Source of the DNA: a virus
Virus genome (UHGV): UHGV-0038964
Length of the DNA stretch: 13,966 bases
Strand: one strand, 5' to 3'
Part shown: positions 1-13,966 of the stretch, piece after piece
Layout of the letters: the number at the start of each line of letters is the position of its first letter
Position numbering within the stretch: the first letter of the stretch is position 1
The notes under the pieces: model-generated
What the model saw: the letters and a program-made list of their open reading frames with translations, nothing else
What the model was told of the DNA's origin: nothing
Databases searched by the model: none
Made by a program: the position numbers and the translations under genes

Positions 1-171
1 CATCATACACTAAATCAGTAAGTTGGCAGCATCACCTACAACGGCATTACCGCTATGCATTGCTCATCTTACACACAGCGCAATGTTGATAGATAACCCC
101 AGCATGGAACATGGGTGAAACAGTAGGTCAGAGCTTCAGGCTCTGTGTTGTCAATACAGTGAGGCATAATT

Positions 172-381
172 ATGGCTTTCATTCCACCAACCATCGACGA
201 TGTTAGACATTGCTCTAACGCTTTATCTGTAGACCCCGCCGAAACCGACGCTGCCCGCGCCATTGCTGAACACTACTCAAAGATATCCAATCAGGAGTAC
301 CGCATCACCCAAGACGACCTGGATGACCTCACTGACACAATCGAATATCTCATGGCCACTAACCAGCCAGACTCACAATAA
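172..381 (+). CDS. coi: Coi-like C1-repressor inactivator (69 aa)
   Basis: ATG at 172 with a GAGG Shine-Dalgarno about 9 nt upstream; small acidic 69-aa protein directly upstream of and co-oriented with the 283-aa c1-like gene. Size and position match the P1 coi-c1 arrangement as I recall it. Confidence 0.6.
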   Translation: MAFIPPTIDDVRHCSNALSVDPAETDAARAIAEHYSKISNQEYRITQDDLDDLTDTIEYLMATNQPDSQ

Positions 382-397
382 ATGCACTAATAAATCT
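381..397 (+). promoter_or_regulatory. C1 operator-like 17-mer (AATGCACTAATAAATCT) between coi and c1
   Basis: 14/17 identity to the P1 C1 operator consensus ATTGCTCTAATAAATTT, read directly; it overlaps the coi stop codon and lies about 95 nt upstream of the c1 start, as expected for an autoregulatory site. Confidence 0.4.
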
Positions 398-426
398 ATT
401 ATTTTCGTTGGATCCTTCTATAATGG

Positions 427-469
427 TGGCCAACAACTCCCAGTGTAATTCGCTGTGAGTTGTTGGCCA
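427..469. repeat. Perfect 13-bp inverted repeat (TGGCCAACAACTC / GAGTTGTTGGCCA) with a 17-nt spacer, just upstream of the c1 ribosome-binding site
   Basis: Read directly: arms at 427-439 and 457-469 are exact reverse complements; the GGAGGAGG Shine-Dalgarno of c1 follows at about 479-486. Confidence 0.5.
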
Positions 470-491
470 TGTCAATTCTGGAGGAGGATCA

Positions 492-1343
492 ATGATAAAT
501 TATGTCTACGGCGAACAACTGTACCAGGAGTTCGTCAGCTTCAGGGATCTCTTTCTAAAAAAAGCTGTTGCACGCGCCCAACACGTTGATGCCGCCAGCG
601 ACGGTCGTCCTGTACGCCCGGTTGTCGTTCTGCCGTTCAAAGAAACGGACAGCATTCAGGCTGAAATTGATAAATGGACTTTAATGGCGCGGGAACTGGA
701 ACAGTACCCAGACCTCAATATCCCAAAGACTATTTTATATCCTGTGCCTAACATCCTTCGCGGTGTGCGTAAGGTTACGACCTATCAGACAGAAGCTGTA
801 AACAGCGTCAACATGACCGCTGGCCGCATTATTCATCTGATTGATAAGGACATTCGCATCCAAAAAAGCGCGGGGTTCAATGAGCACAGTGCGAAATACA
901 TAGAGAACCTGGAAGCAACAAAAGAGCTAATGAAGCAGTACCCGGAGGATGAAAAATTCCGTATGCGCGTACACGGCTTTAGCGAAACAATGCTGCGCGT
1001 TCACTACATCTCCAGTAGTCCTAACTACAATAACGGTAAATCAGTTAGTTACCATGTGCCGCTGTGTGGCGTGTTTATCTGCGATGAAACTCTCCGTGAT
1101 GGAATCATCATCAACGGTGAATTCGAGAAAGCAAAATTTAGCCTTTATGACTCCATAGAACCGATCATCTGCGACCGCTGGCCACAAGCAAAAATATATC
1201 GCCTGGCAGATATTGAAAATGTAAAAAAACAAATTGCCATCACTCGCGAAGAGAAAAAGGTTAAGTCAGCCGCATCAGTTACGCGCAGCCGTAAAACCAA
1301 GAAGGGGCAGCCAGTAAACGACAACCCCGAAAGCGCGCAATAA
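492..1343 (+). CDS. c1: C1-like master repressor of lysogeny (283 aa)
   Basis: ATG at 492 with GGAGGAGG 5 nt upstream; 283 aa with a Lys/Arg-rich C-terminal tail. Length, the coi partner upstream and C1-operator-like sites elsewhere in the window fit P1 C1. The identification rests on recalled length and context, not on an alignment. Confidence 0.7.
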   Translation: MINYVYGEQLYQEFVSFRDLFLKKAVARAQHVDAASDGRPVRPVVVLPFKETDSIQAEIDKWTLMARELEQYPDLNIPKTILYPVPNILRGVRKVTTYQTEAVNSVNMTAGRIIHLIDKDIRIQKSAGFNEHSAKYIENLEATKELMKQYPEDEKFRMRVHGFSETMLRVHYISSSPNYNNGKSVSYHVPLCGVFICDETLRDGIIINGEFEKAKFSLYDSIEPIICDRWPQAKIYRLADIENVKKQIAITREEKKVKSAASVTRSRKTKKGQPVNDNPESAQ

Positions 1344-1346
1344 ATT

Positions 1347-1376
1347 ATGCCCGGCATCAACCGGGCATTCTTCCAT
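1347..1376. terminator. Bidirectional intrinsic terminator between convergent c1 and the HNH-motif gene
   Basis: Stem ATGCCCGG (1347-1354), loop CATCAA, stem CCGGGCAT (1361-1368); T-rich sequence follows on the + strand (TCTTCCATTATT) and on the - strand (AATTTATTG). Confidence 0.6.
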
Positions 1377-2387
1377 TATTCAGCCGCCACCGGTTTTAAC
1401 AAGCCAGCATCGAGCAGTTTACGCGTCAACCACTGCTGGCCTTTACCCGTTAATTGAGGCGTCAACCGTATCTGATAGCCATCTTCATCATCCAGCACCA
1501 CTTCTTTCACCGTGAAATAATCGACTATGACGAACGATATAAGGCGTAATGTGAGCGCCAGCTCCCGCAGCTCCACAGCCACAGCATGGACGGGAAGCCA
1601 CAAAGTCCATGTACTCGGGCAATTTTAGCGATTGAAGTTTTGGTATTTTGAAATGCGCCATACCTGGGTCGGAGTCAACATCCACAGGGCATACTTTTGC
1701 ACGCATCGGCGCGGCGCGTTCTTCCATCATTTGAACATATGCTGTAGCGCGATCGTCATACGGGCGAATATCCGCCTCTTTCAGAGGTCCGCTATCCTGC
1801 GGAGTAGCCTTCATCTTATTTATTGATATGCGGCAGACTTCTTCCGGCATCAGGTGCATCATGTTGCGCATGAAAGCCCACCAGCACAGCTCCTGAATAC
1901 TTAAATCATGGCTATTTGAAAGGCCCATTTCCTGACGGGCGACATCCAGTATCCAGTTAACGCGATTATTGTGCAGCGTTTCTTTCAGCTCATTAAAACC
2001 ACGCATCCGGTAATGGTTATCGTGATGCCAGCACAACAACACCGCGCTATTGTCTCGTTCTGCGTGGACAATATGGTTGTCACACCAACTACGATCTGCG
2101 GCCTGGCATTGACCCTCTTTCCTACGCAACCACGCCACCAGCGCGTCAATTCCACCAATACGGCGAAACAGTTCATCGCTGTTAAAAAACGGCTGCAACG
2201 CCTCATTTGTTGCCATGGTTTGCTCCGTAACAACGAGGCCGTCTTCCATGTGCTCGATTAACTCACGCGGCACCGGCTCCATAATAAATTTACGGCCAGC
2301 CTCCACCAGCTTTCGGACCTCCTGATCCACTTTGAACGTGGCGAGGCCAAGCTCTTTCTGTACAAAGGGAGTAATTACGGCTTTCAC
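1376..2387 (-). CDS. HNH-motif protein (DUF968-like guess) with an apparent frameshift; main frame 1488-2387, C-terminal segment continues in another frame at 1376-1603
   Basis: GTG start at 2387 with AAGGTG 5 nt upstream. Internal motif CDNHIVH...N...LLCWHHDNH resembles an HNH/zinc-finger nuclease core. The last 35 residues of the 299-aa frame are low-complexity ([14 protein letters not shown]...), while the overlapping frame encodes a protein-like 75-aa tail. Confidence 0.5.
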
Positions 2388-2414
2388 ATCACACCTTTAA
2401 TCACTGATTGGGCT

Positions 2415-2594
2415 TTATCTGCTGCCCGGCATTATCTGTTTAAGCACAACCATTTCCTGACGGCATAACACAGCAATAGCAGTCCTGGCTCCAATTTGCT
2501 TACCAACCAGGTATTGCTTTACCTCGCGGCGACTCACGCCATCAAGAAGCATCTTTAACGCTTCACGGGACAATTTGTTGTATTTGCGTGCCAT
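2415..2594 (-). CDS. Small basic protein (59 aa), possible helix-turn-helix; post-doc gene
   Basis: ATG at 2592-2594, four nt after the doc stop codon (2599-2601); Lys/Arg-rich. The track ORF 2415-2615 begins further upstream inside doc, so I trimmed it to the first ATG after doc. Confidence 0.4.
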   Translation of the reverse strand: MARKYNKLSREALKMLLDGVSRREVKQYLVGKQIGARTAIAVLCRQEMVVLKQIMPGSR

Positions 2595-2598
2595 TAAT

Positions 2599-2979
2599 CT
2601 ACTCCGCAGAACCATACAATCTACGTAACGTGGCGGCGACAGAAGATACAGATATCTCGCCAGTCGCAGCGCCTACAGTAAGGTCTGCCAGTTCAGGTGA
2701 ATCAAATACCTGCACCCCGTTACGGCGTAGAAATAGCAGCGCACTGTTTAGCGCGGTACGCTTATTGGCATCATTGAATATATGCCCTCTCGCTGTAGCC
2801 ACCAGGTAGGTGGCGGAGACTTCGAAAAGGTCGGTGATCTCTTCGTAGGCAACTCTGGCCTGAACTCTCCCGATAATGGCCTCTGCCCTACCCGGATCTG
2901 ACATTCCCGGCAGGCCGCCGTAGCGGCTTATATTCGCATCATGAAGCGCAATAAGTTCTTCCGGTGATATATGCCTCAT
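2599..2979 (-). CDS. doc: Doc toxin (Fic-fold kinase, death-on-curing), 126 aa
   Basis: Protein [22 protein letters not shown]... with the Fic/Doc motif [11 protein letters not shown]; matches P1 Doc as I recall it. Its ATG overlaps the phd stop (TAATG). Confidence 0.9.
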
Positions 2980-3200
2980 TATCGGTTAACCAGTTCCTTG
3001 TTGGTGGAGTCCAGGGTGTCAAACAGGGATGCAAATTCAGCATCCAGCGCCGCTTTTTTGTAGGCTTCGAAAGTAGCCTTGCTGACAATTACTGCTGGCT
3101 CACGGCCTCTGCGGGTGATTTCAACCTCTTCCCCGGCTTCAACATTGTTGAGCACTTCAGAAAGGTTGCCGCGCGCGGTACGGAAGTTAATGGATTGCAT
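2979..3200 (-). CDS. phd: Phd antitoxin (Phd/YefM family), 73 aa
   Basis: [41 protein letters not shown]... matches P1 Phd as I recall it; true ATG at 3198-3200 with GAGGTG upstream. The track start at 3206 is a GTG two codons earlier. Confidence 0.9.
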
Positions 3201-3206
3201 AAACAC

Positions 3207-3233
3207 CTCGTGTACTCGTTATGTGTACACAAT
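3207..3233. promoter_or_regulatory. Putative Phd/Doc autoregulatory operator (GTGTAC core at 3210-3215 and palindrome TGTGTACACA at 3222-3231)
   Basis: Two GTGTAC-containing sites immediately upstream of the phd start, one a perfect 10-bp palindrome. Phd is known to autoregulate at palindromic sites in its promoter; the exact site sequence is not recalled. Confidence 0.35.
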
Positions 3234-3272
3234 TATAAACTTCACAGGCATAAAGCACCAGCACTTTGCAGC

Positions 3273-3662
3273 TTAAATCACCGGACAGTCATCAAATTCC
3301 CCACTTCGGGCATCATTGATGACATGAGTGATCACACCAAAAACAGCATTACTACCCGTGTAACCATCGTCATCTACTGGTAACGCCTCTTTCTTCCCGG
3401 TGCTTAAATCCTCCAGGTGCTGGCGCGGATACTTTCGGTATCTCTTTATGCGATATTCACCCTCCATAGCGCAGACAAGCAGCGAACCATCAACCGGAGT
3501 AAGCGAGGAATCAACCACCAGCAAAGCACCCTGCAATATTCCCTCACGGTGATGGCTGTCTGCCGCCCGCATGAAGTATGTCGCTGATGGATGCCTGATT
3601 AGTTGCTGATCAAGAGAAATTCTGCTTTCAACATAATCCGCCGCAGGAGAAGGGAAGCCCAT
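3273..3662 (-). CDS. humD: HumD, UmuD'-like polymerase V accessory subunit homologue (LexA/S24 peptidase fold), 129 aa
   Basis: ATG at 3660-3662 with GAGGTGA upstream; UmuD'-like sequence; gene order humD-phd-doc as in P1; LexA box immediately upstream. Confidence 0.8.
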   Translation of the reverse strand: MGFPSPAADYVESRISLDQQLIRHPSATYFMRAADSHHREGILQGALLVVDSSLTPVDGSLLVCAMEGEYRIKRYRKYPRQHLEDLSTGKKEALPVDDDGYTGSNAVFGVITHVINDARSGEFDDCPVI

Positions 3663-3681
3663 AGCGTTTTCACCTCAACAA

Positions 3682-3701
3682 TACTGTTTATTTATACAGT
3701 A
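3682..3701. promoter_or_regulatory. LexA (SOS) box TACTGTTTATTTATACAGTA
   Basis: CTGT at 3684-3687 and ACAG at 3696-3699 with an 8-nt AT-rich spacer; a perfect CTGT-N8-ACAG palindrome about 20 nt upstream of the humD ATG, in the divergent region shared with the + strand gene at 3837. Confidence 0.75.
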
Positions 3702-3836
3702 TACATTAAAGAGACACCTTTGGTGCAAACGCGTTATGTACATCAACCACCGCAGATGATTTTGTGCGCTTTGCTACTATTCATCACCAACGGATCAGCG
3801 TAACCTCGTTGCCAATCAGTTAATAAGGAATTAGCT

Positions 3837-4412
3837 ATGCCTAATCGCATTCCTCTCGATCCTGTATTGCCCAAAAATTTTGACTGCACTCCTAACGAGA
3901 AACGCTCTAAAGCTCAGCTGGACGCCTGGTGGGATCATCCGTATGGAGTTACACAATCTGACGGGAAAATTGTTGTTTTTTGTCTAAACGGTGGCGCGTG
4001 GGACCGTCCATCCATGCTTTGTTTGGCAGATAACTATGATGACGCCTGTGAACTTGCAGAAAGAAAGCAGGCAAGCTGGGTAAAAACACGGTCTAAACCG
4101 TCATTCATGTTTTCAATAGAACCGCCATTTATCCTAGCAAGGATGCCGCAGCGACCAGACCAGGAACAGCAAGAGATTGTTGCCGAATTTGATTCAAGGG
4201 AAGAAATGAACCTCTTCACGATGAAACAGGAACAAGAAGAGAATCTTGGAGTTTCACCATTTTTGGATCACAAGAGTATGAACCTCGACCTGCTTATCTG
4301 GTACAGCAATGAGCTTGAGTTATCGCTGTCCCGGCTTGAAAAAGAAAAAGCAGCTATCCAGGCACAACGTGAAGCTGTGTTGGCGCGGATTAAAGAAGTA
4401 CAGAACGGATGA
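3837..4412 (+). CDS. Hypothetical protein (191 aa) with a coiled-coil C-terminus; divergent from humD
   Basis: ATG at 3837 with AAGGAA 7 nt upstream; no overlapping competitor ORF; the C-terminal 60 aa are heptad-like (LELSLSRLEKEKAAIQAQREAVLARIKE). Function unknown. Confidence 0.55.
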   Translation: MPNRIPLDPVLPKNFDCTPNEKRSKAQLDAWWDHPYGVTQSDGKIVVFCLNGGAWDRPSMLCLADNYDDACELAERKQASWVKTRSKPSFMFSIEPPFILARMPQRPDQEQQEIVAEFDSREEMNLFTMKQEQEENLGVSPFLDHKSMNLDLLIWYSNELELSLSRLEKEKAAIQAQREAVLARIKEVQNG

Positions 4413-4418
4413 TTGCTG

Positions 4419-4682
4419 TTATTTTTTGATGGTATCGTCTTTTTGGTATACCGGATCGCTTCCCTTTGGCAACTGGAGGCTTAACTGCCGGTAGTGCCGT
4501 AGACGTTCCATGAAATAGGTGCGCAGGTTCTCTGGTTGCTCGCGGGCTACCTGTTCAGCTATGACAGGTATGTTCAATCGCTCTTTGTAGGCAACCCCCC
4601 TAGCAGCCAGGTCAACGTTAACTTTATTCCTTTCTTCCTGGCTTTTAGCTGCTATGTTCCATTCGTTCATATTAAATCCCAT
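4419..4682 (-). CDS. hot: Hot, homologue of DNA polymerase III theta subunit (HolE-like)
   Basis: The stretch [42 protein letters not shown] resembles E. coli theta ([42 protein letters not shown], recalled). Start is either the ATG at 4682 or the ATG at 4670. Confidence 0.7.
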
Positions 4683-5138
4683 CCAGAATAATTGAATAAC
4701 GGCTATTATTTAGTCGCCGCAATATCTTCAAAGTTTTTTTCTCACCCCATTGCTTTTTGCGCACAGCTTATCTGGCTTGCGGTGCGCCGAAATGTAAATT
4801 CGCCTTCAGAGTTATCCACAAAGTTATGCACTTGCAACGAGGCCATTTTCCTCATACTGTGTTTGCACACACAGGAAATGGATATTTTATTAATTGAATT
4901 TTATTAAATAATAATGATAAGGAGAAAATTTGAGATGTAATCATGACATTAATAGATAGGGCCTGCATTACAGGCCCCAACTACATCAAGGAATTCACAG
5001 TTCCCTGATTTTTATACCGAAAACATGTGCCGTAAGTTCACGTTAACGACTTTCTTTCACCGAATCCAACTATATAGAGGTTGGGTTTCTACGTCAACGT
5101 GAGAGCACACAGCTTTACATTTGACGAGGATTACCCTG

Positions 5139-5276
5139 ATGATTGTAATTTTTCAGTTTCTAAGTGCATTTTTAAATGCGCCTGTTCTTAGCCAAGTGCT
5201 GGCGATTGTCTTCATCGTGGTTCTGATATGGTTTTTCAAGTCAGTGATAAACAGAGGCGTGCGCTGGCTTATTTAA
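5139..5276 (+). CDS. Unannotated small hydrophobic protein (45 aa): MIVIFQFLSAFLNAPVLSQVLAIVFIVVLIWFFKSVINRGVRWLI
   Basis: Below the ORF-track size cutoff. ATG at 5139 with GAGGA about 8 nt upstream, TAA at 5274-5276; a single long hydrophobic segment with a basic C-terminus. It lies in a region otherwise free of coding sequence. Confidence 0.4.
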   Translation: MIVIFQFLSAFLNAPVLSQVLAIVFIVVLIWFFKSVINRGVRWLI

Positions 5277-5459
5277 TGTCGCGCTGAGATATTAATTCCC
5301 TTGCTGTTTAACCATTTTTTGTGTGTGCTGGTGAGCGTGTGAAGGCTCAATTTGTTGCCCACCAGTATTTACTATTTCTAAGCTCCACAGTGTCACTTCC
5401 GCACAAACAACTTAGCGCGGAATCAGTATTCGGCCCAAGATGTAAAAAGCCAACCTGCG

Positions 5460-5726
5460 TTATGGTTCGCATTTCCAAATAGTGTTCTGAACGCCCGTGC
5501 CGGGCGCGAGATGTGGATTAGCGTTCGCGCTATGCTGATATACGGCTTTAGACTTTCCATATTGCTGACAGGCTTTATCTGCGGTTTTTTGCAGGCTATC
5601 CAGCCCATACCAGCCATCAGACTGGATGCTTACCTTTTCACCGTCATTGTATTGCACCATTGCACACCCGGACATAGCCAGCATCGCACCGACAATAACG
5701 CTTTTCCATAAAACTCTATGCAACAT
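5460..5726 (-). CDS. Small lipoprotein (about 88 aa)
   Basis: Signal peptide MLHRVLWKSVIVGAMLAMSGC with a lipobox-like MSGC cysteine; the true start is probably the ATG at 5724-5726 (the track start at 5732 is a TTG). Confidence 0.55.
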   Translation of the reverse strand: MLHRVLWKSVIVGAMLAMSGCAMVQYNDGEKVSIQSDGWYGLDSLQKTADKACQQYGKSKAVYQHSANANPHLAPGTGVQNTIWKCEP

Positions 5727-5731
5727 ATACA

Positions 5732-5761
5732 AAAATCCCCTCTGTGAATTGAGGGGATTTT
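5732..5761 (-). terminator. Intrinsic terminator ending the upstream minus-strand operon
   Basis: Stem 5732-5742 pairs with 5751-5761 (AAAATCCCCTC / GAGGGGATTTT); on the - strand the stem runs into TTTTTGTAT. The same stem supplies the GAGGGG Shine-Dalgarno of the lipoprotein gene. Confidence 0.6.
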
Positions 5762-5795
5762 AGCATGGTGATCAGATATCAGCTTTATCAGGAAT

Positions 5796-6545
5796 TTAAT
5801 CAGCCTCCAGTGGCAATAACGCCTTAGCCATTTCATGAACCAACATGGCATCAATGACGCCTAGCGTATGGCCCGGCTTAATCTTTAATGCGGCCTCAAG
5901 ATAGCCTCTTTCCAGAGTGGTTTTTACGCTTTTCCTGGGCGCCTGTTGGGAACTATCCGGAAGATCCGGATGGTTCCCAGCCTCATAAGCTATCCGCAAC
6001 CAGTGCATGAATGTTTCCGCAGACACACAACCGCAGTCCACATCGATTTTCCCGCGTTGCTGTTCCAGCCATTGCCCAAAATCCAACCTGTAAGCCTTAC
6101 TTTCAAGTTCATCGCCATTGAACTCGACTTTCTGCGACGCTATGAGAGCTGATTCGTATTGTTCGCGAGTGACAACTGACTGGTATTCATCGCTATCAAG
6201 ATCACCAATTGGAAGCTCAATCTCACAACAAAAATTGCGCCCAAAGAACGTGTCTTTTTTGTGGTCTGAGCCAAAAGCAAAAGTCGCGCATGGCGCCATT
6301 AAATTGGCACTGAGCAGGCGACAATCGATCATACCATCAGGCCACCCGCCGCACTTAGGCAGCTCCTTCACTAACAAGTCGATAAGCTTCATTTTTTTAT
6401 CATCTTTGCTAGTTGCTAACGCCATTTTTGCAAGTCCAAATACTTCATCTGCCGTATATCCAGCACCGTGACCATACATTTCGATACGGGAAATAATCTC
6501 TGATATACGCTCTTTAGTGATTCTGGTCATTTCTTTTTGCGCCAT
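5796..6545 (-). CDS. Hypothetical protein (249 aa), last gene of the operator-gated operon
   Basis: ATG at 6543-6545; long ORF with no recognisable motif; followed by the terminator at 5732-5761. Confidence 0.5.
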   Translation of the reverse strand: MAQKEMTRITKERISEIISRIEMYGHGAGYTADEVFGLAKMALATSKDDKKMKLIDLLVKELPKCGGWPDGMIDCRLLSANLMAPCATFAFGSDHKKDTFFGRNFCCEIELPIGDLDSDEYQSVVTREQYESALIASQKVEFNGDELESKAYRLDFGQWLEQQRGKIDVDCGCVSAETFMHWLRIAYEAGNHPDLPDSSQQAPRKSVKTTLERGYLEAALKIKPGHTLGVIDAMLVHEMAKALLPLEAD

Positions 6546-6901
6546 TTCTTTTCACATTCCTTAGTCCATTTTTCAATGTTCATTTTGGCAATATCAGTCA
6601 TTCCATCGCCTAAGAAATACCTTTCCCGGTATGTCTTGCACTTAAACCACACTACAATAGCCACCAGCCAGAAAATAAAAGGCCAGACAGCAATACCAAC
6701 TACAGCCACGATAAAGTCCAATAGACACAAATGAAGCTCCCCTACTTCTGTTTCAGGCAATATCTTTAAAGAGTTAAACAGCAGACTGAACGAATGGTCG
6801 TATGCAGTAGCGCTATAAGACATACAATCCATATAATTAAAATCATAGCCTGCGGCTGCCGCCCATAATGGGCAGTCAAGAAAATGTTTGAATGTCATCA
6901 T
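6527..6901 (-). CDS. Hypothetical membrane protein (124 aa), Lys-rich C-terminus
   Basis: Tandem ATG ATG at 6896-6901; hydrophobic stretch LCLLDFIVAVVGIAVWPFIFWLVAIVVWF; 3' end overlaps the start of the 249-aa gene by 19 nt. Confidence 0.5.
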   Translation of the reverse strand: MMTFKHFLDCPLWAAAAGYDFNYMDCMSYSATAYDHSFSLLFNSLKILPETEVGELHLCLLDFIVAVVGIAVWPFIFWLVAIVVWFKCKTYRERYFLGDGMTDIAKMNIEKWTKECEKKWRKKK

Positions 6902-6967
6902 ATAAATTTAATCAGTTACACAGTGTGGCTGCTTCCCTGCCGTAACAGCAGGGTAATAAAGTTATAA

Positions 6968-7132
6968 TCAGTCTCCAGATAGAGATATAGCTAACGCACC
7001 AACGAGGAATAAGGTGCTACCAGCCAATGCACCGCAGCTCTCCGTTCCCCATTCAACGCCACCAGCCAAAGCCACAAAAAAACCACAAACACAGACAAAT
7101 ATAAACGTCGCCCAAAACTGTTTCTTTTTCAT
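6968..7132 (-). CDS. Unannotated small membrane protein (54 aa): MKKKQFWATFIFVCVCGFFVALAGGVEWGTESCGALAGSTLFLVGALAISLSGD
   Basis: Found by hand translation. Its ATG (7130-7132) overlaps the TAA stop of the upstream 97-aa gene (TAATG coupling); GGAG upstream; two hydrophobic segments. Confidence 0.45.
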   Translation of the reverse strand: MKKKQFWATFIFVCVCGFFVALAGGVEWGTESCGALAGSTLFLVGALAISLSGD

Positions 7133-7425
7133 TATGGGGTGCTCCAGTTATCTTCAATTACAATGCTCAACCTTTGTAGCCATTCTGCTAATTTCAGCAT
7201 TGCTTCTCTTTCGCTTAAACCACGCGGGAAATCATCAAGCGATATTGTTGGCTTGAAGTTCCCGAAATTATCCATTTCAACTGTCAGATTTTGCTCTAAC
7301 ACGGTATTCCTGACACGGCTATTGTGCCGAAGCAAATATACTGATCGTGATTCATTAGTTTTGTGGTCGAATTGATATTCGGTAAGTATCATCTGGCTTT
7401 TGCCATGACTATTACCTCTCCACAT
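7132..7425 (-). CDS. Hypothetical protein (about 97 aa)
   Basis: Track ORF 7132-7512 trimmed to the ATG at 7423-7425 (MWRGNSHGK...), which has a GAGG Shine-Dalgarno; the upstream part of the track ORF is instead taken by the 40-aa peptide in another frame. Confidence 0.45.
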   Translation of the reverse strand: MWRGNSHGKSQMILTEYQFDHKTNESRSVYLLRHNSRVRNTVLEQNLTVEMDNFGNFKPTISLDDFPRGLSEREAMLKLAEWLQRLSIVIEDNWSTP

Positions 7426-7432
7426 ACTTACC

Positions 7433-7555
7433 TCACTTAATAAAACAACTCCATGCGTAGTTGATGATTTTTTCCCACGCAATATAAATCTGCACTCCAG
7501 CAGTAAAACCAAAGCCTACAATTGCTGAAAAAATCAAAACATTTACTTTTGACAT
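7433..7555 (-). CDS. Unannotated small hydrophobic peptide (40 aa): MSKVNVLIFSAIVGFGFTAGVQIYIAWEKIINYAWSCFIK
   Basis: ATG at 7553-7555, TGA at 7433-7435; single transmembrane-like segment; ends 8 nt before the 97-aa gene start. The Shine-Dalgarno is weak. Confidence 0.35.
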   Translation of the reverse strand: MSKVNVLIFSAIVGFGFTAGVQIYIAWEKIINYAWSCFIK

Positions 7556-7603
7556 TATAAAATTTCTCTCGGTGTCGTAGGTGATAGCACCATAATTGAT
7601 AAT

Positions 7604-7936
7604 TTAGTGAGTTAGCAGCTTCATTTTTTTGATGATTTCCGCATGAGCATCATCGTTATCAACACTTAGCTCGTTTAATGCTTCTCGCACTACATCAACT
7701 TCTTCAGGCTGAAAGAAGTCGTCGCGGTAATCACCAAATAGAACCGAAACCAGCCTGGCACCAGCAACATCAAGATTAGCGCTAACAGGTGGCTCGATAT
7801 CTCGCCCACAATTCCAGGCTTTTTGGGCTTCTTCCAGCGTGTAAACATGAGCGCGATCGATATCAGAGCTGTAACCATTGCCGTTATGGCAATGGAATGA
7901 AGCGTTATTACCCACAGTTTCACGCGAGCACATCAT
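7604..7936 (-). CDS. Hypothetical acidic protein (about 110 aa)
   Basis: The track ORF begins at a TTG (7978) overlapping the upstream gene; the first ATG pair at 7931-7936 lies just after that gene's stop, so the start is placed there. Confidence 0.45.
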   Translation of the reverse strand: MMCSRETVGNNASFHCHNGNGYSSDIDRAHVYTLEEAQKAWNCGRDIEPPVSANLDVAGARLVSVLFGDYRDDFFQPEEVDVVREALNELSVDNDDAHAEIIKKMKLLTH

Positions 7937-7946
7937 GTAAAAACGG

Positions 7947-8528
7947 TTACTCACTGGTTGCCCCCTGAATACGCTCAAACTCGATTACCCAAACCCAGGG
8001 ATTAGCGTTCCAACTTTCTTCGCCATAAATTGATTCCCATAGGCTACGGAAACCTGGGTAATGCTTATCGCCAATGAGGGTAAATTCTGTTGGTGCGCCC
8101 TCAGCCCTTGCATCGCATTCGCTGATATCGTTCAACCGCTCAACGCGCACGTTGGTAATTTCCAGCAAAATGCGCGATGCCCAGCGCGGCATGTGAATTG
8201 ATGGCGTCCACTTTTCTGATACTGGCTTATTACAAACCTCAACCGGAACCCGGTGCGTTTGTTCTGTCCAGGAGTTACGCACGCTTGCGCGATAAACCAG
8301 CGTTGCGACGTCCGTCGCTTTGCCATGTACCCGGTAGGTTTCACGAACCCAAATACGATCTCCCGGTTGACCATATGGACAATGTTTAGCAAGCAACTCT
8401 GCGGCCACTGCCCGTCCATAGAATTTTTCTTCAACAATCCTGCGAGTCTGTGTTTTATTCCCGCCAAGAATTGCCCGGACCATCTCATCGTTGAAAATCA
8501 TGCCGCGCTCTTTCACTTCGCCTTTCAT
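7947..8528 (-). CDS. Hypothetical protein (193 aa), tentatively ASCH-like (N-terminal MIFNDEMVRAILGGNKTQTRR)
   Basis: ATG at 8526-8528 with AAGGGGGA upstream. The GxKT.TRR segment resembles the conserved ASCH/PUA-like motif; this is recalled pattern, not an alignment. Confidence 0.5.
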   Translation of the reverse strand: MKGEVKERGMIFNDEMVRAILGGNKTQTRRIVEEKFYGRAVAAELLAKHCPYGQPGDRIWVRETYRVHGKATDVATLVYRASVRNSWTEQTHRVPVEVCNKPVSEKWTPSIHMPRWASRILLEITNVRVERLNDISECDARAEGAPTEFTLIGDKHYPGFRSLWESIYGEESWNANPWVWVIEFERIQGATSE

Positions 8529-8537
8529 GCATCCCCC

Positions 8538-8624
8538 TTACCCATGCGCGACAATGCCGCCAAAAGTGATAGAGAACAGCCAGAAATAGATCGCGGCCAT
8601 AATGATTTTGAATGCCGTGTTCAT
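8538..8624 (-). CDS. Unannotated small hydrophobic peptide (28 aa): MNTAFKIIMAAIYFWLFSITFGGIVAHG
   Basis: ATG at 8622-8624 with AGGAG about 8 nt upstream; TAA at 8538-8540, overlapping the Shine-Dalgarno of the 193-aa gene; first ORF downstream of the C1-operator-like site. Confidence 0.35.
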   Translation of the reverse strand: MNTAFKIIMAAIYFWLFSITFGGIVAHG

Positions 8625-8652
8625 ATTTTCAGCTCCTGTGATTGATTGGATA

Positions 8653-8683
8653 CATGCCGCGCCTTGCGGCATGTTTTTATTTT
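8653..8683 (+). terminator. GC-rich palindromic hairpin (CATGCCGC-gcctt-GCGGCATG) followed by TTTTTATTTT on the + strand
   Basis: Read directly. On the + strand it has the form of an intrinsic terminator, although no convincing + strand gene precedes it; on the - strand it sits in the 5' leader of the operon, between the predicted promoter and the 28-aa ORF. Confidence 0.45.
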
Positions 8684-8706
8684 CACTTTCTCTGTTTTAA
8701 AAATCA

Positions 8707-8723
8707 ATATTTATTAGAGCAAT
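8707..8723 (-). promoter_or_regulatory. C1 operator-like 17-mer (minus-strand reading ATTGCTCTAATAAATAT) with promoter-like elements just downstream
   Basis: 16/17 match to the C1 consensus ATTGCTCTAATAAATTT. On the - strand it is followed by TTGATT, a 17-nt spacer and GAAAAT, a plausible -35/-10 pair for the operon at 5796-8624. Confidence 0.55.
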
Positions 8724-9166
8724 TATTGTTGATGGAGAAGCGCGTTTTCATACTCCCTGACCATTAACGTAAGCACGCCGTGCCTCCTGAAAACACGCGC
8801 CACTTCAATCTTATCTTCCAGCGCGAACGCGATTTTACTTAGACCAATTTTCTTAAGGAGATCAATCTTTGCTGGGCCGTCATTTCTGTCATCGGTGGCA
8901 GGACGCATAGATAGCAAAGGCTCAGCCCCGTTTGTTACGTACTTCCGCAGCCAGGCTCGTGTTTTATCCCTTGCGATCTCACAGCGCCCGGTTACAAACC
9001 AGACCGTGTAAACGTTAAATAACTGGCGCACAATATCAATAACTGGAGTTATGGGAGTATCAGTGTCACAGGCGAGATTAAACTCGTTCCAGTCCTTTGT
9101 TAATGCACCTTTACCTGGTGGCGGAAGCAAATGCAGTCTGTCTTCAGTTGCCTCTGATATTGTTCC
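8723..9166 (-). pseudogene. 3' portion of a HAD-superfamily (DxDGT) phosphatase gene split by the IS3-family element
   Basis: The reading frame is open from the insertion junction at 9166 to the stop at 8723. Joined to the opposite flank it reads ...PYIVIVDIDGTISEATEDR...VWFVTGR...DKTR...ATDDRNDG, the HAD motif order, resembling the phosphatase domain of polynucleotide kinase-phosphatase. Confidence 0.6.
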
Positions 9167-9184
9167 TGAATCGCCACAGATAAT

Positions 9185-10090
9185 CTAGACACTTCCGAGC
9201 CGCTGATAATATTGTTTTTCGTATTCAGTTGGTGGCATATGATCACTCGAACCATGCCGACGCTTACTGTTATAAAACATTTCGATGTAATCAAAAATAT
9301 CACCGCGAGCTTCTTCTCGCGTTCCGTAGATCTTTTTCTTTATCCGTTCACGTTTCAGTAACTGGAAAAAACTTTCTGCGACTGCGTTGTCATGACAGTT
9401 ACCGCGACGGCTCATACTGCCCTCCAGCCCGTGTGATTTCAGGAACGACTGCCACTCATAGCTTGTGTACTGACTGCCTTGATCAGAATGAACCAGCACC
9501 TGCTTTTGAGGATTACGTCGCCACACGGCCATCAGAAGTGCATTCAGGACAATATCCTTTGTCATCCGGGGCTGCATTGACCAGCCAATAACTTTGCGCG
9601 AGAACAGGTCAACAACCACAGCCAGATACAGCCAGCCTTCGTGAGTCCGGATGTAGGTGATGTCCGTTACCCAACGCTCATCCGGTGCTTCCGGGTTGAA
9701 CTGCCGCTGGAGCCTGTTGGGCGTCACGATGCTGGTTTCACCCTTACGTGCCCGTGGGCTACGGTACCCGACCTGAGCCCTTATCCCGGCACGCTTCATC
9801 AGTCGCCAGACACGGTTAACTCCGCACTGTTGTCCGGTATCCCGCAGGTCGAGGTGGATCTTGCGATAACCATAAACGCAACCCGACTCCAGCCAGAACT
9901 GCTTTATCAGCCCCGTCAGTCTCAGGTCAGCATGATGCCGCCGTGAATCCGGCTGCTGAAGCTAGGCGTAAAAACCACTCGGATGCACATCCAGCACCCG
10001 ACAAAGCAGTCGGACAGGCCAGCAATGGGTGTTGTCACGGATAAAGGCGTACCTCAGTCGGACAGCTTTGCGAAGTACGCCGCGGCTTTT
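9185..10090 (-). pseudogene. IS3-family transposase orfB (DDE catalytic domain), interrupted by an in-frame TAG
   Basis: The orfB frame is open from the slippery site (about 10090) and reads ...LLCRVLDVHPSGFYA, then TAG at 9962-9964, then LQQPDSRRHHADLRLTGLIKQFWLESGCVYGYRKIHLDLRD... continuing into the track ORF 9185-9799. Confidence 0.7.
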
Positions 10091-10332
10091 TTTAATATGT
10101 CCCGTTCGTCGGTAACCCGCTTCAGCTCTTTCTGGAGGCGTCGGATCTCAGCCTGAGCGTCTGACTGGACTTTATTGGTTGAGGAATCCGGGCCATATGC
10201 CTTTATCCAGGCATAAAGACTGTGGGTGGTGATACCGAGACGTGTTGCCACGCTGGAAACAGAATGGCCGCGATCAACAACCTGTTTTACCGCTTCAATT
10301 TTAAACTCTTCGGGATAACGCTTACCGCTCAT
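10054..10332 (-). CDS. IS3-family transposase orfA (helix-turn-helix / leucine-zipper part)
   Basis: ATG at 10330-10332 with GAGAGG upstream (the track start at 10338 is a GTG); ends ...DILKKAAAYFAKLSD. The ATATTAAAAAAAGCC slippery heptanucleotide at 10085-10099 marks the -1 frameshift into orfB. Confidence 0.8.
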   Translation of the reverse strand: MSGKRYPEEFKIEAVKQVVDRGHSVSSVATRLGITTHSLYAWIKAYGPDSSTNKVQSDAQAEIRRLQKELKRVTDERDILKKAAAYFAKLSD

Positions 10333-10392
10333 GGGCACCTCTCTTTAAGTCATCTTAAATGACTCTGAGGTGTCTGTTAAACCCGTGGCGAT

Positions 10393-10461
10393 TCATCCAT
10401 CAATATCAACTATGACGATATACGGACGTTCCTGGTGTGCGTGTTTATTGAAAATACTCAA
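10393..10461 (-). pseudogene. 5' portion of the same HAD phosphatase gene (LSIFNKHAHQERPYIVIVDIDG), cut off by the IS
   Basis: In frame with the 3' portion once the IS and one TCC copy are removed. The only candidate start is the TTG at 10459-10461, with GGAGGG 4 nt upstream; the IS terminal TGA now supplies the stop. Confidence 0.45.
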
Positions 10462-10480
10462 ATGCCCTCCTCATTGGACG

Positions 10481-10513
10481 AAAAAAATGCTGGTGGGCGC
10501 ACTCCACCAGCAT
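10481..10513 (-). terminator. Intrinsic terminator downstream of the 420-aa gene
   Basis: Stem ATGCTGGTGG (10487-10496), 7-nt loop, stem CCACCAGCAT (10504-10513); on the - strand the stem is followed by a run of seven T. Confidence 0.6.
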
Positions 10514-10533
10514 TAAAAGTGACACTGTAACTG

Positions 10534-11796
10534 TCAGCGAACGTAAATAGTGCCGCCGTTCTCTTTTTCCCATGCATCGCTACGTGCATAGCAAACATCG
10601 AGAAGTCTTCTTGCCGCTGTTTCCTCTAAACCCAATTCGACAACCAACTGCTCATGACGGCGGGTAACCACATCAAACAGGGTATGCAGCCCTTTAGCTG
10701 CCAGATCATCAATAAATTCCGGTTCGAACGGCAGCTCTGCATCTGCCAACATAACCTCTTGCGCCCACTCGACACGGCGGACCAGTTCCGGGCGGCGGCT
10801 TTCCATCTCTTTACAGATCAATTCATGGAAGAACTCTACCCAACCTTCCGGCTGGAACTCGCGGAAAATGGCCAGCGGCTGGAAGTTTGGCATCAACCAT
10901 TCGTTGATTCGGATATCAATGGCATAGCCCATGTCGCAGCAGAACTGATAAGCAAAGTCCAGCTTAGAAACGATATAAGGACGCTCGTTATTGAACTCTT
11001 TAGGCGATGAGATCCCATAAGCCAGGAGGCGCGGGAAGAAGGAGATTTGCCCTAACGTCGGATGAAGTTTGCTTGCAGGGAAACGGCGCTCAGTAATGCC
11101 ATACATTTCCTTCTTGAGCGTCGCAAATTTGGCATTCTCATTAACCAGCGCGGTAACCTCTGCTTTTTTATTAGCAAATGCCACGCGCGCTTCGCTTGCA
11201 TCTTTAATAGTTTTTTTGAGCTGTTGGTTAAGATCGGCGACCTGCTTACGCAGTTCCTGTCGCTCGCTTTTAGCTTTGTTATAGCGTTTCTCAAGGTTAA
11301 AAGGATCAAGTTTCATGATCTCTTTATATTGAGATTTTAGCGTTGAAATCTGTGAGTTCCGCAGTTCAACCATCGCGGTCATTTCATTGAGTTTTGTTTC
11401 CAGCTCAATGCTTATACGTTCGGCATTATCAGCACGCTGGTTGGCGTCATGCGTCGCATCGTCGATCGCGTCCTGTTGCTGGCGTTTCAAATGTTCAATT
11501 TGTAGCTGAAGCTCTTCAATTTCTTTACCCTTCAGACCGAGATCCAACTGCATATTTTCAGCTGCATCTACCAGGGAGTTATGGCTATCAGCTTCTGCGT
11601 TATAAACATCAATAAGCTGTGCGTGAAGCATCTCCGCTGACTGAACCGCATTATCAAAAAAACGCGCTGTGAGGTCATCACAACTAACGCGGCGTTGCGC
11701 GGCCCGGATGTTCTGGATAATGGCTGGGATACCGGCATTCAGGACGTCAGGGATAGATACATTTTCGATTGATTGGTTTTGTGCTGAAGTGCTCAT
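10534..11796 (-). CDS. Hypothetical protein (420 aa): N-terminal coiled coil of about 200 aa plus a C-terminal globular domain
   Basis: Long clean ORF with its ATG at 11794-11796. Residues about 80-230 are heptad-rich and charged (EIEELQLQIEHLKRQQQ..., ERQELRKQVADLNQQLKK); the C-terminal half is aromatic and Cys-containing. No recognisable catalytic motif. Confidence 0.6.
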   Translation of the reverse strand: MSTSAQNQSIENVSIPDVLNAGIPAIIQNIRAAQRRVSCDDLTARFFDNAVQSAEMLHAQLIDVYNAEADSHNSLVDAAENMQLDLGLKGKEIEELQLQIEHLKRQQQDAIDDATHDANQRADNAERISIELETKLNEMTAMVELRNSQISTLKSQYKEIMKLDPFNLEKRYNKAKSERQELRKQVADLNQQLKKTIKDASEARVAFANKKAEVTALVNENAKFATLKKEMYGITERRFPASKLHPTLGQISFFPRLLAYGISSPKEFNNERPYIVSKLDFAYQFCCDMGYAIDIRINEWLMPNFQPLAIFREFQPEGWVEFFHELICKEMESRRPELVRRVEWAQEVMLADAELPFEPEFIDDLAAKGLHTLFDVVTRRHEQLVVELGLEETAARRLLDVCYARSDAWEKENGGTIYVR

Positions 11797-11797
11797 T

Positions 11798-12016
11798 TCA
11801 AAGTTCCGTATTAGCTTGTGCTTCGGTCATTTTTCCTAAGTATGAAGGTGGAAGGACTACGCAATTTGTATCCAGTCCCTCACCTATGGCAGCCTGTAAA
11901 ATTCTGGCTAAGGTGAGTCTCTTGTTGCGATACCTGGTGATTACATGCCTGATACCGCCGGTCGGCGTAACAAAGGCGATCAGCCAGTAGTGATATTTCC
12001 GTCGGAATGGCCACAT
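11798..12016 (-). CDS. Hypothetical small protein (72 aa), first gene after the paired C1-operator-like sites
   Basis: ATG at 12014-12016 with AAGGTG upstream; its stop lies 1 nt from the 420-aa start, indicating translational coupling. Confidence 0.45.
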   Translation of the reverse strand: MWPFRRKYHYWLIAFVTPTGGIRHVITRYRNKRLTLARILQAAIGEGLDTNCVVLPPSYLGKMTEAQANTEL

Positions 12017-12030
12017 AGCGCACCTTGTAG

Positions 12031-12096
12031 ATTGCTCTAATAAAAAACGTGATGAGTGTACATCACGTTTTAAAAATATGAAATTATTAGAGCAAT
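12031..12096. promoter_or_regulatory. Two inverted C1 operator-like 17-mers flanking a 10-bp-stem hairpin
   Basis: ATTGCTCTAATAAAAAA at 12031-12047 (+ orientation); ATTGCTCTAATAATTT as the reverse complement of 12081-12096; between them AAACGTGATG-agtgta-CATCACGTTT (12045-12070), which on the - strand is followed by TTTTTT. Confidence 0.55.
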
Positions 12097-12097
12097 A

Positions 12098-12799
12098 TTA
12101 TTCTGATTCTCGCTCAAAAAATGAGCTGATAAGGGGAAGCCAATCCTCTGACACTTCGCGAGGTCGCGGTTTGCCGTGGAAAAAGATTATTCGGCAGTCT
12201 TTTGGTAATGCCCCATTCCCCCTGGAGTAACGCGCGCTCGCATATTTTGAACCAGGTTCCACAACATCGGCCTTGTAACTTACAAACCATCCTGGATACA
12301 GATCCTGAAATGCTGGTGTATCATCGCCCATAACCTTTCGTAAGAACCCCTGGTCACCCCAGCACTCAGTAGTGACACAACGAGAAATCCAACCTTCCGG
12401 ATCTTGCCAGAATGAACTCCAGATATGCGCTTTTACACTATTTGGTATCCACAGGGCACCGCTACCACGATATTGTGGATGGTAAAAATCCCTAAGCATG
12501 GTGAAGCTGGTTGGTGGATTCTCAAGGATTGGGCGTATATCACCGGCAATAACTGTGTCCAAATCCAGATAGAACAGATCATCTGTTATATCCGGTCGGA
12601 ACAACTCGATTTTCGTCCACCAGCCACGGCACTTTTGCCACTGGTTGATCAATGGGACAACTTTGACGCCAGGTACATGTAAACGCTTCAGGTCTGTCAG
12701 GCAAATAATTTCATAGCCTTTTGGCAGTTGATTAACCAGCCACTGCACATCGGAAGCGTTATAGTCACCACCAGAGCGAAGAACTAAAGCAATCTTCAT
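12098..12799 (-). CDS. Hypothetical protein (233 aa), tentatively a nucleotide-sugar (DxD) transferase-like protein
   Basis: ATG at 12797-12799 overlaps the ppp stop (ATGA coupling). The segment [13 protein letters not shown] resembles a DxD glycosyltransferase motif; the assignment is weak. Confidence 0.5.
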
Positions 12800-13488
12800 G
12801 CTGCACCATCACCTTTCACTTTCATCAATGTCAGGTTTCCGCAAAATACGGCACCAGTGTCGATATAATGCTGATTCCAGAATGTCTTCGGGCTTTTCAC
12901 CGGAGTGTGACCAAAGATAAAACGATCTGCGCCCGAAATTTCGCCACCAATATCATCCATCGAATCACTGATACGCTCGCGCGCCCAGACAACGTTGAAA
13001 AGCGGCACCTCCTTACCGAATTGATATTCATTATCCGGATAGTCGGCATGGGCTATAACGATAGTTTCTTGCCCGGTGTTCAACTCAATGATATAGGGCA
13101 GTCGTCTTACCAACTCCACCAGCGCCCTGGCTAATATTTCCTGATCAGCGTCCAGCATGAAGAACCATTGACCGCCATTCATTAGCCAATTATTCACGTT
13201 GCCATCAGGACTTAACGCATCAATCATCAGCCGCTCATGGTTGCCCATAACCGCTCTGAACCATGGCATCTGCAATAGCTCCAAGCATTTAACATTTTCG
13301 GTGCCGCGATCGATAAGGTCGCCGACCGATATCAGTAAATCCTGCGCAGGGTCAAAATCCACACGATGGAGTTCGGACATCAGTCTGGTGTAGCAACCAT
13401 GCAGATCACCAACAACCCAGATATTCCTGTATTTGGTACCGTCGATACGGTGATAAATTGTTGGTGCCATCATGTATTCTTCAGCCAT
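12796..13488 (-). CDS. ppp: Ser/Thr protein phosphatase of the lambda-phosphatase (PPP/calcineurin-like metallophosphatase) family
   Basis: All three signature motifs are present: GDLHGC, GDLIDRG and GNHE. The start may instead be the ATG at 13471-13473 (MMAPTIY...), which overlaps the upstream stop (ATGA). Confidence 0.85.
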
Positions 13489-13814
13489 TCTTTAAGAGTC
13501 ATCTGCGGAATACCTCCCATTTTCCCGCATGAAACAACGTCAATCTGTTCACGCGCAGACTGGAATAACAAAGGCAGGTGACTTAGATTTTTTGGCGTGC
13601 CGCCGGAATGAACGCGTGGTTCTTGCGTAGCGTCAACGCCCACCAGGGCTACATGTTTGAATCCGATATGGAAAGCCAGGTTCAGAGCACCATATGCACT
13701 ATTGCCGCTGGCAATTTCATTCTCATCTTCGCAAAGGCCGAAATGTGCGGACCAGCGCCACGCCCACCACTCGGGAGAATTCGTATTTTTTGGCTCCGTG
13801 CCGCGCTCAGCCAC
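13470..13814 (-). CDS. Hypothetical protein (about 114 aa), start uncertain
   Basis: The frame opens after a stop at 13884-13886; the first candidate start is a GTG at 13812-13814 with a poor Shine-Dalgarno. An overlapping ORF in another frame (13682-13894) begins with ATG, so a frameshift or wrong start is possible. Confidence 0.35.
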
Positions 13815-13966
13815 ACGACGGAAGCACAGAACGCCGTCTCTGACCTCACGTTCTTTAACATCGGGTAACCTTTTTTCTGCCCTTCAGCCTTCATTTTCCC
13901 GGCGGTTGCTTTTGAACGTTTCCCTCTGAAGTGGTTTACTGAATTTGGCCACCTGAACAGAGGTGA

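Follow-up and report, generated by a model that had tools for sequence, protein, structure and literature searches.

The stretch of DNA analysed here (the window, all 13,966 nucleotides of it, from virus genome UHGV-0038964) very probably belongs to a P1-derived plasmid that can no longer act as a phage because of one deletion of 4,946 bp. IS ends border the window, and 68% of it aligns to P1 at 95.3% identity, collinear with the P1 order. In the annotation of reference P1 (NC_005856) this order is c1, pacB, pacA, lpa, pdcB, pdcA, doc, phd, humD, lxr and hot, the same series that a preliminary description of the window had given. Reference P1 does not have the c1-pdcB adjacency of the window. 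One aligned block (window 37-1342, 97.2% identity) comprises imcA'-imcB-coi-c1, and another (1517-5333) starts within pdcB and covers pdcA, doc, phd, humD, lxr and hot. Missing between them are 3.5 kb of P1, which contain pacB, pacA and lpa as well as 173 nt at the 3' end of pdcB. The absence of packaging and late-activator genes between c1 and doc, to which the preliminary description had drawn attention, is thus confirmed by alignment, and also by tblastn searches in which PacA, PacB and Lpa of P1 found no match within the window. Gene order and orientation are the same as in P1 on either side of the gap, with 97% identity in immC, 92% from pdcB to hot, and 98-100% for the C1, Coi, Phd, Doc and HumD proteins. 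However, P1 carries pacB, pacA, lpa and a complete pdcB, all wanting in the window, and its c1 is directly convergent with pacB with no ant module at this place. A second deletion in the window has removed pmgP', pmgO, pmgN and pmgM'. The features discussed below are collected in Table 1.

Table 1. Features on the two sides of the deletion junction, in window coordinates.
Feature	Position	Strand	Basis or remark
IS1 terminal 36 nt	1..36	.	adjoins imcA; matches IS1 ends in two compared loci (L003 and L004)
coi, C1 repressor inactivator, intact	172..381	+	69/69 aa identical to P1 Coi
C1 operator match, Oc1a position	381..397	+	upstream of c1; corresponds to P1 Oc1ab
c1, primary repressor of lytic functions, intact	492..1343	+	280/283 aa identical to P1 C1.100
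terminator-like hairpin, bidirectional, between convergent c1 and ant	1347..1368	.	GC-rich stem, folding energy
ant 3' remnant, KilAC-domain antirepressor	1376..1519	-	last 47 codons + stop
deletion junction	1517..1519	.	3-bp microhomology ATA; base-by-base comparison with pLH85-a-A
truncated pdcB (DUF968), PdcB aa 1-290/347 + 9 out-of-frame codons	1488..2387	-	tblastn, 99.3% identity over aa 1-290
pdcA, 66 aa in P1 annotation, 59 aa from RefSeq downstream start	2415..2615	-	64/66 aa identical to P1 PdcA
doc, addiction toxin	2599..2979	-	125/126 aa identical to P1 Doc
phd, addiction antitoxin	2979..3200	-	73/73 aa identical to P1 Phd
humD, UmuD' homologue	3273..3662	-	128/129 aa identical to P1 HumD

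The nearest intact layout is that of plasmid pLH85-a-A, where c1 converges on a series of oppositely oriented elements in the order ant, icd, C4 RNA, pacB, pacA, lpa and pdcB. The window has this layout minus a single stretch of 4,946 bp. Its positions 37-1519 correspond to 501-1983 of the pLH85-a-A locus (L005), contiguously and with 98.9% identity, and its positions 1517-4000 correspond to 6930-9413 of the same locus. The junction fuses the 47th codon from the end of ant to codon 290 of pdcB, and base-by-base comparison revealed no IS and no repeat at the breakpoint. What is left of the locus is c1, the hairpin, 144 nt of ant, the truncated pdcB, and then pdcA, doc, phd and humD.

Adjacency of c1 and ant is a common arrangement, found in 345 of 705 P1-related plasmids in PLSDB, and insertion of ant between pacB and c1 has been described for pTZ20_1P and RCS47 (PMC6906374). 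Phage-plasmids of the RCS47/pTZ20_1P/pLH85-a-A type share with the window an extra antirepressor module between c1 and pacB, from which the window retains the c1 stop, the hairpin and the last 144 nt of ant, whereas they keep C4 RNA, icd, full ant, pacB, pacA, lpa and full pdcB, none of which the window has. In the pLH85-a-A module, C4 RNA (75.9 bits) and isrK-like RNAs were detected. The ant remnant corresponds to the C-terminus of the pLH85-a-A Ant protein (351 aa when full), shares 90% identity with the 3' end of P1 ant1/2, and matches Pfam ANT (PF03374) at profile positions 69-106 of 108, so that the ANT/KilAC domain is incomplete. We considered whether the 174 bases at 1343-1516 that have no counterpart in P1 are novel DNA, and rejected this, as the c1/ant hairpin and the 3' end of ant, of which they consist, both belong to a common P1-like layout. 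The hairpin itself (ATGCCCGG-CATCAA-CCGGGCAT; -18.3 kcal/mol, z = -2.3) has a GC-rich stem of 8-9 bp, depending on which of two tools is used. The preliminary description had noted here a clean convergent terminator (1347-1376) joining the two genes after doc to c1; the hairpin is real, but the junction did not create it. Layouts with ant next to c1 normally have this hairpin between the two genes, and the window inherited it: it lies within the block that is contiguous with pLH85-a-A, where it stands between intact c1 and ant.

On the other side of the junction, the preliminary description had counted two genes between doc and c1. One of these, encoding a 59-aa basic protein, is pdcA, as in P1. 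The other, described as a single HNH-motif ORF at 1376-2387, is P1's own pdcB in truncated form, overlapped by the C-terminus of Ant in another frame, and is thus not one ORF. PdcB aa 1-290 are coded at 1518-2387 and are followed by nine foreign codons to a stop at 1488. The match to the DUF968 profile spans positions 1-114 of 171, versus 1-171 for P1 PdcB, and the C-terminal Cys/His motif is gone; the truncated gene is probably a pseudogene. That 1376-2387 might be a diverged lpa or pac homologue, an outcome the preliminary description had itself allowed for, was rejected, since the interval holds PdcB aa 1-290 and the Ant remnant.

The immunity genes coi and c1 are intact. Homology to P1 begins at window position 37, equivalent to position 264 of the P1 locus and located within imcA. 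The P1coi promoter and the Oc1d operator, which lie upstream, are cut off from imcB-coi-c1 by the IS1 end, and in plasmid pYLPD4b an IS1A transposase lies directly upstream of the corresponding region. The C1 operator consensus has four matches in the window, compared with 0.05 expected by chance. Plasmids identical at this locus carry c1 under the label 'phage repressor protein C1'.

Together these observations make the following history very probable. The ancestor had a common P1-like layout, with a second immI-type module (C4 antisense RNA, icd and ant) between c1 and pacB. A single deletion by illegitimate recombination, joined at the ATA microhomology, then took the 5' 912 nt of ant with icd and the C4 RNA, pacB, pacA and the pac site that pacA contains, lpa together with the operator and promoter through which C1 controls it, and the last 57 codons of pdcB. 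In the P1 annotation the pac site is placed within pacA, lpa and its Olpa operator fall within the deleted interval, and LPpac is annotated as well. Lpa is needed for the late promoters of P1, which serve heads, tails, lysis and pac, to fire. If P1 genetics applies here, loss of Lpa would leave the late promoters silent, and loss of PacA, PacB and the pac site would mean that the DNA is neither cut nor packaged, even in the presence of a helper phage. Loss of the adjacent antirepressor may in addition have removed one route of induction. The retained genes, including an undamaged c1 that has its own promoter and operators, a coi whose coding sequence is intact, phd-doc for addiction, and humD, would allow the element to persist as a repressed, addictive plasmid.

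Thirteen complete plasmids, with hosts among E. coli, E. albertii, E. fergusonii, Shigella and Salmonella, have the same junction at 100% identity. Minus one IS, the window is 99.9-100% identical to sequences in 10 plasmids of PLSDB and in 10 complete-genome records of E. coli, two lists that overlap. No match to the exact deletion junction was found in GTDB species representatives or JGI metagenome contigs. An extra feature of the window's own copy is an ISEhe3-like insertion in pap, the junction of which gave no match in PLSDB, the complete genomes of E. coli or the GTDB representatives.

Two junction carriers, pYLPD4b and pEcQE11-421-2, were searched in full. They retain 30% and 78% of P1, respectively. 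The preliminary description had proposed looking for pacA, pacB and lpa elsewhere in the replicon, and on these two near-identical complete carriers the search returned nothing: PacA, PacB and Lpa have no match anywhere in either plasmid (tblastn, E <= 1e-3), and no terminase is annotated in them. For the rest of the window's own replicon we infer the same absence from these relatives, because the window covers 14 kb and the whole replicon is in none of the searched collections. The virion and lysis genes of P1 belong outside the 14 kb of the window. Plasmid pYLPD4b lacks most of them; about 70% of P1 is gone from it, and portal, protease, lysis, baseplate, immI, kilA/repL and ban are among the losses. 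Most P1 structural genes are still present in pEcQE11-421-2, in which the tail-fibre gene next to an IS26 is shortened (coverage of P1 S is 51% and of cin 6%) and the expected position of sit is occupied by an IS1 transposase gene. A RepB-family initiator, ParA/ParB and Cre are annotated in both plasmids, and phd-doc is intact in the window. Cargo in the carriers includes a class 1 integron with dfrA17-aadA5, sul2, tet(A), oqxAB, MobI and a TraI fragment; dfrA17-aadA5, sul2, MobI and the TraI fragment are found in pYLPD4b.

It is highly improbable that the packaging and late-activator genes were relocated within the replicon by inversion or transposition, leaving a functional phage-plasmid with a rearranged map. 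IS-mediated inversion is known to move segments of P1, as it did with tub-lpa in pTZ20_1P (PMC6906374), and the window, with IS ends at its borders, represents only part of its replicon. However, the clean deletion with 3-bp microhomology and an IS-free breakpoint speaks against such movement, and the two complete plasmids with the identical junction do not have the genes anywhere else. Moreover, the deleted DNA also spans half of ant and the 3' end of pdcB, which fits loss and not the transfer of a functional module. Still less credible is an assembly artefact, in which a collapsed or chimeric contig would have created the c1-pdcB adjacency. Nothing specific speaks for this beyond the general susceptibility of IS-rich plasmids to misassembly, whereas the junction recurs in independently sequenced complete plasmids of five species and in the E. 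coli complete-genome records, and has no repeat that could produce a collapse.

The preliminary description offered both a defective derivative and a different or reduced packaging module. The former is supported by the simple deletion relative to an intact relative and by the complete carriers that have no PacA, PacB or Lpa; nothing speaks for a replacement module, and neither of the two carriers has an annotated terminase. It is correspondingly very unlikely that the element is packaged by a system non-homologous to that of P1, or as a satellite by a helper P1-like phage in the same cell. A helper P1 would find no specific site to cut, because the pac site lay inside the deleted pacA, and P1 biology predicts that the structural genes remaining in pEcQE11-421-2, which might otherwise favor such an arrangement, could not be expressed from late promoters without Lpa. 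One observation in its favor concerns phi456, a P1-like record without pac and lpa for which tiny plaques and myovirus particles were reported (PMC10967188). Taken at face value, plaque formation by phi456 would contradict our conclusion that packaging is lost. However, phi456 also lacks gp5, 6, 7, 24, 25, 26 and ban, and the reported particles may therefore come from another prophage. The phi456 gene annotated as 'terminase small subunit', between repA and parA, was rejected as a packaging gene, as it matches only Pfam T5orf172 and its RefSeq plasmid counterpart is a 'GIY-YIG nuclease family protein'.

A plasmid-locked derivative of P1 is an element of a known kind, since decayed P1 plasmids have already been described. 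P1-like phage-plasmids become plasmids through gene loss (Pfeifer & Rocha 2024, PMC10879196), and Dataset S7 of that work includes three carriers of the junction (NZ_CP030285, NZ_CP036204 and NZ_CP048823), each classed there as a 'Plasmid' with a relationship to P1g1. The plasmids treated there resemble the present element in having a P1 subgroup-1 backbone from which key phage functions are missing, and IS-mediated resistance cargo, sometimes with mobilisation genes, as in pYLPD4b. In the portions of that paper considered here, however, depletion is given by functional category, and this locus, its breakpoints and the pac-lpa-ant deletion do not appear; the window's insertion in pap is a further difference. 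Among P1 derivatives with lost lytic functions is pJIE250-3 (Venturini et al. 2019, PMC6906374), likewise a P1-like plasmid that kept maintenance and immunity and lost lytic modules. The losses differ: the C-segment, tail, immI and lytic replication region (RD-3) in pJIE250-3, and ant-icd-pacBA-lpa next to c1 in the window.

The importance of the present case is slight and mostly a matter of bookkeeping. It provides a base-resolved example of a phage-plasmid locked as a plasmid once the late activator, the pacase and its pac site, and the adjacent antirepressor module had gone, in a deletion allele that circulates at 100% identity in resistance plasmids of five enterobacterial species. Such elements should not be annotated as intact P1-like phages. 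PCR typing schemes take pacA or pdcB as P1 markers (PMC9603915); typing based on pacA will miss this lineage, and a pdcB assay could be affected, depending on primer positions.

At least four deletion alleles lack the ant-icd-pacBA-lpa block, namely the window type, pEF-3, the pCD74-2-1 type and an IS1-mediated allele in phi456. Three different left breakpoints occur among them, and a span of about 220 bp near the 3' end of ant contains all three. In two of the alleles, which are about 3.5% apart over the 500 bp flanking the junction, the left breakpoint is identical, which is located at the foot of a 13-bp palindrome, TTTCAC-N-GTGAAA. Between the window and the pEF-3 allele, which share this breakpoint, the SNP pattern is that of a divergent patch (1001-1511) abutting the junction. 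This patch favors, without being decisive, an independent origin or mosaicism rather than descent from pEF-3. Occurrence of the window-type allele in a plasmid that retains 78% of P1 suggests that the deletion can precede wider decay. It is nevertheless rather unlikely that loss of this block is a recurrent, selected or hotspot-driven early step to plasmid-only life in P1-like phage-plasmids with ant next to c1, although clustered independent breakpoints may be a small lead on how phage-plasmids decay. Another plasmid, pTB31P2, resembles a further rearrangement variant.

The gene order given for P1 in the preliminary description is correct and agrees exactly with the annotation of NC_005856 (c1, pacB, pacA, lpa, pdcB, pdcA, doc, phd, humD, lxr, hot), in which pacA contains the pac cleavage site and lpa is preceded by a C1-controlled operator and promoter. 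The reported placement of the immunity genes directly beside the doc/phd/humD block is likewise real. In alignments, window positions 37-1342 correspond to P1 imcA'-imcB-coi-c1 (97.2%) and positions 1517-5333 to P1 from inside pdcB to hot (91.8%), and the 3.5-kb P1 segment between these blocks is absent from the window. When P1 proteins were used as tblastn queries against the window, PacA, PacB and Lpa gave no match, and PdcB (aa 1-290 of 347), PdcA, Doc, Phd and HumD were recovered at 97-100% identity. C1 is the same as that of P1 at 280/283 residues and Coi at 69/69.

Neither P1 nor SJ46 contains a match to positions 1343-1516, but numerous P1-like plasmids do, and about 130 nt of the stretch resembles the 3′ end of P1 ant1/ant2 (90% identity). 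An intact version of the locus is found in pLH85-a-A (NZ_CP100487), arranged as c1 > < ant (KilAC, 351 aa) < icd < pacB < pacA < lpa < pdcB < pdcA < doc < phd. Window 37-1519 aligns with positions 501-1983 of this locus and window 1517-4000 with positions 6930-9413. Relative to pLH85-a-A, the window therefore carries one 4,946-bp deletion, joined at the 3-bp microhomology ATA. The ORF at 1376-2387, previously read as one gene, actually consists of those 290 residues of PdcB and, in a different frame, the Ant C-terminus; the C-terminal Cys/His motif of PdcB is gone. The hairpin at 1347-1368 is intergenic, lying between the stop codons of c1 and ant, and is older than the deletion, because this intergenic stretch aligns contiguously to pLH85-a-A.

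Gene remnants at the deletion junction
Feature	Part retained	Frame or continuation	Profile match
Truncated PdcB	aa 1-290	9 foreign codons to stop at 1488	DUF968 profile positions 1-114 of 171
Ant remnant	last 47 codons	frame other than that of PdcB	

Upstream of icd in the pLH85-a-A locus (L005:3168-3358) are a C4 antisense RNA (75.9 bits) and an isrK-like RNA (60.8 bits), and the insert between c1 and pacB in this plasmid amounts to a second immI-type module. Elements with this insert thus appear to carry two immI-type antirepressor control modules. The same insertion was described in pTZ20_1P and RCS47 by Venturini et al. (PMC6906374), and c1-ant adjacency occurs in 345 of 705 P1-related plasmids in PLSDB.

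Loss of the packaging and late-activator genes could reflect either a different or reduced packaging module or a defective derivative, and complete relatives of the element bear on this choice. Thirteen complete plasmids share the junction at 99.9-100% identity; their source species are E. coli, E. albertii, E. fergusonii, Shigella flexneri and Salmonella enterica. Two carriers, pYLPD4b and pEcQE11-421-2, were inspected in full, and PacA, PacB and Lpa are absent from the whole of both (84 and 115 kb, respectively). In the closest relatives at least, the pac and lpa genes have therefore been lost and not relocated, which supports a defective derivative and not an alternative packaging module. 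Just 30% of P1 DNA is left in pYLPD4b: portal, protease, lysis, tail-fibre, baseplate, immI, kilA/repL, dmt, ban and gp5-26 are missing. The plasmid also contains a class 1 integron, sul2 and an autotransporter, along with IS elements and MobI/TraI fragments. pEcQE11-421-2 (NZ_CP048823.1) has the identical IS1-flanked junction and the same pac-lpa deletion, and retains 78% of P1, with the majority of the head, tail, lysis and replication genes; an IS26 adjoins its tail-fibre gene, which is shortened (P1 S 51% covered), an IS1 transposase gene stands where the sit annotation is expected, and there is a large resistance region. This plasmid may represent an early stage of a decay series.

Escherichia phage phi456 (OR339795.1) was deposited and described in print as a myovirus that is induced spontaneously and forms plaques (PMC10967188). 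Its record lacks pacA, pacB, lpa, gp5/6/7/24/25/26, ban and dmt, contains many IS elements, and shows an IS1-mediated deletion that reaches from ant into pdcB. Its gene labeled "terminase small subunit" is the repA-parA intergenic gene, whose pYLPD4b homologue matches only Pfam T5orf172. The reported particles may belong to another prophage.

Pfeifer and Rocha (PMC10879196) demonstrated the conversion of P1-like phage-plasmids into plasmids by gene loss, often with gains of resistance and mobilisation genes, and their Dataset S7 classes the junction carriers NZ_CP030285, NZ_CP036204 and NZ_CP048823, as well as several pCD74-2-1-type plasmids, as P1-like "Plasmid". Venturini et al. (PMC6906374) likewise described P1 derivatives that lack lytic functions. 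Because such derivatives are described in both studies, the element in the window is of a known kind, and the sole addition made here is the anatomy of the deletion at base level.

At least three other deletion alleles also remove the ant-pac-lpa block, among them that of phi456. The pEF-3 deletion has the same left breakpoint (locus position 1983), but on the right it ends 401 bp further upstream, so that pdcB is complete and the 5′ end of lpa survives. In the pCD74-2-1 type (~22 plasmids), what remains after two deletions is 74 bp of pacB and the 5′ end of lpa. Left breakpoints at 1983, 2137 and 2202 of the pLH85-a-A locus cluster in the ant 3′ end, and comparison of the pEF-3 site (L015:2890-2950) with window 1489-1549 places the shared one at the foot of the palindrome TTTCAC-N-GTGAAA, directly following it. 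Outside a patch at 1001-1511 adjoining the junction, the window and pEF-3 are almost identical; despite the same left breakpoint, their flanks differ by ~3.5% over the adjacent 500 bp. It is thus possible that the palindrome site is a deletion hotspot, and this recurrent, clustered loss is a modest residual lead. Another c1-proximal rearrangement, in pTB31P2 (NZ_CP070953.1), truncates the ant remnant near position 2253 of the pLH85-a-A locus; ~1.4 kb of unannotated DNA follows, with a 1,194-bp gene of pacA length further on.

In P1, late promoters need Lpa, and PacA/PacB cut at the pac site. Joint loss of Lpa, PacA/PacB and the pac site would be expected to shut down late gene expression and to prevent packaging, even with a helper, and loss of the neighboring antirepressor module would remove one induction route. 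The window keeps intact c1 with its own promoter, four C1 operator matches and phd-doc, and the element is therefore expected to be maintained as a repressed, addictive plasmid.

Further changes lie outside the junction. An IS1 end at 1-36 adjoins imcA (P1 locus position 264) and cuts off imcB-coi-c1 from the P1coi promoter and Oc1d operator upstream; this IS1-imcA junction recurs in the plasmids with the identical deletion junction, also in pEcQE11-421-2, which is otherwise nearly complete. A 1,229-bp IS3-family element (9167-10395), 99% identical to one annotated ISEhe3 in Shigella phage SfIV, lies within pap (HAD_PNKP phosphatase) and is flanked by a clean 3-bp target duplication, TCC, at 9164-9166 and 10396-10398. 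Without this element, the window is 99.9-100% identical in 10 PLSDB plasmids and 10 E. coli complete-genome records, lists that overlap. The insertion junction of the element had no match among plasmids (PLSDB), E. coli complete genomes or GTDB representatives, and the insertion is thus private to the source of the window. A second deletion relative to P1 (~1.2 kb, at 13862-13867) takes out pmgO, pmgN and the Oppp operator together with the 5′ end of pmgP and the greater part of pmgM. Further downstream, positions 13927-13966 no longer match P1, and the ORF that follows in pYLPD4b presumably resembles IS911 OrfA. Separately, positions 4360-8437 form a variable region (the upfM-O and pmgT-V area) that has no P1 match, matches Salmonella phage SJ46 at 93-96%, encodes hypothetical proteins without a Pfam match, and corresponds to variable region "RD-5" of Venturini et al. 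(PMC6906374).

Follow-up and report, generated by a model that had tools for sequence, protein, structure and literature searches.

Four homologues of P1 C1 operators in a decayed P1-like plasmid prophage, two of which enclose a probable terminator hairpin

Introduction

In phage P1, the C1 repressor binds each asymmetric 17-bp operator as a monomer; the co-repressor Lxc assists it, and sigma-70 promoters overlapping the sites are blocked. Two bivalent operators of P1, Op72a/b at ban and Op99a/b at c1, resemble the Op86 pair in that two convergent 17-bp sites form an imperfect palindrome at one promoter. In Op72a/b and Op99a/b, however, the sites overlap by 6 bp at an offset of 11 bp, whereas the offset of the Op86 sites is 49 bp, and between them lies a hairpin, probably together with the core of the promoter. 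Overlap of terminator and promoter between adjacent operons is a compact layout typical of phage genomes, and intrinsic (Rho-independent) terminators which lie between operons, with the next promoter overlapping, likewise consist of a stem-loop and a U run about 30 nt past a stop codon. As read from the sequence, the Op86 arrangement would nonetheless differ from ordinary intrinsic terminators, since its U-tract doubles as part of a repressor site and its loop represents a candidate −10 box.

Here we describe the C1 operators present in 13,966 nucleotides of P1-like (Punavirus) DNA (UHGV-0038964; the whole stretch is hereafter called ‘the window’), which is 95–98% identical to P1 over the aligned parts. 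By its sequence, the window is a decayed P1-like plasmid prophage, that is, a segment of plasmids such as pYLPD4b. The element is defective: unlike P1 (AF234172 / NC_005856), it carries an IS1 in imcA, located between P1coi/Oc1d and coi, an IS3-family insertion in pap and other genes downstream of Op88, and it is devoid of both pacAB-lpa-Op94 (and thus of the late-gene activator lpa) and Op83. The ppp-pmgQ unit is left without its own promoter. Since this promoter and Op83 are lost and lpa is absent, the C1 sites may regulate little of consequence in this element, and they are of little importance outside annotation. The segment nevertheless keeps an intact C1 repressor along with its operators, even though two other operators have gone, together with the late-gene activator and the packaging genes. 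A search of Rfam gave no match anywhere in the window.

Results and Discussion

Scanning the window with the asymmetric 17-bp consensus ATTGCTCTAATAAATTT, allowing at most three mismatches, yielded exactly four sites with 14–16 matching positions each: 381–397 (14/17), 8707–8723 (16/17), 12031–12047 (14/17) and 12080–12096 (15/17). These are the sites that had been proposed in an initial annotation on the basis of a consensus that proved to be the published one (PMC8546580); three of the coordinate pairs given there are exact, and the fourth (12081–12096) was one base short. A matrix scan, named there as the test that could refute the proposal, instead came out strongly for it. The weight matrix was built from 14 P1 operators, none homologous to the window sites, and its training sites score 17.7–28.9 bits; the four sites obtain 22.8, 27.2, 20.5 and 24.1 bits (in the order given above), the next window site only 8.9 bits, so that a gap of more than 11 bits divides the four from everything else in the window. 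This next site (8832–8848, inside pap) is sub-threshold and was taken as chance.

The four sites align with Oc1a, OpmgT, OpmgRb and OpmgRa of the P1 genome record AF234172, which labels these operators C1 binding sites. With respect to the same genes, they are placed as Op99a, Op88, Op86b and Op86a are in P1, on the same strands and with the same 49-bp offset; Op99a, Op99b and Op86b are identical to their P1 counterparts, while Op88 and Op86a differ by one base each. As had also been proposed, each site stands at the 5' end of a transcription unit: it abuts the upstream gene's stop codon, and a gene block on the same strand follows it. One may ask if these are chance AT-rich 17-mers which do not bind C1, since the consensus is AT-rich in its 3' half, as is the intergenic DNA here. 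Shuffling, however, gives an expectation of 0.05 matches against the four seen (four were reached in 0 of 200 shuffles), the independent matrix sets the four sites apart from the rest by the gap described above, and the sites lie at annotated P1 operator positions which are conserved in diverged relatives. With its probability reduced to almost nothing, the chance reading is refuted for practical purposes, and we consider it very probable that the four sites are genuine P1-type C1 operators, homologues of Op99a, Op88, Op86b and Op86a. The hexamers of the P1-annotated promoters are likewise present at the operators, most of those annotations being predictions; a simple promoter scan called none of the P1-annotated promoters of these units.

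The operators are already known from P1, and finding them here is correct but ordinary. The initial interpretation stays within published P1 biology except for the role of the hairpin, which is absent from the annotation of the P1 record. The only new detail is the conserved hairpin, read as a terminator, between the two Op86 sites, which probably carries the −10 box of the promoter as well.

The cognate repressor is encoded on the same element as the operators: c1 (492–1343, plus strand) specifies the 283-aa repressor of lytic functions, which is identical to P1 C1.100 at 280 of 283 residues (99%). Oc1a (Op99a; 381–397, plus strand; AATGCACTAATAAATCT) is identical to P1 Oc1a, and its first base coincides with the final base of the stop codon of coi. 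Oc1a overlaps by 6 bp with the convergent Oc1b (Op99b; 392–408, minus strand; ACGAAAATAATAGATTT), identical to P1 Oc1b, and the two form a bivalent c1 operator, as annotated for P1 (Oc1ab). The pair (381–408) would cover the −35 hexamer of Pc1 (P99a; 395–424, plus strand; −35 TCTATT at 395–400, −10 TATAAT at 419–424; transferred from the P1 annotation), an arrangement that would provide for c1 autoregulation. Inside coi lies a weak operator homologue, Oc1c (Op99c; 209–225, plus strand; ATTGCTCTAACGCTTTA), which is identical to P1 Oc1c and scores 14.5 bits with a 20-site matrix and 7.8 bits with the 14-site matrix. Oc1b, the weak Oc1c and the loss of Op94 and Op83 had all been missed in the initial annotation.

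Op86b (OpmgRb; 12031–12047, plus strand; ATTGCTCTAATAAAAAA) is identical to P1 OpmgRb, and Op86a (OpmgRa; 12080–12096, minus strand; ATTGCTCTAATAATTTC), which begins 1 nt past the pmgQ stop codon, shows one difference from P1 OpmgRa. The two sites are convergent, that is, inverted, and 32 bp lie between them. They do not show the overlap of about 6 bp that characterizes bivalent operators and represent two monovalent operators, as the P1 record annotates them. Both would flank the promoter of the unit they control, which comprises pmgR (11798–12016, minus strand; 72 aa) and pmgS (10534–11796, minus strand; 420 aa); the end of this unit is marked by a predicted strong terminator-like hairpin (10486–10514, minus strand; 11 pairs, 6 of them G-C, then TTTTT) located 20 nt after the pmgS stop codon. 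Upstream lie pmgQ (12098–12799, minus strand) and ppp (12796–13488, minus strand); transcripts of this unit would run into the hairpin between the Op86 sites. It had been named the ‘ppp operon’, though here it has neither promoter nor operator of its own left. Relatives in which PmgS is 53–71% identical have operators at the same two positions and, whenever the two Op86 sites can be recognised, the same 49-bp offset. Such diverged relatives were found by protein search and contig look-ups; BLAST against phages and plasmids gave almost exclusively copies above 95% identity, and a PmgS search of genome contigs yielded just two near-identical loci, both from E. coli.

That the inverted pair brackets a hairpin, as initially noted, is readily seen: at 12044–12071 (minus strand) the transcript reads AAAACGUGAUG-UACACU-CAUCACGUUUU, then UU, and we infer that this structure serves as an intrinsic terminator for pmgQ transcripts. 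The core stem comprises 7 bp, CGUGAUG/CAUCACG (12048–12054 with 12061–12067), and the stem reaches 11 bp with an AAAA/UUUU extension (the earlier description of a 10-bp stem came close enough); the loop has 6 nt. A U6 run extends from 12047 to 12042, the sequence after the core stem being UUUUUUAUU (minus strand), and the hairpin lies about 30 nt past the pmgQ stop codon. The transcribed strand thus shows, after a stop codon, a stable stem-loop with a U-rich tract immediately behind it. The fold energy is −12.9 kcal/mol with the A/U extension and −8.5 kcal/mol for the 7-bp core alone, which contains four G-C pairs; the 91-nt context folds at −26.9 kcal/mol (z = −6.8). On the minus strand, the U-tract of the hairpin is templated by the last six A of Op86b, and it is because its last six bases encode this tract that Op86b ends in AAAAAA and not in the consensus AATTT.

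A rule-based scan for terminators and promoters called nothing in 11700–12400; it probably missed the hairpin because maximal extension of the stem uses up four U. The 2004 P1 genome paper of Lobocka et al. reportedly lists P1 terminators, and apart from that list, which lay outside its scope, a full-text literature search (Op86, Op88, pmgQ, terminator) found no discussion of the hairpin. The GenBank record AF234172, as listed, contains no terminator features.

Comparison with relatives argues for a functional RNA structure. The hairpin is kept in ten P1-like relatives, with 93.5% of cells paired as against 37–55% for slid partners, and four of the 11 stem pairs are altered on both sides among these ten sequences; as the ten represent only about six lineages, the evidence from covariation is modest. 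In every sequence the sense hairpin is more stable than the antisense one, in six of ten by 4–8 kcal/mol, owing to U.G wobbles. A U5–U6 tail follows the hairpin directly in eight of the ten relatives; the remaining two (L012 and L013) have a tail, UCUUGAUU, which is a poor U-tract, and in both Op86b is degenerate. Taken together, the conservation supports the view that the hairpin is most likely a terminator after pmgQ. The 28-nt hairpin and its U6 run would then end transcripts arriving from ppp-pmgQ, and expression of pmgR-pmgS would depend on that unit's own C1-controlled promoter.

Two other readings of the hairpin deserve consideration. It might not terminate transcription at all, but act as a cruciform or palindrome that aids C1 at both sites, as a stabiliser or processing site at the 3' end of pmgQ mRNA, or simply as arms flanking a conserved −10 box. 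The stem is indeed short and escapes a simple scan, two relatives are without a good U-tract, in P1 and in the window both strands form a perfect palindrome, and the resemblance of the loop to a −10 hexamer would explain part of the conservation without RNA structure. Yet the stem positions change in pairs such that pairing is kept, U.G wobbles are tolerated on the sense strand only, which argues for RNA and not DNA, and the U5–U6 run stands directly after the stem in eight of ten sequences; moreover, even a 3'-end stabiliser would presuppose that transcripts are terminated or processed here. A role other than termination is hence unlikely in our judgement. Alternatively, in RNA that reads through, Op86a and Op86b could base-pair into a 13-bp outer helix, making the composite hairpin the functional unit. 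Such a helix is included in the minimum-energy fold of the 91-nt minus-strand RNA, and one of its pairs is changed on both sides in a Salmonella relative (L009). However, the third, unpaired operator of that relative, the homologue of Op88, has the same C-to-T change (ATTGTTCTAAT); the double change is thus a matter of operators co-varying with the repressor rather than of pairing. Elsewhere the outer helix, being operator sequence, shows no compensatory change. Pairing of the two operators, which we rejected on account of the change shared with the third operator, is accordingly a very improbable explanation.

The promoter of pmgR can be placed in two ways. In the P1 record it is predicted at 12067–12095 (minus strand), with the −35 hexamer TTGCTC (12095 to 12090) inside Op86a, the −10 hexamer TAAAAC (12072 to 12067) over the A-extended 5' arm, and a start near 12060 in the loop. 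This placement has the support of the AF234172 annotation, the same TTGCTC-17-TAAAAC arrangement recurs at Op88, and the −10 hexamer matches at four of six positions in both P1 and the window. On the other hand, TAAAAC does not have the conserved final T, and relatives have TGAAGC, TGCGGC or TTAAGG in its place, five of them with just one or two matches out of six. We would give the promoter of the P1 record somewhat less than an even chance of being the one used.

The loop of the hairpin itself offers a candidate −10 hexamer of our own proposing, TACACT (12055–12060, minus strand), with a 16-nt spacer to a −35 hexamer TTCATA (12082 to 12077, minus strand). The loop conforms to TAnnnT in ten of ten relatives (TACACT, TATCAT or TATTAT; 4–5 of 6 matches), and the −35 hexamer at a spacing of 16 or 17 nt matches at 3–4 of 6 positions in relatives; in the window this promoter reaches 8 of 12 hexamer matches, which is under the scan threshold. 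TATCAT also occurs between an inverted operator pair in a distant Citrobacter element, where the operator sequence is different. From these comparisons we infer that the loop hexamer would make a better −10 box for pmgR than the annotated TAAAAC. It is thus tempting, if tentative at a little under even odds, to propose that across P1-like phages the hairpin is put to dual use: as terminator of ppp-pmgQ, with its U-tract in Op86b, and, through its loop, as the −10 box of pmgR-pmgS, which provides for escape from termination. Transcripts of pmgR, starting within the 3' arm of the hairpin or immediately behind it, would never form the terminator, and C1 would sit at about −48 to −32 and at +2 to +18, clamping the promoter from both sides. 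If this dual use is real, the promoter predicted in the P1 record is misplaced by about 12 bp, and the comparative data suggest that it should be re-examined. They likewise suggest that terminator, promoter and two operators are packed into about 70 bp at Op86, much as initially proposed; that proposal agrees with the sequence and with its conservation in relatives, the step of termination being deduced from these.

Op88 (OpmgT; 8707–8723, minus strand; ATTGCTCTAATAAATAT) differs from its P1 homologue OpmgT at one position, and its first base doubles as the final base of the pap stop codon. Op88 would overlie the −35 hexamers of two predicted promoters, TTGCTC-17-TAAAAC (8722 to 8694, minus strand; transferred from P1 P2pmgT) and TTGATT-17-GAAAAT (8707 to 8679, minus strand; transferred from P1 P1pmgT), both of which would drive the downstream gene block (8624 to 5796, minus strand). 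This block is not P1 pmgT/U/V but a region of variable cargo, and none of its seven genes has a match in Pfam. The region between pap and lxr, RD-5, has been described as variable (PMC6906374). An operator is kept at the position of Op88 in most relatives, and its conservation along with a promoter, over a block that differs among P1-like elements, points to a repressor-controlled slot for variable cargo.

C1 operators of a P1 relative

The window was searched with the asymmetric 17-bp P1 operator consensus ATTGCTCTAATAAATTT (PMC8546580), which is the consensus used in the initial annotation, allowing up to 3 mismatches. Exactly the four matches reported there were found, at 381-397 (+ strand; 14/17), 8707-8723 (- strand; 16/17), 12031-12047 (+ strand; 14/17) and 12080-12096 (- strand; 15/17), against an expectation of 0.05 from shuffled sequence; in 200 shuffles a total of four never occurred. 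The P1 record (AF234172) annotates 20 operator half-sites as C1 binding sites, and 22 C1 binding operators have been counted on the P1 genome (PMC8546580). A weight matrix built from 14 of these half-sites, with the 6 homologous to window sequence excluded, provided the scan proposed in the initial annotation. It gives 27.2 bits to 8707-8723, 24.1 to 12080-12096, 22.8 to 381-397 and 20.5 to 12031-12047, compared with 17.7-28.9 bits for the training sites and 8.9 bits for the next best window position (99.9th percentile over all positions, -2.0). The operators are confirmed, far beyond chance.

At the homologous positions the P1 record annotates, in the same order, Oc1a (formerly Op99a), OpmgT (Op88), OpmgRb (Op86b) and OpmgRa (Op86a), the last controlling pmgR and pmgS. 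The window copies of Op99a and Op86b are identical to those of P1, those of Op88 and Op86a differ by one base, and the c1 product shares 280/283 residues with P1 C1.100. Judged by positions, sequences and this C1 identity, a P1 relative here carries an operator set that is already known; the observation was right and its interpretation essentially so, for a feature already known from P1. Two further operators annotated in P1 had not been listed: Oc1b (392-408, - strand), whose 6-bp overlap with Oc1a turns the c1 operator into a bivalent one, and Oc1c (209-225; ATTGCTCTAACGCTTTA), a weak site within coi.

Transcription units and the variable block

The placement of the operators at the 5' ends of transcription units likewise held, since each starts on, or at most 2 bases from, the preceding stop codon (of coi, pap or pmgQ) and is followed by a same-strand gene block. 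The window contains the promoter hexamers listed in the P1 record, that is, those of Pc1 (395-424; TCTATT-18-TATAAT), the two Op88 promoters (TTGCTC-17-TAAAAC and TTGATT-17-GAAAAT) and the Op86a promoter (TTGCTC-17-TAAAAC); all except Pc1 are 'predicted' in that record, and a simple promoter scan called none of them. A strong terminator-like hairpin (10514->10486, - strand; 11 pairs, 6 G-C, TTTTT), 20 nt past the pmgS stop codon, probably closes the pmgR-pmgS unit, so that pap, located downstream, would need its own promoter.

The genes downstream of Op88 (8624->5796) differ from P1 pmgT/U/V and are partly shared with Salmonella phage SJ46 (region 5334-8436); a Pfam search with the seven ORFs yielded no match. 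The pap-lxr interval is variable among P1-like elements (PMC6906374), and an operator upstream of the variable block recurs in most relatives examined. Conservation of Op88 ahead of differing genes thus suggests that a predicted, C1-controlled promoter drives variable cargo. Another strong terminator-like hairpin (8652-8674, + strand; 10 pairs, 6 G-C, then TTTTATTTT) separates the Op88 promoters from the block's first - strand gene; it on the + strand would stop antisense transcription out of the variable region and on the - strand would be a 5'-UTR hairpin.

The Op86 pair and its hairpin

As initially described, Op86b and Op86a are inverted around a hairpin; the two sites converge with their AT-rich 3' ends inward, at an offset of 49 bp. 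On the transcribed (-) strand the hairpin reads AAAACGUGAUG-UACACU-CAUCACGUUUU, followed by UUAUU. Its core is a 7-bp stem with 4 G-C pairs (-8.5 kcal/mol), lengthened by an A/U extension to 11 bp (-12.9 kcal/mol), and its 91-nt context folds at -26.9 kcal/mol (z = -6.8). The six U of the hairpin (12047->12042) are the final six bases of Op86b, which is why this operator ends AAAAAA rather than AATTT.

We compared the pmgQ-pmgR intergenic regions of Cronobacter phage JK004 and seven contigs with PmgS 53-71% identical to that of the window, which together with the window and P1 make ten P1-clade sequences from about six lineages. The hairpin is kept in all ten, and the 49-bp offset wherever both operators are recognisable. 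Stems vary (CGUGAUG, CAUGGUG, CGUGGUG, UGUGGUG, and a shifted CGGCAUG stem in contig L015), yet 93.5% of cells are paired versus 37-55% with slid partners, and 4 of 11 stem pairs are changed on both sides. The U.G wobbles of the relatives pair only on the sense strand; in six of the ten sequences its hairpin gains 4-8 kcal/mol in stability over the complementary one. A U5-U6 tract directly follows the stem in eight; the other two, contigs L012 and L013, carry UCUUGAUU there, and their Op86b is degenerate. From the conserved pairing, compensatory changes and the U-tract we conclude, for about six lineages, that a sense-strand RNA hairpin appears to be under selection, its most likely role being that of an intrinsic terminator for transcripts arriving from pmgQ.

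Pairing of Op86a with Op86b in RNA is unsupported: the sole matched change, C to T in the Salmonella P1-like contig L009 (PmgS 71% identical), also occurs in a third operator, which argues for repressor/operator co-variation instead. All three L009 operators (1199-1215, 1248-1264, 3340-3356) read ATTGTTCTAAT in place of ATTGCTCTAAT, an operator variant that is genome-wide and suggests that C1 specificity is altered or relaxed.

Position of the pmgR promoter

The -10 hexamer predicted in the P1 record, TAAAAC (12072->12067), does not end in the conserved T, and the relatives have TGAAGC, TGCGGC or TTAAGG at this position (1-2 of 6 matching). The hairpin loop, in contrast, reads TACACT, TATCAT or TATTAT, i.e., TAnnnT, in all ten sequences, with a -35-like hexamer (TTCATA, TTTACT or TTGATT; 3-4 of 6) 16-17 nt upstream. 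In a distant Citrobacter element the inverted operator pair differs (ACCATACTAATT...AATTAGTATGGT) and there is no hairpin, yet TATCAT again lies between the sites. Taken together, the invariant loop motif, the decay of the record's hexamer and the Citrobacter arrangement give a -10 within the loop a chance that we put at just under even. With the -10 in the loop, pmgR transcription would start near 12048, the nascent RNA would lack the 5' arm and escape termination, and C1 would bind at about -48..-32 and +2..+18. The proposed packing of terminator, promoter and operators into 70 bp holds under either placement of the -10, with the terminator as its putative component. Hairpin conservation and the tentative loop -10 are small additions for annotators of P1 rather than a discovery.

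Upstream of the pmgR homologue, contigs L006 (2424-2472) and L016 (1215-1262) carry an inverted pair of a different half-site, CATACTAAT / GATACTAATTTAT, with a spacing of only 17-19 bp and no hairpin. Both are distant relatives (L006 PmgR, 35%; L016 PmgS, 27% identity), and the two-operator layout seems to outlive the operator sequence.

State of the element

The window is P1-like (Punavirus) DNA, 95-98% identical to Salmonella phage SJ46, P7 and P1 over 68-80% of its length, and many enterobacterial plasmids, e.g., E. coli pYLPD4b (L002), carry segments 100% identical to it. Blocks collinear with P1 are 37-1342 (imcA'-imcB-coi-c1), 1517-5333 (pdcB'-pdcA-doc-phd-humD-lxr-hot and neighbours), and 8437-9166 and 10397-13867 (pap-pmgS-pmgR-pmgQ-ppp-pmgP'). 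Positions 1-36 are the end of an IS1 (L002 3250-4036); its simple insertion into imcA duplicated 9 bp of target and parts coi and c1 from P1coi, the coi promoter, as well as from operators Oc1d and Oc1e beyond the window, so that Coi may have lost expression from its own promoter. At 1343-1516, 174 bp stand in place of about 3.5 kb that P1 and SJ46 have here (pacB, pacA, lpa, Op94 and the 3' end of pdcB), and the C-terminus of pdcB (1488-2387, DUF968) is altered. A deletion junction at 13862-13867, where the equivalent of pmgP'-pmgO-pmgN-Oppp(Op83)-pmgM' is removed (about 1.2 kb), leaves the ppp-pmgQ unit without its own promoter and operator. Finally, a 1229-bp IS3-family element (9167-10395, 3-bp duplication; orfA 10054-10338, HTH_Tnp_1; orfB 9185-9799, rve) interrupts pap and is missing from the otherwise identical pYLPD4b. 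The operators are thus intact, carried by a prophage remnant without lpa (late-promoter activator) and pacAB (packaging).

An inverted copy of the final 41 window bases (13926-13966; L002 16694-16734) follows 1.85 kb further along pYLPD4b (18547-18587); the two copies flank an IS30 transposase gene and could represent the terminal inverted repeats of an element that is composite or belongs to the host.

Follow-up and report, generated by a model that had tools for sequence, protein, structure and literature searches.

The leader of the repressor gene c1 contains a hairpin that is very probably a selected RNA element, kept in position and shape among P1-type elements while its sequence is not kept. 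Folding and sequence comparison lead us to propose a promoter-dependent masking of c1 translation, in which the hairpin would act both as a clamp and as the paired 5' end of the Pc1 mRNA; we regard the chances of this model being right as about evenly balanced. The 13,966 nucleotides analysed, in the following called the window, come from a P1-like plasmid prophage and represent its immC region. Coordinates of the P1 record AF234172 were moved by a fixed offset (window position equals position in locus L001 minus 227), and in an alignment with this record the stretch 370-500 is 100% identical to P1 except at base 450. The features of the region are as follows.

1-37: end of an IS1 element; P1 homology begins at base 37, which is position 264 of the P1 locus L001
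172-381, + strand: coi, C1 inactivator (69 aa), P1 annotation
209-225: operator Oc1c, inside coi, ATTGCTCTAACGCTTTA, P1 annotation; its first 10 bases fit the operator consensus
381-408: Oc1ab, bivalent C1 operator, P1 GenBank annotation transferred at 100% identity
381-397, + strand: Oc1a, P1 annotation
392-408, - strand: Oc1b, P1 annotation
395-424, + strand: promoter Pc1 (former P99a), with -35 TCTATT at 395-400 and -10 TATAAT at 419-424, P1 annotation
405-419, + strand: 5' strand of the basal helix in the predicted fold, TCGTTGGATCCTTCT, anti-Shine-Dalgarno/anti-AUG, within the Pc1 spacer
426-445, + strand: 5' arm of the leader hairpin, containing 427-439, from repeat search and RNA folding
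446-450, + strand: loop of the leader hairpin; base 450 is T in the window and in P7, and C in P1
451-470, + strand: 3' arm of the leader hairpin, containing 457-469, from repeat search and RNA folding
480-487, + strand: c1 Shine-Dalgarno sequence, GGAGGAGG, starting 11 nt past the repeat
482-495, + strand: 3' strand of the basal helix in the predicted fold, AGGAGGATCAATGA, spanning the c1 Shine-Dalgarno (480-487) and AUG (492-494)
492-1343, + strand: c1, repressor gene (283 aa, Pfam PF27008), with its ATG at 492

The operator that a preliminary description of this DNA had placed at 381-397 is the annotated P1 operator Oc1a. The repeat, on the other hand, is covered by none of the 535 features in the P1 record AF234172, and neither the P1 GenBank annotation nor the literature open to full-text search yielded a description of the hairpin; the classical P1 papers may contain one.

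The same description had reported a perfect 13-bp inverted repeat with a 17-nt spacer, and the arms TGGCCAACAACTC (427-439) and GAGTTGTTGGCCA (457-469) are indeed fully complementary, the first of them starting 2 nt past the Pc1 -10 hexamer. The repeat lengthens to 17-nt arms (427-443 and 453-469) with one C/T mismatch and 9 nt between them, and in RNA folding it gives a stem of 20 pairs (426-445/451-470) with a 5-nt loop and a ΔG of about -32 kcal/mol. The view that the arms lie too far apart for a typical terminator had to be given up, since the stem runs inward to this small loop. For the segment 420-510 (91 nt) the predicted energy is -35.9 kcal/mol, with z = -5.4 against dinucleotide shuffles. 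No perfect inverted repeat other than 427-439/457-469 has arms of 13 bp or more separated by 3-25 nt anywhere in the 13,966 bases of the window, and the mean number of such repeats over 300 dinucleotide shuffles of the window was 0.003. The repeat is not a chance product, chance being excluded by these shuffle statistics. A search of the window against Rfam gave no family at the gathering threshold, the best sub-threshold match scoring 19 bits against a threshold of 60.

In P1 and P7, the comparison proposed in the preliminary description, the repeat is present and identical apart from the loop base 450. This identity is uninformative on selection, because the flanks are equally identical. More diverged relatives were therefore of interest, and a protein search yielded C1 homologues of 53-79% identity, whose loci were retrieved. 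The 130 nt 5' of c1 were taken from 194 loci and gave 30 distinct sequences. Leaders with the operator, an invariant TATAAT and a GGAG-type Shine-Dalgarno sequence were classed as P1-type (C1 71-100% identical). They form nine lineages, every one of which has a hairpin that starts 0-4 nt past the -10 hexamer, and the TATAAT -10 itself is invariant across the nine. The stems have no common sequence:

Allele A: TGGCCAACAACTCCCAG
Allele B: AGGTCAGTAATGACCGG
JK004/Klebsiella: ACATTCCCCG
Salmonella Newport and arizonae: (G/A)CACCCCC
P0005: ACACCCTCC
P0008: ATGGCAGTAACCC
P0009: GCGCACATCC
P0010: ACGCACACCC

The arms vary from about 8 to 20 bp and the loops from 5 to 16 nt, with hairpin ΔG between -19 and -36 kcal/mol over the nine lineages. 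Ranked by stability against every 50-nt window on either strand of its own locus, the 50-nt window past the -10 comes within the top 0-0.8% in each case. The idea that the repeat has no function, being a quasi-palindrome kept by template-switch repair or by chance inheritance, finds some comfort in natural variants with single stem-breaking changes (L179, L145, L107 and L193). It is highly improbable in our view, as it leaves aside that independent hairpins occur at the same place in nine lineages, that each ranks with the most stable structures in its locus, and that the wobble pairs are strand-specific.

The hairpin is absent in all four distant Pantoea-type leaders (C1 53-59% identical), which have another promoter and a leader of 22-26 nt. 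These four loci (L010, L094, L096 and L097) have a -10 TACTAT and start codons GTG or TTG, and about 40-90 nt 5' of c1 they carry a palindromic operator-like CTCTAAAAAA-N-TTTTTTAGAG. L094, L096 and L097 have a divergent HTH_3 gene upstream, and a 99-aa ORF is found at the place of coi in L094 and L096. As to the reach of the searches, the genome_contigs scan gave P1-identical loci plus one Pantoea locus only, and the sole addition from protein searches of the plasmid collection with divergent C1 was the Salmonella Newport and arizonae lineage. In metagenome contigs the exact operator motif TCTAATAWATCTATTWTTTT gave 120 AT-rich chance matches, none of them encoding a C1 homologue. Two contigs labelled ‘MAG: Bacillota bacterium’ (L006 and L009) carry a c1 99% identical to that of P1, and the label is most likely due to binning contamination by an enterobacterial P1-like plasmid.

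The preliminary description had suggested that the symmetry marks a binding site for a dimeric regulator. A perfect dyad at about +1 does occupy a classical operator position, and symmetric changes in the two half-sites of such an operator over the Pc1 start would also appear compensatory. The features to be expected of a palindromic operator, namely a conserved half-site and spacing and symmetry on both strands, were not found in the nine lineages, where arms and spacers vary and no half-site is shared, and a half-site search revealed no copy in the window beyond the two arms. Alleles A and B of the hairpin occur with C1 and Coi proteins that are 99-100% identical. The repeat is also unlike the 17-bp asymmetric C1 site ATTGCTCTAATAAATTT, whose true copies lie at 381-408 and 209-225. 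The positions that depart from Watson-Crick pairing are mostly G-T on the c1 sense strand, and the natural single changes C430T and A466G both give U-G pairs. Consistent with this strand bias, the + strand folds more stably than the - strand in seven of eight hairpins; for 400-500 the values are -47.0 (+) and -33.4 (-) kcal/mol, a difference of 13.6 kcal/mol in favour of the + strand. From the G-T asymmetry, the strand stability and the variable geometry we conclude that the element would act as RNA of the c1 sense strand, and we give very little credence to a DNA operator.

The hairpin could also act as an intrinsic terminator or attenuator and so restrict transcription from coi into c1, and its stem is indeed stable and contains GC. 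Moreover, the hairpin of the Salmonella lineage P0010 (L092:1438-1490), ACGCACACCC...GGGTGTGCGT, is followed by TTAGTTTTTT and looks terminator- or attenuator-like, while P0009 (L100), the nearest relative of P0010, is without a T-run. In the window no T-run follows the repeat (after 469), as the preliminary description had correctly observed, and none is present in seven other lineages. The terminator scan has no entry for the repeat, and it does list true terminator-like hairpins elsewhere in the window (1347-1368, 5732-5761, 8652-8674 and 10486-10514). C1 is, in addition, reported to be expressed from P1coi too (PMC8546580). The probability of termination as the function of the hairpin therefore appears to us almost negligible.

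The two alleles offer a closer view of how the stem changes. C1 is 99-100% identical between allele A and allele B loci, and the leaders align without gaps between identical flanks. In an alignment of 11 distinct A and B sequences 91% of the cells are paired, compared with 27-51% when the partner is slid. Six pairs are changed on both sides between A and B, and the slid controls have none in five of six cases and one at +3. The changes are C-G to U-A twice, U-A to G-C, A-U to G-C and G-C to U-A, and one repair of the internal mismatch. Two more compensated pairs are seen between P0009 and P0010, and one G-U becomes A-U from Newport to arizonae. Covariation alone is indecisive between RNA and DNA, because a palindromic protein site would also change symmetrically.

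With a covariance model trained on alleles A and B, every one of the nine P1-type lineages gives a + strand match in the leader, and no Pantoea-type leader gives one. After alignment to this model, and with + strand rows only, 85% of the cells pair, compared with 42-51% when slid, and double changes occur at 17 of 34 pairs compared with 3-8 when slid, in an alignment that is biased towards the model and whose basal pairs are unconvincing in some lineages, e.g. Newport. RNAalifold on a MAFFT alignment of the nine lineages gives only a weak consensus of -2.5 kcal/mol, since the sequences of the hairpins do not allow an alignment.

Although the elements that carry them are about 99% identical elsewhere, the two structure-preserving alleles have different bases at about 20 of 42 positions. 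Of the differences between the window and an allele-B element (L146:515-575), 23 fall in the 61 nt of 406-466, and 13 are spread over the ~1,240 nt that make up the rest of coi-c1. Leader identity to the window has a bimodal distribution in 702 PLSDB plasmids, with 359 at 95% or more, 339 at 80-90% and only 4 at 90-95%, so that the two alleles are about equally frequent. The C1 protein of the window is 100% identical to that of allele-B loci, which implies that the hairpin alleles have recombined relative to c1. The hot spot of divergence may be due to patch recombination or to selection on the hairpin sequence itself, at which the two alleles hint.

The position of the hairpin relative to the promoter is of particular importance for its possible function. 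From the annotated -10, the Pc1 start would lie at about 431, 7 nt past the hexamer and inside the 5' arm, and a start predicted in the same way falls inside or at the base of the stem in nine of nine lineages. In all nine, three to six stem pairs are located 5' of this expected start. They come from the hairpin proper in A, B, P0008, P0009 and P0010, and from a short outer stem in Newport, P0005 and JK004. One of these pairs, 430/466, covaries between alleles A and B. The complete fold would accordingly be possible only in RNA that enters from upstream.

An RNA structure that masks the c1 Shine-Dalgarno in transcripts reading through from coi had been the other suggestion of the preliminary description. 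The repeat itself has no contact with the Shine-Dalgarno; folding and sequence comparison support the suggestion in a modified form, with a larger predicted fold in which the repeat is the apical hairpin. In the partition function of the read-through RNA 172-620 the hairpin stands on a 14-bp helix, 405-419/482-495, whose upstream strand has as its last base the first T of the Pc1 -10 and whose downstream strand contains the c1 Shine-Dalgarno and AUG. The pair probabilities of this basal helix are 0.83-0.97, with the exception of G410-C490 (0.54), which lies beside the bulged G411. The compound fold of 101 nt has an energy of -47 kcal/mol and z = -7.8. Since 405-419 ends at the first base of the annotated -10, any sigma-70 start lies downstream of it, and the strand is thus expected only in transcripts of the coi promoter, being upstream of the predicted Pc1 start. 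In RNA that begins at 431 no basal helix is possible, and folding leaves a hairpin flush with the 5' end.

How widely the basal helix is shared was judged from the duplex energy of the initiation region with the 16 nt that precede the -10, ranked among all 16-nt windows of each locus. The rank is 0.0008 in A, 0.004 in P0010, 0.03 in B and 0.03 in JK004. It is not significant in Newport, P0008 and P0009, where 5-7 bp of anti-Shine-Dalgarno pairing are left (UCCUYU with GGAGGA), and the value for P0005 was computed on a wrong segment, a second TATAAT having been picked. On these predictions the long basal helix may be considered convincing only in alleles A and B, P0010 and JK004. An ATCC core just 5' of the -10 is invariant in the nine lineages despite its position in the promoter spacer. 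The 3' strand of the basal helix does not vary within the A/B clade, and we see no compensatory change in this helix there, only C-to-U changes that preserve wobble pairing.

Two Dam sites (GATC), at 411-414 and 485-488, face each other across the predicted strands of the basal helix, and a GATC at the upstream place is present in five of eight distinct leader sequences. We did not retain a role for Dam methylation through the site at 411-414, because three lineages have no GATC there, whereas all have the ATCC. Coupling of c1 translation to that of coi is likewise unlikely, the coi stop codon (379-381) being 24 nt upstream of the masking strand.

The predicted accessibility of the Shine-Dalgarno differs between the two kinds of RNA. 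With the 3' end at +21, its unpaired probability is lower in the read-through form than in the Pc1-start form in 13 of 13 lineages (0.35 vs 0.94 in A and 0.11 vs 0.91 in B), a thermodynamic contrast that rests on a co-transcriptional assumption, since with a longer 3' end the Shine-Dalgarno of the Pc1 RNA is predicted to pair with the coding sequence. The Shine-Dalgarno is predicted to pair with the 20-nt segment directly before the -10 in eight of the nine P1-type lineages. When the hairpin is shuffled, pairing with this 20-nt segment falls from 0.96 to 0.03 in JK004 and from 0.89 to 0.36 in B, and when the anti-Shine-Dalgarno segment is shuffled the Shine-Dalgarno pairs elsewhere.

Taken as a working model, promoter-dependent masking would operate in the following way. 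Transcripts from P1coi (imcA-imcB-coi-c1) would form the full hairpin, which would bring 405-419 next to the c1 Shine-Dalgarno and AUG (482-495). The resulting 14-bp helix would block ribosome binding, and RNA from the coi promoter would yield Coi and little C1. Transcripts from Pc1, without the 5' strand of the helix, would have a free ribosome-binding site. They would also keep a shortened hairpin of about 12-13 bp with the first nucleotide paired, which may shield them from 5'-end-dependent decay.

The last of these steps could be all that the hairpin does, and this is the main rival to masking, with which it is also compatible. A 5'-terminal protective stem-loop would slow decay by RppH and RNase E and provide a long-lived repressor mRNA from the weak, autorepressed Pc1, and the complementarity of 405-419 and 482-495 would be functionless. 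The location of the position 7 nt past the -10 inside or at the base of the stem in all nine lineages and the flush 5' hairpin of RNA from 431 are in line with such a role, 5' stem-loops are established stabilisers of mRNA (PMC3997798), and the basal helix is weak in several lineages. However, stabilisation alone gives no reason for the three to six pairs 5' of the expected start, of which 430/466 covaries, nor does it account for the invariant ATCC in the promoter spacer or for the 14-bp complementarity with its rank of 0.0008. We think it unlikely that the function of the hairpin is limited to protection of the mRNA.

The duplex may also be an element of processing or a barrier to decay, cut by RNase III or stopping exonucleases, and would then part the fates of the coi and c1 mRNAs, for example by freeing c1 from the masking strand. 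RNase III acts comparably in the lambda N leader. The 20-pair stem of allele A (one mismatch), placed on the 14-bp helix, is in the size range of RNase III substrates; continuous stems elsewhere are only about 8-13 bp, which is short for a typical RNase III site. We regard this explanation as improbable.

Masking of this kind is well known, and the P1 c1 leader would be an added case. In the T4 genes e (lysozyme), soc, 49 and I-TevI the ribosome-binding site is sequestered in long early transcripts, and a proximal promoter within the region encoding the 5' strand produces translatable RNA (PMC3014915). The c1 leader would be of the T4 gene e type, its Shine-Dalgarno and AUG being predicted to pair with an upstream segment and the proximal Pc1 RNA to lack that strand. 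It differs from T4, where the switch is temporal (early versus late sigma factor), in that the two P1 promoters are both of the sigma-70 type and repressed by C1. The gene concerned is moreover the master repressor, and a hairpin of its own, which evolves fast, spans the roughly 62 nt between the two predicted pairing strands.

Stem-loops at the very 5' end that stabilise mRNA are found in the ompA and papA leaders (PMC3997798). The P1 hairpin would resemble these by standing right at the predicted 5' terminus of the mRNA, with few or no unpaired nucleotides before it, and unlike these its repeat reaches 5' of the expected start. In the fold-back inhibition of IS10/Tn10, RNA that enters from outside pairs with the transposase ribosome-binding site, and the native start lies inside the structure. 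Similarly, the ribosome-binding site in P1 read-through RNA is predicted to pair with sequence encoded 5' of the native start. However, the IS10/Tn10 arrangement provides insulation from external promoters, whereas the upstream promoter in P1 is the phage's own and drives the antagonist coi. A further parallel is lambda cI, whose PRE and PRM transcripts differ in translational efficiency by their 5' ends, the maintenance transcript being leaderless and poorly translated. The P1 repressor may likewise be made from two promoters whose RNAs differ in translational efficiency by their 5' ends, but in this case it is the maintenance RNA, from Pc1, that would be open to translation.

C1 has been stated to come from P1coi as well as from Pc1, and Coi from P1coi only, and recent quantitative work on P1 takes the c1 mRNA of both promoters as equivalent (both in PMC8546580). 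It is tempting to speculate that the c1 leader is a promoter-discriminating translational switch, such that lytic RNA from the coi promoter gives Coi and almost no C1, repressor is made only from Pc1 RNA, and the Coi:C1 ratio, on which the decision of P1 for lysis or lysogeny depends, is partly set at the RNA level; we put this forward tentatively, and with somewhat more doubt than belief. If c1 were silent on coi-promoter RNA, such models and the meaning of ‘free c1 mRNA’ would change, and bistability of the lysis/lysogeny switch would have a simple additional source. How P1, a classical model phage, makes this choice is still not well understood, and resistance genes are widely carried by P1-like phage-plasmids. 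The two-allele polymorphism provides natural variants on which masking can be tested.

The element in the window departs from P1 in one respect that bears on the proposed masking. The P1coi promoter, Oc1d and the 5' part of imcA are missing, and IS1 is in their place; with IS1 (1-37) replacing P1coi, the upstream promoter that reads into c1 in P1 itself is absent here. The IS1 transposase gene next to immC is on the strand opposite to coi, and the lone promoter-like match in the IS1 end is directed away from coi, which is probably without its natural promoter in this element. As IS1 has removed P1coi, only the Pc1 form of the c1 leader is expected.

The surroundings of the region 3' of c1 also differ from P1. 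In 1344-2400 a 299-aa ORF on the - strand (1488-2387) is found where P1 has pacB, an arrangement as in the phages RCS47, JL22 and phi456, in which the region is annotated ant/roi. Between the convergent c1 and this ORF lies the hairpin 1347-1368, which the scan calls terminator-like on the - strand only. Further downstream, 2599-4700 contains a doc/phd toxin-antitoxin pair and genes for an S24 peptidase (humD-like) and a DNA polymerase III theta subunit (hot-like), with gene names taken from the annotation of the 100% identical plasmid pLR-27_1.

Follow-up and report, generated by a model that had tools for sequence, protein, structure and literature searches.

Between the divergent genes humD and lxr of P1-like phage-plasmids lies a single LexA (SOS) box, and the locus raises the question of whether this operator serves humD, lxr, or both. 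The public records answer it in two ways. In the P1 GenBank record (AF234172/AF234173/NC_005856) the site is a protein_bind feature described as "LexA binding site in the regulatory region of lxr and humD," whereas the P7 record annotates the orthologous site as "LexA; regulation of humD expression," naming humD only. We analyzed this locus in a 13,966-nt stretch of DNA, referred to below as the window, and compared it with about 150 related loci, including 80 anchored on HumD (IMG/VR) and 65 anchored on Lxr. A consensus promoter scan of 3200-4750 called zero sigma-70 promoters; promoters were assigned by a weight-matrix scan combined with comparative footprinting instead.

The Element and the Genes Flanking the Box

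Over its entire length the window matches P1-like phage-plasmids of E. coli, Shigella, E. albertii, and Salmonella at 100% identity, and is itself a P1-like phage-plasmid. Its phd-humD-lxr-hot segment (3200-4750) shares 89.4% identity with phage P1. The gene order is the same in both (doc-phd-humD, divergent lxr, then hot), and humD and the intergenic region match P1 at 95-100% of nucleotides.

The humD gene (3273-3662, minus strand) encodes a 129-aa UmuD'-like protein identical to P1 HumD at 128/129 residues (99%). It matches Pfam Peptidase_S24 (PF00717; E=5.7e-9, above the gathering score) and PHROG 811, "UmuD-like" (E=4e-55). The Pfam match runs from residue 1, which corresponds to profile position 8, and the product has the size of UmuD' without the N-terminal cleavable segment. 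The neighbors of humD are phd and lxr, with no umuC-like ORF adjacent.

On the other side of the box, a 191-aa gene is encoded at 3837-4412 (plus strand). A sequence-only reading of this DNA had noticed that the gene occupies the place of lxr in P1 and had left its identity undecided. Its position between humD and hot (DNA polymerase III theta homolog; 4419-4682, minus strand, on the far side of lxr) is indeed that of P1, and protein comparison settled the matter: the product is 81% identical to P1 Lxr (AAQ14180; P1 gp102) over 191/190 residues (E=9e-121), 80% identical to P7 Upf94.2 over the full length, and matches PHROG 6164, a family with no assigned function, at E=3e-110 (positions 1-190 of 194). 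By these matches the gene is a true ortholog of lxr.

The LexA Box

An E. coli-type LexA box is defined by a CTGT-N8-ACAG palindromic core, ideally TACTGT-(AT)4-ACAGTA. The sequence TACTGTTTATTTATACAGTA at 3682-3701 (in the humD sense, TACTGTATAAATAAACAGTA) contains this core and departs from the textbook consensus TACTGTATATATATACAGTA only in two bases at the center of the spacer, so that 18/20 consensus positions and all 12 arm positions agree. The exact motif TACTGT-N8-ACAGTA occurred in 0/200 dinucleotide-preserving shuffles of the window; when as many as two mismatches are allowed, 0.30 sites per window would be expected by chance. We also scored the site with a heterology-index-style matrix, which was rebuilt from 21 E. 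coli SOS boxes and is approximate, not the published matrix. On this approximate matrix the box scored 1.3 in the humD sense and 3.1 in the opposite one, ahead of most chromosomal SOS boxes. The threshold of the heterology index for LexA-binding sites is reportedly about 12.6, and by that value and the approximate matrix the box falls in the binding range. Since the second-best LexA-like site in the 13,966-nt window scores only 13.3, some 10 units worse, the window holds a single strong box.

The intergenic region comprises the whole span 3662-3837. Within it, 19 nt separate the box from the ATG of humD and 135 nt separate it from that of lxr, the same distances as in P1. The sequence-only reading had described a lone, near-perfect SOS box about 20 nt from the humD start, with none for the divergent gene about 135 nt away, and that description is accurate throughout. 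The P1 box reads TACTGTTCATTTATACAGTA; the one base by which the window departs from it is nearer to the consensus and gives a better score. Because the P1 record already annotates the site, the box as such is not a new finding. It is the known SOS operator of P1-type humD, in a P1-like plasmid common in E. coli, Shigella, E. albertii, and Salmonella, and is of little import by itself. What is added here concerns the gene that the operator goes with, the place of the humD promoter, and the family to which Lxr belongs.

Distribution of the Box Among Related Loci

In all 80 of the IMG/VR humD loci a LexA box was found 18-19 nt upstream of the humD ATG. The gene lxr was present at 33 of these loci and absent from 46; the flank was too short at one. 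The central spacers vary (ATGAATAA, ATAAATGA, ACAGATAA, and others), and both half-sites, CTGT and ACAG, are kept in 80/80. The box is retained in RCS47 and D6, in which humD stands beside hot without lxr, and in the more distant Cyrano, which has neither lxr nor hot.

The survey anchored on Lxr gave the complementary picture. Wherever humD lay divergent to lxr, the box was present (52/52 loci) and was located 124-136 nt upstream of lxr. At the loci without a divergent humD, no LexA-like site was detected within 400 nt upstream of lxr (0/11; best score 14 or worse). One of the related elements, L151, carries humD downstream of lxr, and its box (CACTGGTCATATGTACAGTA) is 19 nt upstream of humD and away from the lxr start. 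In the E. albertii P1-like plasmid CP070291, phd-doc adjoins lxr, and the locus has no humD and no intact box. No LexA box was found at the short-form Lxr homologs on Pseudomonas and Klebsiella plasmids.

Loci that carry humD without lxr part from the window sequence at ~3733-3737, just past the predicted humD -35 element (see below), which suggests that humD moves together with the box and the promoter, as one module. Comparison of the related loci shows that the operator accompanies humD, not lxr. Because the box always accompanies humD and never lxr alone, direct co-regulation of lxr is disfavored. The comparative evidence thus ties the operator to humD and does not back the propagated label "LexA-regulated" of lxr, which has only adjacency behind it; such control is probably not direct.

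Strong LexA boxes also occur elsewhere in Salmonella phage-plasmid-like elements with a diverged lxr (L016, 4727-4746; L019, 4390-4409; L153, 3096-3115). One of them, TACTGTGTTTTCATACAGTA, lies 1.1 kb downstream of lxr and precedes an 88-aa gene by about 15 nt. These boxes may belong to other small SOS-controlled genes.

The Predicted humD Promoter

The weight-matrix scan predicted a humD -10 hexamer, TATACT, at 3698-3703 (minus strand), the last four bases of which are the first four bases of the LexA box. The predicted -35, TTGCAC at 3723-3728 (minus strand), is separated from it by a long spacer of 19 nt and has a middling score of 7.4, at about the 80th percentile of the window background. 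A Shine-Dalgarno sequence, GAGGTG, can be read at 3671-3676 (minus strand), 8 nt before the ATG, and is kept as GAGGTG or GAGGTA among the relatives.

Five upstream backgrounds could be compared. TATACT is found at the same position in four of them, with a variant in the fifth, and a TTGnnn-type -35 likewise keeps its position across all five. The predicted promoters are TTGCAC-19-TATACT in the P1/P7-type background, TTCACA-18-TATACT in the RCS47/D6-type (score 11.1 for RCS47), TTGCAC with TATACT in the L095-type, TTCAAA-17-TATACT in Cyrano (10.3), and TTGACA with a 16-17-nt spacer and a -10 of TAATAC/AATACT in L151. The versions of the -35 in RCS47, Cyrano, and L151 are stronger than that of the window and occupy the same place. 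On the strength of the scan and of this conserved placement, the humD promoter most likely overlaps the LexA box.

This assignment moves the promoter onto the box from the site given in the P1 record, where a "predicted PhumD" (TTGATG-17-CATCCT) is located about 480 nt upstream, within lxr. That candidate is weak, and substitutions together with a 3-nt insertion in the window destroy its -35; we therefore rejected it as the conserved humD promoter.

In lab P1 (AF234173, ~3999-4004) the hexamer that corresponds to TATACT of the window reads TGTACT, so that G replaces A at the second base, a critical one, of the putative -10. TATACT is present in 78/80 IMG/VR relatives, the other two having TATGCT, and also in the window, P7, and Cyrano. 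Expression of HumD in lab P1 is reportedly weak. The TGTACT hexamer could account for this weak expression, and it could also be the reason why the P1 annotators placed PhumD elsewhere. As the natural relatives do not have the lab P1 change in the -10, conclusions about weak HumD expression drawn from lab P1 may not transfer to natural P1-like plasmids. Such plasmids disseminate resistance genes, and they could provide a cofactor for mutagenesis that is SOS-inducible.

A terminator scan detected no intrinsic terminator between the humD stop and phd (3207-3272); SOS-induced humD transcripts might therefore run on into phd-doc. The Rfam search of 3200-4750 matched no RNA family.

The Region Upstream of lxr

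No strong promoter was found for lxr. The best candidate in the weight-matrix scan was an extended -10, TGcTACTAT, at 3772-3780 (plus strand), between 71 and 79 nt past the box and separated from the lxr ATG by 56 nt. It is weak and tentative: it scores 3.3 in the window, and its P1 counterpart 7.3. The E. albertii element, which lacks both humD and the box, has a comparable block, TGcCACAAT, upstream of lxr. Footprinting of the region across diverged homologs revealed no common promoter, the sequences being too diverged to align. The only plus-strand candidate overlapping the box was TTCACC-18-TATACA (score 3.6), the -10 of which does not have the invariant final T. A C1 operator was also considered for this region; the best match to its sequence, ATTGCTCTAATAAATTT, is near 3770 and agrees by eye at only 9/17 positions, and the idea was rejected.

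Taken with the distribution of the box, these predictions suggest that lxr probably has its own promoter, beyond the reach of LexA. On balance, and by a modest margin of confidence, we favor the view that lxr is not directly repressed by LexA.

Proposed Regulation and Alternative Explanations

At humD, as at chromosomal SOS boxes of E. coli such as the umuDC operator, the palindrome (CTGT-N8-ACAG) is 20 bp long, is flanked by TA, and has an AT-rich spacer; here it overlaps the predicted promoter of a UmuD-family gene. When SOS boxes cover the -10/+1 region, repression is expected to be by occlusion and to be relieved by RecA-stimulated cleavage of LexA. We consider it very likely that the palindrome at 3682-3701 serves the humD promoter as its LexA operator, and from its predicted overlap with the -10 we infer that humD is very probably SOS-repressed by promoter occlusion. 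In the humD sense the proposed layout would be TTGCAC, 19 nt, TATACT, the box extending from inside the -10 to about +10, GAGGTG, and the ATG. A LexA dimer on the box would block RNA polymerase at this promoter; upon DNA damage, RecA-stimulated self-cleavage of LexA would free it, and HumD would be made as a ready-processed UmuD'-like subunit able to work with host UmuC. HumD reportedly can complement UmuD'. The system differs from umuDC in that humD stands alone, without a umuC partner, and its 129-aa product is sized like already-cleaved UmuD'. Control would therefore be transcriptional only, without a second, post-translational RecA step. The gene lxr would form a separate module, with its own promoter placed between ~3737 and 3836 (TGcTACTAT at 3772-3780 being the best candidate). 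The box would then lie near -95 relative to the lxr start, and LexA bound there would not occlude lxr.

The view that the palindrome arose by chance or is a relic, and regulates nothing, has nothing specific in its favor beyond the AT-richness of the region, and is hard to reconcile with the absence of an exact match from the 200 shuffles, with the preservation of CTGT and ACAG in 80/80 relatives despite spacer variation, and with a position relative to the humD ATG that is fixed even in the distant Cyrano and L151; we regard it as scarcely credible. A more serious contender is a bidirectional operator, in which one box would repress both genes and the lxr promoter would overlap the box, giving a leader of about 130 nt. 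The P1 record assigns the site to both genes and names lxr "LexA regulated function," and neither the consensus nor the weight-matrix scan yielded a strong alternative promoter for lxr. The plus-strand match TTCACC-18-TATACA does overlap the box, but it is poor in both score and -10. The spacing between box and lxr is fixed at 124-136 nt in 52/52 humD-lxr loci, but it is uninformative because these loci are near-identical in sequence. Against a shared operator, lxr homologs outside the humD neighborhood never bear the box, the box persists wherever lxr is absent, and P7 assigns the site to humD expression only. We therefore judge common repression of the two genes to be rather unlikely, and well behind the reading in which the operator serves humD.

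The two genes could also be coupled indirectly. Divergent promoters at close spacing can influence each other, and the predicted humD -35 (3723-3728) and the candidate lxr promoter region (~3750-3780) would be back-to-back and only ~25-50 bp apart. Release of humD might then shift lxr output through supercoiling or competition for polymerase, so that lxr, while not occluded by LexA, would show a weak SOS response. This explanation depends on two predicted promoters, and the comparative data do not require any coupling; it appears to us quite improbable.

Lxr and its Protein Family

The sequence-only reading had called the product of lxr a coiled-coil protein. The label suits the C-terminal ~40 residues and not the remainder. 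AlphaFold gave Lxr a pLDDT of 88 over its whole length and of 93 over the N-domain. Residues 1-125 fold as a globular alpha/beta domain, and a single long helix is predicted for residues 150-190. Hydrophobic residues in this helix recur at seven-residue spacing (L153, L160, L167, I174, V181, V188), a heptad pattern that suggests, in the modeled structure, a dimerizing coiled coil. Lxr had no match in Pfam, NCBIfam, or PADLOC, and nothing significant was retrieved by sequence search of the PDB or, at E<=0.001, by Foldseek against the PDB.

The conserved N-domain (residues 1 to ~125) is 50-66% identical to stand-alone proteins of 130-140 aa from plasmids and phage-plasmids of Pseudomonas, Xanthomonas, Burkholderia, Bradyrhizobium, Mesorhizobium, Klebsiella, and Salmonella. 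The motifs WWDHP and CLNGGxWDR are invariant in both. Unlike Lxr, the stand-alone homologs have no C-terminal heptad helix, no humD neighbor, and no LexA box. They are annotated as hypothetical or as "DNA-binding protein," an NCBI label on Lxr homologs that we could trace to no model. An exhaustive profile search placed Lxr in a broad plasmid protein family without a Pfam entry, comprising 468 clusters at 50% identity and ranging over alpha-, beta-, and gammaproteobacterial mobile elements. Many members carry other extensions, and no Pfam domain was found in the longer ones.

The contexts of these homologs are diverse. In Klebsiella phage-plasmids, the lxr homolog stands alone among genes for RecA, gp32, and polymerase III alpha, and in other elements it closes a long run of small unknown genes. 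On Pseudomonas and Xanthomonas plasmids (L003-L006, 5001-5408), a 135-aa homolog of the Lxr N-domain is located between a 66-67-aa gene and a serine resolvase gene, the start of which overlaps the stop of the homolog; RepA_C and Fic/VbhA genes adjoin. The Pseudomonas/Xanthomonas context suggests a link to plasmid maintenance or resolution, not to SOS. Overall, the contexts of the family (maintenance, replication, resolution, small accessory genes) hint at a role in DNA handling or establishment over an SOS function. We give an even chance to the view that the name Lxr is a misnomer, the gene being outside LexA control and its product a P1-lineage fusion of N-domain and heptad helix within a widespread plasmid/phage-plasmid family. 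In a CRISPRi study, lxr and humD were both scored as non-essential for P1 (PMC10695390). No report on the expression or function of lxr was found in the literature searched.

Other Differences from P1

The body of lxr in the window is a divergent allele, with 65-90% nucleotide identity to P1 over 3900-4499. A mosaic boundary lies within the gene: identity to P1 is 95-100% over 3200-3899, that is, through the first ~20 lxr codons, and 65-90% over the remainder of lxr and the 3' end of hot. Such a pattern fits the "hot-lxr" variable region described for P1-like plasmids (PMC9603915, PMC6906374).

The element also differs from P1 in that lpa-pacAB is missing. The c1 gene (492-1343, plus strand) is joined directly, at ~1344-1520, to a 3'-truncated pdcB (DUF968; ORF 1488-2387, minus strand). 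Homology on the c1/coi side stops at ~1519 and homology to P1 pdcB begins at 1517; the lpa-pacA-pacB segment that P1 has between them is therefore absent. Lacking the late activator and pacase, the element may be a non-packaging, plasmid-only derivative of P1. A further 1,230-bp block (9167-10396), absent from P1, splits the pap-pmgS region. It holds a 204-aa ORF (9185-9799, minus strand) with integrase-core (rve) domains and is therefore probably an IS element.

Follow-up and report, generated by a model that had tools for sequence, protein, structure and literature searches.

The interval at positions 4683–5459 of the UHGV-0038964 window (the whole stretch analysed, 13,966 nucleotides, which is a P1-type phage-plasmid of the P1 family) lies between hot and a lipoprotein gene and contains a conserved gene for a small hydrophobic peptide, promoter sequence derived from the host, and a leader RNA with conserved plus-strand structure. 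We favour, with a probability of about 45% for the explanation as a whole, the reading that this is a self-contained, convergently transcribed module of P1-family phage-plasmids, similar to type I toxin-antitoxin systems and constituting a new family with no match in Pfam, NCBIfam or Rfam.

Relatives were sought in genome contigs (with DNA and peptide patterns), in metagenome and viral contigs, and also by an exhaustive HMM search and word-index protein searches. They form only four lineages, all from Escherichia, Salmonella or Shigella, and 216 of 5426 complete E. coli genomes (~4%) carry the locus, each time on a plasmid. The non-coding block and the ORF always travel together, and no other ORF in 4683–5459 is conserved in the relatives. 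In P7-type elements, which account for at least 33 of 92 loci, the module and its leader are retained without an adjacent hot gene, and hot and the module co-occur in the T6 lineage, which is not P1. The initial annotation described some 780 bp with almost no coding sequence, and the elements it listed are where it placed them, but the left end of the interval belongs to the 5′ region of hot, as the annotated P1 late promoter LPhot (L001 3286–3309) aligns to 4705–4728. At the other end, homology of the window with P1 stops at about 5333, and where the window has a Chi-like octamer, P1 and P7 carry the Chi sequence itself, GCTGGTGG. The features at the two ends are as follows.

4683–4728, minus strand: 5′ untranslated region of hot and LPhot equivalent, belonging to hot and outside the module.
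5327–5334, plus strand: Chi-like octamer GCTGGTGA, at the right-hand end of inter-lineage homology.

The 45-aa ORF between these ends is a real, conserved gene.

5139–5276, plus strand: gene for a 45-aa single-pass hydrophobic peptide, MIVIFQFLSAFLNAPVLSQVLAIVFIVVLIWFFKSVINRGVRWLI, recognised by conservation, dN/dS and annotated relatives.
5273–5295, plus strand: AU-rich stem-loop over the stop codon, from full-length folds (low confidence).

The ORF and its Shine-Dalgarno GAGGA (5126–5130, 8 nt before the ATG at 5139) are present as first reported. Lack of conservation of the reading frame in related elements was part of what the initial annotation had named as refuting its reading; the frame and the 45-codon length are in fact kept, with zero indels, across three lineages that are 17–25% apart in ORF nucleotides, and a fourth lineage has a 42-aa form with a replaced C-terminus. 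The dN/dS values (0.28–0.48) and the conservative nature of the substitutions indicate purifying selection. An intact ORF is found in 89 of 92 loci, inactivating mutations are not in excess, and its flanks are only 23–26% invariant across three lineages. The gene is mostly unannotated and is absent from the P1 reference annotation, where the 45-aa orthologue lies at AF234172.1, complement 85992..86129; PGAP annotates it in some plasmids (WP_000123562.1, WP_162883679.1). An in-frame TTG upstream (5121) was rejected as the true start because it is out of frame in P1. The stem-loop at the stop codon is predicted in the W, P1 and P7 full-length folds, with differing sequences, and may be a 3′ structure of the peptide mRNA.

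The peptide, of the type 'AFLxAPxxSQ', has a hydrophobic core, a basic tail and a GRAVY of 1.75; its size, hydrophobicity and tail would be appropriate to a small membrane toxin. Type I systems are defined by a toxin of 20–60 aa and an antisense RNA of 60–200 nt that pairs with the toxin mRNA (T1TAdb, PMC8594479), and their toxins have bulky and charged C-terminal residues after the transmembrane segment (PMC2887945). On the protein side the locus agrees with this description, i.e. a hydrophobic protein of 20–60 aa with a short structured mRNA. Searches of Pfam and NCBIfam at E up to 10 gave no match between the peptide and curated toxin families (Hok/Gef, Ldr, Fst, TisB, ShoB, Ibs, DinQ/Dql and others), and the matches that did arise were exclusively to unrelated families and far below threshold; PHROGs and PADLOC gave nothing significant. 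The toxin-family profile search was also negative for the peptides of all four lineages and for an IncFII relative. The 33-aa IncFII ORF was considered as an independent copy of the architecture and rejected, as comparable promoters and a comparable leader are absent.

Upstream of the gene lie sequences that align with a host promoter.

4812–4832, plus strand: two DnaA boxes, TTATCCACA (4812–4820) and TTATGCACT (4824–4832), invariant in all four lineages.
4832–4860, plus strand: nrdA-type sigma-70 promoter (-35 TTGCAA 4832–4837, 17-nt spacer, -10 TACTGT 4855–4860), from base-for-base alignment to the E. coli nrdA -35 and spacer.
4873–4915, plus strand: AT-rich leader segment holding TTGAAT and TAATAAT, 26% invariant, with ~19 bp missing from P1/P7.

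Judged by this alignment, the peptide gene has captured its promoter by copying that of E. coli nrdA. A 42-bp match (4809–4850) to the ypaB/nrdA promoter is found on all 5426 of 5426 E. coli chromosomes, and in the P7 type ~100 bp are near-identical to the host promoter, in the same orientation toward the downstream gene and ending at the -10. The host layout is reproduced, with two DnaA boxes abutting a TTGCAA -35 and a 17-nt spacer, and P1 records annotate an nrdA-like promoter and a dnaA box here. Inspection by eye gave no convincing match to the NrdR-box consensus downstream of the -35. Transcription would, by analogy, start rightward near 4867, giving a leader of ~272 nt and a predicted peptide mRNA of ~430–480 nt, slightly above the 150–400 nt usual for type I. 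The promoter first proposed, TTGAAT...TAATAAT, is not supported and is no more than chance would give; the two motifs (4894–4899 and 4909–4915) are just 9 nt apart, the promoter scan is silent there, and their AT-rich segment is largely deleted in P1/P7, the conserved promoter being the nrdA-like one upstream.

The initial annotation also saw a possible regulatory leader here, and this agrees well with our findings. No part of the locus is better conserved than the segment 4915–5138, where invariance over three lineages reaches 88%, compared with 69% for the ORF, and its consensus structure on the plus strand shows compensatory changes. Its principal elements are listed below.

4919–4959, plus strand: 5′ arms of helices 1 and 2, containing the upstream Shine-Dalgarno, the ATG-TAA and a mini-ORF (RNAalifold).
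TTG 4930 to TAG 4957–4959, plus strand: 9-codon mini-ORF overlapping ATG-TAA, its length kept.
4983–5011, no strand assigned: hairpin, helix 4, with A-U changed to G-C in the T6 lineage.
5037–5103, plus strand: helix 6 (5037–5048/5092–5103) enclosing the helix 7 hairpin (5062–5071/5079–5088), from the consensus fold.
5115–5138, plus strand: 3′ arms of helices 2 and 1, around the Shine-Dalgarno GAGGA (RNAalifold).

The RNAalifold consensus has seven helices, five of them with compensatory changes, and 94.3% of cells are paired. Six pairs are changed on both sides, a number reached in 3 of 500 shuffles (slid controls have 0–2 such pairs), and the covariation score is 0.147 against 0.110 ± 0.009, matched by 0 of 500 shuffles; these statistics are thin because the alignment represents only four lineages and two of its six sequences are near-duplicates. 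Helix 1 pairs 4918–4922 with 5134–5138. Helix 2 pairs 4929–4940 with 5115–5127 and shows 97% pairing; one of its pairs has changed on both sides and two on one side only, via G-U (G-U to A-U, and A-U to G-U). Within the 3′ arms CTTTACATTTGA is invariant in all lineages, and the pair 16/212 is U-A, U-G or C-G according to lineage. Helix 6 is 100% paired, with the T6 type changing A-U to U-A and G-C to G.U, and helix 7 contains three to four G.U pairs whose minus-strand counterparts would be A.C; in helix 4 an extra G.U pair is closed on the minus strand.

The AAGGAG (4919–4924) and the ATG-TAA (ATG 4935–4937, TAA 4938–4940) that drew attention to the 5′ end of this leader are present in the window, but the start-stop pair is not kept across lineages, the counterpart of ATG-TAA being ATG CAA TCA TGA in P1/P7 and GTG TAA in the L009 type. 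The region appears to be kept either for pairing with UUACAUUUGA beside the peptide Shine-Dalgarno or for the overlapping TTG ORF, whose length of 9 codons is common to the W, P1/P7 and L009 types (with a synonymous TGT to TGC change) and which has a CTG start in T6. A 21-codon ORF from ATG 4943 was examined and judged not to be coding; in alignments inspected by eye, the window and P1 differ in it by one synonymous and six non-synonymous changes, and its start codon is missing in the L009 type.

Three further features, viewed on the minus strand, make a small RNA from that strand of the leader plausible.

5069–5097, minus strand: predicted convergent sigma-70 promoter TTGACG-17-TATAGT, from the promoter scan, matching 10/12 consensus positions, a level reached or exceeded by chance in ~35% of shuffles.
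4948–5061, minus strand: predicted antisense RNA of ~110 nt, with a 13-nt single-stranded 5′ tail and then three hairpins, from the fold, both ends being predictions.
4959–4977, no strand assigned: GC hairpin, helix 3, with compensatory pairs; on the minus strand it would give the predicted antisense RNA a terminator-like 3′ end.

The promoter is the same as P1's predicted 'PupfN', and the mRNA promoter, at 7/12, is the weaker consensus match of the two. The TTGACG and TATAGT hexamers are intact in 92 of 92 loci, with variation confined to the spacer; as they overlap helices 6 and 7, conservation alone is no proof of a promoter, and the invariance may instead reflect mRNA structure. A leftward transcript would start near 5061 and lie wholly within the peptide mRNA leader, 5′ of the ORF. 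Both strands of the conserved block fold significantly better than shuffles, and over 4943–5062 the minus strand folds 8–14 kcal/mol better than the plus strand in every lineage. For the antisense segment, consensus folding gives -34.1 kcal/mol for the minus strand versus -23.4 for the plus strand, and single-sequence z-scores are -3.2 to -4.6 versus -2.5 to -2.7. Against such an RNA, in the T6 lineage its predicted 5′ hairpin is broken and the competing plus-strand helix is compensated.

The hairpin at the other end, a perfect 7-bp stem (GGGCCTG 4959–4965 and CAGGCCC 4971–4977) with a chance expectation that we estimate at ~0.3 per 780 random bases, had already been recognised, and its pairing is conserved. 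Independently of each other, P1/P7 have exchanged a C-G pair for T-A and the L009 type a G-C pair for A-T, and the stem survives both double substitutions; a plus-strand C.A of the L009 type reads as G.U in the minus strand. A U-rich tail, UAUCUAUUAA (UUAUCUUUUAA in the L009 type), follows the hairpin on that strand alone. This tail is weak, the site is not called by the terminator scan, and antisense read-through toward hot is possible. An Rfam scan, proposed at the outset as a check, returned no matches at gathering score across the whole window and, at E up to 10 over 4780–5340, four chance-level hits only; none of the antitoxin and other families Sok, rdlD, IstR, OhsC, Sib, OrzO, agrB and SymR matched on either strand. 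A tRNA/tmRNA scan found nothing.

The starts of the two transcripts, the antisense RNA itself with its two ends, the direction in which regulation runs and the toxicity of the peptide are inferred, and we propose that the parts combine in the following way. The promoter copied from nrdA, with its two DnaA boxes and its -35/-10 at 4832–4860, would transcribe rightward. The 5′ end of the ~270-nt leader (AAGGAG with ATG-TAA/mini-ORF) would pair around the peptide Shine-Dalgarno and start codon and hold the 45-aa membrane peptide (5139–5276) untranslated. The stronger, near-consensus promoter at 5097–5069 would fire leftward inside the leader to give an antisense RNA of ~110 nt, ending at least partly at the GC hairpin and fully complementary to the mid-leader, which would repress peptide synthesis through base-pairing and transcriptional collision. 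Peptide would be made when the nrdA-type promoter is activated (DnaA/replication status) or when the antisense RNA falls, and would then enter the inner membrane as a type I-like toxin. That this predicted layout matches the published type I definition supports a toxin-antitoxin reading. The more specific proposition of an unrecognised type I family in P1-family phage-plasmids, with a 45-aa toxin, a ~110-nt cis-antisense antitoxin and a captured nrdA promoter, is one that we advance tentatively and regard as rather doubtful in its entirety.

An alternative explanation, possible although we would bet against it, is that the gene encodes a small membrane protein of an ordinary, non-toxic kind, with a role, for instance, in exclusion or in modulating some membrane protein of the host. 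The leader would then only tune translation, the nrdA-type promoter would tie the gene to replication status, and the minus-strand promoter would either be incidental or serve hot in lysogens. What is known of the gene, its promoter and its leader fits this equally, and the peptide has no toxin-family match and an ORF that is almost never inactivated. The genes nearby (hot, humD and lxr) concern replication and repair, and hot is reported to be expressed in lysogens (cited in PMC7556043), which implies some non-late leftward transcription upstream of hot and speaks for the antisense RNA as well. Against this explanation, the minus strand folds better over exactly the stretch from promoter to hairpin.

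We consider it unlikely that the conserved ~190 nt are the gene for a trans-acting small RNA, on either strand, with host or phage targets, the ORF being separate or secondary (i.e. a dual-function RNA). Such a gene would be consistent with a non-coding block more conserved than the ORF, with the folding of both strands relative to shuffles and with compensatory changes in the hairpins. However, raising the E limit to 10 brought no Rfam match, the block is physically connected through the long-range helices to the ribosome-binding site of the peptide, and it is never found apart from the ORF.

It is distinctly unlikely that the region does no more than regulate hot from upstream and provide its long 5′ leader (with LPhot and the sigma-70 promoters upstream of it), the ORF being a chance frame, even though the P1 annotation puts the predicted PupfN and P1/P2upfM promoters here, facing hot, and hot accompanies the module in the non-P1 T6 lineage. 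The P7-type loci that lack an adjacent hot keep an intact ORF, the ORF shows purifying selection and no indels, and several helices contain G.U pairs that can form only on the plus strand.

The P1 reference (AF234172) lists minus-strand ORFs upfO, upfN and upfM here, which are not conserved, and omits the 45-aa ORF. UpfO has 46 aa in P1 and 58 aa in the P7 type; in the window its counterpart stops earlier, which leaves 34 aa when counted from the shared Met, or 42 aa in the ORF as called from a GTG further upstream. UpfN has 65 aa in P1, 42 aa in the window and 102 aa in the P7 type, and UpfM has 37 aa in P1 and no window ORF of at least 30 aa. That this annotation is right and the three proteins are encoded here is highly improbable, although they are annotated and UpfM has its own PHROG family (phrog_31823), as their lengths are not conserved between P1, the window and the P7 type, their conserved parts coincide with DnaA boxes and RNA helices, and in P1 knock-downs of upfN and upfO and deletions of upfM, upfN and upfO are tolerated without phenotype (PMC10695390). 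These tolerated losses are neutral for a toxin and give no sign of an essential antitoxin. The literature covered on upfM/N/O, P1 transcriptomes, P1 type I systems and the peptide contains no transcript, translation, toxicity or functional data.

Few phages are as widely used or as well annotated as P1, and in E. coli and Salmonella resistance genes are now being spread by P1-like phage-plasmids. If the toxin-antitoxin reading is true, these elements would have a second addiction or stress/maintenance module, RNA-based, beside phd-doc; the upfM/N/O entries of the P1 reference annotation would be wrong, and a conserved small gene with elaborate RNA control would have been overlooked. A mobile element would have copied a host cell-cycle promoter (nrdA, with its DnaA boxes) to time expression of a membrane peptide. 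Through the DnaA boxes of this captured promoter, the replication-initiation status of the host would govern killing or growth arrest, an unusual link between replication status and a toxin-like gene.

Compared with the E. coli nrdAB promoter region (ypaB-nrdA), the DnaA boxes, -35 and spacer are nearly identical, but the similarity ends at the -10, the nrdA leader is missing, and the gene driven is that of a 45-aa peptide instead of ribonucleotide reductase. Within the same phage family, the c4/ant system (immI) of P1 provides a precedent, and the module would be a second case of control by a small antisense RNA. However, c4 is processed from its target's own transcript and controls immunity, whereas here the RNAs would be convergent and the target is a membrane peptide, and the Rfam search found no sequence similarity to c4.

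The tisB/istR-1, zorO/orzO and dinQ/agrB systems, type I toxins with occluded 5′ UTRs and standby sites, have in common with this locus, as proposed, a primary transcript held inert by its long 5′ UTR, a strong ribosome-loading site far upstream of the toxin start, and a link to DNA stress through the promoter, although there it is through LexA and here it would be through DnaA boxes. Their antitoxin RNAs are divergent and do not overlap the mRNA (PMC8594479), whereas overlap is predicted here, and there is no sequence-family match. Both this locus and hok/sok (with srnB, pndA and flmA) are found on plasmids and have an upstream reading frame in a leader that belongs to a long, highly structured mRNA; as predicted here, they would also share the concealment of the toxin's translation start by long-range pairing and a strong promoter, lying within the leader, for an antisense RNA. 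The peptide does not belong to the Hok/Gef family, and coupling of translation in the manner of mok is excluded, as the mini-ORF (4930–4959), the only conserved ORF upstream, ends ~180 nt short of the peptide ATG. A hok-style 5′–3′ fold-back between the upstream Shine-Dalgarno and a pyrimidine motif past the stop was also rejected, cognate duplexes being no better than non-cognate ones.

Homology to the Ldr/Rdl systems of the E. coli long direct repeats was suspected from an A-P-[IV]-L motif and was rejected, hhalign against LdrA-C giving 2% probability over 10 columns. The Ldr peptide has 35 aa rather than 45 and the promoter here is the captured nrdA promoter; Ldr is a chromosomal repeat, whereas this locus is on a phage-plasmid and has no rdlD match in Rfam. 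The two nevertheless have in common a small single-pass peptide with A-P-[IV]-L in the helix, followed by Trp and basic residues, and a cis-antisense RNA, here predicted, that is encoded inside the 5′ leader.

The window belongs to a P1-family phage-plasmid in which c1, phd/doc, humD, lxr and hot are arranged as in P1, and E. coli, E. albertii, Shigella and Salmonella plasmids of some 66-137 kb carry identical copies of 4600-5500. Between hot and a lipoprotein gene lies a module composed of an nrdA-like promoter, a leader and a 45-codon ORF:

4419-4682, minus strand: hot, left neighbour of the module
4812-5276: the module, counted from the first DnaA box to the end of the ORF
5139-5276, plus strand: the 45-codon ORF, the sole conserved reading frame of the interval
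5460-5732, minus strand: lipoprotein gene, right neighbour of the module

The elements listed in the initial annotation are all where it placed them; what it observed is real and, for the most part, exceeds chance. Its proposal of a regulatory leader plus a small hydrophobic peptide is supported and sharpened, the ORF being conserved and the leader both structured and conserved. Two details are not supported: TTGAAT and TAATAAT, read as a promoter, are just 9 nt apart in an AT-rich, poorly conserved segment that is largely deleted in P1 and P7, and the start-stop pair is not kept as a unit, with ATG-TAA replaced by ATG CAA TCA TGA in P1/P7 and by GTG TAA in the L009 type.

The module is present on 229 PLSDB plasmids and in 216 of 5426 complete E. 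coli genomes, plasmid-borne in every case. Only four lineages, here called the window, P1/P7, L009 and T6 types, emerged when genomes, viral contigs, metagenomes and 1.8 billion protein representatives were searched. P7-type elements lack an adjacent hot yet keep everything from the DnaA boxes through the ORF end, which shows that the unit does not depend on hot. The P1-like phage RCS47 (FO818745.1) matches hot (window 4413-4658) and is without the module, which is thus an accessory cassette absent from some family members. The T6 type carries hot and the module (L072 3500-4330, also L073-L077; E. coli GCA_012294745.1, contig AASDKW010000013.1) outside any P1 context, flanked by type VI secretion genes (vgrG/DUF2345, TsiV) and an H-NS homologue; here gene callers join leader and ORF into a spurious 106-aa protein (P0007).

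P1 aligns with the window at 82% from 4420 to about 5333. A Chi-like octamer, GCTGGTGA, at 5327-5334 marks the end of homology between lineages, and P1 and P7 have an exact Chi, GCTGGTGG, at the equivalent site (about 3895 in the P1 record, L001); differing genes start there, encoding the lipoprotein in the window, pmgV in P1 and H-NS in the T6 type. At the position of P1 pdcB the window has a 299-aa ORF (1488-2387, minus strand), unannotated in the identical plasmid NZ_CP036204.1; the PLSDB gene table, incomplete and without pseudogenes, leaves a gap there from c1 to the small gene preceding doc.

Within the aligned stretch the P1 reference shows the three small ORFs upfO, upfN and upfM, the late promoter LPhot and several predicted promoters on the strand that is minus here, and an 'nrdA-like promoter' with DnaA boxes on the plus strand; the literature found assigns no function to the module. 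The upf ORFs are not conserved: between lineages their lengths shift or the ORF is lost. P1 tolerates knock-down of upfN and upfO as well as deletion of upfM, upfN and upfO (PMC10695390).

The P1 orthologue of the peptide ORF also has 45 codons and is unannotated (L001 3701-3838, AF234172.1 complement 85992..86129); the L009 type encodes another 45-aa version and the T6 type a 42-aa version with a replaced C-terminus. The lineages show no indels relative to one another, hydrophobic residues are exchanged for other hydrophobic ones, and dN/dS lies at 0.28-0.48. Of the 92 collected loci, 89 have an intact ORF, and some plasmids carry it as a PGAP 'hypothetical protein'. In two different lineages (L007/L095, P1 type; P0003, window type; equivalent to window ~5245-5260) an IS1 element has independently inserted and cut off the last 6-8 codons, the two sites lying 7-8 nt apart and the elements sharing one orientation; pLKSZ04 (L003) carries a 1-nt frameshift in this stretch. 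The clustering could reflect a preferred site of insertion or counter-selection of the C-terminal tail. A predicted AU-rich stem-loop (5273-5295) overlaps the stop codon, and P1/P7 have a predicted hairpin of different sequence at the equivalent place.

Conservation peaks in non-coding 5009-5105, where 88% of positions are invariant in three lineages, as against 69% in the ORF and 23-26% in the flanks. RNAalifold on six sequences from the four lineages predicts seven plus-strand helices, with 94.3% of cells paired; six pairs are changed on both sides, a number reached by 3 of 500 shuffles and compared with 0-2 in slid controls, and the covariation score is above all 500 shuffles. Two independent compensatory pairs occur in helix 3, the GC hairpin (4959-4977); in helix 4 an A-U pair is replaced by G-C, and helix 6 (5037-5048 with 5092-5103) has an A-U to U-A change and a G.U pair possible only on the plus strand, as are several in helix 7. 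In predicted helices 1 and 2 the AAGGAG/ATG-TAA region (4918-4940) pairs with 5115-5138, on both sides of the peptide Shine-Dalgarno; such pairing would account for the retention of 'ATGTAA' together with its complement 'TTACAT', and the model suggests that the folded primary transcript would be poorly translated. A 9-codon ORF (TTG 4930 to TAG 4959), 5 nt past AAGGAG, has constant length in three lineages; clear purifying selection on it was not seen across lineages, and its translation is therefore only a possibility.

Each of the 5426 complete E. coli chromosomes searched has, at the ypaB/nrdA promoter, a match to window 4809-4850; the alignment shows both DnaA boxes as well as nrdA's TTGCAA -35 and 17-nt spacer. 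This match is 42 bp, whereas in the P7 type near-identity extends over about 100 bp and ends at the -10 (L006 1350-1455 against the E. coli nrdA region, L068 350-455), suggesting recent or repeated exchange with the host chromosome. Orientation is as in nrdA, so that the predicted peptide mRNA stands in the place of nrdA mRNA.

Inside the leader, the minus strand carries TTGACG-17-TATAGT (5097-5069), P1's predicted PupfN and the region's only site with at least 10 of 12 consensus positions, although a match of this quality arises by chance in about one-third of shuffles. Both hexamers overlap plus-strand helices and are preserved in every one of the 92 loci. From the putative start (~5061) to the GC hairpin, the minus strand is predicted to form a single-stranded tail and three hairpins, one of them broken in the T6 lineage. 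The consensus fold energy is -34.1 kcal/mol for this strand against -23.4 for the plus strand, and z-scores of single sequences range from -3.2 to -4.6 and from -2.5 to -2.7, respectively. A U-rich tail, albeit weak, follows the GC hairpin on the minus strand only. Hot expression in lysogens, reported in work cited in PMC7556043, fits leftward sigma-70 transcription here and also allows for read-through into hot.

These elements would together resemble a type I system: a small, hydrophobic peptide whose tail is basic, a long leader that would occlude its translation start, a weak promoter on the toxin side, and within the leader a stronger predicted convergent promoter for a putative antisense RNA, which the mRNA would cover over its full length, upstream of the ORF. 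We infer toxicity, both transcripts and the direction of control. The main rival is that the peptide is a harmless, tightly regulated small membrane protein; a toxin function is plausible but unproven.

An unannotated 33-aa ORF, MVLLLDAFLSAPLLSQCAATVFLLLLIWLKKME, on IncFII plasmids of Klebsiella, Enterobacter and Citrobacter (22 records; L070 2492-2593, L071 2489-2590) has 16 of 28 residues in common with the P1-type peptide, among them the AFLxAPxLSQ motif and a Trp with a basic tail after it, and may be a distant relative; its leader is not homologous and the convergent promoter is absent. The module peptide has no significant match in Pfam, NCBIfam, PHROG or PADLOC, hhalign against Ldr gives a probability of 2%, and the module has no Rfam match. 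Given this and the four-element layout, we file the module as a candidate new family that would act in the manner of type I systems and is set apart by its host-derived DnaA-box promoter.

Follow-up and report, generated by a model that had tools for sequence, protein, structure and literature searches.

Does the block of eight tightly packed minus-strand genes that lies downstream of a C1 operator (8707-8723) and runs up to a terminator hairpin (5732-5761) in the virus genome UHGV-0038964 constitute a new kind of accessory system? A sequence-only reading of the window, i.e., the whole stretch of 13,966 nt that was analyzed, had put it forward as a candidate undescribed accessory module. The answer is no. 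What the element carries here is its own form of the C1-controlled Op88/OpmgT early operon of P1-like phage-plasmids (pmgT operon in P1; hea operon or Op(hea) in P7), a shortened mosaic of a known non-essential, hypervariable cargo region. Operator, operon, and hypervariability can already be found in the P1 and P7 GenBank records and in two papers, where the region is described as hypervariable “region 8” (PMC9603915) and as “RD-5”, between pap and lxr (PMC6906374), so the module is not undescribed. That it is accessory holds up, as pmgT, pmgU, pmgV, upfN, upfO, and hot of P1 are non-essential by CRISPRi and pmgT, pmgU, pmgV, upfM, upfN, and upfO by deletion too (PMC10695390), and content varies widely among P1-like elements. 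Replacement of pmgT in JL22 left lysogeny unaffected (PMC9603915).

The block lies directly downstream of pap, is transcribed towards hot, and has a PmgT-family gene as its first large gene, all of which place it in the Op88 family. P1 gene content does not, as no pmgU or pmgV homologue is present in the window and the only similarity is a 100-nt stretch at the 3' end of the gene for p249 (products are named here by their length in amino acids); content varies in this operon family. Taken as a whole, the block is best explained, with a probability of about 0.8, as an Op88 early-operon variant with a fixed head, exchangeable cargo, and a presumed role in host interaction.

Gene products and their coupling

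All eight ORFs are present, and all eight products occur in public databases as hypothetical or membrane proteins, which means that the small peptides are not unannotated as had been claimed. Profile searches of the products gave nothing in PADLOC or NCBIfam and nothing in Pfam at curated cut-offs. The hydrophobic segments noted in the peptides of 28, 40, and 54 aa were recovered and a further one was found in p124. Translational coupling, which had been proposed for several genes, is seen at four sites, three of which are overlaps (GTGAGTAA, TAATG, and one of 19 nt), the fourth being the p40 stop codon, which falls within the ribosome-binding site of p97. The three small ORFs, for which conservation in relatives had been left as a point to check, are all conserved there as ORFs.

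The conserved head of the operon

The C1 operator (8707-8723; like all features described below, on the minus strand) reads ATTGCTCTAATAAATAT and departs from the consensus ATTGCTCTAATAAATTT at a single position, as the description “near-consensus” implied. Like its annotated homologues, Op88/OpmgT in P1 and Op(hea) in P7, it directly adjoins the stop codon of pap, and its sequence is identical in 32 P1-like loci. A scan of the whole window allowing up to three mismatches gave four matches where 0.05 were expected by chance. The site is a 17-bp asymmetric sequence of the C1 type, it overlaps a promoter that could be occluded, and the element carries an intact c1 gene (492-1343; 283 aa) with DNA 97% identical to the P1 region. 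By homology to P1 Op88, this copy of the operon would be repressed by C1 and expressed early.

The sigma-70 promoter, equivalent to P1pmgT, is located at 8679-8707, with coordinates carried over from the P1 annotation. It consists of a -35 element TTGATT (8707-8702) sharing one base with the operator, a 17-nt spacer, and a -10 element GAAAAT (8684-8679). A generic scan did not flag it; its geometry is preserved in divergent type-B relatives as TTGATT-17-AAGAAT. A 9-bp stem-loop (8652-8674) is found where the transcript is predicted to begin, and the 69-nt leader folds with -20 kcal/mol (z = -3.3). Type-B relatives have an unrelated 7-bp hairpin in this position, which folds no better than shuffled sequence (z = -0.7). 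When read on the plus strand, the stem-loop resembles a terminator hairpin.

The first gene of the operon (8538-8624) encodes p28, a single-pass membrane peptide, and has a GGAG ribosome-binding site 7 nt upstream. It is found, always as the first gene, in 33 of 33 P1-like loci (the window and 32 others, including P1 and P7), although the ORF is unannotated in the P1 and P7 reference records, the only ones from which it is missing. PGAP calls a 44-aa version, but a 4-nt indel in three loci (L021, L022, L028) breaks the 44-aa frame and not the 28-aa frame. Type-B homologues are 58% identical, with four synonymous and no non-synonymous changes in the membrane-spanning part. The p28 stop codon is immediately followed by the ribosome-binding site for the first cargo gene.

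C1 operator over sigma-70 promoter, 5' stem-loop, and p28 gene together form the fixed head, and what follows is exchangeable. P1 Op88 has the same operator position with nearly the same sequence, the same promoter and 5' hairpin, and the same 28-aa leader ORF encoding an identical peptide; its first large gene is homologous, and its block likewise lies between pap and hot. P1 differs in having pmgU, pmgV, and a C-terminal extension of PmgT, all absent here, and in lacking the cargo genes for p116, p40, p97, p54, p124, and p249. Here, moreover, a terminator and a lipoprotein gene separate the block from upfM-hot.

A reduced mosaic of P7-like and SJ46-like cargo

The proposed comparison with P1-like elements, which covered the same 33 loci, showed a constant p28 head followed by differing cargo, within which a sub-module J46_0091-p40-p97-p124-p249 recurs. 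In one locus (L025), a type I restriction-modification system replaces the cargo immediately after the leader stop codon, and another (L011) diverges at that very point with the same sequence. A type-B relative (L029) carries a Dam-type methyltransferase in the operon.

The closest comparisons are the P7 “hea” operon (Op(hea); upf86.8 to upf91.x) and Salmonella phage SJ46 (J46_0086-0098), to which the window shows segmental identity of 93-98%. Positions 7949-9166 are 98% identical to both, and positions 5950-6911 and 7144-7795 are 93-96% identical to J46_0087-0091 of SJ46. Two stretches of SJ46 are missing from the window, namely J46_0096 (the upf87.4 homologue) and 2.4 kb running from J46_0095 to J46_0091; the window has gained a 232-bp segment with p54, its p249 lacks a 53-aa insert, and its 3' module is a different one. 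The cargo is hence a mosaic of reduced size that resembles P7 at the operator end and SJ46 beyond it. It arose by two deletions, one of them creating a fusion gene, and two insertions, one bringing p54 and the other the terminator together with the lipoprotein gene. Junction repeats of 17 and 21 nt mark the deletion breakpoints; exchange of cargo genes takes place by recombination at short sequences common to gene junctions. The GC content of the cargo falls to about 0.40.

A similar organization is known from the nin/ea (Ead/Ea22/EaA) regions of lambdoid and other temperate phages, where early genes are likewise small, packed, coupled, and dispensable, with mosaicism at gene boundaries. These regions hold homologues of p40, of p97, and of modules of p249. 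They differ in being governed by lambda-type pL/pR antitermination, whereas the genes described here belong to a plasmid-prophage and answer to a P1-type C1 operator.

The first large gene encodes a PmgT-family protein with an ASCH fold

The protein p193 (7947-8528; 193 aa) is a homologue of P7 Upf86.8 and of the N-terminal 232 aa of P1 PmgT. The PmgT family is very large, with 44,693 cluster representatives, including P1 PmgT, labeled “putative morphogenetic”. The queried resemblance to ASCH domains was confirmed at the level of the fold, as p193 has the PUA-like ASCH beta-barrel. In profile terms, it stays below the threshold: the match to Pfam ASCH (PF04266) scores 13.1 bits (E = 0.16) against a gathering score of 21.2, Pfam ASCH matches at E ≤ 0.01 are obtained for 10 of 59 homologues, and hhalign against an NCBI-named ASCH family aligns the N-terminal motif only, with a probability of 2%.

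The statement that none of the products carries an assignable motif does not apply to p193. It contains the octapeptide GxKxx(T/E)xR of YqfB-type proteins in the form GxKxxTxR, with G23, K25, T28, and R30 conserved in 57-59 of 59 homologues, together with a conserved glutamate, E143 (58 of 59), which aligns with E74 of YqfB. The catalytic roles of these residues in YqfB have been described (PMC6972931). E. coli YqfB (PDB 9kyf, 1te7) is an ASCH-domain N4-acetylcytidine amidohydrolase. Compared with it, p193 is about twice as long, has insertions between the core strands, and falls under the Pfam ASCH threshold, and its substrate could differ. With this fold and these residues, p193 may act on a modified nucleoside or RNA, e.g., N4-acylcytidine.

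A bolder proposal would combine this with the conserved head. The PmgT family would then consist of early ASCH amidohydrolases that strip N4-acyl marks (e.g., ac4C at the wobble position of elongator tRNA-Met) or hydrolyze a related modified nucleoside, in the service of host takeover or counter-defense, while operator, hairpin, and p28 would form a dedicated plug-in platform for cargo expression and p28 would be an unrecognized conserved early membrane protein of P1. The proposal is speculative and we consider it unlikely.

The remaining cargo genes

The gene reported as encoding 110 aa was correctly recognized as an ORF, and only its start needs revision. More likely, the true start is GTG 7954, which is preceded by the ribosome-binding site GGGGG, overlaps the p193 gene by 8 nt, and gives a product of 116 aa (p116; 7604-7954). 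This pattern is as annotated at P7 gene junctions, P7 and most databases call this start, and more than 228 contigs are annotated with the 116-aa form. The protein is a fusion that joins, in frame, the N-terminal 60 aa of a P7 Upf87.6-like protein to residues 15-77 of an SJ46 J46_0091-like protein.

Next in line are p40 (7433-7555), a 40-aa membrane protein (phrog_5525; E = 1e-24), and p97 (7132-7425), a soluble protein (phrog_1258) whose length is borne out by 97-aa homologues. The ATG and 40 codons of p40 are intact in 76 of 79 IMG/VR loci over an identity range of 51-100%, and variable columns number 23, 15, and 31 at codon positions 1, 2, and 3, with the third most variable. Homologues of p40 with 40 aa occur in Uetakevirus phages, and the gene neighbors Eaa/ea22 genes in other phages; p97 homologues are found in nin regions beside Ead_Ea22 genes.

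The 54-aa membrane peptide p54 (6968-7132), with two predicted hydrophobic segments, is encoded on the 232-bp segment (6912-7143) missing from SJ46, and its gene has a TAATG overlap with that of p97. Homologues of 52 aa with 71-73% identity and kept gene order are present in two loci (L124, L125), one with 53% identity in a third (L126), and one of 55 aa in Cornellvirus VSiA, and the loop AGGV(E/Q)WGT is conserved among homologues. Both p40 and p54 have homologues of about 50-70% identity and about equal length in other phages. The exact p54 segment is found in 11 of 5426 complete E. coli genomes, in all cases on plasmids. That carriers are 100% identical is due to recent spread rather than to selection.

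The last two genes encode p124 (6527-6901), a single-pass membrane protein with its hydrophobic segment at residues 64-82 and a basic C-terminal tail (phrog_2638; E = 1e-60), and p249 (5796-6545), a modular EaA/Ea22/DUF551-like mosaic protein. Phages of Yersinia, Klebsiella, Proteus, and Morganella carry homologues of p124 with 30-42% identity. SJ46 J46_0087 (E = 1e-155) corresponds to p249 except for the 53-aa insert. The mosaic protein matches eight partial PHROGs, its residues 149-205 are common to EaA/DUF551 proteins of Stx phages, and it has no homology to PmgT.

The 3' boundary

As had been reported, the packed operon ends at a terminator. The intrinsic-terminator-like hairpin (5732-5761) that closes it in this lineage has an 11-bp stem (5 G-C) and an 8-nt loop followed by the T run TTTTTGT, and folds with z = -3.3. 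It is 100% conserved in L125 despite diverged flanking coding sequence and is absent from P1, P7, and SJ46. Adjacent to it, outside the operon proper, a gene for a putative lipoprotein of 88 aa (5460-5726; phrog_7757, E = 1e-53) has a signal-peptide-like N-terminus ending in LAMSGC. Terminator and lipoprotein gene belong to a lineage-variable insertion (5337-5800), and the lipoprotein gene recurs after p249-like genes in several P1-like plasmid lineages.

Possible role and alternative explanations

As an Op88 variant, the operon would be held silent by C1 in the plasmid state, and its genes would be expressed early when C1 is absent or inactivated. The products may supply dispensable host-interaction functions, like the nin/ea cargo of lambdoid phages, with p28, p40, p54, and p124 possibly acting on membrane targets as small inner-membrane proteins.

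Because the exact block also turns up in P1-derived plasmids in which lpa-pacAB is missing from its usual site, and at least one of these has no listed head, tail, or terminase genes, the operon may never be expressed, and may be decaying, in its present host element. It could then be an inert, permanently repressed passenger on a P1-derived plasmid with phage functions lost, which is a possible though not favored reading and compatible with the origin proposed here. Deletion of lpa, pacA, and pacB, seen in the window and in every aligned plasmid of 100% identity, points this way, as do the insertion sequence that splits pap just upstream in the window and the deletion that created p116, a fusion that can be seen as a sign of erosion. 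The plasmid for which no virion genes are listed, pESA118_2, has mob genes, resistance genes, and many insertion sequences, and in this it matches P1-derived plasmids described in PMC10879196. Nevertheless, none of the eight reading frames is broken, and frames are also preserved in the diverged p97-p54-p124-p249 copies of L124 and L125 (70-90% identity), so selection acted on the genes until recently at the least.

The sequence-only reading had named membrane-acting lysis or exclusion functions as those for which such an arrangement would be expected, without deciding for either. An exclusion or defense module, in which p28, p40, p54, and p124 block DNA entry or otherwise exclude competing phages during derepression, is quite improbable, even though four of the eight products are small membrane proteins and the restriction-modification system in L025 shows that defense cargo does land in this hotspot. 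The lipoprotein gene adjoining the block fits as well, since lipoproteins of this type are often used for receptor blocking. However, PADLOC gave no match at E ≤ 0.1 for any of nine products, no homologue with a recorded exclusion phenotype was found in the papers searched, and repression by C1 would shut the operon down in the stable carrier state, the very state in which exclusion would be of most benefit. The known exclusion function of P1 (sim) is located elsewhere, with simABC in a different variable region (PMC9603915). A lysis cassette with at least one holin, pinholin, or antiholin among the small peptides is very improbable: membrane segments are present, p54 has two predicted ones like class II holins, and its distant homologue in VSiA lies three genes downstream of a lysin gene, but no endolysin or spanin is found within or adjoining the block, neither p28 nor p54 has the charged tail with which holins typically end, and instead of an Lpa-dependent late promoter the block has an early one under C1 control. 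P1 has its own lysis genes elsewhere. Its counterpart operon is dispensable for plaque formation (PMC10695390). Likewise very improbable is a morphogenetic function, as implied by the gene name pmg in P1 (“putative morphogenetic”) and by “Morphogenetic protein” as a UniRef label, which is carried over from the P1 annotation. Knockdown and deletion both show pmgT, pmgU, and pmgV to be non-essential (PMC10695390), gene content is unconserved among P1-like phages with the same virion genes, the ASCH fold of p193 is enzyme-like and not structural, and homologues are found in nin/ea regions of siphoviruses and podoviruses with unrelated virions.

The locus and its regulatory head

The window comes from a P1-like phage-plasmid, and its eight minus-strand genes (8624-5796; p28, p193, p116, p40, p97, p54, p124 and p249) are its version of the operon that in P1 starts at Op88. 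A sequence-only reading had described a C1 operator heading eight tightly packed ORFs followed by a terminator, and this was confirmed by the operator search, the ORFs and hairpin folding; apart from one gene start, the description was accurate. That reading was also right to call the module accessory, as its P1 counterparts are non-essential and the region is hypervariable, but it is not "undescribed". The same stretch has been reported as hypervariable "region 8", pmgT to humD, of P1-like elements (PMC9603915) and as "RD-5, between pap and lxr" (PMC6906374), and the P1 and P7 operators are annotated, so that we deal here with a new allele of a known locus. In P1, pmgT, pmgU, pmgV, upfN, upfO and hot are non-essential by CRISPRi, and pmgT, pmgU, pmgV, upfM, upfN and upfO are so in a deletion survey cited in a table of the same paper (PMC10695390). 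Lysogeny of JL22 was unaffected by replacement of pmgT (PMC9603915), a gene not named in the main text of Gonzales 2022. The module is therefore accessory yet already described, and since the locus is only re-identified little changes, leaving three modest points for P1 workers; those to carry forward are an unannotated leader gene in P1 and P7 and the proposed re-assignment of the PmgT family.

A consensus search of the window found four C1 operator sites against 0.05 expected by chance. The one heading the operon, ATTGCTCTAATAAATAT at 8707-8723 (minus strand), has one mismatch and directly adjoins the pap stop codon, and OpmgT (formerly Op88) of P1 and Op(hea) of P7 are annotated at exactly equivalent positions. 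The other three, at window positions 12031-12047, 12080-12096 and 381-397, correspond to P1 operators, the first two to those at pmgR and the last to that near c1. An exact-match operator scan of the genome contigs gave zero matches. In the annotation of P1, OpmgT is overlain by two predicted promoters, the stronger of which maps onto the minus strand of the window with a -35 of TTGATT (8707-8702), a 17-nt spacer and a -10 of GAAAAT (8684-8679).

Comparison with relatives establishes that the predicted head of the operon (operator over promoter, 5' hairpin and leader ORF) is conserved. Two leader versions exist among P1-like loci, type A, which the window has, and type B; a 5' hairpin is present in both, with a different sequence in each, although its presence in both is held loosely because the type-B hairpin is weak and folds no better than shuffled sequence. 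The type-B leaders belong to divergent P1 relatives (L006, L024, L026 and L029) in which operator and -35 are identical and an unrelated hairpin lies at an unchanged distance to the -10; in L026 the operon continues into pacA- and pacB-like genes. Read on the plus strand, the window's 5' hairpin (8652-8674) has the form of a good intrinsic terminator, with TTTTATTTT after it, and it could stop antisense transcription originating inside the operon. The type-B relatives do not have this plus-strand property.

A conserved leader peptide gene

The first ORF had been read as 28 codons, correctly so, as a GGAG ribosome-binding site lies 7 nt upstream. The upstream ATG of PGAP's 44-aa call sits approximately at the predicted transcription start and is out of frame in three loci (L021, L022 and L028, through a 4-nt indel) and in the type-B relatives. 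The peptide is identical or nearly so across type-A elements, P1 and P7 included, its common polymorphisms being synonymous and its three amino-acid variants each a singleton. Type-B p28, a 46-aa version with a variable C-terminal tail, is 58% identical, with the ATG, ribosome-binding site and hydrophobic core all retained. Among type-B sequences, this core has four synonymous and no non-synonymous changes vs six and seven in the extra tail; the numbers are small but fit purifying selection acting on the segment that spans the membrane. The P1 and P7 reference records annotate no CDS from the operator to pmgT and upf86.8, respectively, so that this conserved gene for a membrane peptide, the first of the Op88 operon, is missing from both.

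F-type conjugative plasmids carry an isolated 81-bp remnant by IS1, found at 3001-3081 of L005 (IncF plasmid pAVS0968-A) and in about 370 other plasmids, which covers residues 18-44 of the 44-aa reading, i.e., the 28-aa peptide minus its first residue. We rejected these fragments as independent conservation, since they are remnants beside IS1 and hsd loci and look like fossil P1 flanks rather than independent genes.

p193 and the PmgT family

p193 is a homologue of P7 Upf86.8 and is 48% identical to the N-terminal 232 residues of P1 PmgT (E = 7e-59), a member of a very large family with 44,693 cluster representatives at E ≤ 0.001. Its match to Pfam ASCH is weak (E = 0.16); E ≤ 0.01 is reached by 10 of 59 relatives, and hhalign of the p193 family against an NCBI-named ASCH family gave a probability of 2%, with the N-terminal motif alone aligned. 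The AlphaFold model is confident (pLDDT 93.2, pTM 0.87). YqfB requires Lys21, Thr24 and Arg26, and Glu74 acts as its catalytic acid (PMC6972931). The equivalent stretch of p193 reads G23-N-K25-T-Q-T28-R-R30 at identical spacing, E143 of p193 aligns with Glu74, and these p193 residues are conserved in 57-59 of 59 diverse homologues. A 2026 preprint describes ac4C removal from tRNA by many ASCH proteins. On the strength of the model, the conserved YqfB-spaced residues and this preprint, we infer p193 to be a YqfB-type ASCH enzyme, which bears out the earlier guess, "ASCH-like?", for this protein. PmgT and its huge phage family would then be mislabelled as morphogenetic, with a predicted ASCH fold and the full YqfB catalytic residue set, and their re-assignment to YqfB-type ASCH enzymes is a directly testable biochemical hypothesis.

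A separate protein of ~93 aa, named "ASCH domain-containing protein" by NCBI and carrying a classical GEKTEEYR motif, is encoded upstream of p97-p54-p124 in two relatives (L124 481-762 and L125 448-750), so two different ASCH-type genes circulate in the cargo gene pool, the cargo being the genes behind the head.

Other products of the operon

The small ORFs p28, p40 and p54 are real genes, as their frames are conserved in relatives; they are not new, every product being already in databases as a hypothetical or membrane protein. p40 matches phrog_5525, and its ATG and 40 codons are kept in 76 of 79 IMG/VR loci (51-100% identity), with variation highest at third codon positions. A 40-aa p40 gene adjoins Eaa/ea22 genes in Uetakevirus phages; the gene after it there is unrelated to p97, and a conserved p40-p97 gene pair beyond P1-like elements was rejected. 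Homologues of p54 are 52 aa long and 71-73% identical in L124 and L125, where the order p97-p54-p124-p249 is kept, 53% identical in L126, and 55 aa long in the virulent Cornellvirus VSiA. All share an AGGV(E/Q)WGT loop between two hydrophobic segments. The exact p54 segment occurs in 11 of 5426 complete E. coli genomes and is plasmid-borne every time. The 66-nt spacer after p54 contains a 7-bp stem-loop (6935-6953, CCCTGCT...GGCAGGG) without a T run, and an 81-nt segment around it folds no better than shuffled sequence (z = -0.95).

The gene start in need of correction is that of p116, previously given as 110 aa. GTG 7954 is the most likely start: it is preceded by GGGGG as ribosome-binding site, and the gene then overlaps its upstream neighbour by 8 nt (GTGAGTAA). 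Such an overlap is found in the annotation of gene junctions in P7, and the 116-aa form is the call in most databases. The 97-aa start of p97 was correct, its homologues all being 97 aa. Its model has a four-stranded sheet and a long helix (pLDDT 84.7), for which structure comparison found no informative neighbour, and homologues lie in nin regions of Klebsiella lambdoid prophages, adjoining Ead_Ea22 genes. p124 spans the membrane once, has a basic tail and is related to proteins of Yersinia, Klebsiella, Proteus and Morganella phages, and p249 is a patchwork of modules common to EaA/DUF551/Ea22-like proteins. Direct comparison showed p249 to be unrelated to PmgT, and a truncated PmgT was thus rejected.

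Apart from the weak ASCH match, scans of all nine products against Pfam, NCBIfam and PADLOC yielded no hit that reached or approached threshold, and PHROGs matches were to families of unknown function only. PDB sequence and profile searches with p193, p249, p97, p124 and the lipoprotein encoded beyond the operon returned nothing even at E ≤ 10. A sub-threshold GcvB match, the only one obtained from Rfam, was taken as chance.

A cargo slot behind a fixed head

In the window and 32 P1-like loci (P1, P7, SJ46, two plasmids and 27 IMG/VR contigs), the 28-aa leader always comes first, a PmgT-family gene usually follows and later content varies, with J46_0091-p40-p97-p124-p249 as a recurring sub-module. 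In one locus (L025, 2327-7751), a type I restriction-modification system (hsdR, hsdS and hsdM) on the opposite strand replaces all cargo from the p28 leader to phd-doc, the switch falling right after the leader's stop codon and a ribosome-binding site. Another (L011, from about 3570) branches off at this point too and continues with the same sequence. This hsd cargo accounts for older notes in the P1 GenBank record on EcoDXXI and R124/3 hsd flanks. A D12 adenine methyltransferase lies inside the operon of the divergent type-B relative L029. The locus thus behaves as a slot for cargo behind a constant regulatory head and can take up nin/ea-type genes of lambdoid phages, orphan methyltransferases or an entire type I restriction-modification system, and this bears on the trade in accessory and defence genes among phage-plasmids.

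Alignment of the window with P1, P7 and SJ46 gives the anatomy of this allele. Window 7949-9166 is 98% identical to both P7 and SJ46, and 7144-7795 and 5950-6911 are 93-96% identical to J46_0087-0091 of SJ46. Compared with SJ46, the window has lost a upf87.4 homologue, with a 17-nt repeat at both gene junctions as breakpoint, and 2.4 kb from J46_0095 to J46_0091, with a 21-nt shared breakpoint sequence. Because of the second deletion, p116 is an in-frame fusion of Upf87.6-like residues 1-60 to J46_0091 residues 15-77. A 232-bp insert between the p97 and p124 genes carries p54 and the small hairpin, and p249 is SJ46 J46_0087 lacking a 53-aa internal module. As judged from the aligned breakpoints, cargo exchange behind the head occurs at short repeats at gene junctions. 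The G+C content falls to about 0.40 at 6400-7800, in line with the pattern reported for P1-like elements, in which regions of difference are linked to low-G+C loci of the P1 backbone (PMC6906374).

Host element and possible role

In the window, c1 (492-1343) is joined to a truncated pdcB via 174 bp (1343-1517) unmatched in P1, and P1 89730-93230 (the end of pdcB, Olpa, lpa, pacA and pacB) is missing. At least eight plasmids of E. coli, E. albertii, Shigella and Salmonella have the same structure and a 100% identical operon, with the pdcB-to-pacB deletion in every aligned 100%-identical plasmid. For one of them, pESA118_2, the gene listing has no head, tail or terminase genes; mobI and TraI-domain genes are present, together with qnrS2, tet(A) and numerous insertion sequences. 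P1-derived plasmids with this profile are described in PMC10879196, and pESA118_2 looks like such a plasmid rather than a phage. A 1.23-kb IS3-family element (9167-10395; 3-bp target duplication at 9164-9166 and 10396-10398), missing in otherwise identical plasmids, splits pap. Its ORFs (HTH_Tnp_1 and rve) lie on the same strand as the operon, and outward transcription from it could in principle reach the Op88 promoter.

The regulation we propose is that C1 would silence the operon in the plasmid state and that infection or derepression would lead to early production of its genes, whose products may provide dispensable host-interaction functions from a pool that would be that of lambdoid nin and ea regions. 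The earlier expectation of an operon "switched on at induction" is tempered by the lpa-pacAB deletion, the pESA118_2 profile and the split pap, owing to which the operon may be a silent passenger in the window's lineage. The membrane peptides had also suggested lysis, for which we find no support: the block encodes no endolysin, holin-type tails are absent, the promoter is not a late one, and P1 can dispense with its own version of the operon. Exclusion or defence, the other membrane-acting role put forward, is possible, although none of the products has a PADLOC match and repression in the carrier state is a poor fit with it. The reading as dispensable host-interaction functions is the one we prefer.

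The operon end

The minus-strand hairpin at 5761-5732 has an 11-bp stem followed by TTTTTGT and is terminator-like (z = -3.3 vs shuffled). It is part of a different 3' module (5337-5800), in which the terminator is directly followed by a gene for a putative 88-aa lipoprotein (5460-5726; phrog_7757; LAMSGC lipobox-like); the protein had no tblastn match in the phage collection. The left hairpin arm shares bases with a possible extended -10 (TGcTAAAAT, 5770-5762), and transcripts starting from this -10 would lack the full hairpin and have the GAGGGG ribosome-binding site freed. This promoter-hairpin segment is 100% conserved in L125, with diverged flanking coding sequence. The lipoprotein module recurs at the operon end in several P1-like plasmid lineages. 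One such plasmid (L130) has a Tad2-like gene (Pfam PF11195, anti-Thoeris family) and a dUTPase gene just past humD (7427-8113), and anti-defence cargo therefore lies near the locus in some relatives.

Follow-up and report, generated by a model that had tools for sequence, protein, structure and literature searches.

The closest described relatives of the locus analysed here belong to phages P1 and P7. In these and other P1/P7-type elements pap (P1_gp094), a gene of 168 codons, closes the C1-controlled pmgR-pmgS-pap operon, and it has been annotated since the P1 genome record. Its label differs by record, and may be putative acid phosphatase, 3'-phosphatase (the RefSeq name in P1 and P7) or bifunctional 3'-phosphatase/5'-kinase. 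The gene was non-essential in a CRISPRi screen of P1, and also in earlier work cited there (PMC10695390).

Two further systems serve for comparison. The phosphatase domains of T4 polynucleotide kinase-phosphatase (T4 PNKP; 1ltq, 2ia5 and 5uj0) and Capnocytophaga Pnkp1 (4xrp) have a HAD fold with a DxDxT nucleophile motif. Residues R176, R213 and D254 of the T4 enzyme are reportedly essential, according to mutational work from the Shuman laboratory. The IS3-family elements, which are about 1.2 kb long, have imperfect terminal inverted repeats with TG...CA ends, encode HTH and DDE (rve) domains in two open reading frames that are joined through -1 frameshifting at an A-rich slippery site such as an A7 run, and generate a short target duplication of 3-4 bp. 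P1-type genomes are known to carry other insertion sequences, such as IS1 in P1 and IS903 in P7, the latter likewise tolerated in a non-essential region.

In the window, that is, the whole 13,966-nucleotide stretch of DNA that was analysed, the gene pap is interrupted at codon 22 by an IS3-family element. The reading that we favour, with a probability of about 0.9, is that transposition of this element into pap produced a null allele, and that the event, which disabled a known accessory gene, was recent and probably neutral.

The interrupted gene and its empty site

The surroundings of the gene are those of P1 and P7. On the minus strand, pmgR (11798-12016) and pmgS (10534-11796), identified from the open reading frame list and the P1 and P7 annotation, precede pap in its C1-controlled operon. 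At the other end, the beginning of the next transcription unit is marked by a C1 repressor operator of the Op88/OpmgT type (8707-8723; minus-strand sequence ATTGCTCTAATAAATAT), which was located from its place in the annotated P1 and P7 genomes and overlaps with the stop codon of pap. The present gene is the pap gene of P1 and P7, 168 residues long, after pmgS and before Op88/pmgT, but its allele is interrupted.

The insertion leaves two fragments on the minus strand. The 5' fragment (10396-10461), defined by translation and the P1 and P7 annotation, starts with TTG at 10459-10461 and spans codons 1-22 (MSIFNKHAHQERPYIVIVDIDG); it holds the nucleophile D19 and D21, reads ...DIDG and is ended at once by a TGA, the three bases with which the IS end opens. 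The 3' fragment (8723-9166), defined by translation and alignment to P7 and T4, spans codons 22-168 and the stop codon; T80-G-R82, D113/R115/D117, K121 and E138-D139 are all present in it and the nucleophile is absent.

The IS occupies 9167-10395 (1229 bp) between two copies of TCC, at 9164-9166 and 10396-10398, and all the coordinates given in the preliminary description hold. Read on the gene strand, TCC becomes GGA and encodes Gly22 in the pap motif D19-I-D21-G22-T23. The claim that an IS3-family element lies in the DxDGT motif and splits it at the Gly codon is thus borne out by the junctions and by the empty site, and so is the view of the TCC repeat as the mark of a real transposition, since TCC occurs twice here and only a single time at the empty P7 site. 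A 3-bp repeat by itself would count for little (1 in 64); it is the empty-site comparison that makes the case for transposition decisive. The boundaries of the IS are likewise not down to chance, because six independent copies in other replicons have exactly the same 1229-bp span in differing contexts.

Removal in silico of the IS and one TCC yields a 168-codon open reading frame that runs from the TTG codon to a stop codon at 8723-8725, and its translation is exactly that quoted when a frame of about 168 codons was first proposed. The restored 801-bp region agrees with P7, in which pap is uninterrupted, at 800 of 801 positions, with a single TCC and no difference at the junction. The restored protein is one residue (L165F) apart from P7 Pap, and at the DNA level the identity to P1 is 97%. 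Over the whole restored window (12734 bp), 12733 positions are identical to plasmid pESA118_2, in which pap is intact, and at least eight plasmids match both flanks at 100%, each in two pieces within a span too short to contain the IS. The search for an uninterrupted allele among P1-like relatives, suggested earlier, therefore succeeded in P7, in pESA118_2 and in at least eight near-identical plasmids. The intact allele is by far the commonest (cluster P0001, 2547 member sequences). The exact pap::IS junction, on the other hand, was absent from 50,697 phage records, 72,556 plasmids and 5,426 complete E. coli genomes.

The IS3-family element

The IS is on the minus strand and has the same direction of transcription as pap; it was classified by copies with identical ends, by NCBIfam model NF033516 and by Pfam. 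Its ends are 5'-TGAATCGCCAC...GTGGCGATTCA-3', of the TG...CA type. The left terminal inverted repeat, on the orfA side and ending in TG, lies at 10363-10395 and the right one at 9167-9199 (both minus strand); they agree at 11 of 11 terminal bases and at about 24 of 33 overall. The orfA frame (10054-10332, minus strand; open reading frame list and Pfam) encodes 92 residues from an ATG and contains HTH_Tnp_1. The orfB frame (9185-10093, minus strand; open reading frames and Pfam) contains HTH_21 and the rve DDE domain and is broken by an amber codon. The two frames overlap at an A7 slippery run (10087-10093, minus strand; IS positions 303-309), where a programmed -1 frameshift from orfA to orfB is predicted from the frames and from the label 'programmed frameshift' that RefSeq gives to identical copies. 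The 382-residue OrfAB, rebuilt with Trp at codon 124, scores 436.9 bits against NF033516, the IS3-family equivalog (cut-off 160).

The six other 1229-bp copies with the same ends are found in five E. coli chromosomes and one Klebsiella quasipneumoniae plasmid. The sole difference of the present IS from them is window base 9963 (TGG to TAG), which converts W124 of the reconstructed OrfAB into an amber codon (9962-9964, minus strand); the codon is TGG in six of six. The change appears private to the present copy, but it rests on one base and could be a sequencing error. The amber codon cuts OrfAB at residue 123 of 382, ahead of the catalytic domain, and for this reason the copy is probably non-autonomous: it belongs to the IS3 family by descent and differs from other members, including the element encoding WP_094283415.1, in its private W124 amber codon and the loss of the catalytic domain. 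A clean 3-bp duplication flanks only two of the six other copies (TTG, and CGA in ycaN), and the rest may have been rearranged by IS-IS recombination.

In RefSeq the transposase of the same element (WP_094283415.1) is named only 'IS3 family transposase'. We presume that the element may be ISEhe3 or a close isoform. The ISEhe3 papers give neither a sequence nor an element length; the orfA that they describe has 92 residues, consistent with the present orfA.

Pap as a PNKP-type HAD phosphatase

The restored protein had been proposed to be a HAD phosphatase of the T4 PNKP type, and four lines of analysis (PF25109, profile, alignment and fold) agree with this proposal. Pap matches Pfam PF25109 (HAD_PNKP) with 46.3 bits (cut-off 27.6, E 6.1e-12), a family that is also precomputed for Pap homologues; no NCBIfam model was found for Pap. 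A profile built from 49 relatives matches Pnkp1 (4xrp) at E 1.7e-28 and T4 PNKP at 5.9e-25 and 6.8e-24, with the alignment spanning the entire phosphatase domain (T4 residues 158-301). The profile was needed to reach T4 PNKP, because a search of the PDB sequences with Pap as single query gave only a marginal match to Pnkp1, together with spurious matches to de novo TIM barrels. The AlphaFold2 model of Pap has a pLDDT of 90.7, and its top Foldseek matches are 5uj0 (the T4 Pnkp 3' phosphatase, E 4.6e-9), 4xrp and 2ia5. By family membership and fold, Pap is placed in the HAD phosphatase clade of the T4 PNKP 3'-phosphatase domain, as a stand-alone protein. Its relatives form 3134 clusters at E<=1e-3 and are mostly stand-alone proteins of 145-170 residues.

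The alignment to T4 pairs D165, D167, R176, R213, D254, K258, D277 and D278 with Pap D19, D21, R31, R82, D117, K121, E138 and D139, so the active-site Arg, Asp and Lys residues are conserved. Motif I is D19-I-D21-G-T23, aligned to T4 D165, D167 and T169, and its D19, D21 and T23 are invariant in the 49 diverse relatives. Motif II is T80, equivalent to T4 S211; motif III is K121 (in 'GPAK'), and motif IV is E138-D139 (in 'ALEDK'), in which the first acidic residue is Glu and not Asp. Both K121 and D139 are invariant among the relatives. R31, R82 and D117 occupy the PNKP-specific positions, with R31 and R82 at least 90% conserved; the R176-R31 pairing depends on the HMM alignment, as MAFFT puts the insert elsewhere. 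Of the HAD motif order first read from the gene (DxDGT, TGR, K, DD), the DxDGT and TGR assignments stand. The other two have to be moved: the Lys of 'DKTR' is not that of motif III, the family-invariant Lys being K121 in the alignment to T4, and the segment 'ATDDRNDG' aligns to T4 D250-T-R-K-D254 and not to motif IV.

Several features set Pap apart from T4 PNKP and Pnkp1. It is a stand-alone protein of 168 residues without the kinase domain, and its motif I is followed by about 15 inserted residues (LLPPPGKGALTKDW), among them Trp47, which is invariant in the family. The absence of the N-terminal P-loop 5'-kinase domain is seen in the Pfam search, in which only the phosphatase is above the cut-off and no kinase family is among the matches, and no partner ligase or kinase is encoded near pap. 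The public label '3'-phosphatase, 5'-polynucleotide kinase' consequently overstates the gene. The clade membership suggests that Pap would act as a 3'-phosphatase on polynucleotide or nucleotide 3'-phosphates. Its activity and specificity could nevertheless differ from those of T4 PNKP, to judge from Glu-Asp in place of Asp-Asp in motif IV and from Asn at the position of T4 K253.

The carrier and the origin of the insertion

The preliminary description took the carrier to be a phage-plasmid. In an intact P1-type element pacA/pacB and lpa are expected between c1 and pdcB; the window has neither there, and tblastn of PacB, PacA, Lpa and PmgO of SJ46 against it gave no match. The pdcB-like gene and pmgP are truncated, and IS1 and an IS911-like end delimit the P1-derived DNA. 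The carrier is a decayed, IS-bounded P1 remnant without pacA, pacB and lpa, and the relevance to infection that had been suggested for the gene is accordingly weak here. Near-identical plasmids suggest that the source replicon is probably a remnant outside positions 1-13966 as well. The case differs in this respect from IS903 in P7 and IS1 in P1, which involve other insertion sequences and other targets, the present carrier being a deleted remnant with further flanking IS.

The sequence of events that best explains these observations can be outlined as follows. The 1229-bp IS3-family element entered pap and duplicated 3 bp, GGA (TCC on the plus strand), of the Gly22 codon in motif I. The insertion would leave a null allele, in which the upstream piece ends after 22 residues at the TGA supplied by the IS and the downstream piece is without the Asp nucleophile; we infer that Pap function is lost. 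The TGG to TAG change in the IS would truncate the transposase and so probably render the copy immobile by itself. The event appears to be recent, because the flanking sequence hardly departs from intact alleles and the IS is one base off the copies with which it was compared. It was also probably neutral, because pap is dispensable in P1 and last in its operon, because the following genes are served by a promoter and operator of their own, and because the carrier is already a decayed remnant from which the packaging genes and the late activator are gone. Polarity on the genes downstream was considered and is unlikely, since in P1 the pap stop codon is abutted by Op88 and closely followed by predicted pmgT promoters.

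A misassembly, in which a repeat was collapsed or misplaced into pap, is the least credible of the other explanations. Many Enterobacteriaceae genomes hold several copies of the IS, as many as 17 matching places in one E. coli genome, and the junction recurs in no other record searched; yet both junctions are base-precise, with exact IS termini known elsewhere and a clean duplication of a sequence that the empty site contains once, target duplications are not produced by misassembly, and the present copy bears its private base change. A better, though still unlikely, alternative concerns the gene rather than the insertion: Pap may be a non-specific class B/C acid phosphatase that acts on free nucleotides and small phosphoesters instead of healing ends, an activity that the IS would have ended. 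The P1 and P7 records name pap a putative acid phosphatase, the Pap profile finds class C acid phosphatases at E 7.5e-5 and 2e-4 and AphA at E 1.2e-3, e(P4) and AphA are among the fold matches of the model, and the T4 phosphatase itself also hydrolyses 3'-dNMPs. The match to Pfam Acid_phosphat_B is weak (E 0.024), however, and at 14.6 bits falls below the curated cut-off of 27, whereas that to PF25109 is above its own; the PNKP phosphatase clade matches at least 20 orders of magnitude better than the acid phosphatases and supplies the top fold matches, and the PNKP-specific R31, R82 and D117 are conserved.

Selection for the insertion is also improbable, at odds only a little better than those of misassembly. 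It would mean that loss of Pap benefits a non-lytic P1-derived plasmid, in which a 3'-phosphatase may be costly or disturb host RNA repair, and that pap is a recurrent target. Further truncated or fused pap alleles do exist in public data (P0024, P0025, P0027, P0029, P0030 and P0034), at least two of which have the 3' part of pap replaced by variable-region genes, and the IS target falls between the arms of a perfect 8-bp inverted repeat, a rare context found at 0.37% of positions. Against this, truncations are expected in a dispensable gene that adjoins a hypervariable region, the intact allele remains far commonest and is kept by the near-identical plasmids, and the insertion, missing from all three collections, is apparently a one-off. 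A preference of the IS for palindromes was rejected too, as a single post hoc case that is not seen at the two other clean-duplication sites. A wider conjecture, which we put forward as a long shot, is that stand-alone Pap-type 3'-phosphatases might have a dedicated phage or plasmid role, for example in healing or blocking 3'-phosphate or 2',3'-cyclic-phosphate ends left by host defence nucleases, and that the recurrent pap truncations in P1 derivatives confined to the plasmid state, this palindrome-centred IS included, might be selected loss once lytic growth is gone. The role and substrate of these phosphatases are a general question that the present window does not advance.

With transposition into pap as the preferred reading, the finding matters little beyond correct annotation: the locus is best described as a pap::IS3-family pseudogene instead of two hypothetical ORFs, and the surrounding element as a defective remnant of P1. 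As private features, the insertion and the amber base can also serve as strain or plasmid-lineage markers within widespread, near-identical mosaic resistance plasmids.

The insertion in pap and the inserted element

The gene interrupted in the window is pap (P1_gp094), which is described as a 'putative acid phosphatase' in P1 and P7 records and as a '3'-phosphatase' in newer ones. It is split by a 1,229-bp insertion sequence (IS; 9167-10395) that is transcribed from the minus strand, in the same direction as pap, and is flanked on both sides by a TCC target duplication (9164-9166 and 10396-10398). The junctions read 5'-...GATATTGTTCC/TGAATCGCCAC...GTGGCGATTCA/TCCATCAATATC...-3', and the IS ends form inverted repeats that match at all 11 terminal bases and at about 24 of 33 positions overall. 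In silico excision of the IS and one TCC copy gives a 168-codon open reading frame on the minus strand (TTG start at 10459-10461, stop at 8723-8725), exactly as quoted in the preliminary description. Read on the gene strand, the duplication is GGA and encodes Gly22 of the D19-I-D21-G22-T23 motif.

A 3-bp repeat by itself is weak evidence for insertion (1 in 64). At the level of sequence comparison, two independent checks make the case decisive: identical IS ends elsewhere and an existing empty site. Base-by-base comparison finds the same 1,229 bp with the same ends in other contexts, namely five Escherichia coli chromosomes and a Klebsiella quasipneumoniae plasmid. Over 801 bp, the restored region agrees with phage P7 at 800 positions, with a single TCC and no difference at the junction, and the restored 12,734-bp window differs by one base from pESA118_2, an E. 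albertii plasmid with intact pap. The uninterrupted allele is thus present in relatives with contiguous flanks, and in at least eight plasmids both flanks are matched at 100% in two pieces, which in each plasmid fall within a span too short for the IS. Coordinates, ends and empty site all agree with the IS3-family insertion and intact TCC duplication first proposed.

The transposase scores 436.9 bits against NCBIfam NF033516 (cut-off 160) and contains the Pfam domains HTH_Tnp_1, HTH_21 and rve. Its orfA overlaps orfB at an A7 slippery run (10087-10093), for which identical copies of the IS carry a programmed frameshift annotation. Together with the TG...CA termini and the 3-bp duplication, these features assign the element to the IS3 family; it may be ISEhe3-like. 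Compared with six other copies, this copy differs by a single base, at 9963 (IS position 433), which creates a private amber codon (TGG to TAG, 9962-9964) at W124 of the reconstructed 382-residue frameshift-fused transposase, OrfAB. The shortened transposase ends ahead of HTH_21 and the DDE domain and lacks both, so that this copy, unless base 9963 is a sequencing error, is probably non-autonomous and unable to move by itself.

The restored target reads TGATATTG-TTCCAT-CAATATCA, which places TCC inside the 6-nt spacer of a perfect 8-bp inverted repeat (9155-9166 and 10399-10406) made by the codons for S-I-T-G-D-I-D. Such spacers account for only 0.37% of the positions in the restored window; the palindrome was noticed post hoc, and two other sites where this IS has inserted do not show it.

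Pap as a PNKP-type phosphatase

The assignment of the 168-residue product, Pap, to the haloacid dehalogenase (HAD) superfamily, and to the type found in the phosphatase domain of T4 polynucleotide kinase-phosphatase (T4 Pnkp), is supported by Pfam, profile search, structure modeling and residue mapping. Restored Pap matches PF25109 (HAD_PNKP) with 46.3 bits (curated threshold 27.6). A profile of 49 relatives matches Capnocytophaga Pnkp1 (4xrp, E 1.7e-28) and T4 Pnkp (5uj0, E 5.9e-25; 1ltq, E 6.8e-24), covering the whole phosphatase domain (T4 residues 158-301). The best structural matches of the AlphaFold2 model (pLDDT 90.7) are the T4 Pnkp 3'-phosphatase domain and Pnkp1, followed by class B/C acid phosphatases and other HAD enzymes. 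Exhaustive search places 3,134 representative clusters in the family (E<=1e-3), mostly stand-alone proteins of 145-170 residues, with a few of about 300 residues in which this domain is C-terminal, as it is in T4.

Mapped through the profile, T4 Pnkp residues D165, D167, T169, R176, S211, R213, D254, K258, D277 and D278 correspond to Pap D19, D21, T23, R31, T80, R82, D117, K121, E138 and D139, respectively; all 49 aligned sequences share D19, D21, T23, K121 and D139. At the family level the preliminary description is therefore right, while two of the motifs named in it have to be corrected: the catalytic lysine is not that of 'DKTR' but K121, which aligns to T4 K258, and 'LEDK' (E138-D139, aligned to T4 D277-D278), not 'ATDDRNDG', is motif IV. 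Unlike T4 Pnkp, Pap lacks a kinase domain, and the public label '3'-phosphatase, 5'-polynucleotide kinase' therefore overstates the gene. From these relationships we infer the enzymatic activity and substrate of Pap.

An IS-bounded P1 remnant

At its left edge (1-36) the window holds the terminal 36 bp of an IS1, which in pESA118_2 are continuous with an annotated IS1B, and at its right edge an IS911-like element of the IS3 family contributes its first 40 bp (13927-13966); the P1-derived DNA between them (37-13926) is therefore an IS-bounded island. About 300 bp past the IS911-like end, pESA118_2 carries an IS30 transposase gene. The genes pacB, pacA and lpa, which separate c1 from the pdcB-like gene in SJ46, the P1-type genome used for comparison, and in other P1-type genomes, are absent: c1 (492-1343) is followed by a truncated DUF968/pdcB-like gene (1488-2387, residues 1-290 of 347), and the two are linked by 174 bp (1343-1517) that do not match the SJ46 locus at the nucleotide level. 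Compared with SJ46, another deletion of about 1.2 kb has removed the first 46 pmgP codons, the whole of pmgO and part of pmgM, leaving 65 bp of pmgM-side sequence (13862-13926) before the IS911-like end. Judged by gene content, the loss of pacB, pacA and lpa and the truncated pdcB-like gene mark a defective, non-packaging P1 remnant. The carrier is thus not an intact phage-plasmid, and a role of pap during infection, as first suggested, does not hold for this element.

The addiction module genes doc (2599-2979) and phd (2979-3206) are intact and adjoin humD, lxr and hot homologues. Retention of phd-doc and c1 may explain the persistence of the remnant. The C1-controlled pmgR-pmgS-pap operon ends with pap, whose stop codon in P1 directly adjoins the operator Op88/OpmgT, with predicted pmgT promoters just past it. 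An operator of this type (ATTGCTCTAATAAATAT on the minus strand, 8707-8723) overlaps the pap stop codon in the window, corresponding to the P1 position. Because c1 is also present, the remnant may still repress these operons.

The same remnant, 100% identical except for the IS, occurs in plasmids including NZ_CP070289.2 and NZ_AP027516.1 (comparison loci L011, L012 and L013). Their hosts are E. coli, E. albertii, Shigella flexneri and Salmonella, and the sources include humans, pigs, poultry and wastewater. Both carrier plasmids that were examined are mosaics rich in IS elements, with IS1 copies and MobI(A/C), and the two fetched are typed as IncHI1B by MOB-suite. In the 50 kb of pESA118_2 that were read completely there are also qnrS2 and IS26, and only scattered P1-type genes (a site-specific integrase and Ref), with c1 and phd-doc in the matching segment.

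Effect of the insertion and dispensability of pap

The upstream fragment of pap encodes 22 residues (MSIFNKHAHQERPYIVIVDIDG) and ends at a TGA formed by the first IS bases; as the downstream fragment lacks the nucleophile, the pap::IS allele would be null. A polar effect on neighbors is unlikely to matter, because no gene of the operon follows pap and the next unit has a promoter of its own. In P1, a genome-wide CRISPRi screen scored pap as non-essential, as did earlier work cited there (PMC10695390). We read the insertion as the recent and probably neutral inactivation by an IS of an accessory gene that is dispensable, within a prophage-plasmid fragment already in decay. Public annotation already includes pap, its family assignment and the IS; only the exact pap::IS junction was not found in the collections searched.

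Other P1-like contigs in public data carry truncated or fused pap alleles (L014 2501-2809 and L015 2501-2800, proteins P0025 and P0027), and further variants are P0024, P0029, P0030, P0034 and P0014. In these alleles either the first 42-68 codons are joined to unrelated variable-region sequence downstream (Ead/Ea22-like and DUF4752 genes) or part of pap is deleted internally. They are consistent with pap lying at the edge of a recombination-prone variable region, where it is dispensable and repeatedly lost.

Follow-up and report, generated by a model that had tools for sequence, protein, structure and literature searches.

An amber codon at a former Dcm site interrupts the transposase of an ISEhe3 copy inserted in pap of a P1/P7-like phage-plasmid

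IS911, the experimental model of the IS3 family of insertion sequences, has an architecture that it holds in common with the element described here: an N-terminal HTH, a leucine zipper, a programmed -1 frameshift, a C-terminal DDE domain and a 3-bp target-site duplication. Its OrfAB protein has 382 aa, equal to that of our element, although IS911 is a different element and the likeness is one of architecture and length. Closer still is ISEhe3, a known element reported from many Enterobacterales (PMC4924310). Copies of ISEhe3 in Shigella phage SfIV and in many Enterobacterales chromosomes and plasmids share with ours the 1229-bp length, the inverted repeats, orfA, the A7G slippery site and orfB. 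Relevant to how such a copy may decay, the Dcm enzyme methylates the second C of CCWGG, and deamination of the resulting 5-methylcytosine gives C-to-T changes in E. coli that are normally countered by very-short-patch repair (PMC3527292); Dcm is usual in E. coli (PMC3527292, PMC6591954).

We analyzed a stretch of 13,966 nucleotides (hereafter the window) from the virus genome UHGV-0038964. An original prediction, made from the letters alone, held that the window carries a recently inserted IS3-family element with an intact target-site duplication, and that its transposase gene orfB contains an in-frame amber codon where a Trp is expected, attributable to a single G-to-A change and leaving the copy transposase-defective. 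We followed up each part of this prediction by retranslation, by alignment to other copies, by domain and column analysis, and by searches of genome, plasmid and metagenome collections.

The element is a complete ISEhe3 of the IS3 family, lying on the minus strand of the window (Table 1). Over its full length the IS body is 99.8-99.9% identical to E. coli chromosomal copies annotated 'IS3 family transposase, programmed frameshift', and the name ISEhe3 rests on 99.0% DNA identity to the SfIV copy (KC814930), whose orfA and orfB were so named by its depositors. The terminal inverted repeats are imperfect (33 nt, 73% complementary) and have TG...CA ends, reading TGAATCGCC...GGCGATTCA. Domain searches of the orfB-frame translation placed HTH_21 at residues 53-105 and rve at residues 132-230 (2.9e-32), with rve_2 and rve_3 also matching. 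The copy thus displays the orfA/orfB organization with a -1 frameshift, the HTH and DDE (rve) domains, the TG...CA ends and the 3-bp target duplication of the IS3 family, while lacking the full-length translatable OrfAB of an autonomous element. It is a member of IS3/ISEhe3 by descent, but a defective one.

Table 1. Coordinates of features in the 13,966-nt window (a dot in the strand column marks features listed with no strand)
Feature	Position	Strand	Basis
ISEhe3, complete, 1229 bp	9167..10395	-	DNA identity 99.0-99.9% to annotated copies
IRL, outer end TGAATCGCCAC...	10363..10395	-	inverted-repeat pair; identical to other copies
IRR, outer end ...GTGGCGATTCA	9167..9199	-	inverted-repeat pair; alignment with other copies
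orfA, 92 codons plus TGA, intact; HTH_Tnp_1 regulator/DNA-binding protein	10054..10332	-	translation; Pfam HTH_Tnp_1 E=1.9e-19
Slippery run AAAAAAAG (A7G), intact; programmed -1 frameshift fusing orfA to orfB	10086..10093	-	identical copies annotated 'programmed frameshift'
orfB frame, -1 relative to orfA, from frameshift site to natural TAG stop at 9187-9185; broken at OrfAB codon 124	9185..10093	-	translations
Premature amber TAG replacing Trp124 (TGG) of OrfAB; changed base 9963	9962..9964	-	translation, alignments
Longest ORF past the amber, 204 aa from first ATG (9799); rve only, no DNA-binding N-terminus	9185..9799	-	ORF list
Former Dcm site, CCTGG (plus strand CCAGG) to CCTAG/CTAGG; changed base pairs with inner, methylated C	9962..9966	.	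consensus comparison
Second Dcm site, CCTGG on Ala-Trp42 of orfA, intact	10207..10211	.	CCWGG scan
pap 5' fragment, TTG start at 10461, 21 codons plus the Gly22 codon forming the target-site duplication	10396..10461	-	mapped onto P7 pap CDS and pYLPD4b 'phosphatase domain-containing protein'
pap 3' fragment	8723..9166	-	mapping onto P7 / pYLPD4b
Target-site duplication TCC, left copy	9164..9166	.	single TCC at empty sites
Target-site duplication TCC, right copy	10396..10398	.	single TCC at empty sites
doc (Fic/DOC)	2599..2979
phd	2979..3206
humD (Peptidase_S24)	3273..3662

Retranslation of the minus strand from 10084 to 9185 reproduced the predicted amber codon exactly, in both coordinates and reading: ...LLCRVLDVHPSGFYA-stop-LQQPDSRRHHADLRL..., after which the frame stays open to its natural stop at 9185. 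The premature stop is residue 41 of the orfB-frame translation, and both HTH_21 and rve lie downstream of it. The plus strand has a T at position 9963 and the consensus a C, which on the coding strand is the single G-to-A change that had been proposed. Aligned at the DNA level with the window copy, three other ISEhe3 copies of 99-99.9% identity and a relative of about 90% all read TGG at this codon. Against the two closest E. coli copies (H6 and H1), the TAG base is the sole difference across 1229 bp. The window copy and intact ISEhe3 elsewhere are separated by one base, TGG to TAG at OrfAB codon 124, and once Trp124 is restored the window OrfAB is 100% identical to the intact ISEhe3 protein (P0001, 382 aa), which has Trp at residue 124.

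The expectation of a Trp at this position also holds across the family. A plain homologue search returned only relatives at least 93% identical and was unfit for judging the conservation of a column, so we counted the column in the top 150 representatives of 50%-identity clusters, which are 35-92% identical to the query and of which 129 cover the position. The residue is W in 102 of these 129, Y in 12 and F in 5, making it aromatic in 119 (92%). It closes the motif C-x-x-L-x-V-S-x-S-G-[YF]-Y-x-W, located between the leucine-zipper region and HTH_21.

The DNA around the element is a P1/P7-like phage-plasmid. It aligns with the phage P7 region running c1-doc-phd-humD...pap-shtB(pmgS)-ppp, and the non-IS part of the window differs from the E. 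coli PD4 plasmid pYLPD4b by one mismatch in 12,737 nt (99.99% identical). ISEhe3 interrupts pap after 21 codons, within the HAD motif, between DIDG and the following T. The TCC that flanks the element on both sides is present as a single copy at the empty sites of P7 (L005 9265-9267) and pYLPD4b, which bears out the duplication. Flanks 100% identical to those of the window, with the IS absent, occur in at least nine plasmids. Because the duplication and inverted repeats are intact, plasmids with identical flanks retain the empty site, and the IS body is one base off consensus, the insertion looks recent from these sequence comparisons, as originally proposed. We found this insertion nowhere else: a junction-spanning query gave no match covering at least 80% of it in plasmids or phages, a 36-mer across the pap-IS junction had no match in genome_contigs, and an IS insertion into pap of a P1-like plasmid was not found in any searched record. 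The product of the pap 3' fragment is not on record. The insertion can serve as a useful strain marker for the P1-like phage-plasmid lineage concerned, and the annotation should treat pap as a disrupted gene and the IS copy as a pseudogene, or non-autonomous ISEhe3.

Three further features of the backbone were observed in passing. The sole difference from pYLPD4b, at window position 6056 (G here, A there), is not at a Dcm motif; within a 249-aa hypothetical protein (5796-6545, minus strand) it specifies Arg164 (CGC) here versus Cys (TGC) in pYLPD4b. Beside the c1 repressor gene (492-1343), positions 1488-2387 form an open 299-aa ORF with a DUF968 domain, whereas the pYLPD4b annotation splits the identical sequence into two pseudogene fragments, a KilAC antirepressor and a DUF968 protein; the discrepancy probably comes from annotation or marks the relic of a fusion. 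The P1/P7 plasmid-addiction and SOS module at 2599-3662, comprising doc, phd and humD, is present and intact.

The changed base lies in a Dcm site. Consensus ISEhe3 contains CCWGG only twice, at IS positions 185 and 430, and in the window copy the plus strand of the second of the two reads CTAGG in place of CCAGG, a C-to-T change at the inner C that is the signature of Dcm deamination. With four 5-methylcytosine positions per 1229 nt, the chance that a random substitution falls on one of them as C-to-T is 4/1229 x 1/3, or about 0.001, as calculated post hoc. The nearest plasmid relatives of the window come from E. coli. We consider an origin of the mutation by 5-methylcytosine deamination, judged from this sequence context, to be likely rather than demonstrated. 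Both Dcm sites fall on GCC-TGG (Ala-Trp) codons in 'YAW' motifs, covering Trp42 of OrfA and Trp124 of OrfAB, and deamination of the non-coding strand at either would yield an amber codon. Across the element, 155 single-base substitutions at 130 positions could create a nonsense codon. The corresponding amber at the orfA site (Trp42) had no exact match in 1545 plasmid places, and the Dcm sites are accordingly not conspicuous hotspots in the available data.

We then asked how widely the TAG allele occurs. With an 81-bp query centred on the TAG, neither the 96 places in 5,426 complete E. coli genomes nor the 105 in PLSDB plasmids gave an exact match, all full-length matches in both sets being 80/81; such a query detects TAG only in an otherwise identical 81 bp and scores a copy with a second nearby difference as wild type, a blind spot that weighs more for the heterogeneous 90% relative than for ISEhe3 itself. 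Searches in the background of that approximately 90% relative covered 983 places in E. coli and 1,526 in plasmids, again with no exact TAG match. Taken together, these E. coli genome and plasmid searches covered about 2,700 other places, none of which has the exact TAG allele. A 36-mer carrying TAG had no match in GTDB species representatives, a 29-mer carrying TAG had none in IMG/VR, and ten further ISEhe3 copies from Logan, ENA and NCBI assemblies, read directly, all have TGG. Functional copies carrying TAG at codon 124 would have spoken against the original prediction, and no other ISEhe3 copy examined has it. As a marker of amber copies, the 204-aa ORF past the stop was rejected, since wild-type copies also have it called as a gene; the 10 loci it brought up are the ten TGG copies above.

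The 29-mer carrying TAG did match one metagenome contig, L007 (ERZ1034962 NODE-470), within a relative of ISEhe3 at positions 2702-3930. This relative is 89% identical to the window copy (131 differences) and likewise has TGG changed to TAG at Trp124. It resembles the window copy in the codon, the TGG-to-TAG change, the Dcm context and an otherwise open orfA and orfB, and differs from it in IS lineage, in genomic context and in having no visible target-site duplication. Its nearest intact relative, on the Enterobacter roggenkampii plasmid pWL374-3, differs from it at 3 nt, one of which is the amber base; because only three bases separate the two copies, the L007 amber is an independent event. 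The Trp124 amber has thus arisen at least twice, in the window copy and on L007, the second case having been found by searching for exactly the TAG allele with no control allele in the same collection. This recurrence fits a deamination origin. Since the flanks of the L007 copy (...CAGCAGTT on one side, TACTCAAA... on the other) have no 3-bp target duplication, a deletion, a recombination or an assembly join may lie next to this copy. Another of the differences from the nearest intact copy is an Arg-to-Trp change (IS position 642, C to T).

Other ISEhe3 copies vary elsewhere in the element. At L003:295-1540, in E. coli CFSAN061762, the slippery run ATATTAAAAAAAGCCGCGG is replaced by ATATTGAATCTA-CAGCGG through five substitutions and a 1-nt deletion, a change that by its sequence should abolish programmed frameshifting. 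The deletion puts orfA in the +1 frame, not in the orfB frame, although the RefSeq label still reads 'programmed frameshift'. This leaves an orfA of 98 codons, in agreement with the 297-nt orfA annotated in SfIV, and the SfIV copy (L006, 99.0% identical) and the CFSAN061762 copy lie in the same tail-fibre-assembly context. Judged from its sequence, the CFSAN061762 copy looks like another, different kind of dead copy. Two Logan copies (L011:2417-3633 and L012:1579-2795) have a rewritten, indel-rich stretch from approximately IS position 314, just past the frameshift site, the listed differences reaching at least IS position 357; the first gene call in these copies is 132 aa, versus the usual 92-aa OrfA.

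The position of the changed base exactly within a CCWGG motif is also what an artefact could produce, with a true G (TGG) obscured by a nanopore consensus error at a Dcm motif or by the mixing of reads from different IS copies. Short-read polishing is difficult in repeats such as IS copies and might leave an error of this kind uncorrected. Under default ONT models, Dcm motifs accounted for about 70% of consensus errors, and Nanopolish removed only about 70-80% of those (Wick et al. 2019, PMC6591954). In the window, however, the remaining 36 CCWGG sites, among them the other one of the IS, are all intact, and the one base that separates the backbone from pYLPD4b is non-Dcm. On these grounds we rejected systematic nanopore miscalling of Dcm motifs in the assembly, the backbone being 99.99% identical to its relative. 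The same change on L007 also argues against an artefact, as the name of that contig (NODE-...-cov-...) looks SPAdes-style and the contig, if so, would be free of nanopore error. We therefore regard an artefact at this single base as quite unlikely. The Dcm context is nonetheless a warning as well as a plausible origin of the mutation, and the base needs read-level confirmation.

If the base is real, it could be older than the insertion, the copy having carried TAG at its donor site and been mobilized into pap in trans by transposase from an intact ISEhe3. Its ends, inverted repeats and target-site duplication are perfect and make it a competent substrate, and helper copies are plausible because some E. 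coli strains hold up to about 10 copies of ISEhe3 per genome. Yet transposases of the IS3 family, IS911 OrfAB among them, prefer to act in cis, the databases searched contain no second TAG copy of ISEhe3 itself, and insertion first with decay later is the simpler order; we consider prior decay unlikely. It is very improbable that the copy is still functional through readthrough, either by a supE-type tRNA inserting Gln or at a leaky UAG-C, with the stop acting as a strong down-regulator. The amber codon is followed by C (TAG C), a context in which E. coli terminates comparatively weakly, and supE44 is common in laboratory K-12 strains. Against this, amber suppressors are rare in natural isolates, a search of the window for a suppressor tRNA found no tRNA gene, and supE would put Gln where 92% of relatives have an aromatic residue. 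The absence of TAG from the other ISEhe3 copies examined makes it unlikely to be a designed feature.

The reading we favor, and hold to be probable, is that ISEhe3 recently inserted in pap and that a G:C-to-A:T change turned Trp124 from TGG to TAG, leaving the copy non-autonomous, with deamination of 5-methylcytosine as the most likely cause. In such a history the mutation would have followed the insertion, and the methylated inner C opposite the coding strand would have been deaminated to convert CCAGG to CTAGG. Because orfA, the slippery site and both ends are untouched, OrfA should still be made. Translation that undergoes the programmed -1 frameshift would then stop at codon 124, before the HTH_21 and DDE domains, so that the copy would make OrfA and at most a 123-residue OrfAB stub. 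With the amber upstream of both HTH_21 and rve, no transposase is expected without suppression, which bears out the view of the copy as transposase-defective. The intact ends would leave it movable, but only if an intact copy in the same cell supplies transposase. Overall, the original observation is confirmed and its interpretation is supported.

A wider proposal is that cytosine methylation by the host makes the two Dcm sites of ISEhe3 and its relatives site-specific mutational kill points, with the Trp124 amber a recurrent, perhaps the commonest, null allele in Dcm-positive Enterobacterales; this we find doubtful. Were recurrence at codon 124 general, it would illustrate on a small scale how DNA methylation by the host can influence the way mobile elements decay.

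A nonsense-mutated IS copy in a known type of phage-plasmid is an ordinary, already known kind of event, and its mildly interesting points are limited to the Dcm-site context and the single independent recurrence. For the truncated product, the nearest described counterpart is IS911 OrfAB[1-149], which has no catalytic domain, binds the IS ends as a dimer and cannot catalyze transposition (PMC2909936). By analogy the 123-aa stub may still bind the IS ends or interfere, although it is shorter than OrfAB[1-149] and is the product of a natural mutation, so that any binding or inhibitory activity is presumed from the IS911 fragment. For the mutation itself, the counterpart is the set of lacI amber hotspots at E. 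coli Dcm sites, which share with the window copy the CCWGG context, the inner C, the C-to-T change and the amber product; here, in contrast, the gene affected is a transposase gene on a phage-plasmid, in which the methylation and the mutational origin are deduced from the altered site.

Follow-up and report, generated by a model that had tools for sequence, protein, structure and literature searches.

We asked which genetic unit lies at positions 10534-12016 of a 13,966-nt viral stretch of DNA (UHGV-0038964; hereafter the window), and what its two products do. A sequence-only reading had described a pair of genes behind operator-like sites, encoding a 72-aa protein and a 420-aa coiled-coil protein, and had proposed an accessory or defence-type module. 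We found, with near certainty, that the pair is the known pmgR-pmgS operon of P1/P7-type phage-plasmids, an early unit under C1 control; it is already catalogued and annotated, and there is no new element here. Megablast of positions 10400-12150 returned 19 phage records at 98.2-99.5% identity, all of them P1, P7, SJ46, RCS47 and their relatives, and the whole unit was 98.5-99.5% identical to P1, P7 and SJ46. The sequence-only reading had named a clear match to a conserved P1 morphogenetic or replication protein as the result that would speak against it, and both genes do match P1 genes labelled putative morphogenetic: PmgR is identical to P1 PmgR at 72 of 72 residues (100%), and PmgS is 99.5% identical to the proteins of P1 and P7 and 100% identical to that of SJ46. 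The two proteins matched phrog_3177 (E 4e-47) and phrog_1660 (E 1e-195), respectively, and the genes named pmgR and pmgS in the P1 record are shtA and shtB in P7. Positions 10396 to 13867 were colinear with P1, and the order pmgQ, Op86a/b, pmgR, pmgS, terminator, pap is shared with P1 (82.1-84.3 kb) and P7. The unit agrees with that of P1 in gene order, operators, hairpin and terminator, without any difference of substance; outside it, an IS3-family element (9167-10395) splits the downstream gene pap about 90 bp past the operon terminator.

Both genes are on the minus strand and start with ATG. The first, pmgR (P7 shtA; 11798..12016), encodes a protein of 72 aa, 8.3 kDa and pI 10.1; the second, pmgS (P7 shtB; 10534..11796), encodes a protein of 420 aa, 48.3 kDa and pI 5.2, so that the two products carry opposite charges. 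The single base 11797 separates the pmgR stop codon (TGA, ending at 11798) from the pmgS ATG (11796), in agreement with the 1-nt gap reported from the sequence. A Shine-Dalgarno motif, AAGGTG, was read before pmgR and only a weak one before pmgS, as would be expected if pmgS translation depended on that of pmgR, and the two cistrons are probably translationally coupled. We then searched the window with the 17-bp asymmetric C1 operator consensus ATTGCTCTAATAAATTT, allowing up to 3 mismatches, and obtained 4 matches against a chance expectation of 0.05, a number reached in 0 of 200 shuffles. The paired sites noticed just upstream of the genes were confirmed by this search and by the P1 annotation. 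OpmgRa (formerly Op86a; ATTGCTCTAATAATTTC, 12080..12096, minus strand, 2 mismatches) is annotated in P1 (AF234172), and OpmgRb (formerly Op86b; ATTGCTCTAATAAAAAA, 12031..12047, plus strand, 3 mismatches), annotated in the P1 and P7 records, lies 33 bp downstream of it in inverted orientation. The P1 GenBank record says of these sites 'controls expression of pmgR and pmgS'. P1 annotation coordinates were moved to the window with a constant offset of 4399, which placed the predicted sigma-70 promoter PpmgR on the minus strand, with its -35 (TTGCTC, 12090-12095) inside OpmgRa and its -10 (TAAAAC) at 12067-12072. Given this position of the -35, the unit should be silent in the prophage and switched on early once the prophage is induced or a cell is infected.

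Between the two operators we identified a GC-poor hairpin with a perfect 11-bp stem, followed by a T-run (12044..12071, minus strand), an element absent from the sequence-only description. RNA folding gave a free energy of -26.9 kcal/mol and a z-score of -10.3 for the hairpin with the operator arms. The minus-strand T-run directly after the stem suggests that it is likely the terminator of the upstream pmgQ/ppp operon. Since the -10 of PpmgR lies within the upstream arm, transcripts from this promoter would not carry the whole hairpin. Generic promoter and terminator scans called neither PpmgR nor the 12044-12071 hairpin, and an Rfam search found no RNA family in the window. The terminator scan did confirm that the unit has a terminator of its own (10476..10514, minus strand), with a stem running from 10514 to 10486 (11 pairs, 6 GC) followed by TTTTT.

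The operon is a core module of the P1-like lineage, not a variable cargo cassette. Both genes are among the 21 genes described as 'extremely conserved' in 77 P1-like phage-plasmids, for which pmgS has also served as a PCR marker (PMC9603915), and we found the operon in 683 plasmid records of PLSDB, all at 95% identity or more. The pair occurs in essentially all P1-like elements, which is not the distribution of an accessory gene. What stood of the accessory or defence-type assignment is that plaques still form without pmgS (PMC9024508 Table S3, PMC10695390); the remainder fell away, with the genes being core and showing no defence match. A PmgR homologue was encoded directly upstream of the PmgS homologue in all eight P1-like lineages examined, which include metagenomic elements of 86-98 kb and phage D6, down to about 20% PmgS identity.

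Published P1 genetics separate the two genes. In-frame deletion of pmgR left less than 1e2 PFU/mL, with heads and tails made but unjoined (Gonzales et al. 2022, PMC9024508). The deletion was rescued in trans by pmgR alone; complete virions experimentally need pmgR, and the phenotype resembles that of the pacA packaging control and is also like that of the adaptor mutant pmgC (PMC9024508). According to the deletion primers (PMC9024508), the last 7 pmgR codons and the pmgS start are kept in delta-pmgR, and pmgS should thus still be made. Deletion of pmgS, by contrast, left normal plating and normal antirestriction on EcoA, EcoB and EcoK hosts (PMC9024508). A genome-wide dCas12a CRISPRi screen, in which the roadblock is polar on downstream genes, gave efficiencies of plating of 0.94 for pmgR and 1.2 for pmgS and scored both as non-essential; its authors listed pmgR among five known essential genes that were 'missed', the others being mat, repL, 25 and 26 (PMC10695390). 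Judged by deletions, particle assembly is abolished by loss of pmgR and not of pmgS, but the CRISPRi result on pmgR disagrees, so that the two published data sets, one with a lethal deletion and the other with a non-essential score, are in conflict.

Neither PmgR nor PmgS was detected in the virion proteome by LC-MS/MS (PMC9024508). In the 2026 P1 cryo-EM study the connector consists of Prt, PmgC and gp7, the set of proteins built includes neither PmgR nor PmgS, and a full-text count found no mention of pmgR (PMC12810830). No late promoter is annotated upstream of pmgR in P1, whereas the nearby LPhot, LPpmgL and LP26 are, and no -22 box was found within 1 mismatch at 12017-12400. Small low-copy proteins can escape both mass spectrometry and cryo-EM. 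Taken together, the early promoter, the lack of a late one, the absence from virions, the viability of delta-pmgS and the early-region location of the homologues described below make a non-structural early function of PmgR and PmgS well supported.

We modelled PmgS with AF2 on an alignment of 62 sequences (pLDDT 88.4), which replaced a model on 11 sequences (pLDDT 71.7). The predicted N-terminus is a short helix. It is followed by two long helices in residues 41-232 (11101..11676, minus strand), identified by AF2, the alignment, charge analysis and a heptad scan; they account for the heptad-rich N-terminal half that had been noticed in the sequence. The first of them (41-160) is acidic, with a net charge of -13, and the second (165-232) is basic, an arrangement seen throughout the family, and they are joined by a conserved L-D/E-P turn whose proline, P165, is shared by at least 90% of the 62 family members. 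This acidic-then-basic pattern across the family suggests that residues 41-232 probably pack as an antiparallel coiled-coil hairpin. Residues 233-350 (10747..11100, minus strand) form a conserved beta/alpha middle domain with 18 aromatic residues and 3 Cys, in line with the aromatic and Cys-containing domain described earlier. This domain was unmatched in every library searched, and Pfam searches with the isolated middle domains of 10 relatives returned nothing. Residues 351-412 (10561..10746, minus strand) are predicted to form a C-terminal (HhH)2 domain of the RAD51-NTD / RNAP alpha-CTD / NusA-AR type: by AF2 and fold comparison it has five helices with two helix-hairpin-helix motifs, as in the (HhH)2 fold; NusA AR and alpha-CTD are among its neighbours in fold. 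The earlier statement that the 420-aa protein has no enzymatic motif and no established function was borne out, with no Pfam family at threshold for PmgS or for PmgR. Searched by sequence in Pfam, NCBIfam, PADLOC and PDB, the two proteins returned coiled-coil noise at most, the PmgR family profile had no match in PDB, and Foldseek against BFVD found nothing with E < 0.39.

Word-indexed protein searches found PmgS only in P1-like elements, apart from one relative at 27% identity that matches Pfam HHH_5; a further search of this kind added a single new relative. A profile search of 1.84 billion cluster representatives recovered 120 clusters at E<=1e-3, 83 of them at E<=1e-10; most are 360-470 aa long, and the match extends over most or all of the protein. 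Against PDB sequences, the family profile matched the RAD51 NTD (E 8.6e-8), RadA, DMC1 and alpha-CTD, and Pfam identified HHH_5 in 18 and RNA_pol_A_CTD in 13 of the 62 relatives. The canonical hairpin KG[IMLF]GxK[TS]A, which contains the Gly-hydrophobic-Gly signature of (HhH)2 domains, is kept in most of these 62, where the domain is near-neutral. In P1-clade PmgS, however, the second HhH hairpin is degenerate, with ELGLEETAARR replacing KGIGxKTA (ELGLEE / NYDMTP), and charge analysis showed the domain to be acidic (net -8). The degenerate hairpin and the acidity together make NusA-AR-type protein binding a live alternative, and by its sequence the P1-clade domain appears more like the protein-binding NusA acidic repeats than like a DNA binder.

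The likeness to known proteins is confined to single parts of PmgS. RAD51, RadA, DMC1 and the RAD51 paralogues carry (HhH)2 at the N-terminus, whereas PmgS carries it at the C-terminus on a coiled coil, has no ATPase core and, in the P1 clade, departs from the RAD51 type in the degenerate second hairpin and acidity just described. The likeness to RNAP alpha-CTD and NusA AR1/AR2 likewise stops at this domain, the rest of PmgS resembling neither alpha nor NusA. SMC, Rad50, MukB/JetC and LmuB have a long coiled coil in common with PmgS, and the weak profile matches lie there alone; unlike the SMC/Rad50-type ATPases, PmgS has no Walker A/B head, hinge or zinc hook. An assignment to these ATPases was rejected, the NCBIfam matches reaching 15-19 bits against cut-offs of 567-1000 over residues ~60-230, with no P-loop domain in Pfam. 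A Kistimonas match from the scan of genome contigs was likewise a coiled-coil false lead.

Using tblastn, we also found PmgS homologues outside the P1-like phages. In the leftward early region of Aeromonas phage phiARM81mr the order is CI ... ExoVIII-RecT-integrase-small ORF-PmgS-like-ORF-Dam methyltransferase-exonuclease ... int, and in Pseudomonas phage 15b it is RecT-Sipho_Gp157-PmgS-like. A Vibrio phage carries YfdP-YfdQ-PmgS-like-methyltransferase a few kb from int, and a chromosomal prophage carries a CI-type repressor ... YqaJ exonuclease ... PmgS-like ... Dam ... int, in which the YqaJ exonuclease is fused to a T7 Gp5.9-like domain. In another contig with a homologue, an integrase lies 0.9 kb downstream. 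No PmgR homologue was found at these loci, and the small ORFs upstream of the PmgS homologues in L006 and L009 are not PmgR-like. The neighbours in P1-like elements are DarB, the VRR-NUC-like PmgM, phosphatases and a PNK-type phosphatase. All-against-all BLAST of the neighbours revealed no conserved downstream partner of PmgS, and at none of the loci examined was a homologue located among structural genes. λ Gam and P22 Abc occupy the slot beside the recombinase in their own phages, and T7 gp5.9 is a RecBCD inhibitor. Like such early recombination accessories (Sipho_Gp157, λ Gam, P22 Abc), the PmgS homologue stands beside RecT and an exonuclease in Pseudomonas phage 15b, Aeromonas phiARM81mr and one chromosomal prophage, and PmgS shares with them early expression and dispensability. 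The analogy is one of position only, PmgS being unrelated to Gam, Abc and Gp157 in both sequence and fold. Gene neighbourhood is circumstantial, and many unrelated genes lie in the early regions of temperate phages.

Based on the above results, we propose, with a probability of roughly 0.55, that the operon makes two non-virion proteins, of which PmgS acts on phage DNA or DNA-bound machinery and PmgR serves as its partner. Transcription arriving from the upstream operon would end at the hairpin between the operators, and the separate terminator would close the unit. Neither product would become part of the virion. PmgS would be an elongated, acidic protein in which an antiparallel coiled-coil stalk bears the beta/alpha and RAD51-NTD-type (HhH)2 domains at one end, and it may act in early replication, recombination or concatemer handling, a DNA-transaction role that we infer from its domains and context. 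Like most phage recombination accessories, it would not be needed in the laboratory. PmgR, small and strongly basic, would be a partner restricted to this lineage and synthesised immediately ahead of PmgS. Without PmgR, heads would stay unfilled or incomplete and would not be joined to tails, consistent with a block no later than DNA packaging or head completion. The resemblance of delta-pmgR to the pacA control likewise argues for an arrest no later than the filling or completion of the head, and against the loss of a virion part. The partnership itself is suggested by the pairing of the two genes across the lineage and by the opposite charges of their products. A point against it is that pmgR alone complements, and PmgR may be a PmgS-independent assembly chaperone.

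Public records favour a different explanation, in which the two are true morphogenetic proteins acting in head morphogenesis (PHROG), sheath structure or contraction (P7 shtA/shtB) or as a prohead scaffold (D6). Besides these labels, it draws on the unjoined heads and tails of delta-pmgR, as in the adaptor mutant pmgC, on the frequent use of coiled-coil proteins as scaffolds or tape measures, and on weak matches to Phage_scaffold (E 0.77) and a tape-measure PHROG (E 0.066). We consider it unlikely. The labels trace to position-based guesses ('putative'), expression is from a C1-repressed early promoter and no late one, neither protein was seen in virions by mass spectrometry or built by cryo-EM, and the homologues elsewhere sit in recombination or early regions far from structural genes. 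In addition, a phage that plates normally after deletion of pmgS cannot have PmgS as an essential scaffold or sheath factor. A morphogenetic role is thus essentially excluded for PmgS; for PmgR it is possible, as a non-virion chaperone. The lethality of delta-pmgR would also follow if the pair worked as poison and antidote, in which case PmgS made alone would bring phage development to a halt, for instance by sequestering DNA or a factor of packaging or replication, and PmgR would restrain or time it and be essential only when pmgS is present. This would accommodate a lethal in-frame pmgR deletion from which pmgS should still be made, a harmless pmgS deletion, an efficiency of plating of 0.94 under a polar roadblock on pmgR, and a small basic gene kept immediately upstream of a large acidic one across the lineage. 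Yet mat, repL, 25 and 26 likewise escaped the CRISPRi screen, so that a leaky roadblock explains its pmgR result equally simply; neither protein matches a toxin or antitoxin family in Pfam, NCBIfam or PADLOC, and PmgS homologues exist without PmgR in other phages. We regard such an arrangement as rather improbable. Its sharper form, in which PmgR is not morphogenetic at all but a restrainer or timer of PmgS, and PmgS, as a coiled-coil protein that binds DNA or machinery, would prevent genome packaging if unchecked, is a long shot. If true, it would explain why in-frame deletion of pmgR is lethal while a polar knockdown of the whole operon and the deletion of pmgS are harmless, and it would reveal a new phage-internal checkpoint, or a nuclease- or defence-countering factor with a safety catch, in all P1-like phage-plasmids.

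PmgS could instead serve early in host takeover or counter-defence. As an acidic module, either DNA-mimic-like or similar to alpha-CTD/NusA-AR, it would bind a defence sensor, RNA polymerase/NusA or a RecBCD-type host nuclease in place of DNA. Early expression and strict conservation of a protein dispensable in laboratory strains would suit such a role, as would the very acidic long helix (net -13), the acidic HhH domain of the P1 clade, the fold neighbours NusA AR and alpha-CTD, which are protein-interaction modules, the recombinase-adjacent slot elsewhere, as for λ Gam and P22 Abc, and the T7 Gp5.9-like fusion on the YqaJ exonuclease in one prophage's early region. This support is circumstantial, however; delta-pmgS plates normally on hosts restricting by EcoA, EcoB and EcoK, no anti-defence family was matched, and the HhH domain is canonical and near-neutral in most family members. 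We therefore give host takeover only a small chance. Far less probable, and already contradicted, is the defence module of the sequence-only reading, borne by the prophage to protect the lysogen. A two-gene cassette with its own promoter and terminator does look the part, and PADLOC gave weak matches to LmuB and JetC (E 1e-4 to 0.1). But the PADLOC, SMC and Rad50 matches span the coiled coil only, far below family cut-offs, with none for PmgR, and PmgS has no ATPase or nuclease domain. Moreover, these are core genes and not variable ones, and the phage needs pmgR for its own virion production. The promoter is C1-repressed in the lysogen, and we infer that the operon would be silent there, whereas a defence gene carried by a prophage would need to be expressed.

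The RAD51-type (HhH)2 domain and the early recombination regions that house the homologues outside P1 render the public pmgS labels doubtful. 'Head morphogenesis', 'sheath contraction', 'prohead scaffolding' and 'RNA polymerase L' are all unsupported and probably wrong. Correct annotation of the core genes of P1 is of some use, given that P1 serves as a standard tool and that resistance genes occur in its relatives. The domain assignment of PmgS, the size and context of its family and the lineage-restricted partnership with PmgR are new here. With at least 120 clusters at 50% identity, PmgS represents a large unannotated family, whose conserved middle domain matches nothing. For pmgR, the conflicting data sets pose the choice between a true assembly gene and a conditional one, and the analysis offers a new and testable explanation for the discrepancy between the two published screens. 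Newly observed as well is a hydrophobic C-terminal tail on some PmgR homologues.

The PmgS N-terminus carries a motif, KRxxGDDL (PmgS residues 33-47; window 11656-11700), whose presence is associated with that of the pmgR gene. We found it at seven of the eight loci carrying pmgR, whereas only one of the ten loci lacking pmgR had it. The motif may be a contact site for PmgR, but the association is confounded by shared ancestry. In three divergent P1-like lineages (phage D6, L017 4603-4902; L011 7577-7870; L013 7599-7892), the PmgR homologues end at the C-terminus in a hydrophobic tail of about 22 residues that resembles a transmembrane segment; the 72-aa P1-type PmgR carries no such tail. The presence of this tail in three divergent homologues, but not in the P1-type protein, hints that the ancestral PmgR was membrane-anchored.

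Published phenotypes of pmgR disagree: the gene was essential by in-frame deletion (PMC9024508), but non-essential by polar knockdown in the genome-wide CRISPRi screen, with an EOP of 0.94 (PMC10695390). For pmgN, the disagreement between the same two studies runs in the opposite direction. The annotations of pmgS are mutually inconsistent among public records (MH160767, AF503408 and MF356679) and the family entry PHROG 1660. In MH160767, an 'RNA-directed RNA polymerase L' spans the pmgR-pmgS region and the pmgS CDS itself is a 'hypothetical protein'; other labels are 'sheath contraction', 'putative prohead scaffolding protein' and 'PmgS-like head morphogenesis'. We looked for data supporting the polymerase, sheath, scaffolding or head morphogenesis labels of pmgS and found none. 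Large pieces of PmgS, 95-99% identical, lie inside three database proteins, P0002 (480 aa), P0016 (463 aa) and P0005 (531 aa), which are named 'DNA cytosine methyltransferase' or 'metallophosphoesterase' and look like chimeric ORFs that arose when P1-like plasmids were rearranged or acquired frameshifts.

The P1 pmgM homologues (L013 6907-7389, L006 3967-4620, L017 3897-4391 and P1 pmgM itself) group with proteins having a weak match to the VRR-NUC nuclease domain, and probably at least one further 'putative morphogenetic' label in this region of P1 belongs to a DNA-metabolism gene. A chromosomal prophage with a PmgS homologue (L021) also encodes a 571-aa protein (3330-5045) with a YqaJ exonuclease domain and a T7 Gp5.9-like domain; in T7, gp5.9 inhibits RecBCD.

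Downstream of the operon, pap is interrupted by a 1229-bp IS3-family insertion sequence (window 9167-10395) with 99.9% identity to Klebsiella plasmid copies, leaving remnants at 8723-9130 (the PNKP-phosphatase part) and 10396-10461. Because bases 2997-2999 of the P7 region (L002) are present on both flanks of the insert, a 3-bp target duplication is suggested. At the end of pap, a minus-strand C1-operator-like site with one mismatch (8707-8723) aligns with P7 Op(hea) and P1 Op88, and another, with three mismatches, lies on the plus strand at 381-397. The stretch at 5334-7775, whose counterpart is absent from the P1 and P7 regions compared, carries minus-strand ORFs of 249, 124, 126 and 124 aa, none with a Pfam match. 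It is the equivalent of 'highly variable region H' (pmgT-humD), which has been described for P1-like phage-plasmids.
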